This document shows positions 1 through 64,000 of a stretch of DNA of 64,000 bases, piece after piece (positions within the stretch are counted from its first letter, which is position 1; each line of letters starts with the position of its first letter). The notes beneath the pieces are model-generated. The model was not told the DNA's origin and searched no databases. It saw nothing but the letters and a program-made list of their open reading frames with translations. The DNA is taken from NCBI GenBank assembly GCA_047495785.1, contig JBLDXI010000045.1, forward strand, positions 434,001-498,000, written 5' to 3'. A program made the translations under genes and the position numbers. This stretch comes from Lepidodermella squamata. Lineage: Eukaryota > Animalia > Gastrotricha.

Positions 1-353
1 AACATTATTTATAAATCCTACAACGTTGCACCAATTTGCACATAAAACAGCCTTGCGAGTTCTCAAATTTTATATTAATCCTTGGGGGAAAAAATTAAAA
101 AAATCGTCCGATTTTGGGTAATCTGAGGGTAAAGAGGGAGCAACGCTTAGAGAATGCCCATGCCAAATTTCATTGAAAATTATTTATAATTTACGATTTA
201 CGAGGCAGATATGGAGGTACTCCCAAATCCCAATCCGAAATTGTATTACATTTTTCAAAAATGGTTATCGCTTCAATCAAATAAGCTTTAAGCCTTTCGA
301 AAACTGGTAATACAGAGAATTTAATGCAAAAAAGCCAGAAGTGATAACCCTTA

Positions 354-1783
354 TTACGCTAATAGCAAAATGTCTCACAAAGTCAAATGTAAATATTGTG
401 TACAAACCTGCTAAGGCTTGAAGAGCTGAATCAAGTGGAGGCTTCAATTCGACGCGTCCAACAAAAGCAACAACAAGCGAAGCGTAGTGATCGTGAACGA
501 GGCCAGACGCCGACGAAGAAAGTTGAGCAAGCCGCAGCCATTCGGAGGCAGCCGATGGTGTTTCATTCATCGATAAAATGCTACCCGCCTCTCGGCTGAG
601 ACCCACCAGCCGGTCTAGGGTCTCGCAAACACCATGCGATGACGCTTGTAGTGTAGCGTCACTGCTTGCGATAAACTGGCGCAGCGATGCCGCTAAACTT
701 TCAATTGTCGAAGAGCCCTGCGAAACAATTGCTGAATTCGACAGCCCATTCGGATTCTGTTGCAGCTTTTGCAATGAAGATCGCGCTTGCGATGACGCGG
801 TATTCAACGCGGGATTGGATATGCCACTTCGTTGGATCAAAGTCAACATAGCCGTTCCGTAGGCACCGAGTGAAAGTAGCAGCGAATCGGTATTCTAGAA
901 AAATATTTTGTTATTTTTAGGTAGAAAACGAGAAAAGGTAACTTACGGAAGTAAAACTGGCAATGCTTTTGCTTCTTTGGCGGCTAGAAACTGAAGCAGC
1001 GGAGTCGTCATCACAATAGTCCAAATTGAGCCGCATATATTCGGGAGGGCAGAGGGAATCGGCGAGTAGCAAGCTTGAAGAGCCCTGCTCGCCTTTGCCG
1101 TGCTTCATTTGCGATTCTAACGACGCAACTTTCGCCTCAAGCATTGAAATCGTCGAATCTTTATCGCTAGAACTCTGCTGCAATTGCTTTTCTAACGTAG
1201 CAACCCTCATCGACAGTTGATCTCGCTCTTGTTTCAGCCCAGCCGTGGCTTTTTGATGCTTTTGTTCCGCGGATAATAAATCGTTTTCAAGAGCACTCAT
1301 TCTCTTCGCGGTTAAATCAGTCTGCTCTTTCGTCATCGCCTCAATATTTTCCAATCGATTTCTCAAATCAGAATTTTCCTGAATACGCTTCATCAATTCC
1401 TGCTCGACAACGTCATCAGGTTGCCGATGATGATCGTTTGCTTTATTCGACTTCCCCGCCGGTTGTGCCTTGCCGTTGAAGGTCGTCATTTCAGACTGTA
1501 GGACTTCGATTCGTTTTAATAATTGGTCATTTCGAAAACGAAATCCGTCCATCTCTGCCTCGACCCGGCGCAATTCTTGATCCTTTTTACGCCGTTCATC
1601 TTCGGCCTGTTTTGATCGTCGCTGTTCCTCGGCGAGTAATCGCTTCAAATCATTGTTTTGCGCCAAAACTTTGGCAATATCGGTCTTCGAACCGGTCGTT
1701 GAAACACTACGACCATCAGGGGTGACAGCTCCGCCGCCAGAAAAGGACGAATGAATACTTTCTACCTCACCTTGCTCGCTCAT
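354..1783 (-). CDS. PPP1R21: PPP1R21/KLRAQ1 (FERRY complex Fy-2) homologue, C-terminally shortened
   Basis: KVLAQNNDLKRLLAEEQ...KKDQELRRVEAEMDGFRFRNDQLLKRIEVLQSEM matches the KLRAQ domain (KLRAQNQVLKK...KDQSLRKLQQEMDSLTFRNLQLAKRVELLQDEL). Phase-0 intron 895-946 joins ORFs 917-1783 and 277-849. A likely last intron 359-407 gives stop at 354-356; unspliced stop is at 277. Confidence 0.8.
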
Positions 1784-1914
1784 ATTTAGGTCATTGTTAC
1801 ACTTAATATAATAAAAAATATACCTAAGAAATAGAAAAAGTTATAACACAAGTCTGAAATTTTATAAATAGAGTGGAAAACTCAACAATGATAACTTGAT
1901 GAGCAACGATAATC

Positions 1915-2650
1915 TCAAGACAATCGAGCTTTTTTAAACCGCTTCGATTTCACAAAATTTGGGTCATCGTAGCATTCTTGAAATAAATCGTCGACAGGTT
2001 TTGTTGGTAAGAAACACTGGCAATGCTTAAGATAGCTCGAGAGTTTTGGATACCGCTCAAAGAGGGATTTTCGCTCGGCAACGCTGAGCACGACGACGGG
2101 AATTTTCGACAAGCACTCGTCAGCAGAATATCGCTTGAAAACCGAGTTGAACAAAATATTGACTTGGGTTACGAGGTAGAACTCTTCGGTGCTCCCGGGA
2201 GTAAGGATGACTTTATCAAGGTCATCAGTGTTTTGAAATTCTTTTATATCCTTGGCCCTAAAAGATAGATCGCTGATTAAACGGTCAATTAGAAACGGGG
2301 ATAATAGCTCACGGAGAGGAGTTTTCTTCTGGGTTTGGTTTCCAGATCTTTGCATAGTTGGGATTTTTCATGCAATCTTCAAACAGCTTGTCAACAGCTT
2401 CCACAGGAATGTATACGTTGCATCGTTGAATATATCGCCTCAGCTCTGGGTATTCAAAAGAAAGATCAAGCTTATCCGCGCTCCTCAAAATGACACGCGG
2501 AAGATTGGTAATCAGCTTCTGAGCGCTTGATCTGAAAACGTTGTCAAAAAGCAGAGTAACATGGCTGAACAGGTAGTGTAAGTCTGGAGAATTGGGTCGC
2601 AGTCGAACTTTGGTCATATCTTCAAGTGCCCAAAGATTCGGCCTGGGCAT
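1915..2650 (-). CDS. Protein with two tandem copies of a ~100-aa SNF5-N/PHF10-SAY-like winged-helix domain
   Basis: ATG 2650 (MPRPNL) after a TTTTTAG acceptor at 2677. A 55-nt intron 2258-2312 (GTGAGC...TTTTAG) joins ORF 2309-2659 in frame to ORF 1915-2355. The two halves align with each other and with 2751-3104. Confidence 0.7.
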
Positions 2651-2750
2651 CTTCAACAATTCAGTGATAAATGCTCCTAAAAATGCAAAATGTGTTCATG
2701 GTTCCACAAGAATGAAAATGTTTATTATAATAAGTATCAAGTATATGATA

Positions 2751-3104
2751 TCACTTCGCAGGACTTTCTTTACCCTTTTTCGGCTTGAGCTTCACTTTTA
2801 CCAATGAGGGCATTGAGAAACATTCTTTGAAAAGGAGTCCAACAAGCGTAGCATTCATGTAATAGTTACAGAATCTCAAGTACTTTGCTAAATCCGGGTA
2901 TATTTTCACCATATCAGATTTCTCCGCACCGGTGAGAATAACTTGCGGAATTTCTTCCAAAAATGGATGAGCTTGTGGTTTGAAAGTGTTTTTGAACAGT
3001 ACAGACACTTGTGTACCTAGGTAGTAATCATCCTCTGAATCTGGATCTATTCGAATTTTCGGCAGCTCGCTCAGAGTCACAAATGGGCAGGGCTTCTTCG
3101 GCAT
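2751..3104 (-). CDS. Single-domain paralogue of the SNF5-N/SAY-like protein
   Basis: 117-aa ORF homologous to both downstream repeats (YYLGTQVSVLF / HYLFSHVTLLF / FYLVTQVNILF; YPDL / YPEL / YPKL; LLFKEC / KLFEDC / DLFQEC). AATAAA follows the stop. Could alternatively splice (2773-2677) into the next gene. Confidence 0.7.
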   Translation of the reverse strand: MPKKPCPFVTLSELPKIRIDPDSEDDYYLGTQVSVLFKNTFKPQAHPFLEEIPQVILTGAEKSDMVKIYPDLAKYLRFCNYYMNATLVGLLFKECFSMPSLVKVKLKPKKGKESPAK

Positions 3105-5499
3105 ATCTGCCCCCTTACATCACGTCATTCTTCACTTTCTAAGATAAACTAGTAACAAAAATATATAATCCATCATCCCATCATTGAAGCAAGATCTCTA
3201 ACGTTAATGAAAATGAATAACAGATGACAGACATCCTGAGGTAATGCCCTGCGCCCTGAAGAATGTATAAGTATGTTCAGGACTGACGACTTAGGAGCTG
3301 ACTGTTGGAAGTGAAATGTGAAATAAAAAACTAATAACGTGATTGAGCTCAGGAACCCAAAACCTTGCAAAAATGACTGAGCATGGGTACAAAAAACCCT
3401 GATAGTATCCAAAAACCAATTAAGCAGTATAAGTCAGTAGTCAAGAGACAAGATATTTAATTCATGCCATAACTAACATAATTACGATTTGAGCAATGTT
3501 ACTGTTCTTAACATATTTGGAATGCAACTGAGCAGAAGACCATAGAATGAGAAAAGTCAACCAATTCCTTTGCTTATATTCAACGCAATGCCGGCAGGAG
3601 AGGCTGTGCGAAAAAGGGGCTCTTTCCAGTTGATTGATAATAAGCTGCCCGATATTATTTTTATATGAACACATGAATTTGAGAAAAATGTAAATGATTT
3701 TTATTTGCAAGAGAAATAAAATAAATTTTTGTATTTTGCCTTATATTTTATCCTCAAGGTCTGTTGCTTGCCGCGCGAAAATTCAAAAACACCTGGCTGG
3801 CCATGGCCATAGACGCGCTTGACTGGGCTGGGGTGTGTAGCTTTTGGCGATGGAGCTGCCAGAATTCTCTTGAATTCTCATGAATTCTGCATCATGTCGG
3901 TCATTTCAATCCCATGCATCTTACACGAGCGTTTTGAGCGTGAAGTCGGTTACACGACACGGTTGTAAAGAAATGTTACACGTTAAATGTCCAACACTTT
4001 ATTGGGAAAAGTTACTGCTGACCTGATAAAATGGACAAGGATATTTGATGAATACTCTTTCAACAATGTTTCACAGCGTTTTACACTTCATTTTTAAATC
4101 TGTGCTTACTGCATGGCTTAATAATGCATCATGAAGTCGGTCAACAACAAGCAACCAAAAAGAAGCTCTCCTAGTACACCCTTCACAATTAGGGGACGTC
4201 CCGATTGGTAACGTGTAACGTCCGACATAGTAATACTGATACCAGATATTACTGTTTTATTTGCTACAATTTTCCTCGCTATTCGCAACAAATTGTCCTG
4301 GCGTCTCACCACAGATGTCTTATCTTGTTCAAGATTCAAGATCACAAGCAACGCTTCATATAAGTATATATTTTAAAAACTTGATACAAAACTCTCAATG
4401 CCATAGGCTTGTCGTCTCTCGGGCGAACAACATGAAATAACTGAATATTTGGCGTAGACGATTCCTCTTACATTAGGTAGCTTTTGATATATTAGTTAAC
4501 GAACTTGGTTGAATTTGAAGTTCCTGATCTCAGCGATTATCGTTACTTCAACAATTTTCCGTGAATAGCGAAAAAGTTGTTGCAGAAAAATGCATTGGCA
4601 GACATGTATCGATTGCAAGACAGTCGAACTATGCTACTATTTGCGGATATTGTAAATTTGAACGCAAAACCTGATTTCGCTGATTGGACTGCGCTAAATA
4701 TGAAGAAGCAGGAGTGTGTGCCCAATTACATAAATTGTAAAAGATTAAGCCAATCATACGACTGCAATTTTGAGAGGTGAAAATGCGGGCTTATGAGACT
4801 TCGAAGGTCGACAAGCCTCGTATAAACCCAGGTCACGCATGAAAACACCCGCGGTAGGTGTAGGAGTACAAAGTGTAAAATCAAAGATCGATGGGATTGG
4901 AAGTGATTTGCAGATCATGTATGCGCTGACAATAATTGTGATAAAATTAGACGGTATTAATATTAACATGAAATATATATTGGTATTGCTCATTTTCCTT
5001 CTTCGTGTTTTTTCTCGTAATTTTGAATTCGCTTTGGTCAAAAAACGTAAATCAATAATAAGAAATGGGTTCGGTATGTTTTTTTTGCATTTCTCAAGCT
5101 AAAATATATGAAAATCTTGGAAGAAAGTGAAGCTGCTCTTGAAACTTCTTGAATAGCACAATTTTCAAGGATTGACAGCTTTGGATTCGTCGTCTTCATT
5201 CCATATATAATATATATTTTCACCTTCAACTTCAGCGTGAAAACAATCCAGATTTTTTGCAAATGTAATTTTGGGAGAGCACGCGTTTCAATATTATTTG
5301 CCGTGCACATTTCAATTCCCTGTCTCACCTTTTTGCAAAAAAATTGATCCATGTCTGCGAGACCTGGCCTGACCTGGCCCGTGCGACTCGTGCCAAGGAC
5401 AACCCATCCACGTGCCGCCAAAAATTAACCTGTCCACGCAGTTTTGAATAACAAAAAGTTACACTTGCTTACCGGGAAGTGGACTAGACTTTTTTATTT

Positions 5500-8400
5500 T
5501 GTGTCCTCGCGGAATTTGAAGTTATTTTTCGATTGAATTTCGTGGATTTCCGTCTGAGTGACAAGCGTCGCTGTTGCTCGGCACGGTTGTATTTCTAGCA
5601 TAAAATGCATTTATCACCACTAGGTTTATCATTATTATTTTTATTTGTTATGTCTAAATTATAGGCGAAATCCAATTTGCGGTTCATTACTTCCCTTTCA
5701 CCATTTTAATCCGAAATGCCTCAAGGTTTGCGCCTGTGACCTGCTCGCCGAACTTATGTAGATTGTACAAGATGCATACACGTTTAGCGTAGGCCCATTA
5801 TTAAATTTTCTTCGACGCGTTTTGTACGGCTCCTTAAGCGCTGGCTTTTATTATATTTTAATATTAGTAATGGCGGCGCCGCATGCTTCGTCACCGCTAC
5901 GGTAAAAATGCTCATCCTCTCTGCCCTTCGATTACAATATTTATTATTAATAATAGTAATAATAAAAGACGCAACTTGGTCCTGAGCACAGGGGATGGGC
6001 AGCACACACGGCAAAATGAATTAACCGGCGTGCTGCTGTCTCTGTTTATGGGCGTATTACCGTTCCGCCGTAGTCGCGCGCGCTACGTTTTTGCCTCAAA
6101 TGATAATAATGAAATATTACTATTCCCGTGCCTGCAATTAGAAGATTGGCAAGAAGAAAGGTCGCCATCATCATCATCACATCATCACGACGTCTTCTAT
6201 TCGTTTCGATACAAAACGAGGCGAAAATACTTTTATCCACGTAGCCGACGCCAGAGCGAAATATTAAAGCGCATATTATTAGCAGCAGCATCAGCAGCTC
6301 AGGATATATGCTCGAGCGACCAACATGTCCCGATCATCATCATCGTCGTCAGTGAATGACGAGCGATGCGCGTGACAGTTCAGGCGTGTGGAATACTATT
6401 CGGCAAAACTTGCCAAATTATTCGCCTCTGGCCGCGAGCACACGTTGACGCCGAAGACACTTGACATGTGTTCACGCTAATTTATTAGGTATTGCGCCAT
6501 CAAGTGCGCCGGCGCCGCTCGCTCGGTGCCGAAAATAACACAGAAGCGCGGTTTTACTTTACGCCCGCCAGCGCTAACCGTACGAATTAGCCGCCGAGTG
6601 AGCCACCTGAGGGATGGTGGCGGTGGTGTAATAAAGTCGATGATCTAGAATTTCCGCGCCGTATTAAAACCCCACTTCACCCCGCTTTCTTTTTCGTGTT
6701 TTCGCAAAACATCTGCTACTGGATACTTCGCCTATCGAGTGCGTAACCAAATACGAACATTTTGTATCATCTGACCTAGGGAGTAATAAAACTGGTGTCT
6801 CGCTCGCGGCGATTTGCGATACGGCTCGAGTGTAAGATAATCCGAGCCCAGGCGCAGTGTCACCCACCCATCGCATGCATAATTCGCGTGATGACACAAA
6901 TTCCTGTACTCATCATCATCGATGCTATTCGTCGTCGCACTGGTGATTGACTCCGTGCACACGCCCGCTCGACGCTGATCCGCTCACGGCGACGGTGGCC
7001 ACTCGACTTTGCGCGCGTGTCACTTGCGCAATTTCGATGGTTTTACAGCGCTTAGGTGTAAGTGGCCACAAATTGCTGCTGCTGGTGATAACAACGCCTC
7101 GAGGCCCTTAAGCCGTGTCATCACCCTTCTGTTATCTACCTTACAAGAGCTTATTTACAAGACAGATTTAGCTTTACAGCTATAGGTGATTATTATTATT
7201 ATTTCGCAATAAATCCGCCATCAGGTAAATAACAATTTAATTGCGCAACAATAAAACTCGACACATCATTCATCGGATAAATCAGTTCATTCGCTACAAT
7301 TTCCAGTGTCATAGTAAGTAGTGTTATTTTTTGCTTTTCTTCTGTCTGTCTTTCAGTCTACCTCCGGGTGTGGATAGGATTTTTTGCCTTAAAATAATCA
7401 CTCCCAGGTCGTTTTGGTGTGGTGTTTACGTTTTTTGTGTTGTAAGGCGCCACGTGCAAACCACGTTCCACGTTTTTTGCACACATTTTCTGTGTCTGGT
7501 CGTCGTTTTTGATAATCACAACCTTGATTATTATTTCTCGATTGTTGCGCACCAACATCGACATACGGCGGCGATGGATTTCGTGATTCTTTTTTATAAC
7601 TACTATCGGTGTCATTTGCTATGCGTGTTCAGTAATTGTGAAGGATATGACCGAGAGTTTAATTCCGGGGCGGCGTGGCGCGGCTTTGATGAGCAGGTGC
7701 CTTGCGGCCTGCTTGCGTCAAAACGGATGACGATGATACAGCCCCGCAATTCTCGGTTTCGTGTGTGGTTGTATATGTGCATGCGGCGGCACGCCAGCAA
7801 TTTGCCGGTGTCGGGCGGTAATGCGCGTTGTGATCGGCAGCGATCATCAGAGACATCTGCGCGTCTGTCGAGCACCAGCAAATTACTGCTATTACTCTGT
7901 TATTACTATTTCGAGACACGCTCCTTCGCTCAGGTCTCTCTTTTTCGGTGTTCGCATTAGCAATGCGGTCGTGCGCGCGAGCGAATAATATTTGATCGCT
8001 TTGGCATCGCGACCCGCCTGGCCTGCTCGCTTCGCCGCGCCGTTCGTTCGCCGTTCGTTCATTCGCGCTTTGACAGGAATTTTACACGGGCAACACAACA
8101 ACAACACGCAGAAATTGCACGCGTTGCATTGAGTTTGTAATTTGCGGATGCGATGCGCGTATCCCGCGGGAATTTTTTTCTTCGTGTGCCATGTCGCATT
8201 TGACTCCTCTCTCTGTGTCTGTGACTGCGCGCGCGCACACACGCACGCTCAAATGAATGCGCGGTTCTTTACCACCTCTCCGATACTCCTTCGTGTTCGT
8301 TCGGCCCTGTGCGCGCGCGCTATCAATTTTATTACTTTATTATTAGCATGGTGTGTTGTATCGAAAAGCGGTGATGGGTAGCGACTGCTTTCGGCTGTCA

Positions 8401-11370
8401 ATTATGCAAACGCGGTGTTGAAAATTTTTCGCCTGGCTCAACCTCCTGTCTTGTCGCATTCTGCGATACAGATAGTGACGTCTTTATTATTATTCATTCA
8501 TCGCGTCCGGAGGTGGTGTCGCACTTTGGCGCGTGTTCGAGTAAGTAGCCGGGCGACAAGATGCTGACACTTAGGATCACCGAGAATCGCAAACACCAGC
8601 AATTGACAACCGAGGCGCGCGCGCGCTGTCATATTATTATTATTATTATCATCATTTCGCAGCTTCATCGCCACCCCTCTCCTACGAGCAATAAATGGTA
8701 ATAGGCCTGGCGAATTGATTTAGCCGAACAGATAGGTCGACGGCGCGTGCGCGTGCATCGCTAGCCCATCCCTAAACATGATTATCCAACTCTGGGCTAC
8801 GCGTGACATCTGTGACGGAACGAGGCGCGGCTAATCTGCGCATTGACATCTGTTTGGCGCTGGCCAATCGCAACGCGTCCAGGTCCCGACACATCAGGTT
8901 ATTACGTTCATTTAGTGGCATCGACTCAGCGAGGCGCAATTGACTAAGCCCACAATTAGGTGACCATTAACACCCGAGTGAACTCAGTCATTTTCAAATT
9001 GCATACTCCTATATACGTTTTTAATATACTGGTTTTCGAGGTGATCGTTATATTGGGCGAGTGCGGCGGGGTCGCGTAAAGAGTAGTAAATCGCTTCGTT
9101 CGCATGGCTGCGATAGAATTCGATTTCAAAAAAGCCGCGCCTGCCTGATTCACACCTTCACACTATTTTTGACTTGCTGGTGGCAGCATTCCGCTAATCC
9201 GCGCGCCGCTCTTCAGATCTGCGCGCCGCATCGCATGCGCGACACCTTGTCGCTCAAGTACCGACACGCCCGGTCCGGTGCGGACGCGCTCAAGTAGCCA
9301 TGATTGCACTCGACAACTTCCGCATTACCGGCTCTTGAAACTACTCGTGTACCATCATGTCAGTCGTGACGTGATTTCATTTATAAACCCGGCCTCAACC
9401 TTGGTTGCTAATAGTTTGTGTCTGGCTCGCGAAGTCTCGCTAATGATTTCGAATTTTGGCGCGCTCAAGTTTTTGTAGAATATATTTACCTTATTGCTAT
9501 CTTTCGCTCTCAATATGTCACTTTTCTAAATGATAGTATTTGATCTGCGCGTAATTTGTAACAGAAGCGCTGTTTGTCGGCGAACAGGCGAGAATGCTAA
9601 TTGTCACCGTGGCAGATGTTCTCTAGGTAATAATTGCCCGCCGTGGCTTTTGAGCAGGGCGTTGCGGCGGAAATCGCTCAGCTTTTCGGGGGCGGCCAAA
9701 TTTTATTAGCGAAATTTATCAATAAATAGGCTTAGTCATTTAGCAGCAGCGCGGCCACCAGGCAGGCGTTTGATGTGCAGTGTCGCGCCCTCGGTGTGTC
9801 ACAGTAAACACCAGGCACTCACTCGGCGAGTGACTCGAGGGCGCGGAAGAGGGAGATGATACAAACATTGCAGCGCGGCCTCTAATTGCGGCGGCGGGTC
9901 TAATAACCTATGCACACTTATTTCAATCTATTTTGCTTCCCCGCACTCCGGCCGAGTGTGTATTTTGCAATCATCGTTCGTCACGCTGCAGGAGGCAATT
10001 TTCACGCTTTCGTATTGAATAGGAGCCACTTCTTCTTAATCTTACCTCGAAGGATTTTAGTGTCCCCGTCATATTATTATTATTTATGCCACCACTTCTA
10101 CGTCGTCGATATTAGTATGCGATGATGATTATTCCCCGTCCGTAATCATCGGCACGCGCCCCTCATACTTTAAGTGAGTAAGTTTTCAAGAACCATCCGA
10201 TTGTTGTCTGGCAAGCTACTTCATTATACGCTATTATTACTACCATTTTACTGCAACATTGCTGTTGATGGTGATAATAATAATGACAAATAAATAGCGA
10301 ACGGATTTGCATCTACTTCTGCGTGCTTTCGCCTAAATCGCTCCTGCGGGCGACAAAAGTATCGCCGCGGAAACGAAAACCATTATCTGCTGTCATTTAT
10401 CACCATAATATATCGCCTTGCTTAAGAAACAACTTTGTCGCATGGTCGTCGTTTGTACTACCTACAACTACTACCTTTTTTTATGCCTCAGAGGTGTGAA
10501 GACGCAGAGATGAAACTTAGCCGCGCGTCGACAGGTGTAATTAAACAGCTGCAATAAACGTAAATAACGAACAAGGTGTTCGCCCGGCGTGGCGCGGCGC
10601 GGCAGAAACTGGCTACCTTAGCGTCAAGTGCTATTCTATACTACCCGTCTTTAGTTTGTTGGTTTGTTAGTCGCGTATAGGTGGTTGCAATGATGATTAT
10701 GATTATGATGATAGTGTGTTGTTGGGTAGCGAGGAGCAGGAAGATGCGATCTTCAGCTTATCGCCGCCTTAAATACTAATATTTATCTGGTAAACGGTGT
10801 AAATTTACGTGTTTGCCAGGAACAACACCTTGTTGGCCCGGGTTAAAAATTATGATGATCACGGCCGCCTTTGTAGTTTTTACGGGTGGGGCGCGGCAGC
10901 GGCCGTTTTGAACAGGTGGCCTGCACAGGCGGTTTCATCGTCGTCGTTATAAGTACACACGTAATAATAAATAGACTCCATATCCCCAAGTGATATTAGC
11001 GCGATTATTTGGCTCGAGCAATAATAATCAAAAACGGTAAGAAATCATCATCTTTTTGCAGCGCGCGTCCACCTGTCATTCTTTCCTCCCTATTGCGGCG
11101 CCATAAACAAATGTGGTGCACATTATTACAAGGTAGATGTTTTTTTGCTGCCTCATTTCGAAACTAGGTGTGTGCGCGCGCCGAACATTAAAACTAGTGA
11201 AGTCACGTACCACACTGCCATTACTTCGACAAGCACCTAGCACAACACTTACCTAGTCTGGCCGGTGATCTCACTCACTCAACTCACGTTTCATCGTAAT
11301 CTCGCTAGAAAACTCTTCCGCAACTTGTGTCAATGAAAAAATATACATCGGTTTCTTTTTTCTATAATAG
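5500..11370. promoter_or_regulatory. Extended cis-regulatory region upstream of ZEB
   Basis: No credible ORF or exon chain over ~6 kb in an otherwise packed genome. Rich in GCGCGC, (TTA)n, (ATC)n, TGTCA, TAATT and CACCT/AGGTG motifs, and lies directly upstream of a developmental transcription factor. Confidence 0.6.
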
Positions 11371-11398
11371 AGATTGGTACTGTGCAATAGTTAATTGG

Positions 11399-14979
<3,581 letters not shown>

Positions 14980-16201
14980 TCGCTATTTACTGCTTTTTCT
15001 CTACTCTCGTTTTTTTTGTACAAAAAAAATATGCAAAATTTGTTCTGTCTTCCCGCCGCCACGCTTTTTGTTTGCCGTCTTCCGAAAGAATGAGCCTTAA
15101 AATCCACCGGTCTTCCAGTTGTACATAAAATTTTCGAATGATTTTTTTGTCTCTTGATTCTTCCTCATCTTATTACTATTATTATTATTAAAGAAAGAAA
15201 TCCTCGATTTTTTGATTGATTGATTTGACTTTGATTGATATTGATAATCGCGAGCAATCACGCTAGTCGTCTTCCAGTTTTTTTTTTACACTGAGCAATC
15301 AACTCCTGGTATTATTTGATGCGACTAGTCTTCCTATTATTCGATGAAAAGCTAATCAGCTGGTTCTACGCCAACGCTTCTTTCAATTTATAATCGGTAG
15401 CTTCATCACTACGACTACTCTTATATATCACCCTAAGTTTGAGCACGAGCTACTTGATCAAAAACTAACGAATTCGTATGTACAAAGTTTGCGCTATTTA
15501 CCCACAGTCATTTATACCTGTCTCTTATTATTGGACGTCGACCGCTTGTGCCATTAACCGAGCTGGTTTGTAGTATAGATTCTTATTAACCTCTTGATCG
15601 TTCGATGTAGTGGTGTCACATCTAGTCAAAATGTTGTGTACATACCGCGTCAGGACAATCATTCCGCGCGCGCGCCCTGAAAGAAGCGTGTATTCTTCAG
15701 TGAAATGAAATGACTCAAGGTCTCTTCTCTCTATTTTTTTGTTGTCTGTGGCCATATCTTTCGCCTTTGTAAATAGCGATGCTGAAAAAGTTCTCTCTAT
15801 CTTGTCACCACTTGAAGCGTAAATTATCAAGGCTTTATCCGTTGATGGTTGTTCACGTGTTGCATAAGAAAAACCGTGTTGTAAAGTACTGTATAAGCTA
15901 TATATGCGGGTTTCACTTTTCGAAAAAGTGGCGCCTCTATATTTCACCGTTGTGTTTATGCCTCAGAAGTCTATTCGTCTCTTTTTGTCTGCATACTACA
16001 AATATTTACGCATCTGAATATGTAACGAATATAAATGTTAATATTATTATTATTATTACCTACAAAGTCGTTGCTCTTATTTAGCTTATTTCGTGAAAAA
16101 GTGAACGTTTCGTTGTTTTTTTGAAAAAAAGATGAATAGTAATATGATTAAATATTGGCGAGCGAGCTGCAGTTTATATGTACAAGAAATGATTTAATAA
16201 A
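14980..16201 (+). promoter_or_regulatory. Long ZEB 3'UTR with miR-7, miR-279 and Pumilio elements
   Basis: Five GTCTTCC (15047, 15077, 15110, 15269, 15328); ATCTAGTCA at 15620; TGTAHATA at 15120, 15637 and 15768; AATAAA at 16196. Confidence 0.7.
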
Positions 16202-16642
16202 GACTGCATTTTCAATACATCTGTTTTTTTGAGACTTGGGTTGATGCCGATGAAAAAGGCAATGAAAAACATGAAAATTTCATTCAAGGCCGAGATTTCA
16301 AACAATGAATTCATTCAAATGGATAACATGGCTATTGAATCAGACAAGGCCCGAAAATATGTTTAGTAAACAGCTTTTCCAATGCAAAAGTGAGGTCCGA
16401 TGCAAAATTCAAGTAAAAACACATAAAAACCGAATATGAACTGAAAATTTATTCGATATAATATCATACCCAATTAGTGTAATCTCGAGGCACAAGACAA
16501 TAAAGATGGAATATCATATTGAAAAGTCAATGAGCAATGTATCATTTCATCAAATAATTGAGCTATATCATAAGTGAAGGAAACGATGAAAATAACACAA
16601 TGAACGGCACAGCACGATTAGGGATCAATGGATATAAAATTT

Positions 16643-19600
16643 TCATGCAACTGAAGCAAAACTGTAAGGCGATTGCAGGTCGAGAATGTACTCGTCAGGT
16701 TGCATAGGGCGGTAGGCAATATTGGCAAGTTGAAACGGACTTTTGCTCTGGCGAAGAACATCCAACATCGCGCCCAGCTCTTGTCTGCGAGCCTGTTTAA
16801 AACTTCATCATAATTATTCAAAAATTGTAAAAAATATTATACCTCAAGTTGAGCCGTATCGGCTAGTGTCCTGAGCCAGTCAAATTTATTTCCCAGAATG
16901 ACAGATCCAAGAGCAGGTATCGCGATGCTTAAGTACGTGCTGATAAACTTGGTTCGAACAGTCTGATCCTCTTTTCGCTAGATTCGAAAATAATAGCGAT
17001 TTTTAAAAAAATTAAAAATCTCAGCAAACCTCTTGTCTGGTGAGTTTTTTATTCGCATCAACCCAAAGAATCTAAAATTGAATTATTAAGCGAATTTATT
17101 TTGCGAAAAAATATGCCGGCAAACTTACACGAACTACATCCATTATATCAGGCTGATCGGCGACATATGGGAAAGTCGATAAGAACGGATTTTGAATCTT
17201 ACCGGCCCATTGAGGATGTTCGCGTTTGCCCAACATCGAGATCAAAGTATCGAAGTAGAAGTCAAATGCCGGTAAATACAAAGAACAGCCAATCAACGTA
17301 TCAGGAAAGCAGTCAATTAGTTCTCGGTCGTAGTTGAAATCAAGAATCTTGAAAACGATGTAGGGCTCTTTGCTGTTTTTCATCGACACCGGCTTCTTCG
17401 GCCGCTGAGCTGAAAAAGAAAGACAGCAGATGTAAACTTGATCAAAAATACCCGAGAAATAAGGAAGTGGGGAACAAGTTACAAAAAGTTCATTTCCGCA
17501 TAAAAATATCCCAAGAGCAGTTTACATGCAAGTTCCAAATAATTCAAATTGTAAACAAACAGGCGCATAATTTGCTATCACAGCAATAATTGCAATCTCT
17601 AAATCCTGAAAAAGGTCCAGTTTACAATCAAATTCATCAAATTTTCAATTTCAGAAGGGAAAATTATGTAAAACACACCTGGTGGCGGCTGGCCAGAACC
17701 TAGCGCAATGCCGATTTCCAATGGAATACCTCCACATAGTTGTCCTTCAAAATTCCTGGAAAAAAGTATTGATTCAAGGATGTATTGTAAAATCTTCAAG
17801 TTTAACGCACCCTTTCTTTACGGGCTCGTTATTCTCGACTAGAGGCTGAGTATACCAACCGCATGAAATCATGCAAGAATCACTTGTACCCTGAAAGTCG
17901 AATGTTAACTGTTGGCACGAAATAATATGCTTGAGTCAGATACCGCTCGTTTTACGACATAGGAGCATTCAAACAGAACGGAGAGATTGGTGCTTTTCGA
18001 GTCGCATTTAATAAAGATTTCTCCGAACTGCATTCCAAGAGATAAATCATTTGTCTACCAACAAGTAACACAAATAAAAGATTTTATAAACCAGCCATCC
18101 CGATACTAACGTTTACGTCGAAGAGCCAATTCTTTTTCTCAGGGTCTGCGGTCCCAGAGGCTCGAACGGTGTGAACATTACTCACAATCTGGGCAAAAAA
18201 TAGATCATTAGCAGAAGCTGGATTGAATCAAAATGACCCACCCTTTCACCATCAATCAGGCAAATTCTCATTATTCTATCGACAGCGTCGGCGGCTATTA
18301 GCAATTAAATTATTTATGATCAGCCTTGTGAAATATATTAAAGTTTTTTTCTATCTAACCTCCAACACCACTGAGAGTAACCATGTTATGACAGCCCATC
18401 ACGGAAATTACTTTGATATGGCGAGGCTCCGGAGCTCCATGAAGAATCTGAGAAGTGCAGAATATTTGACAGATGATGCTTTGCTGCATAAATTATCATT
18501 TTCATACCTTCCCAACAGCGGATCCAAACGCTGCATCTTTAAAGCTCAAACGATGCGGCGTCAGTTTAGGAGCCAAGAAATTTCTGTACGTATAAATATC
18601 GCTAGTGTAAGACAGCATCTTGTGCAAGAAAGATGATCGAAAGCCGGCAGGAATAGCTCCAGACGACTTCAAACTTTCGAAAAGTTGATCATTCTTTGTC
18701 TTTAATATAATATGTTTACAACCACACTAGACATGTCCATGAATTTGCTTACGGATTTATCATTTTTCACGTGAAGCCAAATTTCAGATCCACTCATATT
18801 TAGAACATCAGGCGATATTTTAGCGCGAAAACTTAGTTTTTCGACACTTGATTGCGACATAACAGGCAGCGTTGACGAGGGAGGATGCGCAAATGAAATC
18901 TGAGGAGCCACAGGCATATTAACGACCGGAACATTCGTAATGCTATTGGCAGCAGAGCCAATAACTTGTTGATGCGTTACTGGCGTTGGAGTAGTCAATA
19001 CAGGTGGTACTGATTGTGCTAAAAAACATCTTGCAATTAAACGAAATGGGCAGCAGACTTTGAAACAATTATACCAGCAGAAGATTGAGGCAGTGGTGCA
19101 GGAGCTATCGATCTCTGAACTGAAGCAGGTGGATTTTGCGGCTGTGAGGCGACCACAGGGACTTTCTGCAAGGTAAGGGAATCGTAGATAATCCACGATG
19201 ATGAAACTGAAGAAAAAACCTGAGGAGCCGGGGCATCTATACTTTCAAGCTGGTCCAACACCTTGGCTAACTCAGCCTGTGAACAAAGATCAGTAACTTT
19301 TCATACATTTGTGGAGTAATCAACTAACCTTTAGCTTCAATATATTCTCATTCTGCTCCTTAGTGAAGTTTTGATTACTACGCTGAAAATTTAATGAGCA
19401 ATGAATGTACACTAACTCACAGAGCTACAACTTACTATCATATTTTCAATATCATCTTCCACCCCTTCGCCTTCTCCCAAATAGTTATCGGCAACTTCAT
19501 CGAAATTGGTAACATTGCTGCGGTTGGCTATCAACTCCTGGCACTTCTTGAGAAATGCCACAATCTAAGATAAGAGAGTGAATTAGCGGTGTCAGGCAGG

Positions 19601-19651
19601 GGGAGGGGGTGTATAAAATACCTGCTGCTGTTTGACTTCGAAGGATGACAT
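16643..19651 (-). CDS. NPHP1: Nephrocystin-1 (ciliary transition zone), multi-exon
   Basis: Exon translations GAIPAGFRSS, HTVRA...KNWLF, LSVLFE, ISCGWYT, LCGGIPLEIGI, FPDTLIGCS, NPFLSTFPYVADQPDIMDVVR follow the NPHP1 C-terminal domain in order (human GAIPAGFRPS, HTVRA, LSCGWVF, LNGGTPYEKGI, LPETLIGN, TFPMLLEQPDVMDALR). Confidence 0.88.
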
Positions 19652-19948
19652 AGGTAGTGACAAACCAACGACAACAAGAGAAAAAGCTGCTGACAACTTA
19701 AAACTTCAAAGGCTTGAGCATTAGCTGTCGCGAGAGACGCAAAAACCTAACAACAAAAGTTTATTTTTAAAATATAATATTGAAGTCATATTATGCTATA
19801 TCTGATATAGTGAATAAAGAATAGCGCGTTTTTCTAGAATATGACCTTCACGAAGCGCGGGTCCCGACAAAAAAGTACGCCGCGGCCATGACAAGACGCG
19901 CGACAAAGTGACTGCGCGCGAAAACTCAGACCTTTTCATGATGTCAGC

Positions 19949-20268
19949 CAGAGCTCCAAAAAGACGGTAATATAGTAATTAAATTACGAGACAGATTCAG
20001 AGGCTCAGCTGATAGGGTAACAAGTTTGATGAGTTTCCTGCGATTTGTCTCGCTAATCTCACGTATTTTGATTGTTGGGGGGTCGCTGGGCCATTTAGAT
20101 CCTATTTTTTTGTAGGAAAATTCTTTTTGCCCATTCAAATTGCCTGTAATCTACGCGAGTAAGGAGTCAAAATGACAGCCATGTCATGTTTTTGTAATGG
20201 AAGGCAAGAGACAGTTTCTAAAATTGTCTGACCGGTTACGAGACAGAAAACCACTTTTTGGAGCACTG
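19949..20268. mobile_element. hAT-family MITE
   Basis: TIRs CAGAGCTCCAAAAAG / CTTTTTGGAGCACTG; perfect 8-bp TSD ATGTCAGC at 19941-19948 and 20269-20276; subterminal TTACGAGACAG repeats; no ORF. Confidence 0.9.
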
Positions 20269-20490
20269 ATGTCAGCAAAGGCAACTTGCTTCCGTCATAA
20301 CGGCTGGTCTCGATATCAAAATATCACCATAATGCTCAACTACATTATTCCAGATTTAGAAAAAACGTCCTAAGCCTAATTTTTTAATCCGCCTATTTCT
20401 ATTTTTGCAACTTTTGCCTTGCTCCAGCTCGTTCATTCCGCCTGGACGGTTTCATTTTTTAATTACTTATTATTTATAGGCTCGGATCGA

Positions 20491-21903
20491 ATGGTTCATG
20501 CATCGCGAGTCTATCGTAGCGTTTCACTAACGCAAAGGAATTTCTTGAACCTTATTCGCTCAAAATTGGGGGACAAAACTTACCGACAAAGTTTAATCGA
20601 TAATGCCAATGTGCGCGGTGAGGTTGTAGATGGAGGTCTTCTGGAAAAGTTGTCAACTCGGCATGTTTTCGATTCAGATAGTGAAAAAGAAGCTATTGGT
20701 GTTGTTTTCAAGCTTCCAAACTGGACCCATTCCAGTGCGCCTCGTGGTGACGAAAATGCATCAGCAACTGTGAGGAATTATCAGTCCTCTTCCGTTCCGA
20801 AAAAGGGAACTGTGAAAGCTGCCGAAAAAATCGCACTGGCCAACAATTGGCTGAGGTATTCGGATCTCGGGCTAATTTCTGGTCCCAAAACTTATGCGTT
20901 GGCGGGTCCTCTTGCTAAGCTTGAGTCGTCGCTGATCCGTTTCGCGCTCAGCAAGCTCTTATCCAAATCTTTTAATTTCGTTCACGTCAATGAGTTGGTT
21001 CGCTCCGAAATAATTAACGGATGTGGATTTCCAACGGATTCTATACGTTCACAAGTTTATAAACTTGGAAGCCCTGCTGAAATTGATTCTTTATGTCTAA
21101 TTGGTACTGCAGAAATGGCCTTGGCAGGTATATTTTCCATCATAGTTCATGGCACACCTAGGCTGTTGTTTTATTCTAGGATATGTGTCCAACAGATGTT
21201 TCAGCGAACGCCAGCTACCGCTGAAGTTGTGTTCGCTTAGTCGATGCTACAGAGCAGAAGCGAGTGATAATCAAATAGACAAGGGATTGTATCGGGTAAT
21301 GCTTGTTTCATGATTAGATGCAGAAGGAGTTCTAAATCGCTGCTCGTAGGTTCATCAATTTTACAAGGTAGAAATGTTCATCGTGGCAAAGAATAACGCG
21401 GAAGCCTCAGATTTAATTCTTAATGACTTGGTCGCTGTTGAAGAAGAAATATGTCGAGATTTAGGCCTAAGCTATCGTTTGCTTGATATCGCAAGTATGG
21501 ACCTTGGCCTCCCTGCTTATCGTAAATTCGACATTGAAGCTTGGCTGCCCGGGCATGATCGGTTTGGCGAAGTAACTTCCGCGTCCAATTGCATCGACTG
21601 GCAATCAAGTCGATTAGGAATACAGTATAAAACCAGTGACGGCGTGACTCATTTCGCACACACTTTAAATGGTGGGTTAAATTGCCAGCGTGTGTTGGAT
21701 TTTAATAGATTGCTCTTTTAGGCACAGCATTAGCCGTCCCGAGGGTTTTAATCGCTTTGCTTGAAACACATCAAGACGGCGACTGTGTCGTTCTCCCCGA
21801 TGCTTTGCGTCCATTCTACGGTAGTTCGAAACTCGAACCACTTGCTCGTTGTTGGCGTTCGTCTCCCGCCCAAAATGTTTCGGGTATCCTTGATTCTTCT
21901 TAG
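20491..21903 (+). CDS. SARS2: Mitochondrial seryl-tRNA synthetase
   Basis: LPNWTH, SQVYKL, CLIGTAEMALAG, SRCYRAE, KGLYRVHQFYKVEMF, LGLPAYRKFDIEAWLPG, EVTSASNCIDWQSSRL, HTLNGTALAVPR across exons with ~50-nt introns; basic N-terminus. Confidence 0.92.
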
Positions 21904-21999
21904 GGTCGCTCTTAAATTCAGACGGCAGAATAATTTTCGATTAATCGCGCTATTCATTTTGTTTCTAGATATTAATTATTGTATTTGCTTCATCCAAAA

Positions 22000-22541
22000 A
22001 TGTTGACGGAGAACGATGCGGTACGTTCGGCAATTATTACCAATGTCTTTAATAATTGTTTGTTTCGCAGTTTATGACCGAACTTGGAAAGCTGTTCTTT
22101 AAGTCTCGTACTGCTGGTACTTTGAGGATAGTATTGAAAAAACGTGAGTCATCGAATTTTAACTGAGAATTTTAATTTGTTTATTCTTGCTGCATAGATG
22201 ATGGCAGAAATAAACCTCTCCCTAGAGATCCTAAGAAAAAGCCGTGGACTTTCAAGCCTAAAAAGGGAAAATCGTCTGACGGATCTTCCTCCTCGTCCTC
22301 CGCATCTCATTCGGCGGCTCATAGTAACGAACCCCGTTGCCTTATTCGCGCCACCTTGGGGTCTAAAAAAGTTACCACCAACGTGTTTTCTAAGGATATC
22401 AACAAATTCCAAGTCGCCTTCAGTTCATCTCTCAGGACAAACATCGACGGTCTGAAAAAGAAGGATAAAAAGGCGGAAAAGAAAAATAAAGCTGCCGCCG
22501 CCGGTCAAGGCACCGCCGCTGCCTCATCGTCTTCCAAATAA
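22000..22541 (+). CDS. SRP14: Signal recognition particle 14 kDa protein
   Basis: Exons 22000-22020, 22071-22143, 22198-22541 give MLTENDAFMTELGKLFFKSRTAGTLRIVLKKHDGRNKPLP...CLIRATLGSKKVTTNVFSKDINKFQVAFSSSLRTNIDGLKKKDKK, collinear with SRP14. Only the tail appears in the ORF track. Confidence 0.93.
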
Positions 22542-22800
22542 GGTTATCACCTTGACTTGTGCAATGCCTATTCGACACAAATCGGATGTGTTGGAAAAAA
22601 ATGTGAAAAAATTATTCGTATCTAATCTGGGATTTGGGTTGTCTTTTATTTAAGTGAAATCAGAATACGGTCAAATAATGTTTCTCTTTGTTATGTGCGT
22701 TGTGCTCACGAAAAAAGTTGTTCGTCTTTTGACAACTGCGACAAGTAAAAGAAGAAATGCAATTGCGTTTTAATTAGGTCATTTTCTTTGTAACTGAAAC

Positions 22801-23905
22801 ATGTCCAGTGAAGCTGAATTGACGCATGGCGAGGCGCAGTTGTATGACAGACAGCTGCGGCTGTGGGGTGTTGAAGCCCAGCGGCGGTTGAAATCGTCCC
22901 GCGTGTTCATGTTTGGCGTGTCCGCTTTGATTGGTGAAGTTGCGAAGAATCTCGTTTTGGCCGGTGTTAATCGCGTCACGCTGGTTGACCAGAACCCTGT
23001 CTCAGAGGCCGACGTATCATCCAGCTTTTTCGTCTCTCAGCTAGATCTAGGAAAAAATGTGAGTTGCGGCTGAAAAACATCGAAAATAAAGCTAAACTTT
23101 CGACCGATTTTAGAAAGCTTCGACCTTTGCTGGAAATCTTCGAGTTTTGAACTCATTGGTCACAGTCGATGCATTCGAATGGGGCCCATCTCAAAGTGGC
23201 GATGTGCTATCCCTTGGCGATTTATTCGAAAAATACCCCGAAGCGAATCCGCCCATCAAGGAAGGCGATTTCGTCGTTGTCAACGGCTACAACCAGGCCA
23301 CATCAGCCGCAATTGCCGTCGAGTGTCGTGAATTGGGCGCCGCTTGTTACGTGGCCGGGGTTTCGGGTGCTCTAGGGTGTTTTTTCGCCGATCTGGGCGA
23401 TTCTTTCAACTACTGCCAGGCGGACGATGCTCAACTGTCGAATTTCCAGCGATCGAACGTAGGTTCAGAGCAGAAGGCCGCATTCCCGCCGCTTGGGCCG
23501 ATTTTGAGCCTGAACCCAAGTTTGAAACGCACAGATCTCGTTACGACTGAAACGCCGTCTGGTCAACGATACTTCACCCTGGCTTGCAGCCTGCTGAACA
23601 GCATCGCTTCTAACAACGACTTCGCATCGATCGACAAAACTCTGCTGGAAATTTGCGGCGAAAATGTTGAAGTTCTCGGCGACCAGGTTCTCACCCCGGC
23701 TACTTCGTCGATGGTTGGCGGCATTCTGGCGCAGGAAATCGTGAAGGCTATCTGTAAAAACGCGGCTCCGTTCAACAATTTCTTCTTCATTGACGTTACT
23801 CGGTTTTTCTCACTTGTCGACTGCATTCGAAACACGAATTCTCAATCCAACGCGGAAATCGCCGCTGCTGCTCAAGTTCCGGTTGGAATCCCGGTTTCAG
23901 TCTAG
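22801..23905 (+). CDS. SAE1: SUMO-activating enzyme subunit 1 (Aos1)
   Basis: EAQLYDRQLRLWGVEAQRRL, EVAKNLVLAGV, FFADLG, VGGILAQEIVKAI...PFNNFFF; one short intron near 23059-23112. Confidence 0.92.
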
Positions 23906-24221
23906 AAATTTTATTATAGAACTAACAAATTTCATTGTCTCGTGTTTTCTCTCGGTGATTTTTTCGGAAATAAAACTATCAATGCGTTTCTGATTTTATT
24001 TTTACTTTCGTTAACTCCCCAGTCTTTCCGAATGCAGTTGTCGAAGCTGTTTACACTGGGCACTAGTTGTTGCATCGAAGGATTCAGAACTGAGCTAGAA
24101 CTGGGAAACTGATGTAAAAACTGAAAAATGTTGTAGTTTCAGTTGCAGATTGCCTGAAACCTTCACCGCAGGCGAATGGGGACCATCTTACCGCACCCTT
24201 TGATTTGCAGTAGAGTTCAAC

Positions 24222-24264
24222 GGAGCCTTTTAGGGTCCTACAGCACTTTCTGAACCCACAAAGC
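24222..24264 (+). pseudogene. Degenerate fragment resembling the U4 snRNA 3' end
   Basis: GGGTCC-TACAGCACTTTCTGAACCCACAAAG aligns with GGGTCCCCTGTAGCACTTTCTGGAGCCCCACAAGG of the U4 gene at ~47426-47460. Confidence 0.5.
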
Positions 24265-24478
24265 AGGCAAGAGTCAAGGCCACCAGCCACGCAGCATTTT
24301 ACTTTTGTTATTGCACTGCGCCACTGTTATTACGGAAAAGATCCCCATGCTTCGATGTCCCACGTTGCATCGAATTTTCACTTAAGAATGTCCTCTCAGG
24401 TGCTGGCATTGGGAAAATTTTGCTACTGGTCCAAATTGCCGCAAGCAGTGAAAATCAAAACTTGCTCATCGTATAATA

Positions 24479-24576
24479 TGTGTGCATATGCAAACTATTA
24501 ATTAAGGTGTATTGCCCTCCATAATAAAAAGCGGGTCGATTCCTGAAAAGTTAATAATTAGCTTTGCGCAGTGGCA
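24479..24576 (+). promoter_or_regulatory. Copy of the U4 snRNA promoter plus U4 nt 1-17
   Basis: TGTGTGCATATGCAAA...ATAATAAAAAGCGG.TCGA...AAAAG.TAATAATT|AGCTTTGCGCAGTGGCA with the same 81-nt spacing as 47246-47343. U4 similarity stops at 24576. Confidence 0.85.
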
Positions 24577-24697
24577 AAAAAAGGAAAAAAGGCAAAAAGT
24601 GAATGGTTCGCCTTTACCTGCTAAACCAACTCCGCAGCCAAGCAAAAGCCCGGCGATAAGCTACAGCTTGCTGCCGCGAGATTTCAAACGCCACCAA

Positions 24698-25586
24698 ATG
24701 CAGTCGAGGCTGAATCATGTCAACAAAGACGCCGAGCCAAAAACTCCGCAGCCTAATATACCAAATTTAATCCTACCTCCATCCAATTCTGATCTCGATT
24801 CGGCTGCGGGTAGCATGGAAACTGCTGGAACCGGGGCAACTGTACCCAGCACTGATACCGGCATAGGTTCAGGCAGCATGGATCTAACCAAATTTCTTGA
24901 TAAAAGGCTGATTCCGGGTTCAGTGGAAGCAGTACAGAAGCAGTACAAGTGGTGTGAGGAGTTATGAGTCAAGTTTCAGGAGTTTGATTAAAAAAACTGC
25001 CAGTTCCAGGCGCTGGTAAAACTGCTGTCTCGGTTAGCGCCAATGCTGGCCAGAAATTCGATGAAAGTATTCGCATGAACGCGGCTGACATTAGCCTTCT
25101 TAATCAGCTGATTTCCAACTACACTAGGAGCACTAGTGAATTGATGAGCAAATCTAGAAATGACGGTAATTGAAAGAATTAATTTCGAGAATTTTTCTAA
25201 ATTTGTTTCATCCAGGTACGCTTCCTGCTTTGGCAGAGTCGGATCAGAAATCAGCTGGGCGAGATACTTCAGCTTCGCAAGTTTTACCCGAAATTTCGGG
25301 CGAATTGAACGATGTCGCAAATGATTTCAACAACATGGTACAGCGAAATCGAGCCAAAGAAACGCGTTTTGCGTTACCGAAATTCAACGGCGGAATTTCG
25401 TCCTGTGGCAGCTTCGGCCACTGTTTCACTGACTATCGATTGGGGGCTAATCTGACGACTCTACTTGCCCACCCCAACGGATTTCGATTTTCTTCTATCA
25501 CCGAACAACTGCTTTATTATTTCAAATTCACGGAGGAGAGGCGGATGCAAACAGAAACCGAGCAGCTACTTGAGTTGCGATCTTAG
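24698..25586 (+). CDS. Uncharacterised spliced protein (~260 aa)
   Basis: Phase-compatible introns 24954-25009 (56 nt) and 25166-25215 (50 nt) join ORF 24512-24967, a middle exon and ORF 25170-25586 into one frame. No recognised homologue; start codon uncertain. Confidence 0.6.
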
Positions 25587-25712
25587 ATTTTCTTTCATCC
25601 ACTTTAGAAAATACTTCCCATTTTTCAAACATCAACCATTATTTTTTATTCAAACTGAAAGATTTTTGAGTTGTTAAAAGAAACAAAAAAATTGACAAAT
25701 AAATTGAGAAAG

Positions 25713-26936
25713 TTAAATCGGCGGCAGGCCCATTGGGGCTGTCAGCGAAGTTGACGACTTTTTCGGGTCTTTCACCGTGTATTTGTCCCACTTTTTCTCC
25801 GGGTCGAACGGCTCCCATCGAGACGCCGGGAATATATGCTTATTCCGCTCGTACCAACTTCGAAGGCAAACTTTACCGGCGTGTGATTCTTCTTTTTCAA
25901 TTGAAGCGTCGTTTATCAGTCGAATGTCATTTCTAACGCTGAAATCGAATAATGGACCACTTTTACCGCGCGCTTTCGTCACAATCAGCTCGTAAAACGT
26001 GTAATGATGAGGTAGAATAAGATCCTCCTAAAAATTAGGGAAAAAACGTATAAAATCACGAAAATAATCGCAATAGAAACTCACCTTAATAAACATGAGC
26101 TGATCAACGCCAACCACTCGCAATTCGTTAAATTCAGCACGCAGGGCTTCAAGAGCTTTTTGAAGAAATTGCTGGATTGAAAAGCCTTTCTTGATTTTAA
26201 CCGATCGACGATGGCCGGAACCGTCCCAGTAACTGTAAGTGATCTCGACGTCCTCATTTTTGATCATTTCCTGCGTATGCCGCCATTCGGCCGCCAGTTT
26301 TTGACGAAGTTTCGCCTCTTGCTCTTCTCGCTCTCGATCCGGGAGAAAACTAGTATCGACCTCCGGGTTCATACCGAAGCGTTTCTTTTGAAATGCGGCC
26401 GGTTTGTTGGTTTCTTGGTGCTCTCCACTGCTAACACTTGTGAAGCTTTCGTTTTTCGCCTCCTGACTTTCTTCACCTTGGCTAGACGTGGCCTTGTCTT
26501 GGCTAACTTCACCTGCTGCGACGGTAGATGGCGAGGTAACCGCCTCCGACGAACTTTCCACGTCATCTGTCTCCTCGTCATCAAACGCGAATGACAATTT
26601 TGATTTATCGACTGTCTTTTTCTTTTTAGCCTCATTATCACTACCACCGCCTTGTTGCTTTCTCCGTTCAGCCCTTTTCTCCGTTGATAAAGCCATTTCA
26701 AGGTCATGCTCTTTCAACGCCTTCTCCCGCTTAGCCCGCATTTGATCGAGAGTAAGTAAACCAACGGTTTCATTGCGAATTTTCTCCTCAACAGAGTCAT
26801 ATTTCGCAGAAAACCGACCGTCAATTGAGTTGAATTTCGTCTCATCCGCAATTTTCTTCCGTTGAAAAGCAGCCTCTTCCTGTTCTTTCTGTCGCTTTCT
26901 TTGAAGCTGTAAAGCTCTAGCAGCGTCGTCACCCAT
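25713..26936 (-). CDS. FAM50A: FAM50/XAP5 spliceosome-associated protein
   Basis: [69 protein letters not shown]; one intron ~26028-26085. Confidence 0.95.
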
Positions 26937-27164
26937 GATTAAAACCTAGAGAAATCGAAAAAAACACCAAGATGAAGCGCCTTCATTTTGTCTTTGTTTT
27001 AATTCCCGAAACGAGAAAAGATTTCGCAAGATAATCCATTCAAAGCACGTTAAACGTGACAAATTATCACTGGGACTACTAAATTTGGTATAACACAGTT
27101 TTGCAGAATTGCAAACACATGCATTTTGCTAGCGCCGGAATGTTTGCTCGTGTCATGGAAACAC

Positions 27165-27932
27165 TTATTGCTTCTTGCCTTTACCGGCAGCCTCAGCAGC
27201 AGCTTGTTGAGCCTGACGCTCCTTCTCGATTTCGGCAAGGAGTTGCTCAACTTCGGTGGGGTTGAGGAACGAAAGACGTTGGCCGCGACGCATAGCAGCA
27301 ACTTCGATGTTGCGAGCCGAGGCTTGGACAACCTCCACCAGAGCACGAACAGCCAGACGCTTGACGGCTGAGTCGTCTGAAAGGTCGGTATCACCATAGG
27401 TGCGCTCAAGGAATTCGCGAACAGTTTTGGCTTGACGGCCGATAGCGTTTGCACGCCACTCATTGTAAGCACCAGATGGATCTGTCTGGAAAAGATGAGG
27501 CTCGCCGCTAACTTCATCGAATCCAGCAATCAACATAGCCAGACCGAACGGGCGCCGGCCGTTACTTTGAGTGTACTTCTGCTTCATTTGAGCAATGAAC
27601 CGGGTAATGTATTCGATGCTAACGGGATCTTCAACAGTCAATCGATGGCTTTGGCATTCAATGCGGGCACGGTTCAACAGAATTCGAGCGTCAGCAGTTA
27701 ATCCAGCAAAAGCCAAGGCCACATGGTCGTCCAATGCGGCAATTTTGCGGTTAGTGCGGTCTTCTTGAAGCTTGGCGACAGCTTTCTTCTCCACAGCAAG
27801 AACGACTATGTTTTTGCCAACAATAGCCACAGCTACGGCACCTTTGCTAACAGCCTCGCGAGCATAATCAACCTGGAAAAGGTGACCATCAGGGGAAAAG
27901 ACTGTAATAGCGCGATCGTATCGGTCAGCCAT
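27165..27932 (-). CDS. PSMA7: Proteasome subunit alpha type-7 (alpha4), intronless
   Basis: [67 protein letters not shown]. Confidence 0.96.
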
Positions 27933-29404
27933 TATTATAAGCTTAGTAACTATAATCAATATCAACAGCAATACAATTTATCTCGAAGACAAGCGCAAAA
28001 CGTTCTTTTTGCTTTCAGAGATAATATACAAAAAGCCATAAGAAAAATTGATGATTGGAACCTAACACAGATTCAAGGCTCAGCAAGACCAAATAAAACA
28101 TGAGCATAAGTATGAAGACAATACAAAGCTCAGAATTCAGAATATTATGATCTCAGGTTCATCTCATATGAATCATATGAGAATTGGCAACGGTTTAGCG
28201 AAGAGCCCTTGTGTGAATCGAAAACTAACTGCATGGCAGGAAATCTTTGTTCTTTGAGCGTAATGGTTGCGGCGTTTCGCCAACCTGAACTTGGAATCGC
28301 ACCAACATCGTCATCCTCGGCTGAATAGAACTATTTACTGCATGTCTTAGTTTGATGAATTTGATGAATAAGCCGCATGTGTCAAACGGTATGACAGGAA
28401 ACCCCACATTTTTCGCTCAGTCTTTATCCAGTAAAACGATGAAACGCTCTAGGAGCATTTGCCTGCCAACTCAGCGTCTTGCACCATTCACGAACCAGGC
28501 TATTCAACAACTATATAAGCCACAATTTTTGAATTCTTAAAGCTTTTAAAGCTTGAAGACAGGATGGAACAAAACCCGATTTCCTCGCGAGACTATCCCG
28601 AAGGGATGCCTCTTGCCCTCTATCAACTTCTTAAAAATATTTTTCAATAATTTAAATGTCGCATGACAAATTTAATATCCAAGTTGAACAATATTGCAAT
28701 CTTGATAATTAGCAGTTTATTTTTTGTGAAAAGCAAATACTAGAGTAAAATCTCTATCGATTTTCCGCGGCGGTGTCAGATTGAATAAGCTTAGCTACGC
28801 CCGCCGATTCTTCCAAACAGTGTTATGCACTCCACCATCTTCCCGCCTCGCACCAGCTGTTGCTGATATATTTTTATGCACCGTATAAAGCAAGCCACTG
28901 TGAGCATCTTTTCCTTCCATTCTCCATAACTTTCTGTTGCCGGTTAACTGATAGCCGGAGTCTACTCCGTAGCGCACATCTTCCATAACGTTTGCTTGCC
29001 GCGTATCTTATTATTTTCCAATTTGCACATGTTTGTTTTATTAGCCACAATATAGGATGCAATCTATATAGCTAATTTGGTGCATCACCCTCCAAGCCGT
29101 CCATATGAGATGTTAGCGGAATGACCAGTTGTGCCGCATATTAGTTTTTTGTTGCCGTATTACATTTTTCTCGTTTTCTTCAAATAAGGCAACTGATGCA
29201 CACTGCGCGTTTTCTTTCCTTTCAAGCTCATCTATTCCGTATGCGGATTTTGATTGTTGCCCATCCCGCTGCCTAGTTGAGGTGTTTTTATTCCGATAAC
29301 CAGTTTAAGGTCATTTGACTACCTACTAGCCCGATTTTGAGTCCAAAGTGGTATCAATCCATAACTTGTGCATATCTTCATTTGCCATTTGCTTAGGAGC
29401 CTAG

Positions 29405-30686
<1,282 letters not shown>

Positions 30687-31093
30687 ACGCCCTAAGTACT
30701 ACAGCAACAACGACCACCCAAAGACTCAGAATCTAATCGCTGCAGTTTGCTTTAAAAACTTCGCCATCCATTTATTGCCGAATAATCTACATGAAAGCAT
30801 AATATTTGTCGTTACTTGCTTGTGTGCAGTGTTGATGTTGACTTTGCCACGAAAATACTTGCTGAATTTTGCGTTTTTGTACGTCCTTTAGTCGATCTGA
30901 TTGGCTGAAGTCAGCGTACAGGCGTGCTCTTACGCAGATTTAAGGATCTTTCTTAATTATTCTGATGCTGAGTCTCGAGCCCCGAGTGCTTCAAAATAAA
31001 CTTTGCTAGTCTAGTGTCGCCATACCAAATAAAGTTAACGCGCATGCATTACATGTTGTCTTGTGTTTTAGTCATTTTTTTACGTTCATTGTT

Positions 31094-32173
31094 ATGGAAG
31101 TCGAACAAATAGAGGACACCGAGTACTACGAGGAAGGTGAAGATGATGAAGAAGAAGAGGACGAGAGTGATGATGATGTTGGCTTACTCAAGCCGGCTTT
31201 TGATCTCCAAGCCCTAAAAATTCAAGAGGATGCGATGAAAAATAGCAAGTCTAGAGGGCAGGATTTAGCTGGCCCTCCATCAGACGGCCTCGAATACCTC
31301 CTGCAAGTTAGGTACAAATGAAGAAAATAAAAATTCAAGAACCACGAATAATAAATATTTATATTCGTAGGAAAGAGGCAAGACAAGTGCCTAACGTCGT
31401 TGTTGCAAAATATCTTGGATTCGTTAATGCTCCAGTTCAACCAGCCTCAACTTCTACAGCAGAGCGGCGAGTTGTTGGCGAAGTTCAACGGAAACAACTG
31501 GCTTCATTCGCATCAGCTAGACAAGTAAGCTTCGGAAATATTAAAAACTCCGATCAATTATTGTATCTACCAGATGGTCCTAGACGCCCGATCAAGCCAA
31601 CTAGCCAACGGCACTTTTGTCTCAATTTTAGCCTCAGATGACGAAGACAATGAAGACATGGAAGTCGGCGAAAGCGATGAAAATGAAGAGCGGGCAATCG
31701 AAAAACCAGCCAGTTCTAAACAATCGAAAACAATTTGCGAAAAGCTCGATATTACCAAAAATCAACCGCTCATCAAAACAATGCTAGGCCTCGATCAGGT
31801 AATAAAAAGGCCGCCTTAAAATTCTTTTGATTTTTATCGATTTTTTCAGGACGATTTGGCCGACTTTTTGGACGAATTTGCGGATAAAATCTCTGAACTT
31901 CCTAAACAAACAGATTTCGGCTTTAGTGAAGACGGGGCTTGGCCATTGGGTAGATGGATTTTTTCGTCCCTTGCCGCCGTCGATGAACCTGCCTCAGCCG
32001 AAAATCTCGCTGCAATGCGAAATCTTGCCAAACAATGCATTGAAACGATTCCTGCGTTAAAATGTAAAAACGAGTCTTCCAGCGAGTCGATTCTAGTCGA
32101 TCTCGATATGTTCCTCCTTATTGTTGTTGTTCATTTTAAGCAGCATGACCTCATCGAAATTTGCAATGAATAA
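31094..32173 (+). CDS. GEMIN2: Gemin2 / SIP1 (SMN complex)
   Basis: PPSDGLEYLLQVRKEARQVPNVVVA, QLASFASARQ, LGRWIFSSLAAVDEP, MRNLAKQC, HFKQHDL; three ~50-60 nt introns. Confidence 0.87.
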
Positions 32174-32317
32174 ACGTTAGTGATTGTTATTCAATAAACG
32201 TATGAATGTCCTTGGTTGTCTTAAATCACGTGCCTTGAAGCTAAAACCGCGTGTACTATGAACTGCTCTTATCTCTTTTTTATTATAGGCAACAAGATTA
32301 GATAAGATAGCAAAAAA

Positions 32318-33072
32318 ATGGCTCAACACGGTGCTGTTCAGAAGGAAGAAAAGCAGCTGCATGCACTATTAGACGCAACCCTACAGCATTTAAACAGCTC
32401 GAGAAACACCTTAATTTCCCTCCTATTCAAAATCGAACATGAGCCGCAATCTTGCGATTGGTAAGGAGTAGAAACAACAACGTCTTCCTTAAATATATTC
32501 CGGATTTTTTCAGGTCAAGTATTTTGGACAACGTGGCCCTGGTTTATACGCAAATTACAAATTTGATGCGACAATTGAAGTCCGACAAAATTCCGGTGTT
32601 GAAAAATATTGATTTTCTACCCGTCGCGCTTTCAGTCGGCGATCCTGAGCTTGAAAAGCTATGCGAGGGTCGTTTAATGGCACTGGACCAGGAAACTTTG
32701 CCGAATTACCTTCGAACCCGGCCGGAGCGAGATGTGGAAAATTACCTTAAGGATGGCTTGCCAAAATTACAGGCGAATCCTGAAGTTCTCCAGCGAAATA
32801 TCGCGCATATGAACAAGGCGATTGGTCATATTAGCGAGACAATTTCAGCGGCGAAAGCTGCGTCGAAGCAGCGTGAAATCGCGGCGGGCGATGCGGGCGA
32901 AACGTGGTCGAACCCACAGGAAACAATGGCTCTACTAGCCGCGGTCGGCTCGGGGGTTGATTTGATTCCAGCTAGTCGCCTGCCACAGGCGCCGCAAATG
33001 CAGCCGCAAATGCAAGTCGCCGCCCCAGTTCAGCCTCAACAGCAAATTCGCGTGAATTTAAAATATAACTGA
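32318..33072 (+). CDS. MED8: Mediator subunit 8
   Basis: QKEEKQLHALLDA...KIEHE...W|SSILDNVAL...KIPVLKN...EGRL...LPNYLRTRPERDVE matches MED8; intron 32461-32513. Confidence 0.92.
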
Positions 33073-33174
33073 AAAATTGTCTCAACAATTCTTACTTCAC
33101 TTCTTTCACGTTTTTCTCTGGATTAATGAAAATTGAGAATGTTTACTTCGTTTTTTAGTTCTGTTATACAAAAA

Positions 33175-34363
33175 ATGATGAAAATGTTGGCCATTTTCTT
33201 GTTGGGCTTGGTTGCTGCCACGTCGGCCGATGAACAGGCAGCCGCTGGTCCGATTCCCGTTGTTCTTTGGCACGGAATGGGTGATAGCTGTTGCAATCCG
33301 ATGAGCATGGGCTCAATCAAGAAAACCATCGAGCAAAATGTTCCCGGCGTTTATGTTCTCTCGATTCGAATTGGCGATTCTGAAAGCGCTGATGTCATGA
33401 ATTCTTTCCTTATGGACGTCAATAAACAGGTTGGTGTAAAATTGTTACTTGCAAATTATTCCAATTTAATTTGAGAAAAATTTCAAAAAATCAATAAATT
33501 TCTTTATTTTTTTAATTATTTTTAATTAGGTTGACATGGTTTGTAAGCAACTGGCCGCTGATGCTACCATTGTCGCGGCTGGAAAATACAACGCAATCGG
33601 ATTCTCGCAGGGTGGCCAATTCCTGCGTGCCGTCGCCCAACGCTGCTCGACCCCGCAAATGAATAACCTCATTTCGATCGGCGGCCAGCACCAGGTTGGC
33701 GAAAATTTATTGAAAAATAAGTTCGCTAATTTTAAGCCAACTTCAAACTTCTGATATAGGGTGTCTACGGCCTGCCTAAATGCCCAGGCGATGACGTTAA
33801 GATGTGCGATTACGTTCGTGAAATGCTCAACAAGGGCGCTTACATTCCGTTCGTTCAAAATTCGATCGTTCAAGCGCAATACTGGCACGACCCATTGGAT
33901 GAGAAGACGTACGTTAGCAAGAGCAAATTTTTGGCCGATATCAACCAGGAGCGTACTGTCAACCCGCTCTACAAGGCCAATTTCGTCCGCCTCAGCAATT
34001 TTGTTCTCGTCAAATTTTTGAAAGACTCGATGGTCCAGCCGCGTGATTCTGAGGTTCGTAAAAAAATCTCAATTATCCGCGCCGTAATTTGATCAAATAT
34101 TTTTCTAGTGGTTCGGATTTTACGTTGCCGGGCAAGCTAAAGATGTTTACAACTACACCCAGGGCGCATTGTACCAACAGGTTATTTTTCGATATAATTT
34201 ATTATCGATTTTCTCGAAAATCAATTTTTTGAAGGATACCATTGGCCTAAAGACGCTAGACCAGCAGGGTAAGGTTAAATTCCTCTCTGTCGACGATGAT
34301 CATCTACGCTTCAGCGACGAATGGTTCATCGACAACATCATCAATCCATACCTGAAAAATTGA
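33175..34363 (+). CDS. PPT1: Palmitoyl-protein thioesterase 1, copy a
   Basis: Signal peptide; [59 protein letters not shown]; four introns. Confidence 0.96.
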
Positions 34364-34602
34364 GGTCATGGTCGAAAACTGATTGAAGTTATTTGATTTT
34401 TTTGTTTCCGGTTGTGAGTCAAACACATCATTTTCACGGGCGATGACTCATCAAATTGAGATCGATCAATATTAATTTGTGATTTTTTCGCGAAGCCAAT
34501 TTTATTTGATTTTATCACTTGCAAGTAAAATTTTGAAAATCTTTCCTTAAATTTGAAAATTTATCTTTTAATTAGGTTAGACTTAGTTACTAGAATTTAG
34601 CC

Positions 34603-35606
34603 ATGCTCACTAGACTGGCCGTAGCTCTGGTAGCCATGACGGCTCTAACCTTAGCCGATCCGACCCCAGTAGTATTATGGCACGGCATTGACGATTCATG
34701 CTGCGAAAAAGGAATAGGCCGTTACGCTGATGTGATAGCTAAAAATGTACCCGGAGTCCATGTTATTTCGATTCGAATCGGCGATAACGAAAAAGAAGAC
34801 CATATTCATTCAATCTTCGATAACATGAGTAAACAAGTAAGTTAATTTGCCACAAAAAAATCGATAATTTTTCAAATTAATTTCAAGGTGGACGAGGCTT
34901 GTGATGTAATTGCTTCAGATCCAAAAATTGTCGCAGCTGGTAAATACAACGTTATAGGATTTTCTCAAGGCAATCAACTAGTTCGAGGCGTTATTCAGCG
35001 ATGTACCAAAGCCCCGCCTCCTCACAATTACATATCCATCGGCGGGCAACATCAGGGTGTCTACGGCGTGCCAAAATGCCCGGCCGATACGTCGAAGCCG
35101 TGCGACTGGCTTCGCAAGGCTATCAGTAAAGCTGCTTACATTTCACTGCTGCAAAAAAGCGTCATGCCCGCTCAATACTGGCACAATCCGTTGGACGAAG
35201 AGGCGTATCGGACCAAAAGTCAATATCTTGCCGATTTGAACCAAGAAGTCGCCGTAAACCCGTTGTATAAGGCAAATTTCGAACGTTTAAGTAACTTTGT
35301 TATGGTCAAATTCCTGCGAGATACTGTTGTTCAGCCAATAGAAAGCGAGGTAATTTTTTTTATAATCTTCAATTATTTTAAAATGATTTTTTTCAAAATT
35401 TTCAGTGGTTCGGATTTTACACTCCTGGTCAAGATAAGACAACGTACAACTACACTCAGAGTGATTTATATAAAGAAGATCGGCTTGGTTTGAAGAAGTT
35501 GGACCAACTAGGCCGGTTGCGGTTCCTATCAGTCGACGACGATCATCAACAATTTAGCGACGAATGGTTCATCAACTACGTCATCGATCCTTATTTGAAA
35601 GATTAA
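34603..35606 (+). CDS. PPT1: Palmitoyl-protein thioesterase 1, divergent tandem copy b
   Basis: Signal peptide; WHGIDDSCC, GFSQGNQLVR, GGQHQGVYGVPKC, PAQYWHNP, DTVVQP, DHQQF; two introns. Confidence 0.93.
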
Positions 35607-35749
35607 TTTAATTTGTTGCAGCTTGCATTCAATTTTATTTTCTTTAATTCCACCTCGGTGCTAAAAATTGGTTATGTTGTATTTCCGGTTTTGAATTCGA
35701 TTTTAATCTAACGTATCGTGTTTTTTTCTAGCGATTTTTAAATGATGAA

Positions 35750-38092
35750 ATGAGTGAAGTTGCGTCGTCTCTATCTTCGCCCCTCAGCCGTGAGCAATTG
35801 AAGCAGAATAGCCCTACGCTTAGCCTGCTTCGAAATACGGTTTTCGCGCGATGGGACAGCGTAACTGGCCCGACTGTTGTTCGAGCATGGCCAGAATTGG
35901 CTCAGGCCGGAAGCCAATTCGCCGGAGATCCGAGTCTAGCGACCGAACCGACCGTTCTAACGAGTGAAATCGCTCGATTCATTGCTAGAAATTGCCTCAC
36001 AGCCGAGGTAAAATTTCAAATTTTGAATAAGCTCCGAGTTAACGTTCAACATTTTGAAGGTCACGAATTCTTCGAGTTTCGGTAATAGGGTGAATTCTAG
36101 AATTTTTACCGTTCCCGAAATCGGCCTGGTCGCCTATGCCCTGGTTTTTGCATGTGTGCCGTTGAAAGAAAAACCACGAGTAAATCCCCGCCGCCCATCA
36201 GCCCCGGTTGTTTTCCTACCAACATCGAACTCCAGCGGTTACGAACAGCTATTCGCCTGGTTTTTCCTCTTCGATGCCGCTATCACGCGAGTCATTGAAA
36301 TGCGAACCGTGTTGGAAGAAACGCTGCTGTCGCGTTATATCTATATGCTTCGCGTGTCTCTGGCAAGGGGCCTGGAAACAGATACTCGGGAACTGGTTTC
36401 AGCCCTGCCCCAGCCGCTTATGGAACAGCTCGATTCGCATGCTGTTTCTTATGAGAAACTCTTCAGCGCATTCGGCCTCTGCATTTTACTACCGGCCATA
36501 AGAGTTCGTTTCTTATTACGTTATTCAATATTTTTAGAACCCTAGCCTAAAATTTGGGAAAATAAATTTCATTACCCAGCTCTACAATTCCTTAGACCAT
36601 GCGCTATCAAATTTAGTTTTTCACAGTGGCTCAAATTTAAAAATTTGTTCAACATTATTAAAAGCTCAAGATTTCAATTTTTGAGATTTTTCAATTTTAG
36701 GGGAGAAAATTGAGAAGTTTCAAGCCCAGGTAATCTAAAATGGAGAATTACTGCAGAAATGCTGGAATCAATTTCTGTGATGGGAACAATTAATTGCTAG
36801 AATCCAAATTTTTAGTGGTCCAAAATGATCCTCCGAAATTAAAATATCCAAGCCTTCACTTTGAGTCATGGAAATTTAAGTTCCGGCTATTTTCATGTGT
36901 TCAAGTCGGTTAGTAATAATAATTGTATTTTATAGTTCAAATCTACGTTTTTCGCCGTGAATCGCGAGGCGTCGCAGTCAATAAGCGATGACAGCAGCCC
37001 AGTCGCGAGAGAAGAGCAGAATCTTACGTCCAATTCAAGCGAACAACCCGGTCAAATACCGCACGGTAAATCAGGCTGGTTCCGCGGTAACAACAGCCCA
37101 GATTCGGCTGAAATCGCATCAAATAACATCGAACAGCAATTTATTCGCCGATCAATCGCAGCGTTTCTCGCATCAGGCGGCCGTGCGCTTATCCTGGGCC
37201 AATCGTCGAAATCTGTCAACACCCTGGTACATACCTTAGCCATGTTTCTACCCTTACATTGCCGGCGGCTGTGTCGAGTGGCGGCTGCGAAGCCGAATGA
37301 AACATTTCTGCCGGGTTTCTACGTCCAGGGGCTAGTCGGAGCGCCGTATCCGACCGGGACTGAACTGCTGATGTCACCCCATGCTTTGGCTATAATAAAC
37401 ACCCATGATAGGACGGTTTGCCGTACCCCAATTCCGGCTAAACACCGCATGGCAGCTGCTGCGTTCACTGCGGCGCGTATTCGGGACGCGTTTCGGGGTG
37501 TTTTAGAGGAGGAAGATGCGACTACAACGTCTCTAGGCACCCTGCCACTGACTGATAACGTGCCCGATGAATCTATTGTTGGAGATTTTCTGATTAAGGT
37601 GAGAATTTTAACAATTTTTTTGAAAAATCTCAACTGTGATAAAATGAGAATTAATTACATAAAAAAGGAAAAATTTCGAAATTTCACAATTTTTGTTTCA
37701 TTTAATTTGTAATTAAAATTAAAATAAATATTTTTTGAATCGAAATAATCAATTATTTCAATATTTAAATTTAATTTAATTTTGCCATTTTTTAGCTGGC
37801 TATGTGCTCACCCTATGATAACGCGAATAGGCAGCGATTTGTCGAATCGACCGTGGCTGATTTTTATACACGAGCTTTCTGCCTGGTTCAACTCGTCCAG
37901 CGGTCCCTTGAACAAGCCGCTTCCAAGCCACAACAGGACGAGAAACCCGCCCCTGGTGCAATACTAACCCGCCGTGAAATCGCGAAATTGTTAGACTTGC
38001 GAAAATCTGACGGCGATTTATCGGTTTTGACTGGCCTGGGCGAGTTGCTACAGCCTGGATTTTCAGACCTGCTGGAACGCTGCCCACCTTAA
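35750..38092 (+). CDS. C9orf72: C9orf72 (DENN-like) homologue
   Basis: TVFARWDSVTGPTVVRAW ~ ATFAYWDNILGPRVRHIW; IARFIARNCLTAE ~ ITFLANHTLNGE; RIFTVPEIGLV ~ KFFVLSEKGVI; VNTLVHTLAMFLP; PGFYVQGL; terminal ELLQPGF. Confidence 0.85.
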
Positions 38093-38546
38093 AACGGAAC
38101 AAATTTATATTTATTGTCAGTAATTATTTCGGATATTTATGCCCAAAATTCTTAGTTTTTTAGCTATTCCAAGTTCCGATTGGATTGATGAATAAATATA
38201 TGTATCGATTTCCTTCACTTCGGATCAACAAGTTTCAAGCCGAGTGAAGTTGCTATCGCTGCGCTTCGAGTAATTTTATCTTGTATTACACCACCTATCG
38301 TCTTTCACGTTCGATTTACATCGGCAAATGTGGCGTCGATAATGAATAAAGCTGTTCTTACACATATTTCCAGTGTTGTTGTTGTTGGATTTCTTCATTG
38401 ATAGATGCGTATATTCCTTTCAGATGAAAGCCTTATAACGTGGATATGCAAGATATCTCATCTTGAGTATTATAGTGCCCCCGTTTCAGCTGACTAAAGA
38501 CGCCGGCGCAGCTGAACAGCCCGCCTACGCATCTATTTACGTACCA

Positions 38547-38618
38547 TCCCTGATGGTCTAGTGGTTAGGATTCCGCGTTCTCACCGCGGCGGCCCGGGTT
38601 CGATTCCCGGTCAGGGAA
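38547..38618 (+). tRNA. tRNA-Glu(CTC)
   Basis: TCCCTGA/TCAGGGA acceptor stem, TGGTCTAGTGG A box, anticodon arm CCGCG-TTCTCAC-CGCGG, GGTTCGATTCC B box, followed by a T run. Confidence 0.96.
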
Positions 38619-38638
38619 TTTTTACTACTATTCAAAAT

Positions 38639-39015
38639 GGGTCCCCCACAGAGCAGCAGGCTTCAAAGCAGGGAAAACGCACTAAACAGTCCTCTCAGCA
38701 GGCGCTCAGGCTTAGCCTCTGATTTTCAACCAATGGACTAACATGATGGTCAGCTATCCTAGCTTTTCACACCAAAAATTGAGGAACATAAGTCATCAAA
38801 ACTCCGTAATGTAACTCAGACCTCACTTTAGTCGAAAAAGTCGTTTTTCGAAATTTTTTCAAAATTCATAAGCCGGACTACTAAAGTTATGATGAGTTCA
38901 TGTTCAGAAAACTACGCCGAATTTTATCGTAATTAATTCGATTTATTGTTGCGTGGCGTTTGCACCGCTTTTTGAGTTTATCCTGCTTTGAAGCCTGCTG
39001 CTCTGCAGGGGACCC
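38639..39015. mobile_element. Mutator (MULE)-type MITE
   Basis: ~35-bp TIRs GGGTCCCC..CAGAGCAGCAGGCTTCAAAGCAGG; perfect 9-bp TSD ATTCAAAAT at 38630-38638 and 39016-39024. Confidence 0.9.
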
Positions 39016-39071
39016 ATTCAAAATATCTATGGTTTGGTCATAAGTTTCGTGCCAGAATTACCTGACACCCA

Positions 39072-39133
39072 GGTTCCGCAGTGTAGTGGTTATCACACAG
39101 AGAAGGTCACAGGTTGGAACCCCGCCGGAACCT
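39072..39133 (+). pseudogene. tRNA-Val-derived pseudogene lacking the anticodon arm
   Basis: GGTTCCG/CGGAACC acceptor stem, Val-type GTGTAGTGGTTATCAC D arm and AGAAGGTC variable loop; only 62 nt; T loop mutated (GGTTGGAAC); no downstream T run. Confidence 0.8.
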
Positions 39134-39435
39134 CGCTATTGTTCCGTCGTTAGTGGCTAAAAGGAATATAGAATCACGGAATAATATCTTTCGTAATTTT
39201 GGAGCCTTGTAGAACTACTCTGGCTTTTGTCCATCTGAGAAATACAAAATGAGAACAACAACATCCACTTCGGGAGTCTTCTACATCGCGTAAATGAATG
39301 CTGTTAAGTTCATCTTGCTTTTATTATTCTGGGGGTGAGCTTTCATCTTTATTCAAGAAAAAAATTGAGTTAATAATTTATCAGCCAGGTGACTCCATTT
39401 TTTGGACTGTAAATTGACGTAATTTATTTACTAAG

Positions 39436-40579
39436 CTACTCCTGAGCAATCACAACCATCGCGTGCGTAGATTGCCGTCCTGGAGGCATTAACTTTGTCA
39501 ACCCTCCATTTTTGAATCTGTTCAGATGATATAAATTCGATCAAATAAGCCTGTCTTCAAAAAAAGAAAAGTCTTACATTAAATATCCTATTAAAGCTAC
39601 GGTGATCAGCAGCAGGATACCCATAATGCAAACTGTGACTAGAAGACCCAGGGCAGTCGAAGTCAAGCCATCGCCATCTATTGGCGTAGTAGTTTCAGGT
39701 AACGCCATGCATTCGCTAGCTGTGGTATTCGTGTTGATAGAGTTCATCGAAGCATCGTTGCAGAAACTGCCGCAACATGTACATCGAGTGCTAACATTGT
39801 CAGTGTACGACATGCCGCACTGCTTGCCAGGTGGGGTGGCGCATCCCCAATAATATTTCGAAATCCAAGGATCCGAAGCTTGTTGCCGGTCAACAAACGA
39901 CTTCTTCTACAATCACAGAAAAATCAACAGAGTGTCTTATCAAGGTTTCAAAAGGAAATTACGTAGCAGGCCTGGTCTTTGGTGCATAAGACGTTTCTAG
40001 CACCGCCAGGTATCTCTGGATTCGTCTGAAAAAATTGATAATCTCTCGCTAAAAATCTGCTTTGGGGATTCTTACAGTAACATCAACTCCGTAGCACTGT
40101 TGCGTGAACTTCGGCTTGTCATTGCATCGATTATCGAACTCTTTTCCATTGCATAGGTGACCACAGCAGGTGCAGTATCGCCTGTAAACGATTTGATTCC
40201 GATTTGTTAACCTTTCATTAGCCGCATCGGTAGTTTCGTAAACGTCACCGCACTTCAGCTGGTAAGATGTCATATCTGGTGCATAGTTGGCACACTTCCA
40301 TTCGAAACCGATCGAGGATGAGTTCAAGGTTCCGTCCAGATCGTAGGTCTCCACATAAGTATACGTTTTCTGTTATAAGGCTGATTATATTAGCTCTACT
40401 CGCTATTACAATAGAATGCATACCAAACAAACAGAATTCTGGGAATAGCAATGACTGGCGAAATTTGGCAACTTTCCGTCGACGTTGTTGAACCCCGATG
40501 CCATGAAACAAGAAAGCGTATCGCTTGATACCAAGCCAGCCATGTGATACATCGCTAGAAGAGATAGTAATACAGTCAT
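39436..40579 (-). CDS. Type I membrane protein with two Ly6/uPAR-like Cys-rich domains, copy B
   Basis: Signal peptide MTVLLSLLAM; two domains ending CTCCGxxCN; Thr-rich stalk; TM LGLLVTVCIMGILLLITVALIGYL; short tail; several ~50-nt introns. Confidence 0.75.
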
Positions 40580-40639
40580 TTTTTAACCCACCCTAAAATC
40601 AAGAAGACAATCAGATAGATTCCGGTTTAATCTTCAATG

Positions 40640-41746
40640 CTAAAAGTTAGAAACACTCAGCTGAGGTTCCGGCATTGCATTTTGTCGAAATCTCCTAAAC
40701 CTGATGGGAGAGGAGTTCATATCAGGGACTTGAAGGGTATTCAATCGAAAACTTACGCTACAGCCAAGAAGGCTACTGAAGCTGCCAATAAGATGAAAAC
40801 CACAACAGTAACGCTGATCAGTGCGATCTCAGTTTCCGTCAAATCGTCCGATCCTGATGGTGGTTGCTGCGTCGTAATAATAGGCTGGGTCGAGTCGCAT
40901 TCTTCGATTGTTGTGTTGAGGTCAAACTTGTCCATAGCCTCTCCGTTACACATATCCCCACAACACGTACATCTCGTGTTAATTTTGTCGGAATAAGGCG
41001 ATCCGCACCGATTACCTGGCGGAGTTGCACAACCCCAATAGTAGCGCTGAGGAGGGTCAAAGTTGCTTATCCTCCTAGTACTCCATTTTTTCTTGAATTC
41101 AATCCAATCTCAAGTCTAATAGCAAATCGTTTAGTCTGTAACTTACATAACAAGCCTGATTTTCAGTGCATGGTACTTCTATTGCTTTCTCCTTTGGTAG
41201 AATAGGCTCACTGACGTAATCACTATCCCGATTTCCAACTCCAGCTCCAAGACAGGTTTGATTGAAAACGGGAGGGTCATTGCAGGCCCCGTCGAGATTT
41301 CCGTTACACAGATTCCCGCAGCAAGTGCAGTATCTCGTGTAAACACTTTGATTGGCATTAACCTGAGGGTCCTTGTAGACTCCATCAGTGTTTTCGAAAA
41401 CATCACCGCACTTCAGTTGATATGCACTCAAGTCGGGGATATTGCTGGCGCAATTCCAAGAAAATTCAATTTTCACACGATAGATTGATCCATCTTGATT
41501 GTAAGTAGTCGTGTTGCGATAGTATTTCTGTTTTAAAAAATAACGAATTTATCAAAGAGTCAAGTTTTGAGACGAATTCAATACAAAGCAAAGCCCCTGG
41601 GCAGCATAACAACTTGATCGCAAGTCAGGTAAACTAGACTGATCACTCCATGCCATGTGACAGGACTGAGAGTTCACTCCGGAAATCAAAATCAACCCAT
41701 AAATTAGGGTGCAAATTTCAGCAAAAAAGTTCGAGACAAAAGCCAT
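40640..41746 (-). CDS. Type I membrane protein with two Ly6/uPAR-like Cys-rich domains, copy A
   Basis: Paralogous to copy B (YQLKCGDVFE / YQLKCGDVYE, RYCTCCGNLCNG / RYCTCCGHLCNG, QACY); N-terminal hydrophobic segment; TM IALISVTVVVFILLAASVAFLAV. Confidence 0.75.
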
Positions 41747-42177
41747 TTTGATGCTAAGCAGAATAGCCTCGTAAATGAAAGTAATTTAAGGTGGTTATCT
41801 CTATCTCTAATTTTTTGCGCGATAGACAACGCAATATTTAGCTTTATCTCTTGTTATCTTTTTTCTGTGTTCTGTGTGCCTGCTTCAGATCTGTTTCTTG
41901 CGGTCATCATCGTGAAACTCGATTACTTTGAGATCAGAGGATCCTTCTACACACTGGAAACCCAACTGGAAGACGCACTGGAATAGCATGAATAATGCAC
42001 ATAGTTGCTTGCTGTTGAATTTCACTTTGCACCCACGTTGTTTTGGAACTAACCATAAGGCTAAATGAAACTAACTTACGTCACGCCCCCTCCACACGCC
42101 TTGCTTAATTACTCAACTCGAGGAACAAAAAGCGCTTGCAGTTGTTTGTTTTCCTCAAAGCCTCTTGAATTTAAAAA

Positions 42178-43279
42178 ATGAAGCTCCTACTCTGCCTGCA
42201 ACTTGCTATTATCCTTATCACTGTTTTTGCAGCTGAAATATATGCAGTAGCTCCACTCTATGGAACATGTGACCCTAACTCAAAAAACGCTACCTGTGGC
42301 CGAAATGCAGAGTGCGTCCAGGTTCCAGGGTGCTCAATGGGTGTCTGCAGGTGCCGCGATTCAAAAGATCGCCGGTTTTACGCAACATCCAACGGAATTG
42401 ACTGCGAGGGAATTCTAGCTCTAGGGGCTAATTGCTCAGGTATCGCTGGGTCCTCAGCCCTACCGCTTCGTGCTGAATGCGACTCAACTGGTACCGTGGT
42501 TTGTGAGGCTAATCTCGAAAAAAAGGGCGACTACGAATGCGTCGCGCCGTCTACGTGGATTCGAATGCCTGGCCTGGCGTGTAAATTGAATTCTACAACA
42601 GACTGCAATCCGCTGCTTGGCCTCGTTTGTTCGCCGCCGTCCAATAAATGCGCGTGTTTGCGCGGCACAACTTGGAAGGCCGACAAGTGTGAGACGACTT
42701 CGTCCGACCTCGAGTGCCGCTCTCACAATGATTGCCGATTTGGCTACGGCGAAAATGCTGTCTGTTTACACAACGCCCGCTGCATGTGTGGTGCCGGATC
42801 GACACCGGTTATGTACGCCCAGCTGAGCAACGATAATCAACGCAAATTTTTCATTAATCATTACTGCGCCCCAGGTAATAACCAACTTTTTTGCCAAAAT
42901 AGGAAAAAATCAAAGAGTTTAGATACCTTAAAAAATCCAGCTTAATAATAATAATATTTTGCTGTAAATTAATTTCAATTTTCAATTAATTTAATTAATT
43001 TTTTAATTTTTTGTGAATTAAGTTTTAATTTTTCTAATTTTTCCAGAACGAAGCATTTTCAGTGCCCTGAACCAAAACTGCACCGTCCCAGGATTCCCGA
43101 CTGGTCCTAAGGAGTTCTGCGGTAAATCTCTAGTTTGTCATCACTGCCCAGAATTCGGCTTGATGCCTGAGATGGGTCGGTGTTTGAACCTGACGAGCAC
43201 TCAATATGCGCCAGTTCGATCGAAAATTTACACAGCTGTAACTGCCGAAGGAATGTGCGCCGAAAACCGAGTTAATTGA
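42178..43279 (+). CDS. Secreted Cys-rich protein with EB/EGF-like modules
   Basis: Signal peptide MKLLLCLQLAIILITVFAA; repeated CxC-containing modules (CGRNAEC...CRC, NAVCLHNARCMC); phase-1 intron 42874-43046 continues the frame to TGA 43277-43279. Confidence 0.75.
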
Positions 43280-44036
43280 ACAGCGCCTTGGAAAAATAAT
43301 AAAAACAGTCATTTCTTCTTGCCACTCAGCTTTTATTCATTATCATAATATCGTTTTTTGTGTTGATTTTCATTTAGATTTTGTATTCAGCCGTACACGT
43401 TTCGCTAAGTATAAGAAGATCGGGTTTTCACAGCACTATCAATAAGATGATGAGAGAAGCCTACGTAGAAGTTTGGCTAAAACAAGACTGGCGGAGGGTA
43501 GTGAGTAGCAACTCAATGACGATTATTTTGATGCGATAACGACAGCAAATCTTTTTTCTATATATCTGAGGAGAGAAATAATTCATGTGCGCTACAACTG
43601 CAATCACACGCTCATAAAGGTTTTACGTCATCCCAATCGAAAAAGGTTCACAGTATTTTGTTTTCACTCACATCAGAGGTTTGAATAGAACAAGGTGATG
43701 AAAAACGCGGCTACCTCTCGCAAAAAATTGGTATTCAATTCACGTGATAATATCTCAGGTAATATCAGGATGATTATATATTCGCCACGCTTCACTGAAT
43801 CGCAACAAAATAATGATGATTAGGCATCACTCACGCACAGTATTATTATTATAAAGGAGAATTTTCGTATGACGATTTTACGCGACATCAAAAACTCAGG
43901 CTTTTTATAGGGCTACGGCGCGAAACGATAACAAAGCCAAATGTTTATATAATAAGCAGATCGCATATCAGATTTCATCTCAGCCAAAAATCAATTTTTG
44001 ATATTATCGAATTTTTTTAATACTTTTATACGATAA

Positions 44037-45910
44037 TTTATTCTGATTTTTTCTCGATTTTTTTCAAGACGGGGATCACGCTAATTACTATCGCTTGACT
44101 ATCAGATATTCGACGGGTTATATAATGCTGTTCGTTGTTATATGGATGATTTCTCTAGATGAAACTCTTGAAAGTCGGGTAACAATAAAGAGAGTAGAAA
44201 AAGAAAGCCGAAAAAAAATCGAACGCGCTACAAAAAGTTGGCGCCTTCGTTGCTATGTACAACATTTTTGTTTTATCACAGTTTGACAGCTGGCTGTCGA
44301 CAAGGCTTGCGTCCGTACGTCGTTCTTCCCCTCACTTTTTACAACATGCATTCATTTATCACAACATGTCGGTGCTAGATGCATCGACTCGCTTGGTCCC
44401 TGGGCGTCCAAAAACCACCCGCGTCCACGTGTTAGAAAAATATCAATCATCTTCGCACATCACGCCGTCCAATATAATCATTCCATCACGCTCCGTCCAA
44501 CATTCACATCATCTCTCGGTACAGATAAGATGAGAAAATGAGAAAAAAGATTGTTGCGTAATAAGGTAACAAGTCCTATTACAGGCAAGACTTGGCCTAT
44601 ATACAACTGAGATCATTTTTCCGCGCGAAAACTGGCTACGTAAGAATTCTCAATACTATTTAGCAGAGCTATTGCTATCATAGGATACAATAGTTACAGC
44701 TCTTTTAAATAACAACCAGAGAATAGTAGGTATATCGCTGATAGAGTGAGACGTTTTAGTAGAAAAAAATAGAACGAAATCAGTCGTTACAGTATGTTTT
44801 TTTGGTCTTATAATAAGCTTTTAAGATTCTGGCTGAGAGTTTGATAGATTTGAGATTATCTGCTCATCGACTTGCCACTCTGACTCGAATTCGAATTCAT
44901 GACCAAGATGTGCCAATTCGCAGCTTGTCGCTCGCGAACAGTAAGACGAGCATTCCAGATACTCTCTGTATTGAAGATAAAACGTTATAAAAAGGCTGAG
45001 AAATTCGGGTACACCATACTCACCTTACTCGCCCACGAACGAAGCGCGTGTCCTTGATGCTCAGGACGCGGCGCGTCAAATCGCAAGTTAACACGTCTAA
45101 AGAAAATGAACAGAAAAGGTTAGAAATTTCTGGAAAATAGCTGGTGGTTTTTTGGTGGTCTGATCGAAGTGAAAGGTAAAAAGCGCGCTGGGGTGGGCCT
45201 TTTATAGCGCAGGTAGCACGAAAATTGGCTCGGCTGTTCGGTTGTGTTTATGCGCACACAAACTCGCAATAATGAGCGCCTATTTTATTTTAAAACTTAA
45301 AGAATTATTTATGACGCGAGATGAGCGCGCGCGCGCTCAGTGGAGAGAGAAAAATAAAACGCGCCTCGCTCTCTTTCGTCTTCGGGCGAAGGGCGCGCTA
45401 TTCATTATTGAAAGGCAGGTAGTAGGTGTATTGAGCGAAAATTTCGTCGCTCTAAAAGAGCGCGCCGGCTTTGTGTGTTGATTGGCGACGGCGTTGAACG
45501 CAATAATAAAACGCGATAGAACAATAATAGGAGTAATAACAACCGAAAACGTCACAGCAGCAGCAGCAGCGATGGCAGGCAGTTGAATGGCGCGCGCACG
45601 GGAGTGGATGGGCGCGCGCTCGTGTATTGATTGGCGCGCGTCCCTAGCAACAGCGCTCGATGACCTTGCGGCGAGACGCGCGCGCTGTTATAAACGCATA
45701 TAAAATGCAATTGATTGCGTGCTGCCACTTTGATTGCCTTGTCACAGCAGCGCCGGGAGAACGCTCGTACAAGTCGTCCGGTTTCGGGCGCCAAAGTTGA
45801 TTGTTTGCGCTGAACAACGCGCGCGCGCAAGGCGAAAAGCGCAATATTTTATTTATAGTTATATACCTGTGATGGTACTCTAAGATGCGGGCAACACCTG
45901 CGCGTGCGTG
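44037..45910 (-). ncRNA. Putative spliced lncRNA or small-ORF transcript with a miRNA/Pumilio-site-rich 3' region
   Basis: TATAAAA at 45206-45200 and 45941-45935; donor at 45866; acceptor TTTTCTTTAG at 45097; exon 45096-45024; 58-nt intron 45023-44966 (GTGAGT...TACAG); AATAAA at 44042-44037; first AUG ORFs only 18 and 14 aa. Confidence 0.55.
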
Positions 45911-46851
45911 TGGCCAGCGCCTTGTAGCCCACCTTTTTATAGGCCGGGCGGATGTTCGAATGTCGACGAGTGATTTCGGTGACTAAACAGAGCCGTGCGG
46001 CAGCTGTTCGCATCTCCAAGAGCAATCAACAATCATGACATGGGGCCTCTTCGCTGGCTATAATAAAGTAATAATACAGGGCGATGATGATGACAGACGT
46101 CTTGGCAGAGGTAAACGCACCGATCGATCGATCAGGGTTCACCTGCGTTGCAAAACGTGCCGACACAGTGGCAAGTCAAGCCTCGTTAAAATTGTGCGCA
46201 CGCCGCCACCTTAATGGAAAATTATTATCACAGCTATTAATTAGCGATATATAAATTAAATGATTCGAAACGAAACGCGAGAAACAGCGTTTACTTTTAT
46301 TTTCGCGACGAAGCGTGGTTTATAAACTAGGCGTTGCGCGACGTGCGATAATTTTCGTGAATAAAAACCGAGGGAAGCAAGGGAGATAGATGATAAGCTG
46401 GTTGCGGGCGCATCACGCGGTTGCGCAACCGCAAAAATATACCAGCGAGGAGCGTGCGAGTGCGATTTTGTCGGTGCGCACCGGGCGCGCGGCGCCTCGA
46501 AACCAAGAACAATAACATGATTATTATTACGGGCTAAGATAATAATTCTTCCCGGTGCGACAAGTGTCGTCTTCCTCCAGCCGTAATCCATCGAGCCGCA
46601 ACGTTATTAGCCCACACCTTTCTTCATTGCGCACATTATCTCGTTGAGGCCGACCGGGCTCATTCAGCCCAACTTATCAGTGACATCAGGTAACAGTCTA
46701 ATTTTCACGTTACTCTCACGTCGATTTCTTTCGAGATTTGCTGATGAAGCCAGCAAAAAGTGTGGTGAAGTAAATAAAATGAGCTTATGCATAATTGTGA
46801 TGAGGCATGTTTTTGCATATTTTAAACACATCTTGGGATTTGCGAAGCCGA

Positions 46852-46923
46852 GGTTCCATGGTGTAGCGGTTAGCACTCTGGACTCTGAATCCAGCGACTC
46901 GAGTTCGATTCTCGATGGGACCT
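46852..46923 (+). tRNA. tRNA-Gln(CTG)
   Basis: GGTTCCATGGTGTAGCGGTTAGCACTCTGGA-CTCTGAA-TCCAG...GAGTTCGATTCTC...TGGGACCT; 72-nt cloverleaf. Confidence 0.95.
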
Positions 46924-47245
46924 TCACATTTTGCTGGCAATTTTTTTATTTTTATTTTTATTTATTTATTTTTTCATTTTATCAGGTCTGTATTGCAATG
47001 AACAAGCCTGAAATCTTTCCTTATAAAAAAATTAAATTGGCTGTAATAATTCAGATTCCCATCGGATGCAGACATTGATAACTTGAAATAGCAGGAACGT
47101 TATGAAGTTTATGAAAATTACGTGACTCCAGGTATGCTAAGAAAAAGTAAACCAATAATTTTTAAATGGAATAATTTATTAAGCAAAGCCTGTGTCGATG
47201 AAAATAAAAAAGGGTGGTATCCATTGCTAAAATGAATCATATAAT

Positions 47246-47326
47246 TGTGTGCATATGCAAATTATTCATAAAATAATATCGACTACTATAATAAAAAGCG
47301 GCTCGAATCTTTAAAAGATAATAATT
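47246..47326 (+). promoter_or_regulatory. U4 snRNA promoter (two conserved blocks, one containing octamer ATGCAAAT)
   Basis: Blocks TGTGTGCATATGCAAA (starting at -81) and ATAATAAAAAGCGG.TCGA are shared with the copy at 24479, while the spacer differs. Confidence 0.75.
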
Positions 47327-47464
47327 AGCTTTGCGCAGTGGCAGTTCCATACTCAGTGAGGTGCAAACCGAGAGGTGGAAATTGCTAATTGAAAACTACC
47401 CCAATTACCCGCTCTGAGGACCTACGGGTCCCCTGTAGCACTTTCTGGAGCCCCACAAGGGGCT
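47327..47464 (+). ncRNA. U4: U4 spliceosomal snRNA
   Basis: 5' AGCTTTGCGCAGTGGCAGT (U4/U6 stem II); k-turn stem-loop with TGAGG...CCGAG; TTGCTAATTGAAAACT (stem I); Sm-position ACTTTCTGG between hairpins; terminal hairpin AGCCCC-ACAA-GGGGCT. Confidence 0.93.
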
Positions 47465-47558
47465 ATGAACATAAAAACAAATTAGCGGTTTTTATTTGTT
47501 TGAAGGCTCGGAAAACATCGATGAAAAATTATTAACTATGCAAAAGGCGAACATTATT

Positions 47559-48758
47559 TTAGCTGGAAAACGGGCTTTGTACTTCAGATTGACCTCCTAA
47601 GAAAGCGTCTGGCCACAGACCAAGTATAGGCGATAAGGCGCTTTGACAGTATTCCGTCGATTCTGTCATATCGGAGCTGTAAGATGCAGAGCTAGCTGCC
47701 TCCAAATCATCCATCGAAGTGCGCATATCGTCAAAAAACGCGTCGTCAATCAGTGCCGTCGTACATGGTGGAGGTTCGATTGGATAATGTTTGCAGACAA
47801 TGCACTCGAGATCGTTTGAAAACGGATTAAATACCGGGAAAACTTCGATTTTCGTGTTCAAAAACGTCCCGTCTTTACGAACAGCAACCAGCCCATGAAC
47901 AACCGCCTTATTCGCCCGCCCTTGAACAGCACTCGTCAGTACCTGTGTGATAGTTTCGTAAAATTGAGGATAGACGCTCAAGAAAAAATTTGCGCCAATA
48001 GCCTCGAGCGGTAGCCAGCCAATCGCTTGAGTCATTTTTTCGTCTGCGAAAGTTGTTGTGAACATTTCGTCGAACTGATGCCTGGTTGTGAAATGGCGCG
48101 AAGTGACTGGTTCGAGAATTGAACTCTGCGGCCGAATCCATCTCGCGAGACCGACAAAACACAAAGTAAGCTCATCGTAAGATGCAAGTTGCCCGCAAAC
48201 TTCGAACGGTTTCGATTCGGAATCGCCGTTATAAGATCTTAAATTACAATGAAAATGCCGCCGCCGACTTCCACGGCCGATTTCAATCGGCGATTGCATT
48301 GAGGACCGGATACGGATCAAATCTTGATCACTGCCTGATATTTGATCGAAAATAGTCGAATTCAGCCACGATTCTTGCGTAGCGCCGAGTAAGTTGAAAA
48401 CAGTTGGTGTTACAAAGCGAATTCGCCCGGTATTGATATCGGCGGCGAAAATGAAGCTATCCGTCGCTGTGAGCAATAATTTGGCGAATTCGTCGTCGTC
48501 TAAGAACTGGGCCTGTCTCGCCGACTGCGCTCGAATCAAATCGACAGCCCATTTCATCACCTCCAGTTTTATTGGGTTTTTTCGTTTGCGAATGGCACCT
48601 GATGAAGACGACGCGGCTGGTTTATTCCTGCCTTCTGTGATCCAGTTGCGATACTGATGTAGCATCAGAATGAACTTTTTAAATTCATGCCGGCGACGTC
48701 GCTCCACTTCAGCATGGCTAATAGTTGGTGATGGCTCGTTAGGTGAAACGTTGCTCAT
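47559..48758 (-). CDS. Divergent ARNT/BMAL-class bHLH-PAS factor, intronless
   Basis: Basic region SHAEVERRRR, helix 2 KLEVMKWAVDLI, PAS-A entry FLDDDEFAKLLLTATDSFIF, PAS-B FTTRH, PAC end FNPFSNDLECIVCKH. Confidence 0.82.
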   Translation of the reverse strand: MSNVSPNEPSPTISHAEVERRRRHEFKKFILMLHQYRNWITEGRNKPAASSSSGAIRKRKNPIKLEVMKWAVDLIRAQSARQAQFLDDDEFAKLLLTATDSFIFAADINTGRIRFVTPTVFNLLGATQESWLNSTIFDQISGSDQDLIRIRSSMQSPIEIGRGSRRRHFHCNLRSYNGDSESKPFEVCGQLASYDELTLCFVGLARWIRPQSSILEPVTSRHFTTRHQFDEMFTTTFADEKMTQAIGWLPLEAIGANFFLSVYPQFYETITQVLTSAVQGRANKAVVHGLVAVRKDGTFLNTKIEVFPVFNPFSNDLECIVCKHYPIEPPPCTTALIDDAFFDDMRTSMDDLEAASSASYSSDMTESTEYCQSALSPILGLWPDAFLGGQSEVQSPFSS

Positions 48759-49751
48759 TTTAAAATTTTAAAGTAAATGTTAGCGTGTTAAACACACTTC
48801 CGATATTTTTTCACCTCTTTATATATCTATTTCTATCGTGATTATATCGGGAGTTGAAATGCAGGTTCCGGTCACGACTATCTATAGCGGTTCAAGCGTA
48901 ATAATATCACAGCATCAGCCTGATTCATGCTCTCACAACTGCGTAGGTGACGTATCGTATGCTTTTTTAAGCCATACATGTTACTATTTTTTACTGTTAA
49001 GTTTTACTATACGTGCTTTGGCCGTTTAAAATGTCGTGTAATCGTGATGGTGACTTGGATTCGTCATTTCAAAACGGAAACAGCGAGAGTAAGTAGGTAA
49101 AAATAAGCTGACTCAGGTTTGCTCAGCCTGGTTTCACGGGGTAAAACTATAGAGAAAATAGTGCACTTCCGGGCTACCGTAAAAAAGCTCTTATTCTGAA
49201 AAAAACCCAACGTTTTTCAGGTCTTGAAAATCAGGAAAAAATTATAAAAATTATCAGAATTGAATAAGCATAAGGGGTGCCGATTTCCGATGGAGAAGAA
49301 CATTTTTTAATTATACCTTGATTTTTATAATGTAAAAAAAATAGCTGCAGGTATGGGTAAATTCGGACACTTCATTAGCTTTATTAAAAAGCGAAGAATT
49401 TCTTTCTTAACATTGGTTCCCTTAGATGAGAGACACTGCTTGATTGCTTTATTGATTTGCTTGCAATAATATTCATTTCAGGATTTGTTACCGCTGGAAA
49501 GTTGATGTCCCAGGCTACCGCGTGCATTTTTCGTTCTTATATTTTTTTAAGCCGCCCTATATATGAGAGTGAAGGTGAAATGGCAAAGTGTCCCAATTTA
49601 TACCACATCCAAATTTAACCAGCGTTCGGTATGTAGCATACGATCTCTTGAAAATGAAGCTTTCAATAATCGATTTTTTTTGTTTTATTTGGATCAACTT
49701 GTTTGTTCGCAAATAAGTATGAAAGAATTGAATAAATTATTCGTCTCACTG

Positions 49752-51035
49752 TTAAATCGGCGAATTATCATAATTGGTCGATGACGAATAAGGAGGAGTA
49801 CCGAATGTTCCGAGCGCCGCTGTAGTCTCATTGTTTGTCCCAACGGCCTGAACTCCTTGAACCAAATTGGGTGGCGAATGGCCTCCAGTTGGCATAAACG
49901 CTGCCGACGGATGGTGAATCGGATTACCAAGCGTGGCCGGGTAGTGCTTGCAAACGATGAATAGCACTCTTTTAGAGAATGGGTTCACGATTGGAGCAAT
50001 TTTTACGTCGAAAATCGTCGAGCCTACGAAGCCATATTGAGCAACTGCTTGCAACCCACTAATCACACGCTGTTCCGTCGTTGCGCCACTCGCGATTGCG
50101 TTGAGATATTCAGAAAGCTGCGAATCGAAAGCGTCCGCGTAAATCGATCGCAAAAAATTTGGCACTGTCGCGAAATCGTGAGGCCACTTCCAGCCTAAAT
50201 AACACGTTAATCGATGATCTGCGTAAGTGACCGGAAAGTTCGGCGCCTCGATTTTGTGACGAGTCGTGAAATGATCGGAATTCGACTCGGCGACGAACCC
50301 CGGCGTCTCTCGAATCAATTGAGCAGCCGCTACGAAGCAATTGCCATTTTTAAGGTGGCCACTGATTCGAAATTTTTGATAATTGCCGTTATTATTCGAT
50401 CTGATTTTGCAGTGAACTTCACTACTTGTCGCGTGTTCAGCATCGATTCTCGGTGATTCAGGCGATGAAGTGACTGTGTAGTTGAAAATTCGTGAATCTT
50501 CAGGGTGAATGAATTCATTAATCGATGGCGAGGACAGCCAATCATTTGCTGTGAACCCGGTTAAATCCCAGACGGAATTTGTGACGGCTAATACTTTACC
50601 GTTCGGGATACGAATCGAAAACATGAAGCAATCACAGGCTTTCAGCATCAAGCCCTGGAATTCGTTGTCTGACGTGAAAAGCGGCCGGTTAATCGCGGTG
50701 TTAAACGGTGGTTGGCATTCAATAAATTCGATGGTTTTCTCTAAAATCGCCAGCTTTTTCGGCCGCCGATCGCCGCTGGAAGGCTGGTCGTCTATGTAAC
50801 TCGCATCAAGCTGTAGACACCTTGGAACGTACTGCCCCAGCATTTGGACGTATTTAGTAAATTTCATCCGCCGGCACTGCTCGACCTCGCGGTGCGTTCT
50901 TCGCCGGCGCTCGGTTAACGGGTCAATATCGCCGTAGTCGTAGTCTGCCGATTCACATTTTGCACTGTTTGAATCGAGCAGCTCATCGTCAAGCGAACTG
51001 TGCCCCCTCATGTCGTCCATTCCATGCATTGACAT
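49752..51035 (-). CDS. Second divergent ARNT/BMAL-class bHLH-PAS factor, intronless
   Basis: RRRTHREVEQCRR, KKLAILEKTIEFI, SDNEFQGLMLKACDCFMF, FIHPED, FTTRH, NPFSKRVLFIVCKHYP; collinear with the neighbour. Confidence 0.82.
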   Translation of the reverse strand: MSMHGMDDMRGHSSLDDELLDSNSAKCESADYDYGDIDPLTERRRRTHREVEQCRRMKFTKYVQMLGQYVPRCLQLDASYIDDQPSSGDRRPKKLAILEKTIEFIECQPPFNTAINRPLFTSDNEFQGLMLKACDCFMFSIRIPNGKVLAVTNSVWDLTGFTANDWLSSPSINEFIHPEDSRIFNYTVTSSPESPRIDAEHATSSEVHCKIRSNNNGNYQKFRISGHLKNGNCFVAAAQLIRETPGFVAESNSDHFTTRHKIEAPNFPVTYADHRLTCYLGWKWPHDFATVPNFLRSIYADAFDSQLSEYLNAIASGATTEQRVISGLQAVAQYGFVGSTIFDVKIAPIVNPFSKRVLFIVCKHYPATLGNPIHHPSAAFMPTGGHSPPNLVQGVQAVGTNNETTAALGTFGTPPYSSSTNYDNSPI

Positions 51036-51269
51036 GAGTTAACTACTATAATATACCCAGTGTGTTGCAACCCTGCTTACACATGAGCATTAAAGTTTTG
51101 GTGAAATGCACTTGGAAAAGTTTAGTGGCTACGTAAACAAGACTACAACAATACCACGCTATTTTGTCAAAAAGTAAAAACTATTATGCATTTTCATATC
51201 GCGACGAGCTGAAGTAAAATGAATTTGAACGCAATAAATCACGCAGTTTTTTTATTCAATTTCGAATTT

Positions 51270-53875
51270 TTAATTATCACAGATTTTTTTCGTTATTTCA
51301 ATGAGATGAGGATAGTGTTGATCAGACTTGAATTCGACGTCACTGCACGTGTTATTTTCGAGTATTTCTTGATACTTGGCCCATAGCGCTTCGTCGTAGC
51401 GCTCGGTGACTTTAATATCACATCTATCGCTCAGTCGCACCCGATCGGCGAAGGCGGCTAGCGAGCCATCGCGGCAAGGTGCCACCATAATGCCCATTCC
51501 ACCCGGCGTGAGCATTGTCAAAATTGTCTCCAGCAGCGAGTCGTGGGAATCTTTGAAAAACAGGCTGCGGAAAATGAGAAAATAACAATTTTTTAAGGAG
51601 GAATTTTGAATTTATTTACCAATCTGCGCAGATAATGAGATCAAAGTGATTAGTCCATGCGCCTTCGGGATCGCAAGCGGAAAGCTGATCCCATCGAAGT
51701 AGTTTTGAATGAACATGTTTCGCTCTAAATCTTGATTTGTTCTGTTCGATCATCGCTTCAACATCTGAAACAAAAAGACACAAAATATTTGCACCAATGA
51801 AAATTAAGATTCCAGCGTTACATTTTTCCGATTCTTTGTGATTTCGGCGTTTTCCGTTTTGGATCAATGGTAACGTCTGAACTTTTTCATCAGCTAGGTA
51901 GAAACTTTTCAATTTTGGCTTCCAAGACTACTGATATCGGAAAAATCACTGATTTTTAAAATCGATACTTGGAATCGATATTGGTCTGTAGGCTCATAAC
52001 TCGTAAACCGACCGCTCATATAGCTCAAAATACGCGCCATAGTGGGATCTATCGGCTATGATCATTAAAAATCCAGATTATTGGGAAGACGTGAAGCTCA
52101 AAAAACCATATTTTGGGAAAATTTGGGAGATATTTTTCCATAATTACAGTGTGTCCGTCAAATAATATGAGCCTAAATATAGCATTTTAATTGCGCCTGT
52201 TCACGAGTCGTGCACGAGGCAAAAAAAACGCAGCACTGAATGGTAGTACAGCTATTGTTGTTCATTGCTGGAATAATATCAATTATTGCTCCGCCAAAAT
52301 TTGTATTATTTAATCAAGATAAAGAACATTCTTCGGAACGAAAGCATTAGCTTCGGGATTTTCACCTGCAAGCTTTGTACATTACTAAAGTTTTGGGGAC
52401 AACGAGTTGCCCTGAATATTCATGCAATAAGATCAAACGCGCGACAATGTCAACCTGATATCTGGAAAAAATATAACCATTTAACTGCGATTTAATAGCA
52501 AATTTTCTGATCCAATTCAGTTAAAACTGCTTGTACCAGCCATTGGACGTATTTTTGCGGACTTTTGTGAAATTCACGTATATAACGGTTAGCCGATAGC
52601 GCCCCGGATGCTACACAAATTGGCGAAAGCGACATTACCCCTTTATTTCAGAACGCGGAACTTATTTCAAACAGATTACCAGGTCGTAATGGAAACTGCT
52701 TTAGTTGCTTTCATTGCATTTGTTGCATTTGTTGCATTTTATGCTTCAACGGCAGTTATTAAATTGGACATGCAAGATTACGAAAAAAATTTAGAAAATG
52801 TCCCGCGGCTGTTGAAGACCCAAGTCGATGGGCAAGTCGATGTACGCGAAAAAGGGGAAACCCGATTCCAAAAAAACGGTTTGTAAAACTGGCCATGGCC
52901 GAATTCAAAATGGCCCTTGCAAAACAAAAAACTGAAACGGCTGAGGGAGAAGATGATGATGACGGAGATGAACCTGATAATTAAGATAATTTTTTAAAGG
53001 CGCGGCTCGTTAAGAGGAAAATATGAGCATTCCTGATGGTCAGAGCATCACCTTCTCTATCACCTGAAAGAATTAAGACGAAGAAAGTTTAATCATCAAC
53101 ACTAGCTGATGCATACAAATTTTAACTAGCAGTAGTAAATAAAGCTTTCGATTTCATTGACGTATTATTTTTTGCATCTCATGAAAAAAATGAGACGCCA
53201 GATCTGGCACGCGCCACGCTTGATGTTGCTTTTGGACTATAAATAGCCTCATATTATTTGACGGACACACTGTATAGCAGGAATTTTTCAACTCACTAAT
53301 TACAGATTTTTCATTGCCATCGGTCAGCAGTACTTCGTCGAAATCGTGCGATAGAGCAGACGCGAATCCGGCTAGGCAAGTCATTCCTCCGCCAATTTCG
53401 CATACTCGCTTGTAATTCTCCTTCTTAAAACCTGAAGCCAGTAAATAATGGCCCAACACATCTTCCGACGGCCAGATGCCTAGAATTAGTGAGAAAAGTG
53501 AACTGAAAGCCAAAAAACGTCAATGGTCAACTCACAAACATTGCCGGTATTATTAAAACCGGTCAGATCTTCAACTGTAATGCGGTCGGAATATATTCTC
53601 ACTTCCAGGCTCAAGTCATCCGAGTCGCCTATTGCGAATTTTTTCCACAAAACATCACCGCAATCTCTGATTGTTTCATTCGTGTCTTTGAATAATAAAT
53701 TATAGCCAGCAAATTTTCGGCCGGAAAGCTGCGACTGGCTTAGATCATTACGATTGTTCCTCAACACCTGAAATATATTTTTCAATAAAATTTCGCATAT
53801 TCCGCCTTAAATTACCTGCTTGACTAGCAGCCACCTTAGTTTCGCATTGCTAACTTTTGGTTTGCTAACAGACAT
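51270..53875 (-). CDS. CAMKMT: Calmodulin-lysine N-methyltransferase
   Basis: [22 protein letters not shown]|[62 protein letters not shown]; the long intron ~51766-53296 carries a transposon. Confidence 0.93.
52147..53272. mobile_element. Non-autonomous Tc1/mariner-like element in a CAMKMT intron
   Basis: TIRs CAGTGTGTCCGTCAAATAATATGAG at both ends; TA duplications at 52145-52146 and 53273-53274; no intact transposase. Confidence 0.9.
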
Positions 53876-54575
53876 TTAAGCCTATGAAATTATGAAAAAA
53901 AACAAGGCATTAATTCATAAAACCATATTTTATTCTTCATTTTCAGGTTTTTTTTACATAACATTTGCTTTTTAATAAAACTTTCGCTCATTTTTTCATC
54001 GTAATCCACATATATATAGTAAACAAAAATTAGCTCTCAAGTTTAAATTCAGTGAAGACATGTTTTCATTTTCGATATCGGCGGAATTGATAGCAACAGA
54101 AATTATATTATTATTATTATTATTATAATTCAAGCAAGTGAAAATTATAATTTTTGCATGGCTGCTTTGATGATGATTGATACAGGGCTTTCATCAACTG
54201 GAAACGCATGATGAGCATCGACCCGCCACACTATTATAGAAAAGAATAAGGAGCTTTACATCTGTAATCATCGTTTTTTCCAAGAAATCAAGGCAAAATT
54301 AGCGACGATAGAAACAACAGAAAAATTGCGCGTTTTTTGGGCTAAACGGCCAGCCATAAATAATACCTGGAAGTTTTTGTTTTGTTTTCATCGTTATATT
54401 TTTCAATGTAGAAGAACAAGTTTTTTATTAGGAAAAAGTAATGTAACACCAGGACATAATTTCAGTTTTTCGATCTAAATTTCTCGTAGCAAACCAGTAA
54501 ATTAGGATAGCGAAAAGCGATGTAGAAGAACTAGAGCGAAGAAGGCAAATGGGCTTTTTTCTAGAAAACAAACAA

Positions 54576-57500
54576 TTAATCACAAGTCGTCTGGGCATAT
54601 ATTGTCCCAGCCGTTTCGATAGGCTGGCCGGCTAATAGGGCGGAGTTCGCGGCTTTTCTCAGCGCCTCATCCTGACTACGGCTATTTTTGCGCTCACGAA
54701 CCGGCAAACTCGACGATGAACTCGAAGTGTTGGAAAAACTCCGCAACTCCGGCGAATTCGACCGCTGTTGATAATTTATCGGTATTGCCGCGCTCGAGCC
54801 CGAGTTATAGCCTCCGCTGTTTGCATTAAGCAGGCTGGACGCGGCGTTTGAAGCGTGGTGCAGCAACGGAACGGCGGTTGAGAACAATTTCACGACAACA
54901 TCTGCGGATAAACTGGCCGCGGATGACGTGATCCCCCTTAAAACTCGACCGGGGCGAAGTTGCGAGTCGACAGTCATTGCCGGCGGCAAATCTTCACTGT
55001 AGAGCGGGGCGAGTAGCAACGCGCCTAGATCGGCAGTCGCACTCGCCAGTTCCTGGGCACTCGCCGTCAGCTTGTTCAGCCCAGTTCCGGCTGTTACGAA
55101 GGCACTTTTCTGGCTAGAAATCGCCGTGCGCCAGTGATCACTGACGTAATCGACCAAACGGCCGAAATCCGCGAAGCCGGACCGGTTTTCGACCAGCGCC
55201 GGTAGGACGAGGCGGCATTTATCCAAATGGATCGGCACATTAGCCGCCGTTGAAATCGACCCGGAGAAGTTGACCTCGACGAGGAGACTCGGTTGAACTG
55301 CGAACGATCGGATGAAGAGGCCGCTCGAAACCGCGGACGATGCGTTCGAAGAGCTTCGCCCGCTTTCGCCCGTCTCGTCGAATAGAACCGGGGCGCCCCG
55401 TCCGACCTCGCTAGCCAATCTTTGGTGAGAGGGTGACTTAACGCCTAGCGACGGCGTCGGGCTAGAAGCTAGGTTCAACAGCCCGGGCACGGAATTTGCG
55501 TCAGTTTGAGGTTGAGAAACGGCATTGCACAGTCCGCTGAATTTTGATGTCAAATTACGTAATACTTCAATGGTTCGCATCGACGCTTTAATTTTGATTG
55601 GCTGAATCGATAGGCGCACGTCGCATTCCGAGTCTTGCGCGACTATAGGCGCGTTTTGCTTGAAAAGAGGAACGGCACAATTGTTAGGCCGAACAACAGC
55701 GATTTTCGCGACAAGTTGAGGCGCCGAGTGGATTTTTGGCACATCTTCAGCGACTAAACGACTGCAAATAACAGCTGTTTGTTGCTGGCCTTGGTGACCT
55801 GAAAAAAATATTTTAAAATTAAAAAAAAATGAATTGAAAAAATTATATTATATTAATTTAAAATTAATTTAATAAATCAATTGAAAACTAAAAATTGTCA
55901 ATTCAATTTTAAAATTTTAAATGAAATAAAAAAAATCAAATAATATCAAAAATATTTAGGAACAATTCTTACCTCGCTCTATCACCTCGATATCATGAAT
56001 TGAGGCGGATAACCGGTACAAATTAGGCGTCCACGACGGGCATCGTTCGTATCGAACAGTCAGCCGAATGAGGGCTATTTCCAGCGATTCGCCGCGCTCT
56101 GTGACCAACGCGCATCGAATCGACGTATCTCGCACCGTGAAACGGAAAACCGGGGTCGGCCAGCCATGCGGTTGAATGCTCAGCGGGTCAGGTCTGAACA
56201 ACGGTTTCTGCAAGTGGCCGTCGACAATTTTCAGCGGGACTGAATTCGGCGTCAATTTGTGGCATTCCGCCTTTTTCGGTAACTTTTTAACCAGGGAAGA
56301 CGATAGTATCAGGAAATCGCCATCGTCCGACGAATCTCGACCAGTGCTGCCCGTTGAAAGGGGTGAGCTCCAATTCTTCCGCGTAGAACTATCCGGCGGG
56401 GTGGTGCCCATCAAATACGCCGATTCTTTCAAAGCATCTCGCAATTCAATCGGCGCTTCAGTGTTTTGCGAGCTGAAATTCGCGAAATCTTCATGGCTAG
56501 GCGACGTAGCGGGCACCGGGGTTGAATTCGAGCCAAACTGGGCGCTTTTCAACCCGCCGGCTACCGTCGCAACAAGAGCGCAAAGGGCTGATAAATTATT
56601 CACCGTTGTTGAAATCGAGAGGGAACTACCGCAGACATCGACGAAAGCGGTCGATCCTCGAACTGAGGATAGGCCGAAGGTGAATTCCAGCCAGTCGGCC
56701 TGGAACATACGTTCCCGCCTTTCGCTCGAATCGTCGTTGTGATTATGAGTTTTCAGGCACAATTCAAGGACTGAATTCGCGATTCCTAGCCACAAATCGC
56801 CAACAGGTGGTTGACCAGGTGCCGCGGCGATTTTCGAAGTAGGCGACGCGTCGAACAACACACTGTCGAATGAAAGGCAAAGGCCTGGTAACGAGTTATT
56901 TGCCTTCGAATTCCCGAAACCGTCAAGGTCTAAATCAGTTTTCGTGCGTAAATATATCGAAATTCCGGTCGCCTCGACGCAGAAATCCCATCTAGGATTT
57001 TGTTGTTGCTGTTGTTGTTTCAGCGATTGCTGGGGTGTTTGAACTGGTTTATCCCGGAATCCGAACTCCTTCTCGTAAGACTCGACGATATCACACGCGA
57101 TTTGGATGGAAGATGGAATTTTACCGGGTGGACTGCACAAATCGAGGGAAACGTTACTTAGCCTCAACGCAACCCTCTTCTTCTGCCAAACCACTAGCAA
57201 CGTAGGCGGGTGATTCGCTTTAGTCGCCGTGGACGAATCGCTGCTAGACACTGATTGGCTGGTCGACGATGAAGTTACAGAACTAGGCTGGGGTAGGCAC
57301 GACCGGACGACCGGGGCGAAAAACTCCAGCCCGCCTGGGGTAACAGAGCTATTAGGATCGGAAAACGCGTCTAGAACCGATAGCGACCCAACTCGAACCC
57401 AGCCGGAATGGGGCGAAACGTGAATCGCTAGATCGAACGCAACCAAGGCGATAGCATTCGACCCGAACATATCACCCCGTTTCGCTTTCGGCGCCGGAAT

Positions 57501-59969
57501 TTCATCGCCACCAGTTTTCGAAGCACTTATCAACAGTTTTTCGAATCGAATACCGAAATTCGATAGATCAAATTTTTTCGCCTCGGATTTTGGCAGCTGG
57601 TAAGTGTCGTTTGTCATCGAGTAGTAAATCGAGTTCCCGGTCACATCAGCTACCATAGATTTTTCCAACTGCTGATCTTCGAATCGCCGTCTTTCAGCAA
57701 ATGCGTCGAAGATAGACTTCAACTCGAGACAACGTTCGCTTAATAGATGAACAACTCGAGCCGGTGGTAAATTCGCGTTGAAAACCAAAATATCAACTGT
57801 TAACGTATCGTTAGTAGCGAACTTCAATTGAGCCTGGGTCGGGACGTGTAGCTCCCGGCCATTGTGTAACCGCATCGGTGGATCAGCAAATAAATTCATC
57901 TCAGGTTTTTGTGCATTCAATTTCGGCCGTTTATTATTGCCATTGCCGTATAGTTCAGCTCGCAGGGAGTTCACCCGGAAGAGCGAAACAGGTAATTGCG
58001 ATGGGTCGATTTGGAAAAAAGCGTTCAAAGAGTAGCAGTCGATCGATAAATCGCGGGAGATATCCGCAAACGGCGAGTTCGGGGCGGTTTGAGTCAAATG
58101 ACAAACAAATTTCTCGGCGTCCAGAACTAGAGTTTCTGAGTGGAGAGAAAACTCATCTGGCTGTCCGATGAAAGATAGCGGCTGGTGCTTCAAAAACCGC
58201 ACGAATAACCTCAATTTCTCGAAACGAGCTGTTAACGTTCCGGAAGAAGGGTCTTGCAGTGACTGATGACTACCGCGTTTTCGAGAAGATACAAATTTCG
58301 CGATTGAAGTGGCGAGGGGTAGAACTCGGTTGATTATTGTTGACAATTCGAGCTCAATTTGACATGGTTTATTCACCGATATCCGAAATTCTTTGAAACC
58401 GGTAAATCGAGCTTGAAGATCGAGAGTTAGCGCAGGTTTAGCGCCTTCCACGTCATCGCAAACCAGCAGCTGGGTAAACTGACAAAGCGGGGCTTGACTT
58501 CGCCGAACGCAGTCAGCGATGTCGAAACTATCGACTGAAGTGCGAACAGACATCCGCAGAGGTTGGGCCGTTGTTTCCCATTCAGGCGCATTTCTTAAGG
58601 TGGATTGTGAGCCTTCTCGTTCCAACACGTTGAAGGTTGGTTGTTGCGCGTGGAAAACCACGTCAATTTTACTCGATAAAAATTGAGTGATTAAACAATC
58701 GGCTGGGCAACACAGGGCATAAGCATTTCTCGAGACAGAACAAGACACGCCAAAATCTGACGGCAAACTGCCAAAAAAAGCAACTGACATGCTTTGCGGA
58801 GTCATTGAACCTTGTGGTGTTTTGTAGGCGATAACAAGCGCGGTCCTTACGACATGGGCTATCAAATGGACACTCGGTGTATTCGATGGCGGGCGTTCGC
58901 CGGTAAAACTGAACTGATCTGTTGAAATCACTGACCCAGCGCATGATTCAAACATAATTGGATCAGGTGCGTCTCTGTGAACACTTTCAAACAACGCAAC
59001 TTGATGCTGTTTTGACGGCCTTTTCTTGTTAAATATCGAGTCCAGCATCGTTATCAGCGAACACAGTACTTCAGGGCCGGGAAAGAAAGCTATCAACGAA
59101 GACGCGATAACCTTGGTAAAGAAAGTCGGCGAAGCTGACGTAGAAGATGAAAGACTGACATTGGCGTCTGGAATACGAAGAAGTATAATATAGCTGGATT
59201 CAGCACTGGCGTTTTCCGCTGTTTTGTCCGCATAAGTTTCCGCTCGGATTTCAATATTAGTGAGCGATAATGCAACCTCCCGAGTCGAATCTTTCGACGA
59301 TAACGACGCACACGCTTTGAAGACACGCAGCTCCATTGCCGCAATAGAAGTGCTATCTTGATCAGCAGCGAGACTCGGTGAAGGTTCCAATCGTACCACC
59401 AAGTCTTTCACGACTATTTCAACTTGGCTAACGATCGAATCTATCACAGAAGCTAATTGATCAAGTCCCTCTAGAGGTAGCGCAAGGCCGGTGTTGAATA
59501 CAGACTGACTGTAGTCAACAGCGAGTGACTGAGAAGCCGTGGCGAATTCAGAGCAACATAATGAAGTCGCTAACAAATCCAGAGAACTGCCCATTAACAG
59601 CGTATCGGTAATATCCAATCCACGTATAGTAAACTCTACATCTGAAAGCTCCAGTCGAAGCCCGCTGAAATTAGAGAAGGATTCAGCTGTCACGGAAAGA
59701 ACTGATGAAAGCGAGGCTGTAGATATCGCCAAAGGAAGATATATAGTAACCGCCCCGATGTAGCCGTCAACAACAGAGAACGGTAAATGATACTTGGATA
59801 ATATTTCATTCAAATGAGCGGCGTCTAATGAGAGTTGAGTGACAGTTCCAGTTCCTTTATCCAGCGACAAATGTAACTGGTCCACGGCGACCTTCTCTTG
59901 CAAAAATGGTCCCAGATACCGATGCAGCAGGTATCTGCATAGCCGCTTACAAAGTTCAGCAACGGCCAT
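54576..59969 (-). CDS. ATG2: Autophagy-related protein 2 (chorein-N lipid transfer protein)
   Basis: KRLCRYLLHRYLGPFLQEKVAVDQLHLSLDKGTG (chorein-N), LEGLDQLASVIDSIVSQVEI, ECDVRLSIQPIKI; 1337-aa and 388-aa ORFs joined by an AT-rich intron ~55799-55972. Confidence 0.9.
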
Positions 59970-61375
59970 TTCAAGTCATTTAAAAATCCAGTCGGGCAGC
60001 CTGAAAGTGATTCATTCAAAGTAGGATCTAAATCATAACTCGTACAAAGTACTCACCCAGTTAGAATACGCAGCGGTTTGCGCAATTATTGCTGATATTT
60101 TTTCTAAAAGAAAATCTAAAAATACTCCTAGTATTAGACTTAAAGTCAAACAGGAGCAGTGGGCGAATAAAGAAGTATTATGTATAGAAGTATTAAACTA
60201 AGAAGCATATTAAGTATGTCGTTTAAAAGTCTCGAGTCCAAAAGACCTCCAAAATGAAGAATCAGCGCAAACCCTTGAAGATATATGCCTTGCATCTACA
60301 GAGTAGTAATTGTCAGGTGCATTCGAGGTGAAGTTCTGAACGTTTCTGGGTTATGAATTCATGAATCAATTCATAATGAATCATCATTAATAAGCAGTGA
60401 GACTGTTTCAGCCAGTCACCTTATTCCATGAACAGCAATGAACTAAGATACTACCTTCAAAAATATCAAATGCTCTCATCGTCGCAATCGTCGTAAATGA
60501 AGACTCGCGCCTAAGGATCAAACTCTTTTGGCAAGCATTCAAGGTGGTTGGGTGCAAAAAAACCATTCACAACACAAAGCACAAAGAAGGCCTCTGAGCC
60601 AAAAAACCAAGGCCTTTCTACCTTGGAATGCAATTTCAGAAAATTATGCGTAAGATAACAACTTGTGTATATAGTCCTGCTCAATCTGCGAAAATTGCAT
60701 AATTAATATATGTGAAAATAATTTTATGACAACAAAGTTTTTGAGAGTTTGAGATCGAAAAGTCCGTCGAGCGTGCAAATGATTCAGACTCCACAGCGGA
60801 CAGCATTTTTGCTAGTTGGCCTAGTTGGCAGGTTGCGGCTGACAGCTTACCAAAATGTAATCTGAATGATGGCGGATGGCATATTTTAATCGACTTTTAT
60901 ATATAAATCGACTTCCCCTCTTATTCTGTCAGATATGGGAAATATGTTTATACGGATAGATAGTGATTAAGCAAATTGACTTAGGAATCGATACCGTAGC
61001 TCAAAGTTTCGTCAGCGATATGCAGGCTCGAAGGTAACCAGTCAGTGCCAATAATTATGCTATTTGGGCCTTCGCTAATTCCCGGCCAAGATTTCGCCCG
61101 CTCGACAGCAAGATGAGGTATTGGTCATGGTCCATTTTTCTAATTAGTAATCCAGCAATGCTGAATGCTGATGAGAAAAAATCAGTCGAATAGTTCGCAG
61201 ATTTAGAGGGGAGGTCGATTTGCATTGGTCCTCGGTCAAGGTCGTTTGTGCCCACCAGTGAACAGCAATCGCATTTAACGTAACGTGCTGTTTTTCTATA
61301 TTTTCTACCCGAGTTAGAGTTCAGGTTCTGTATGTTGTATGTTTGAATGTAGTAGTTACTGAGATTTTGAAAATC

Positions 61376-61843
61376 ATGAAAAGTAACGATGCTAATTCGG
61401 ATTCGGCCAAAGAAGCATTAAATCCCGAAGTCGATCACTTGAGAGCCAAAGCAGCCGTCAACAAAGTGAGCGATTGCGAAAGTTGCCGTTATGTGGCAAC
61501 GGCAACTTTAGCAGCGTCAGGTGTTTACATAGCTTATGGAATTTTCAATCCACCCTTTGAAATATCTCGCGTTGGGAAACGTTTCATATTTTCGTCATTC
61601 TCTGCTCTGGTTTCCGCTACCGCCTTCGTTCTTGCTGGTGCTGTCTTCACTAACAAACTCGAAAGTTTGACCACTGGATCAGTGGACTTCGTCGGAAAAA
61701 TGCATGATCGTCTCCAAAGCTTTGATGAAAGATATCAACAGAAGAAATACGAATGGAGCGACGCTATTTATCAGGGCAAGCTTGATCGTCTGCGGAAGAA
61801 TAACAAGCTGCCTGCCGATTGGGAAGACGACGCGAAAAAATGA
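61376..61843 (+). CDS. DMAC1: DMAC1/TMEM261-like (DUF4536) membrane protein
   Basis: DCESCRYVATATLAASGVYI (CxSCR followed by a TM helix) and a second TM segment. Confidence 0.65.
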   Translation: MKSNDANSDSAKEALNPEVDHLRAKAAVNKVSDCESCRYVATATLAASGVYIAYGIFNPPFEISRVGKRFIFSSFSALVSATAFVLAGAVFTNKLESLTTGSVDFVGKMHDRLQSFDERYQQKKYEWSDAIYQGKLDRLRKNNKLPADWEDDAKK

Positions 61844-61987
61844 ATTTATACTTGCTTCAATAACCAGTTTTTCCGTGTATAAATGGCTGATCGCGCCCAA
61901 TTTCATCTACCATTTATACTTGCTTCACTGTTTCTTTCTAGAATTTATTGATATTATTTTCACCATGTATCTATAATCGGCCGTTGA

Positions 61988-62875
61988 ATGCAGCGAGATC
62001 CACCGGCAGGGGAGAAAATTCTCCTGAACGTTTATGACCTGGTATGCTACGATTTGTTACTGAAAATAATGATTCACTGTTTTATCCCCTAGCATTGGAC
62101 TAACGAATACACCTCTGCTCTCGGGTTGGGCGTGTTTCACTCCGGCCTCGAAGTTTACAAAACAGGTAATGTTCTGTTCTCCATTTCAGTGTGGGATGAT
62201 TTTCGATTATTATCGTTGTCAGAATTCGGATATGGCGGGCACCCGTTTCCTTTAACTGGTGTGTTCGAAATGCCACCACGGTGTGCGGAAGAGCTGGGCG
62301 ATCATTTCTCGTTCCGCGAAACCATTGTGCTGGGCACCACAACCCTCAGTGAAGAGGACGTCCGTGATATTGTCGAGTCGTTGTCACCGCGCTTTCTCGG
62401 CGATCAATACCACTTGTTGCGCTACAATTGCAATCATTTCTCTAACGAATTAGCTCAAATTTTGTGCGGTTCAACCATTCCTGGTTGGATCAATCGACTT
62501 GCTAACATGGCTGTGTAAGTTAAGGAAATCCATTTGCAATTTTCGTGATTACATTTCAATTTCAGTTCTGTGCCTTTTGTGGAGAGGGCCCTGCCAAAAG
62601 AATGGTTAACTCCTTGCGGCCTTCAAACTATGGCTTCTGCTAATGTTGGGCTTGCTGAGTCGGCCAGGCAGCGCGACAGCAGTGTAAGTAGTGACCTGCT
62701 GGAATCATTTGCTACAAAAACCAGCTTGTCGTCTCTAACCCAGCAACCATCGTCTTCCTCGAATTCGTCGGCGAATACGGCGAGTTCGAAAAATTCGAAA
62801 TCTACCACTACTTCGTCGGCGAAGTCTAACAAAGATAGAACTGACTCGTCGAAATCAATCGCTCTCGGGCGATAG
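61988..62875 (+). CDS. DESI2: Deubiquitinase/desumoylase DESI2 (PPPDE)
   Basis: LLNVYDL|HWTNEYT, GVFHSGLEVY, EFGYGGHPFP, GDQYHLLRYNCNHFS, IPGWINRLA, LPKEWLTP; three short introns. Confidence 0.95.
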
Positions 62876-63689
62876 ATCTATTTTGCTACAAACCGGTGTT
62901 TCCTATTTACAAGCCAACCAAAAATAGGGCCGTGTTTATTCTTCTTCTACACCACTCTCCATCTCGCTCTCTTAAACTTACTGACCTTGAACTTCTAGTC
63001 GCGTTTTATACATCGAAATTCGATAAACTATTTCTACGACGAATGAGCCGTGTCATTGAAACTTGAAAACAAATCTAAGAACAAAATAATTGCCATCAAT
63101 GACCCATCACAGTATTCGCAGCTTCATGTTTCGGAAAAAATGTTCTTGTTTCCCTTGATTTTCGTCGATATTTGTTCGAAATCCGTGGCCTTTTCGAAAC
63201 GAACTGACCTTATTGCTTATTCTCTATGAGGAATCGAATTATCGTTATGAACTTATTATTTGCAATTGAAAAAATAAATTCTAATGGACGTGTTATTATT
63301 TTGTAATTTATAAATTATTCAGAACTTCTCAGTGGTTTATAATTTCGAAAACTATGAACTCTGCCTTTGTTAACAATGTGCGCTTATGGAAAAGCTTGTA
63401 TTTACTGTTGCATGGAGAATTTTCTTTCGATGTAGCACTTATTCGAAAAAATAGCTTCAATAAAAGAGACAACTTGGATTTGATATCTGTTTTTGTAAGG
63501 GGCGGATTTATTTAAACGAGTGAATAAATTAGGTAGAGCCGATGAGATAACAAACAATTTATTAAAAAATGCGCAAAAATAGTCATGCTGTATTCAAGGT
63601 GGTCTGTGGGCAACCGTGACTTGAAACCATTTTTACCATTACGACATCTGAAATGACTACAGGTAAAATTCAACTCCTAGACGAAAATC

Positions 63690-63950
63690 CGTAGATCCAG
63701 AGCTGGGTTGATCCTCCATGGACCCTTCGAGCAAGGAAAACATCTAACTTGACCTAATTTGAGGACATATTAGACTTTCCATAGATCCTGCGTAGATCTT
63801 GATTGGTCTGTAAGATCTATACAGGATCCACAGAGCTGGATCTATCTCAGTTGCATTTTCAGATCTAGCCACGGTCTAACGTTGTTCGCCAGGGCTGTAA
63901 CTGTAACTGCATGTGTGTTAGCTGTCCCGGCCTGTGGATCTGGCCACGGC
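63690..63950. repeat. Cluster of (A/G)GATC(C/T) subrepeats, possibly a DNA transposon end
   Basis: About ten GATC-core units, with larger duplications GATCCA(CA)GAGCTGG and GATCT(A/G)GCCACGG. The other terminus is not visible in the window. Confidence 0.35.
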
Positions 63951-64000
63951 AAACCTCTCGCACGAATTGGAAACGACCGACACGCTGCAACATTCATATT

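Follow-up and report, generated by a model that had tools for sequence, protein, structure and literature searches.

A non-coding RNA transcribed from the minus strand of the window (the whole 64,000-nucleotide stretch of DNA analysed) carries a site with extended complementarity to the bantam family of the same species, pairing with the miRNA seed and, beyond an unpaired loop, with an unbroken run of nucleotides that reaches the miRNA 3' end. The host RNA is leader-capped, spliced and polyadenylated, and the miRNA sequences used for the pairing come from the species' own genome. We favor, with a probability of about 0.5, the reading that this abundant lncRNA holds a genuine high-affinity site for the whole bantam family and acts on the miRNA rather than on protein output. 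The original prediction, that the site is an endogenous trigger that degrades bantam, is partly supported.

Transcription and structure of the host RNA

The original prediction stood or fell with transcription of the site, which proves to lie on the sense strand of a mature RNA. Among the sequencing runs, X1, X2 and X5 have the character of RNA and X4 that of genomic DNA. Coverage in the RNA-like runs is confined to positions 43200-45098, with none at 45170-48300; X4 covers everything. A joint that skips 44966-45023 is found in X1, X2 and X5 and is absent from X4. Because this 58-nt segment reads GT..AG on the minus strand, it is an intron and the host RNA is a minus-strand transcript. Exon 1 occupies 45024-45096 and exon 2, which holds the site, occupies 43312-44965. 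Overlapping X5 contigs span 43334-45098, and a poly-T loose end in X1 lies before 43312. Poly(A) is thus added near 43312, about 20 nt after the AATAAA at 43337-43332.

At the 5' end, contigs from X1 and X5 share an identical loose end at 45098, and the foreign letters there are a spliced leader (ending ..CTGCGAATTTGATTTGTGTCTAAG) that is joined at the acceptor AG at 45098-45097. Elsewhere in the genome the leader occurs 44 times; 27 copies are exact, many lie in tandem arrays, and in the tandem-array loci that were inspected a GT donor comes directly after the leader. These 44 loci are spliced-leader RNA genes. The zero RNA coverage at 45170-48300 fits a removed outron. A CCAAT box and TATAAAA at 45200-45229 (minus strand), roughly 100-130 nt upstream of the trans-splice acceptor, form a putative promoter. 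The mature RNA consists of the leader, 45096-45024 and 44965-43312, which amounts to 1,727 nt (~1.73 kb) without the leader. Some 400 nt separate the bantam site from the 5' end of this RNA, and a single X5 contig contains the site.

The longest minus-strand open reading frame inside this transcript is 42 amino acids. Its locus is single copy in the genome, and an Rfam search of the RNA returned no family match. Contig depth in run X1 is ~3,500-5,400 for the host RNA, compared with 65 for the convergent neighbor gene and 5-6 for the bHLH-PAS gene. Depth of this kind is a crude measure and only a rough guide, but the RNA is clearly very abundant in that run. The window is eukaryotic and also contains a U4 snRNA, two tRNAs and the animal genes bHLH-PAS, XAP5/FAM50 and KLRAQ; the host RNA is flanked by a gene for a Cys-rich secreted protein and by a pair of bHLH-PAS genes. 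We considered whether the host RNA is the primary transcript of miR-184-like hairpins, given four occurrences of TGGACGG, and ruled this out (z = -1.2, no Rfam match). Nor is the transcript a dense array of miRNA and Pumilio sites: it has one bantam seed match among 7- and 8-mers (an 8-mer, with 0.05 expected per transcript), one miR-31 seed match and two Pumilio elements.

The bantam family and its pairing with the site

The genome encodes five bantam-family hairpins, four on contig C17 and one on C38, each with the mature miRNA on the 3' arm. Seven places in the genome matched a seed-plus-GAAARC pattern, with three inside 750 nt on C17, and were then read and folded; a stricter pattern applied to the whole genome returned exactly the five genes and no further exact member. 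The mature sequences of the C17 cluster are UGAGAUCA-GGG/AGG/AAG-UGAAAACUGGC and UGAGAUCUGAGUGAGAACUGGC, and that of C38 is UGAGAUCAUGGUGAAAACUGGC. Four of the five paralogues have the 3' half GUGAAAACUGGC and one has GUGAGAACUGGC; the 3' end is GAAAACUGGC in four and GAGAACUGGC in the fifth. The hairpins carry the UGAGAUC seed on the 3' arm, as expected for the bantam / mir-80-82 family, and fold with energies of -29.5 to -47.7 kcal/mol. Rfam mir-81 gave three weak matches to them, all at or below 31.4 bits and below the gathering score, the best with E = 0.001. The Rfam bantam model matched none of the 58 genome candidates scored out of 61,279, a coverage at which the result is uninformative, and a Drosophila-type bantam pattern had 0 matches in the genome. 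The annelid/mollusc-type bantam 23-mer on which the original prediction was built has one match with at most three mismatches in the species' own genome, and this was rejected as a miRNA gene because its seed is mutated and it does not fold (z = +1.4). The species' miR-31 is single copy (AGGCAAGAUGCUGGCAUAGCUG, with C at g11) in a long hairpin of -51 kcal/mol (z = -4.3) that falls in Rfam's mir-72 family, which represents the mir-31 clan in nematodes.

Read directly from the DNA, the module at 44636-44583 (minus strand) matches the letters as first described; the string as first written had two additional 5' bases, GC, within its coordinates. In order, it comprises GCCAGTTTTCGC, GCGGAAAAA, TGATCTCA, GT, TGTATATA, G, GCCAA, G and TCTTGCCT. 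The segment GCCAGTTTTCGC (44625-44636) is complementary to bantam g22-g11. It is followed by the unpaired target loop GCGGAAAAA (44616-44624) and by the 8-mer seed match TGATCTCA (44608-44615), which pairs with g8-g1. A GT spacer (44607-44606) separates the seed match from the Pumilio response element TGTATATA (44598-44605), and a single G (44597) separates that element from the miR-31/72 site (44583-44596). Read on the plus strand, the module resembles bantam with a 7-nt insertion; a decayed bantam gene was rejected, since no hairpin forms there and the RNA is made from the minus strand.

We recalculated the pairing with the species' guides. Four of the paralogues pair at g1-8 with TGATCTCA, and that on C38 extends this to g1-9 through its U9 and A44616; the fourth C17 paralogue, with U at g8, is limited to g1-7. 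The 3' pairing is unbroken over the twelve positions g11-22, with G:C at g11, a single U:G wobble at g12 and ten Watson-Crick pairs at g13-22. Between these helices, nine target nucleotides (eight for the C38 paralogue) stand opposite two miRNA nucleotides, and this loop faces g9-10, where the paralogues differ. For the species' paralogues the duplex energies range from -28.6 to -31.0 kcal/mol, compared with -24.6 kcal/mol for the annelid/mollusc-type bantam first used. The improvement includes two pairs made by the species' 3' end ..CUGGC that are absent with the sequence first used, which amounts to a 1-in-16 blind test that the site passed. These results revise the duplex first proposed. 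Perfect pairing of bantam nt 1-10 and a 7-nt target bulge do not hold, while the 3' helix with its one G:U stands and is longer than the nt 11-20 first given. The 3' segment that the prediction required of the species' bantam is present, as GAAAACUG in four of the five paralogues and as GAGAACUG in the fifth. With this segment present and the site transcribed in sense, a real extended bantam site is plausible.

The elements next to the bantam site fared differently. On the transcribed strand, a perfect match to the Pumilio consensus UGUANAUA follows the bantam seed match after a 2-nt spacer, as claimed, and the genome encodes a canonical Pumilio with eight PUF repeats (C1:1760189-1761058). The transcript has two perfect elements against 0.21 expected (P = 0.017). 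That Pumilio gates the bantam site is speculation. The element is so close to the bantam seed match (2 nt) and covers so much of the stretch opposite miR-31 g16-22 that the geometry, if it favors anything, favors competition. The miR-31 seed match TCTTGCCT (44590-44583) pairs with g8-g1 as described and is a 7mer-m8 by the usual nomenclature. Beyond it, G44591 forms a G:U pair with g9, and the GCCA part of GCCAA (44596-44592) pairs with g15-g12. The supplementary pairing is g12-15 rather than the g11-15 first given because the species' guide has C at g11. With four supplementary pairs and a seed match in a predicted stem, this "extended" site is weaker than first stated. Predicted accessibility varies along the module: the bantam 3'-pairing segment is 76% (0.76) unpaired, in the 99th percentile among the transcript's 8-mers, the bantam seed match and the Pumilio element are at the transcript median, and the miR-31 seed match is in the 8th percentile within a local stem.

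Chance complementarity and ordinary repression as rival readings

We searched the genome (121 Mb in 151 contigs) for the pattern CAGTTTTC-N(1-25)-TGATCTCA, with the backwards pattern as control. The 11 matches comprise four antisense of bantam genes and seven non-gene sites. When a GC completing ten Watson-Crick 3' pairs was also required, two non-gene sites had the 8-mer and the longer 3' match, against ~0.1 expected (P = 0.0045 for at least two); these figures apply to bantam alone, for an 8-mer plus 10-mer 3' match with a gap of 1-25 nt. The second such site, at C15:5059621, also has a long target loop; it follows the stop codon of a same-strand CELF/Bruno-like RRM gene at a distance of 300-400 nt, plausibly in the 3'UTR of that gene. 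Other matches were set aside as target sites: the 8+8 pair on C26 and C29 consists of palindromic repeat copies with the 3' motif in a hairpin loop, and a GCCAGTTTTC-A-GATCTC pair (C16, C26) has the wrong geometry.

It is possible that the host RNA is real while its 8 + 12-nt match, Pumilio motif and miR-31 seed are fortuitous finds from 121 Mb, and we regard this as a substantial minority possibility. Composition predicts ~2.1 of the 8+8 sites (about 2 in the genome for each miRNA), and the backwards control pattern had 1. Across ~50-100 miRNA families, a few sites as good as this one would be expected by chance. The site was noticed in a whole-genome reading that drew on many miRNAs, so that chance alone should provide several of equal quality for one miRNA or another. 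The nearby miR-31 seed is non-significant, since the chance that a 7-mer of some conserved miRNA lies within 40 nt is about 20%; a Pumilio element within 30 nt has a chance of ~0.3%, as one of several motifs that could have been noticed. Chance would also account for the single bantam and miR-31 seeds with no array, and for a loop longer than that of typical functional sites. Conservation gives no signal. Run X2 comes from a differently labeled organism with 95-99% identity. The same spliced RNA is expressed there, with an overall divergence of ~2% and a single change in the 54-nt module (T>A at 44601), leaving the bantam part unchanged. At this overall event rate one change per 54 nt is the neutral expectation, and conservation at such a distance is uninformative. 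A pattern scan of metagenome contigs for the module found nothing, a homologue search with the neighboring bHLH-PAS protein found no more distant relative, and an exact-protein look-up of the neighboring Cys-rich secreted protein found no match. Against coincidence, the architecture specified by 18 nt was seen twice where ~0.1 was expected, in both cases in the sense of an expressed RNA or in a 3'UTR context; the match improved when the species' bantam replaced the one first used; and the loop coincides with the positions at which the paralogues vary.

The module could instead serve ordinary repression, with the bantam and miR-31 sites cooperating with Pumilio on the stability of the lncRNA while bantam levels are unaffected, which we consider improbable. 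The two seed matches are 25 nt apart (miR-31 t1 to bantam t1), within the range for cooperative miRNA sites, and this arrangement would make use of the two Pumilio elements and the Pumilio gene. It would also agree with retention of the UGUANAUA consensus in X2, where the substitution falls on the degenerate N. Yet twelve pairs that run to g22 far exceed what repression requires and seldom occur in ordinary targets, and the miR-31 seed match is poorly accessible in its predicted stem. The extreme abundance of the RNA in X1 is unlike that of a strongly repressed transcript, and Pumilio bound so close to the bantam seed match and over the miR-31 g16-22 region would more likely be a competitor.

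Possible action on bantam and comparison with known systems

If the RNA does act on bantam, Argonaute loaded with any of the five paralogues would bind the 8-mer seed match, skip the 9-nt target loop opposite the paralogue-variable g9-10, and then pair through g11-22 up to the miRNA 3' end. Such far pairing would be expected to draw the miRNA 3' end from the PAZ pocket. The outcome would be tight sequestration of bantam or, in a stronger version, target-directed miRNA degradation (TDMD) of the ZSWIM8 type. Within the reading that bantam is acted upon, true degradation and titration only share the probability about evenly, and each taken by itself is unlikely. The fullest form of the proposal is similarly tentative: an abundant trans-spliced lncRNA of a non-model protostome would be a family-wide bantam TDMD trigger in which the seed and 3' end common to all five paralogues are paired by one site and the variable center is looped out. 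Such a trigger would have a longer internal loop than known triggers, with access to the site perhaps adjusted by the adjoining Pumilio and miR-31 elements. We assume, from its conservation across animals, that the genome encodes a ZSWIM8/Dora/EBAX-1 orthologue.

The claim of TDMD-trigger geometry holds for the seed, the 3' pairing and the energy and is borderline for the loop. The 8-mer pairs with g2-8, apart from g8 of the fourth C17 paralogue. The calling of Drosophila triggers asked, in the 3' region, for an unbroken run of over 7 pairs in the last 8 nt or for one of 9 pairs or more (PMC10102002), and the site provides ten Watson-Crick pairs at g13-22, or twelve pairs with one G:U at g11-22. 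Its duplex energy is also sufficient for a Drosophila trigger. The RNA that bears the site in sense is expressed, and it is abundant as far as X1 depth, a rough guide, can indicate. The same calling required a bulge of less than 7 nt (PMC10102002), which the 9-nt target loop exceeds. Validated triggers have 3-11 unpaired nt (PMC10899785), and the 9 + 2 unpaired nt of this site are at the upper limit of that range. A 2026 structural study reports that altering the length of CYRANO's 4-nt loop, lengthening included, substantially weakened ZSWIM8 binding and ubiquitylation in vitro (PMC13083262). Moreover, bantam is insensitive to Dora in Drosophila S2 cells, where it serves as a loading control (PMC10102002, PMC12573233). 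We hold back from the degradation reading because of the failed under-7-nt rule, the effect of longer loops on ZSWIM8 binding and the Dora-insensitivity of bantam.

A trigger or sponge for this family would be of some consequence. In protostomes, bantam ranks with the most abundant miRNAs and with those of greatest importance in development, and it controls growth and apoptosis in flies. If the RNA degrades or titrates the bantam family, then abundant "housekeeping" miRNAs can be under TDMD-like control. As a trigger it would be the first for bantam and would come from an animal that is neither a fly, a nematode nor a vertebrate. Long loops would then belong to the accepted trigger geometry, and a concrete single-site, single-copy locus would be at hand for testing. 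If the match is a coincidence, the remaining value lies in the annotation of the spliced leader, the bantam family and a highly expressed lncRNA.

The reference for ZSWIM8-dependent TDMD is the miR-7 site of CYRANO (OIP5-AS1) (PMC11662681, PMC13083262). Like CYRANO, the host RNA is non-coding and has a single site that combines seed pairing with 3' pairing to the end of the miRNA. The internal loop is asymmetric in both sites, with the larger share of its nucleotides on the target side, and in both g9-10 of the miRNA is unpaired. The target loop is 9 nt here and 4 nt in CYRANO, and CYRANO is deeply conserved and experimentally validated, neither of which holds for the bantam site. In C. elegans, a single site in the lncRNA tts-2 clears the abundant mir-35-42 family (PMC12324485). 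The bantam site resembles it in that one lncRNA site addresses every member of an abundant, multi-paralogue family through their common parts. In contrast to tts-2, which uses seed pairing alone and is genetically validated, the bantam site adds twelve 3' pairs and is a prediction.

Triggers identified by AGO1-CLASH in Drosophila include Ago1 for miR-999, Kah for miR-9b and the miR-279 family, h for miR-7, zfh1 for miR-12 and wgn for miR-190 (PMC10102002, PMC12573233). These share with our site a protostome setting and a duplex in which a central bulge separates the seed match from a 3' run of over 7 pairs; none of them has bantam as its target, and the rule used to call them required a bulge shorter than 7 nt, which our loop exceeds. 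Kah also shows clustering of several regulatory sites and an influence of flanking sequence (PMC10102002, PMC12573233). With lncRNAs that bind Pumilio, such as NORAD, and with cooperation between Pumilio elements and miRNA sites, the host RNA has in common a perfect UGUANAUA element in a non-coding RNA, here adjoining miRNA sites. NORAD has many such elements, unlike the host RNA with its two perfect predicted ones, and the 2-nt spacing in our module suggests competition as much as cooperation. The site also shares features with supplementary and compensatory sites and with miRNA sponges, in which an 8-mer seed match and 3' pairing across a loop likewise give higher affinity, and an abundant non-coding host could titrate the miRNA in the same manner. 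Typical supplementary pairing consists of 3-5 pairs around g13-16 at small offsets, whereas the bantam site forms twelve pairs that extend to g22 at an offset of about +7.

Organization and trans-splicing of the host transcript

The extended bantam site lies within a single-copy lncRNA of approximately 1.73 kb, which is transcribed from the minus strand (window 43312-45229), has no previous annotation and is very abundant as judged from contig depth, a crude measure. On this strand, a putative CCAAT/TATA promoter and a short outron precede the spliced-leader acceptor, and the gene has a single 58-nt intron and uses AATAAA as its poly(A) signal. A convergent gene on the plus strand has its poly(A) site at 43324, and the 3' ends of the two transcripts overlap by about 13 nt. 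One contig from X5, a sequencing run that behaves as RNA, departs from the locus at 44121 (window 44084-44121) and continues for more than 255 nt in sequence that is absent from the window. A contig from X1, another RNA-like run, carries a run of 20 A residues after position 44164 on the plus strand. An alternative junction, an antisense end or a chimeric assembly could account for these two contigs.

This genome uses spliced-leader trans-splicing. In RNA contigs, a leader ending in ACCATCTGCGAATTTGATTTGTGTCTAAG is joined to the AG acceptor at window 45096-45098 (minus strand). The leader string had no match in the literature searched. Its coding sequence is present in 44 genomic copies (27 exact), many in tandem arrays, and a GTATGT (or GT) donor directly follows the leader at the array loci that we inspected. 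Examples of the SL RNA genes (excerpted loci L012:1501-1524, L013 and L014) lie in the species' own assembly (G000) on contigs C17 (1137-1142 kb and 1742-1750 kb), C19 (1473-1476 kb), C54 (2837-2839 kb) and C11 (1405-1412 kb).

Repeated motifs within the lncRNA

Two motifs recur within the lncRNA. TGGACG(G) is found four times within 100 nt (window 44400-44500, minus strand), where no hairpin forms (z = -1.2). These repeats have the same sense as the 5' end of miR-184 and so are not target sites for it. The second motif, GTTGT[A/G] followed by A-rich sequence, occurs at window 44605, 44365, 44345 and 44261 (minus strand); two of these match the Pumilio element perfectly (UGUAUAUA and UGUACAUA) and the other two nearly do. 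The four copies may constitute a small set of PUF-binding sites.

Neighbouring genes

Matches to Pfam PAS and HLH identify a tandem pair of bHLH-PAS-like genes on the minus strand (window 47559-48758 and 49752-51035), which appear to lack introns. A word-indexed search of 5.8 billion proteins with the first of them returned no homologue at E <= 1e-5. Between the lncRNA and the bHLH-PAS gene are a tRNA gene (46852-46923) and a U4 snRNA gene (47327-47462), both on the plus strand. DNA contig depth at these two genes is roughly 10- to 300-fold over their flanks, and therefore both are multi-copy in the genome.

bantam and miR-31/72 loci elsewhere in the genome

The genome contains five bantam-family hairpins, four of which are clustered within about 900 nt (G000:C17:1496404-1497317; L004:1501, 1703, 2245 and 2394) and the fifth of which is at C38:419780 (L008:1501). 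The mature paralogues differ almost exclusively at guide positions g9-10. The precursor of miR-31/72, the species' miR-31 (G000:C3:4327342; L002:1488-1632), is unusually long at approximately 126-145 nt; a branched, roughly 70-nt insert occupies its terminal loop, and the whole precursor, insert included, folds strongly (z = -4.3).

A palindromic repeat has copies at G000:C26:688847 (L022) and G000:C29:3821632 (L023). In the C29 copy, the two arms start with the bantam seed sequence TGAGATCATCCTTTCCAT and its complement, and the repeat may represent a small inverted-repeat element. A second extended bantam site is predicted on the minus strand at G000:C15:5059621-5059647 (L018:1501-1527), where GCCAGTTTTC is followed by a 9-nt loop and TGATCTCA. 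On the same strand, a CELF/Bruno-like RRM gene has its stop codon 300-400 nt upstream of this site.

Follow-up and report, generated by a model that had tools for sequence, protein, structure and literature searches.

A candidate spliced minus-strand transcript with a strand-specific array of microRNA and Pumilio sites in the gastrotrich Lepidodermella squamata

Several described RNAs that carry sites for microRNAs or Pumilio offer points of comparison for a locus of Lepidodermella squamata, which we analyzed within a stretch of 64,000 nucleotides of the genome (hereafter, the window). Cyrano (OIP5-AS1) and the triggers of target-directed microRNA degradation (TDMD), which in Drosophila include the lncRNA Marge, lack a long ORF, and one of their sites engages a specific microRNA at its seed as well as its 3' end; the loss of the microRNA that such triggers cause depends on ZSWIM8. 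NORAD is a lncRNA that sequesters Pumilio. Sponges, such as CDR1as and linc-MD1 (the latter with sites for miR-133 and miR-135), are also non-coding. Finally, developmental regulators can be controlled through their 3' UTRs, e.g., in Drosophila, hid by bantam and the E(spl)/Brd genes through K boxes. For Gastrotricha, to our knowledge, neither microRNA targets nor long non-coding RNAs have been described.

The locus studied here, at 44.0-45.2 kb on the minus strand, resembles each of these systems in part. Like Cyrano and the TDMD triggers, it has no long ORF and one site, for Bantam, in which seed and 3' end are both paired, but the target loop of this site (9-11 nt) is longer and many ordinary sites for other microRNAs lie around it. 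Like NORAD, it is putatively non-coding and contains UGUAHAUA elements, but there are only two of these, no repeat units are apparent, and the window holds no other copy of the region, which also led us to reject the idea of a duplicated element. Two Pumilio elements correspond to the dose of a regulated target and not to that of a decoy. Hence, the analogies with Cyrano and NORAD that had been drawn in the initial annotation hold for the missing ORF and for the pairing of the Bantam site, but not for the loop or the number of Pumilio elements. The locus shares with sponges the apparent lack of coding capacity and the presence of sites for several microRNAs, including Mir-133, yet two sites per family is the maximum (reached by Mir-2 and Mir-76), a pattern that is target-like rather than sponge-like. 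In the 3' UTR of ZEB, in the same window, diverse single sites and Pumilio elements are arranged likewise, on the sense strand and with a stop codon before and AATAAA after them. Unlike such 3' UTRs of developmental regulators, the array is preceded by no assignable protein-coding ORF. We consider, with roughly even confidence, that the locus may be an independent RNA polymerase II unit, either a lncRNA or a micropeptide mRNA, that would be repressed by microRNAs and Pumilio.

The signals expected of such a unit are found in order on the minus strand. The proximal TATA box TATAAAA (45206-45200; GCTATAAAAGG) precedes an initiator-like TCACTTC (45171..45177), and the distance of 31 nt between the first T of the box and the A at 45175 makes this A the likely transcription start. 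There is a second TATAAAA upstream (45941-45935, within CCTATAAAAAGG), with an initiator-like CCACACG about 30 nt downstream of it. The window has three occurrences of the 10-mer CTATAAAARG, all of them on the minus strand. The proximal start is followed by a leader, or candidate outron (45097..45175), whose pyrimidine-rich 3' end leads to the acceptor tttctttag/ACG (45097/45096); with 15 pyrimidines out of 17, this is the strongest acceptor of the minus strand between 46.9 and 43.7 kb. Next come a 73-nt exon without AUG (45024..45096) and a consensus GT..AG intron of 58 nt (AAG/GTGAGT ... caatacag/AG; 44966..45023), of typical size for the window, where other introns have about 57-170 nt. The donor at 45023 is the only one above 4.5 bits on the same strand from 46.9 to 43.7 kb. 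The terminal exon (44016..44965; about 0.93 kb) runs past AATAAA (44042-44037) and ATTAAA (44021-44016), and we found no further poly(A) signal between 44821 and 44042. Thus, the two TATA boxes, the 73-nt exon, the canonical intron and the AATAAA of the initial annotation are all present, and the view that the candidate unit is self-contained, with its own promoter, splice and poly(A) signals on the minus strand, is supported.

The start of the mature RNA is less clear. A first exon had been proposed at 45867..45911, ending in CAG/GTATAT and joined to 45096. We consider this junction, and with it the model of two promoters, doubtful because the donor at 45867 is weak (2.5 bits, versus 8.1 bits for the donor at 45023). 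This putative exon contains no AUG, and the fold around it is no better than that of shuffled sequences (z 0.06). Since there is no good donor upstream of the acceptor at 45097, a spliced leader is probably added there, and by these signals its addition at 45096 seems at least as likely as the two-promoter model. We also considered a gene for the spliced-leader RNA itself at 45911-45770, which should have a short exon with a donor, an Sm site and a stable stem-loop and be multicopy, and rejected it, given the same fold statistic and the single copy in the window.

Runs of (GC)n and CCAAT/CAATCAA-like motifs form a block at 45183..45828, presumably regulatory DNA in the style of the ZEB locus. 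The window has 43 GCGCGC hexamers, of which 45-46 kb accounts for 17 and the stretch in or before ZEB, at 6-12 kb, for almost all others; the heptamer GCGCGCG is about 78-fold more frequent in the block and in 6-12 kb than in the remaining window. These counts agree with the earlier remark that 45.2-46.6 kb and the region upstream of ZEB have a common GCGCGC texture. We rejected the possibility that the unit extends the upstream bHLH-PAS gene, which has its own stop followed by AATAAA 62 nt on, and which is separated from the unit by a U4 gene on the opposite strand and a tRNA gene.

The most informative part of the locus is the array of microRNA sites. We searched for it with seeds of the published microRNAs of L. 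squamata (Fromm et al. 2019, PMC6468455), in place of the fly and worm sequences used in the initial annotation; the set omits four of the six novel microRNAs of the species. The minus strand of 44042-44820 (779 nt) contains 11 seed sites, including four 8mers, one each for Bantam, Mir-2, Mir-133 and Mir-76. Mir-124 and Mir-279, for which the generally known seeds were used, have no site in the candidate. Dinucleotide shuffles give means of 0.55 8mers and 3.5 sites (P 0.003 for 8mers and 0.0006 for all sites), and permuted decoy seeds give similar values (P 0.004 and 0.0007). The plus strand of the array has no 8mer and two weak sites, an asymmetry of 11:2 (P 0.01). Hence, the sites for bantam, miR-31, miR-2, miR-133 and miR-76 first noticed on the minus strand hold with the microRNAs of the species itself, and their density exceeds that of both the opposite strand and the shuffles. 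A sliding scan of both strands of the 64 kb revealed comparable clusters only in the flanks of ZEB, on its sense strand. The ZEB 3' UTR, with five Mir-7 sites, serves as a positive control. The ZEB 5' leader also has a sense-strand cluster, which indicates that clusters of this kind occur outside 3' UTRs as well and counts against our reading of the locus. The array lies wholly between the last candidate stop codons and the AATAAA, such that the sites are enriched on the sense strand, downstream of a stop and before the poly(A) signal, as in a canonical microRNA-regulated 3' UTR. That it acts as a strand-specific response region for microRNAs and Pumilio is a supported prediction.

Could such a cluster arise by chance in untranscribed intergenic or regulatory DNA, where motifs and splice-like signals have no function at the RNA level? 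The region was chosen after the fact from a 64-kb read, and a few sites of the grade of the Bantam one are expected by chance in the genome (about 6, by our estimate). However, over the two strands of the entire 64 kb, chance would give only about 0.1 windows with at least 11 sites, the strand asymmetry is marked, and TATA box, initiator, acceptor, donor, acceptor, array and AATAAA are independent signals that follow each other on one strand in the right order. The Pumilio motif adds an enrichment independent of that of the seeds: the stretch of the array has 2 of the 11 UGUAHAUA elements of the window, where 0.07 are expected (P 0.002), and 5 of the 11 fall in either the candidate region or the ZEB 3' UTR. 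We thus regard a chance cluster as very unlikely.

The sites spread over the array as follows, all on the minus strand. A Mir-137 7mer-m8 (44670..44676), absent from the initial annotation, comes first, followed by the Bantam site (44608..44637). The Pumilio element UGUAUAUA (44598..44605) starts 2 nt past the Bantam seed match, and the Mir-31 site (44583..44597) combines a 7mer-m8 (44590-44584), 25 nt from the Bantam seed match, with supplementary pairing, at about -26 to -27 kcal/mol. Further on are a 7mer-m8 for Mir-216-P2 (44439..44445), also new to this analysis, a Mir-133 8mer (44393..44400), and a K-box-like 7mer-A1 for Mir-2 (44357..44363) that overlaps a 7mer-A1 for Mir-67. A second Mir-2 site (44274..44305) consists of an 8mer (44281-44274) and seven pairs to the 3' end of Mir-2-P2 (44305-44299). 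The second Pumilio element, UGUACAUA (44254..44261), precedes two Mir-76 sites, a 7mer-A1 (44246..44252) and an 8mer (44131..44138). Both Pumilio elements had been noted before and both match UGUAHAUA.

The Bantam site raises the additional question of whether the RNA could act on the microRNA itself. It pairs with nucleotides 1-8 of Lsq-Bantam-P1/P2/P3 through an 8mer (44615-44608) and with nucleotides 13-23 through 11 contiguous Watson-Crick pairs (44637-44627) to the species-specific 3' end GAAAACUGGCU, which was not available to the initial annotation, or 13 pairs if one G:U is allowed. At -29.4 kcal/mol it ranks first by duplex energy among the 420 seed-matched sites of the window, and none of the other sites among 1419 6mer matches reaches its 11 nt of 3' pairing. 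The published criteria of TDMDfinder ask for at least seven consecutive pairs in the 3' region and a central bulge of 2-8 nt (PMC8887481), and for the Serpine1 trigger a central bulge of up to 7 nt was tested and tolerated (PMC6081425). The site has the canonical seed match of a trigger (7mer or 8mer) and well over the seven 3' pairs, and its energy ratio to the optimal trigger duplex is 1.0 for P2/P3, 1.04 for P1 and 0.89 for P4 (threshold 0.7-0.8). Its loop, with 9-11 nt on the target side against 2-4 unpaired nucleotides of the microRNA, narrowly exceeds both bulge limits. The idea that the plus strand of 44608-44637 encodes a Bantam-like microRNA was rejected, as neither strand forms a hairpin.

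If the RNA were a lncRNA whose main task is to act on its binders, it would use the extended site to trigger the degradation of Bantam, and it would titrate Mir-31, Mir-2, Mir-133, Mir-76 and Pumilio. The absence of a long ORF, the pairing of 11-13 nucleotides up to the last one of Bantam at an energy ratio of 1.0 to an idealized trigger, and additional 3' pairing at two other sites, those for Mir-31 and Mir-2-P2 (ranks 13 and 14 of 420), are in line with such a role. Yet the array, with its one or two sites per family and two Pumilio elements, is unlike sponges or NORAD, the target loop is longer than in the studies above, and titration would require abundance. We consider this explanation quite unlikely. 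A narrower version, which we find decidedly improbable, is that the RNA could be a dedicated non-coding regulator of Bantam, whose degradation would be triggered by the site pairing with the seed and the full 3' end. Access to this site would be controlled by the Pumilio element next to it and by the Mir-31 site, the extended pairing of which overlaps the Bantam seed match. If true, no TDMD trigger would have been described before in Spiralia, and this one would combine a target loop of unusual length with a built-in competition between three binders.

Dense targeting by microRNAs is usually selected on protein-coding mRNAs. This counts against a non-coding reading, since a coding sequence may have been missed. 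The first AUG of the predicted mature RNA, 12 nt past the acceptor at 44966, opens an ORF of 18 codons and a stop (44897..44953, minus strand), and this spacing between acceptor and AUG recurs often upstream of other genes in the window. The longest AUG ORF has 36 codons (shuffle mean, 51), in agreement with the initial claim that there is no long one. Pfam gave no domain in six ORFs and frame pieces of the region, Rfam (E-value mode) matched no RNA family to it, and phmmer, run with the 47-residue frame of exon 3 alone, found no homologue among 1.84 billion representative proteins. By these searches, in which the exons were taken singly, the RNA has no ORF of coding length, domain or homologue, as expected of a lncRNA.

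The array could instead be the 3' UTR of an ordinary mRNA for a small protein whose start codon lies in an unplaced exon. A frame of 71 codons is open from the start of the 73-nt exon through the splice junction, all seed sites lie downstream of its stop, and its part in exon 3 scores 0.21 bits per codon for codon usage, more than anything else on the minus strand of the region and similar to real exons, although this score separates coding from non-coding sequence poorly at such length. The openness of the frame is only marginally unusual (P 0.07 alone, 0.005 with a second open frame), and the frame has no AUG. One could be provided by a mini-exon of 15 codons (46663-46618, minus strand), spliced past the GC-run block to 45096 and joining the frame in phase, for a product of about 87 residues with its stop at 44823-44821. 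But this exon, the sole one upstream with an AUG in phase, ends in a mediocre donor (3.9 bits), and its splicing would take an intron of 1.5 kb, far above the sizes seen in the window. We found no upstream exon that has both an AUG in phase and a good donor, so that the exon that could turn the unit into an ordinary mRNA lacks a convincing candidate. Together with the lack of a Pfam match and of homologues, this leads us to consider a conventional coding mRNA unlikely.

Searches for relatives were negative. Exact-protein look-ups of the neighbouring genes found none on record, and a word search for the bHLH-PAS protein of 399 residues encoded nearby gave no match. Among metagenomes, a DNA scan for the pattern of the Bantam plus Mir-31 sites had no matches, and the 66 pattern matches of a scan based on protein included no relative.

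Coming back to a unit repressed through its own array, we infer its transcription, its splice junctions, the use of a spliced leader and the effects on the RNA or on microRNAs as follows. Transcription would begin by means of the TATA box at 45206 and the initiator around 45175, and a leader of about 80 nt would run to the strong acceptor at 45097, where a spliced leader would probably be added. The 73-nt exon, the 58-nt intron and the terminal exon of 0.93 kb to the AATAAA at 44042 would then give a mature RNA of about 1 kb. As this RNA would have only tiny ORFs, the first AUG leading to 18 codons, it could be a lncRNA or a micropeptide mRNA. The array, 0.55 kb long (44676-44131), would be mainly a repression module acting on its own RNA: single or double sites for Bantam, Mir-31, Mir-2, Mir-133, Mir-76 and probably Mir-137 and Mir-216, together with the two Pumilio elements, would limit where and when the RNA persists, in a logic similar to that of the 3' UTRs of developmental regulators. 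In addition, the Bantam site may feed back on Bantam by target-directed degradation.

The locus is a concrete, sequence-defined candidate that the published microRNAs of the animal itself match with strong statistics. If transcribed, it would provide a compact reporter of 0.55 kb for at least five microRNA families and, together with ZEB in the same window, would be evidence that the sequence by itself suffices to find clusters of target sites in this genome. It would also be a test case for whether Gastrotricha share with flies and mammals the architecture of microRNA targets, the co-regulation by Pumilio and possibly the target-directed degradation of microRNAs.

The array of microRNA and Pumilio sites that the initial annotation had observed on the minus strand of the candidate transcript unit is confirmed, well beyond chance. 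We searched the array region (44042-44820, 779 nt) with the species' own seeds, taken from 41 mature Lepidodermella squamata (Lsq) microRNAs in Supplementary File 1 of Fromm et al. 2019 (PMC6468455). The minus strand carries 11 sites, namely 8mers for Bantam-P1/P2/P3, Mir-133, Mir-2, and Mir-76, 7mer-m8 sites for Mir-31, Mir-137, and Mir-216-P2, and 7mer-A1 sites for Mir-2, Mir-76, Mir-67, and Mir-242, against two weak ones on the plus strand. Presumed seeds of the Mir-124 and Mir-279 families supplemented the 41 sequences. Dinucleotide shuffles of the region contain on average 0.55 8mers and 3.5 sites in total (P = 0.003 for at least four 8mers and 0.0006 for at least 11 sites), and permuted decoy seeds gave P values of 0.004 (8mers) and 0.0007 (all sites). 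The window holds 11 UGUAHAUA Pumilio elements on its two strands; two lie in the array region (P = 0.002) and three in the 3' UTR of ZEB, the plus-strand protein gene that provides an internal positive control.

When a 779-nt frame was slid along both strands of the window, the only regions equal to or above the array lay beside ZEB on the plus strand, its sense strand. Clustered seed sites in this genome thus go with a classic microRNA-regulated gene, and with its sense strand. The ZEB 3' UTR (14980 to ~15900, plus) has five Mir-7 sites within 300 nt (15048-15335; two 8mers and three 7mer-m8), further 8mers for Novel-2, Mir-219, and Mir-279 (the last by its presumed family seed), and Pumilio elements at 15120, 15637, and 15768. 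In L. squamata, ZEB thus looks strongly targeted by both Mir-7 and Pumilio. The second ZEB cluster (10.9-11.9 kb, plus) lies just before and into the first coding exon; a probable ZEB coding exon starts near 11399. Within this cluster, 10992-11390 looks like the ZEB 5' leader and contains six 8mers for six microRNAs (Mir-216, Mir-137, Mir-315, Mir-34, Bantam, and Mir-92), with none on the opposite strand; this seed cluster falls outside a 3' UTR. The candidate is the third cluster, and it is found on the same strand as its TATA, splice, and poly(A) signals. A chance cluster within untranscribed DNA is the reading that we hold least probable.

The two loci have something else in common. The initial annotation had remarked on a similar texture upstream of ZEB and in the candidate, and this likeness holds: (GC)n runs fill the 45.18-45.83 kb block of the candidate, and alternating-GC runs of at least three repeats are almost confined to ZEB (6075-11181 and 15665) and the candidate (45183-45828), with GCGCGCG enriched ~78-fold at these loci relative to the rest of the window. 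This near exclusivity hints at transcriptional control in common; the alternating-GC run may be a shared transcription-factor motif or a Z-DNA-prone motif.

The minus-strand elements listed in the initial annotation are all present, within a few bases of the positions given for them. There are two TATAAAA boxes, at 45941-45935 and 45206-45200, the latter followed, 31 nt downstream, by the A of an initiator-like TCACTTC. The 73-nt exon (45096-45024) follows the acceptor tttctttag|ACG (45097/45096) and precedes a 58-nt intron (45023-44966), whose donor, AAG|GTGAGT, is perfect; AATAAA at 44042-44037 is followed by ATTAAA at 44021-44016. In the 3.2 kb of minus strand scanned, the donor at 45023 is the only one above 4.5 bits and 45097 is the best acceptor. 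The donor of the proposed first exon (45867|GTATAT) scores only 2.5 bits, which makes the junction 45867^45096 doubtful. Judging from the signals, it is at least as likely that the acceptor at 45096, having no good upstream donor, takes a spliced leader. Two AATAAA motifs (45848-45853 and 45284-45289, minus) lie downstream of the 45941 TATA box, and this promoter might instead drive a separate ~0.6 kb transcript over the GC-run block, rather than an alternative first exon. The extended motif CTATAAAARG occurs three times in the window, always on the minus strand and within 2 kb (45.94, 45.21, and 43.91 kb). The third copy of this promoter motif, CCTATAAAAAG (TATA 43909-43903, minus), lies directly past the poly(A) signals of the candidate. 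It is followed ~570 nt downstream by an AATAAA (~43337-43332, minus), with all intervening ORFs at most 48 codons long, and 43332-43909 (minus) may be a second short noncoding unit in tandem.

Could the candidate encode a protein? The absence of a long AUG ORF is borne out, the longest in the putative spliced RNA being 36 codons (shuffle mean, 51). The first AUG, at 44953, is 12 nt past the 44966 acceptor and opens an ORF of 18 codons; similarly short acceptor-to-AUG spacing is found before other genes of the window. A frame lacking AUG runs for 71 codons without a stop; it begins with the 73-nt exon, crosses the junction, and ends at the stop codon 44823-44821 (P = 0.07 alone). A second frame is open for 46 codons (joint P = 0.005). 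Up to 47.56 kb, no upstream in-phase AUG exon has a donor of at least 4 bits; the best (46663-46618, 15 codons, 3.9 bits) would require a 1.5-kb intron. There was no match in Pfam for any piece of the candidate (exons searched singly), in 1.84 billion representatives for the 47-residue exon-3 part (phmmer), among Rfam families, or for relatives in two metagenome scans; the protein and contig collections searched gave no entry for L. squamata proteins. An ordinary mRNA for a small protein, with its start exon missed, is in our view unlikely.

The window is compact animal DNA with short introns and 43% GC, as in the published assembly (122 Mb, 157 contigs, 43% GC; PMC11660948). Upstream lie two tandem single-exon bHLH-PAS-like paralogues (47559-48758 and 49752-51035, minus; Pfam PAS and HLH matches); a word-based protein search found no relative of the 399-residue protein. 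The candidate is a separate unit, because both paralogues have their own AATAAA 62 nt past the stop codon, and genes for tRNA-Gln(CTG) (46851-46925, plus) and U4 snRNA (47327-47462, plus; Rfam 103.6 bits) intervene between its upstream block and the bHLH-PAS genes.

Within the array, the Bantam site (44637-44608, minus) consists of AGCCAGTTTTC, 11 unpaired nt, and TGATCTCA. It pairs with nt 1-8 and 13-23 of Lsq-Bantam-P1, P2, and P3, matching a 3' end specific to the published Lsq-Bantam, where the fly sequence used in the initial annotation differs. The most abundant paralogue is P3, with 63,176 reads (Fromm et al. 2019, PMC6468455). Among 1419 6mer seed matches for all microRNAs in the window, this site alone has 11 contiguous 3' pairs. 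Scored by duplex energy relative to the perfect duplex, it comes first among 420 sites with a seed match (7-mer, nt 2-8), with the Mir-31 and Mir-2-P2 sites in places 13 and 14, and it has the same energy as an idealised trigger duplex of target-directed microRNA degradation. Its target-side loop of 9-11 nt exceeds the TDMDfinder range of 2-8 nt (PMC8887481) and the 7-nt loop that is tolerated in the case of Serpine1 (PMC6081425). By our own estimate, sites of this grade are expected by chance ~0.003 times per window and ~6 times per genome, hence the site alone is no proof; its credibility comes from its setting within the array. At the Bantam site, no microRNA hairpin forms on either strand. 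A Pumilio element begins 2 nt past the Bantam seed match, which lies 25 nt from that of Mir-31, and predicted Mir-31 3' pairing overlaps the Bantam seed match. This arrangement suggests that the three binders would compete or cooperate. That the RNA is a lncRNA whose main effect is on its binders seems somewhat less probable than the small-protein mRNA.

We give roughly an even chance to a short spliced RNA with its own promoter and no long ORF, predicted to be itself heavily repressed by several microRNAs and Pumilio, with one Bantam site of trigger-like architecture. The earlier interpretation, an undescribed regulatory lncRNA or micropeptide mRNA integrating several microRNAs, is partly supported. 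The candidate adds an example to known kinds and does not establish a new one. To our knowledge, no microRNA target or lncRNA candidate has been described in Gastrotricha, and its value is that of a first concrete one for this group.
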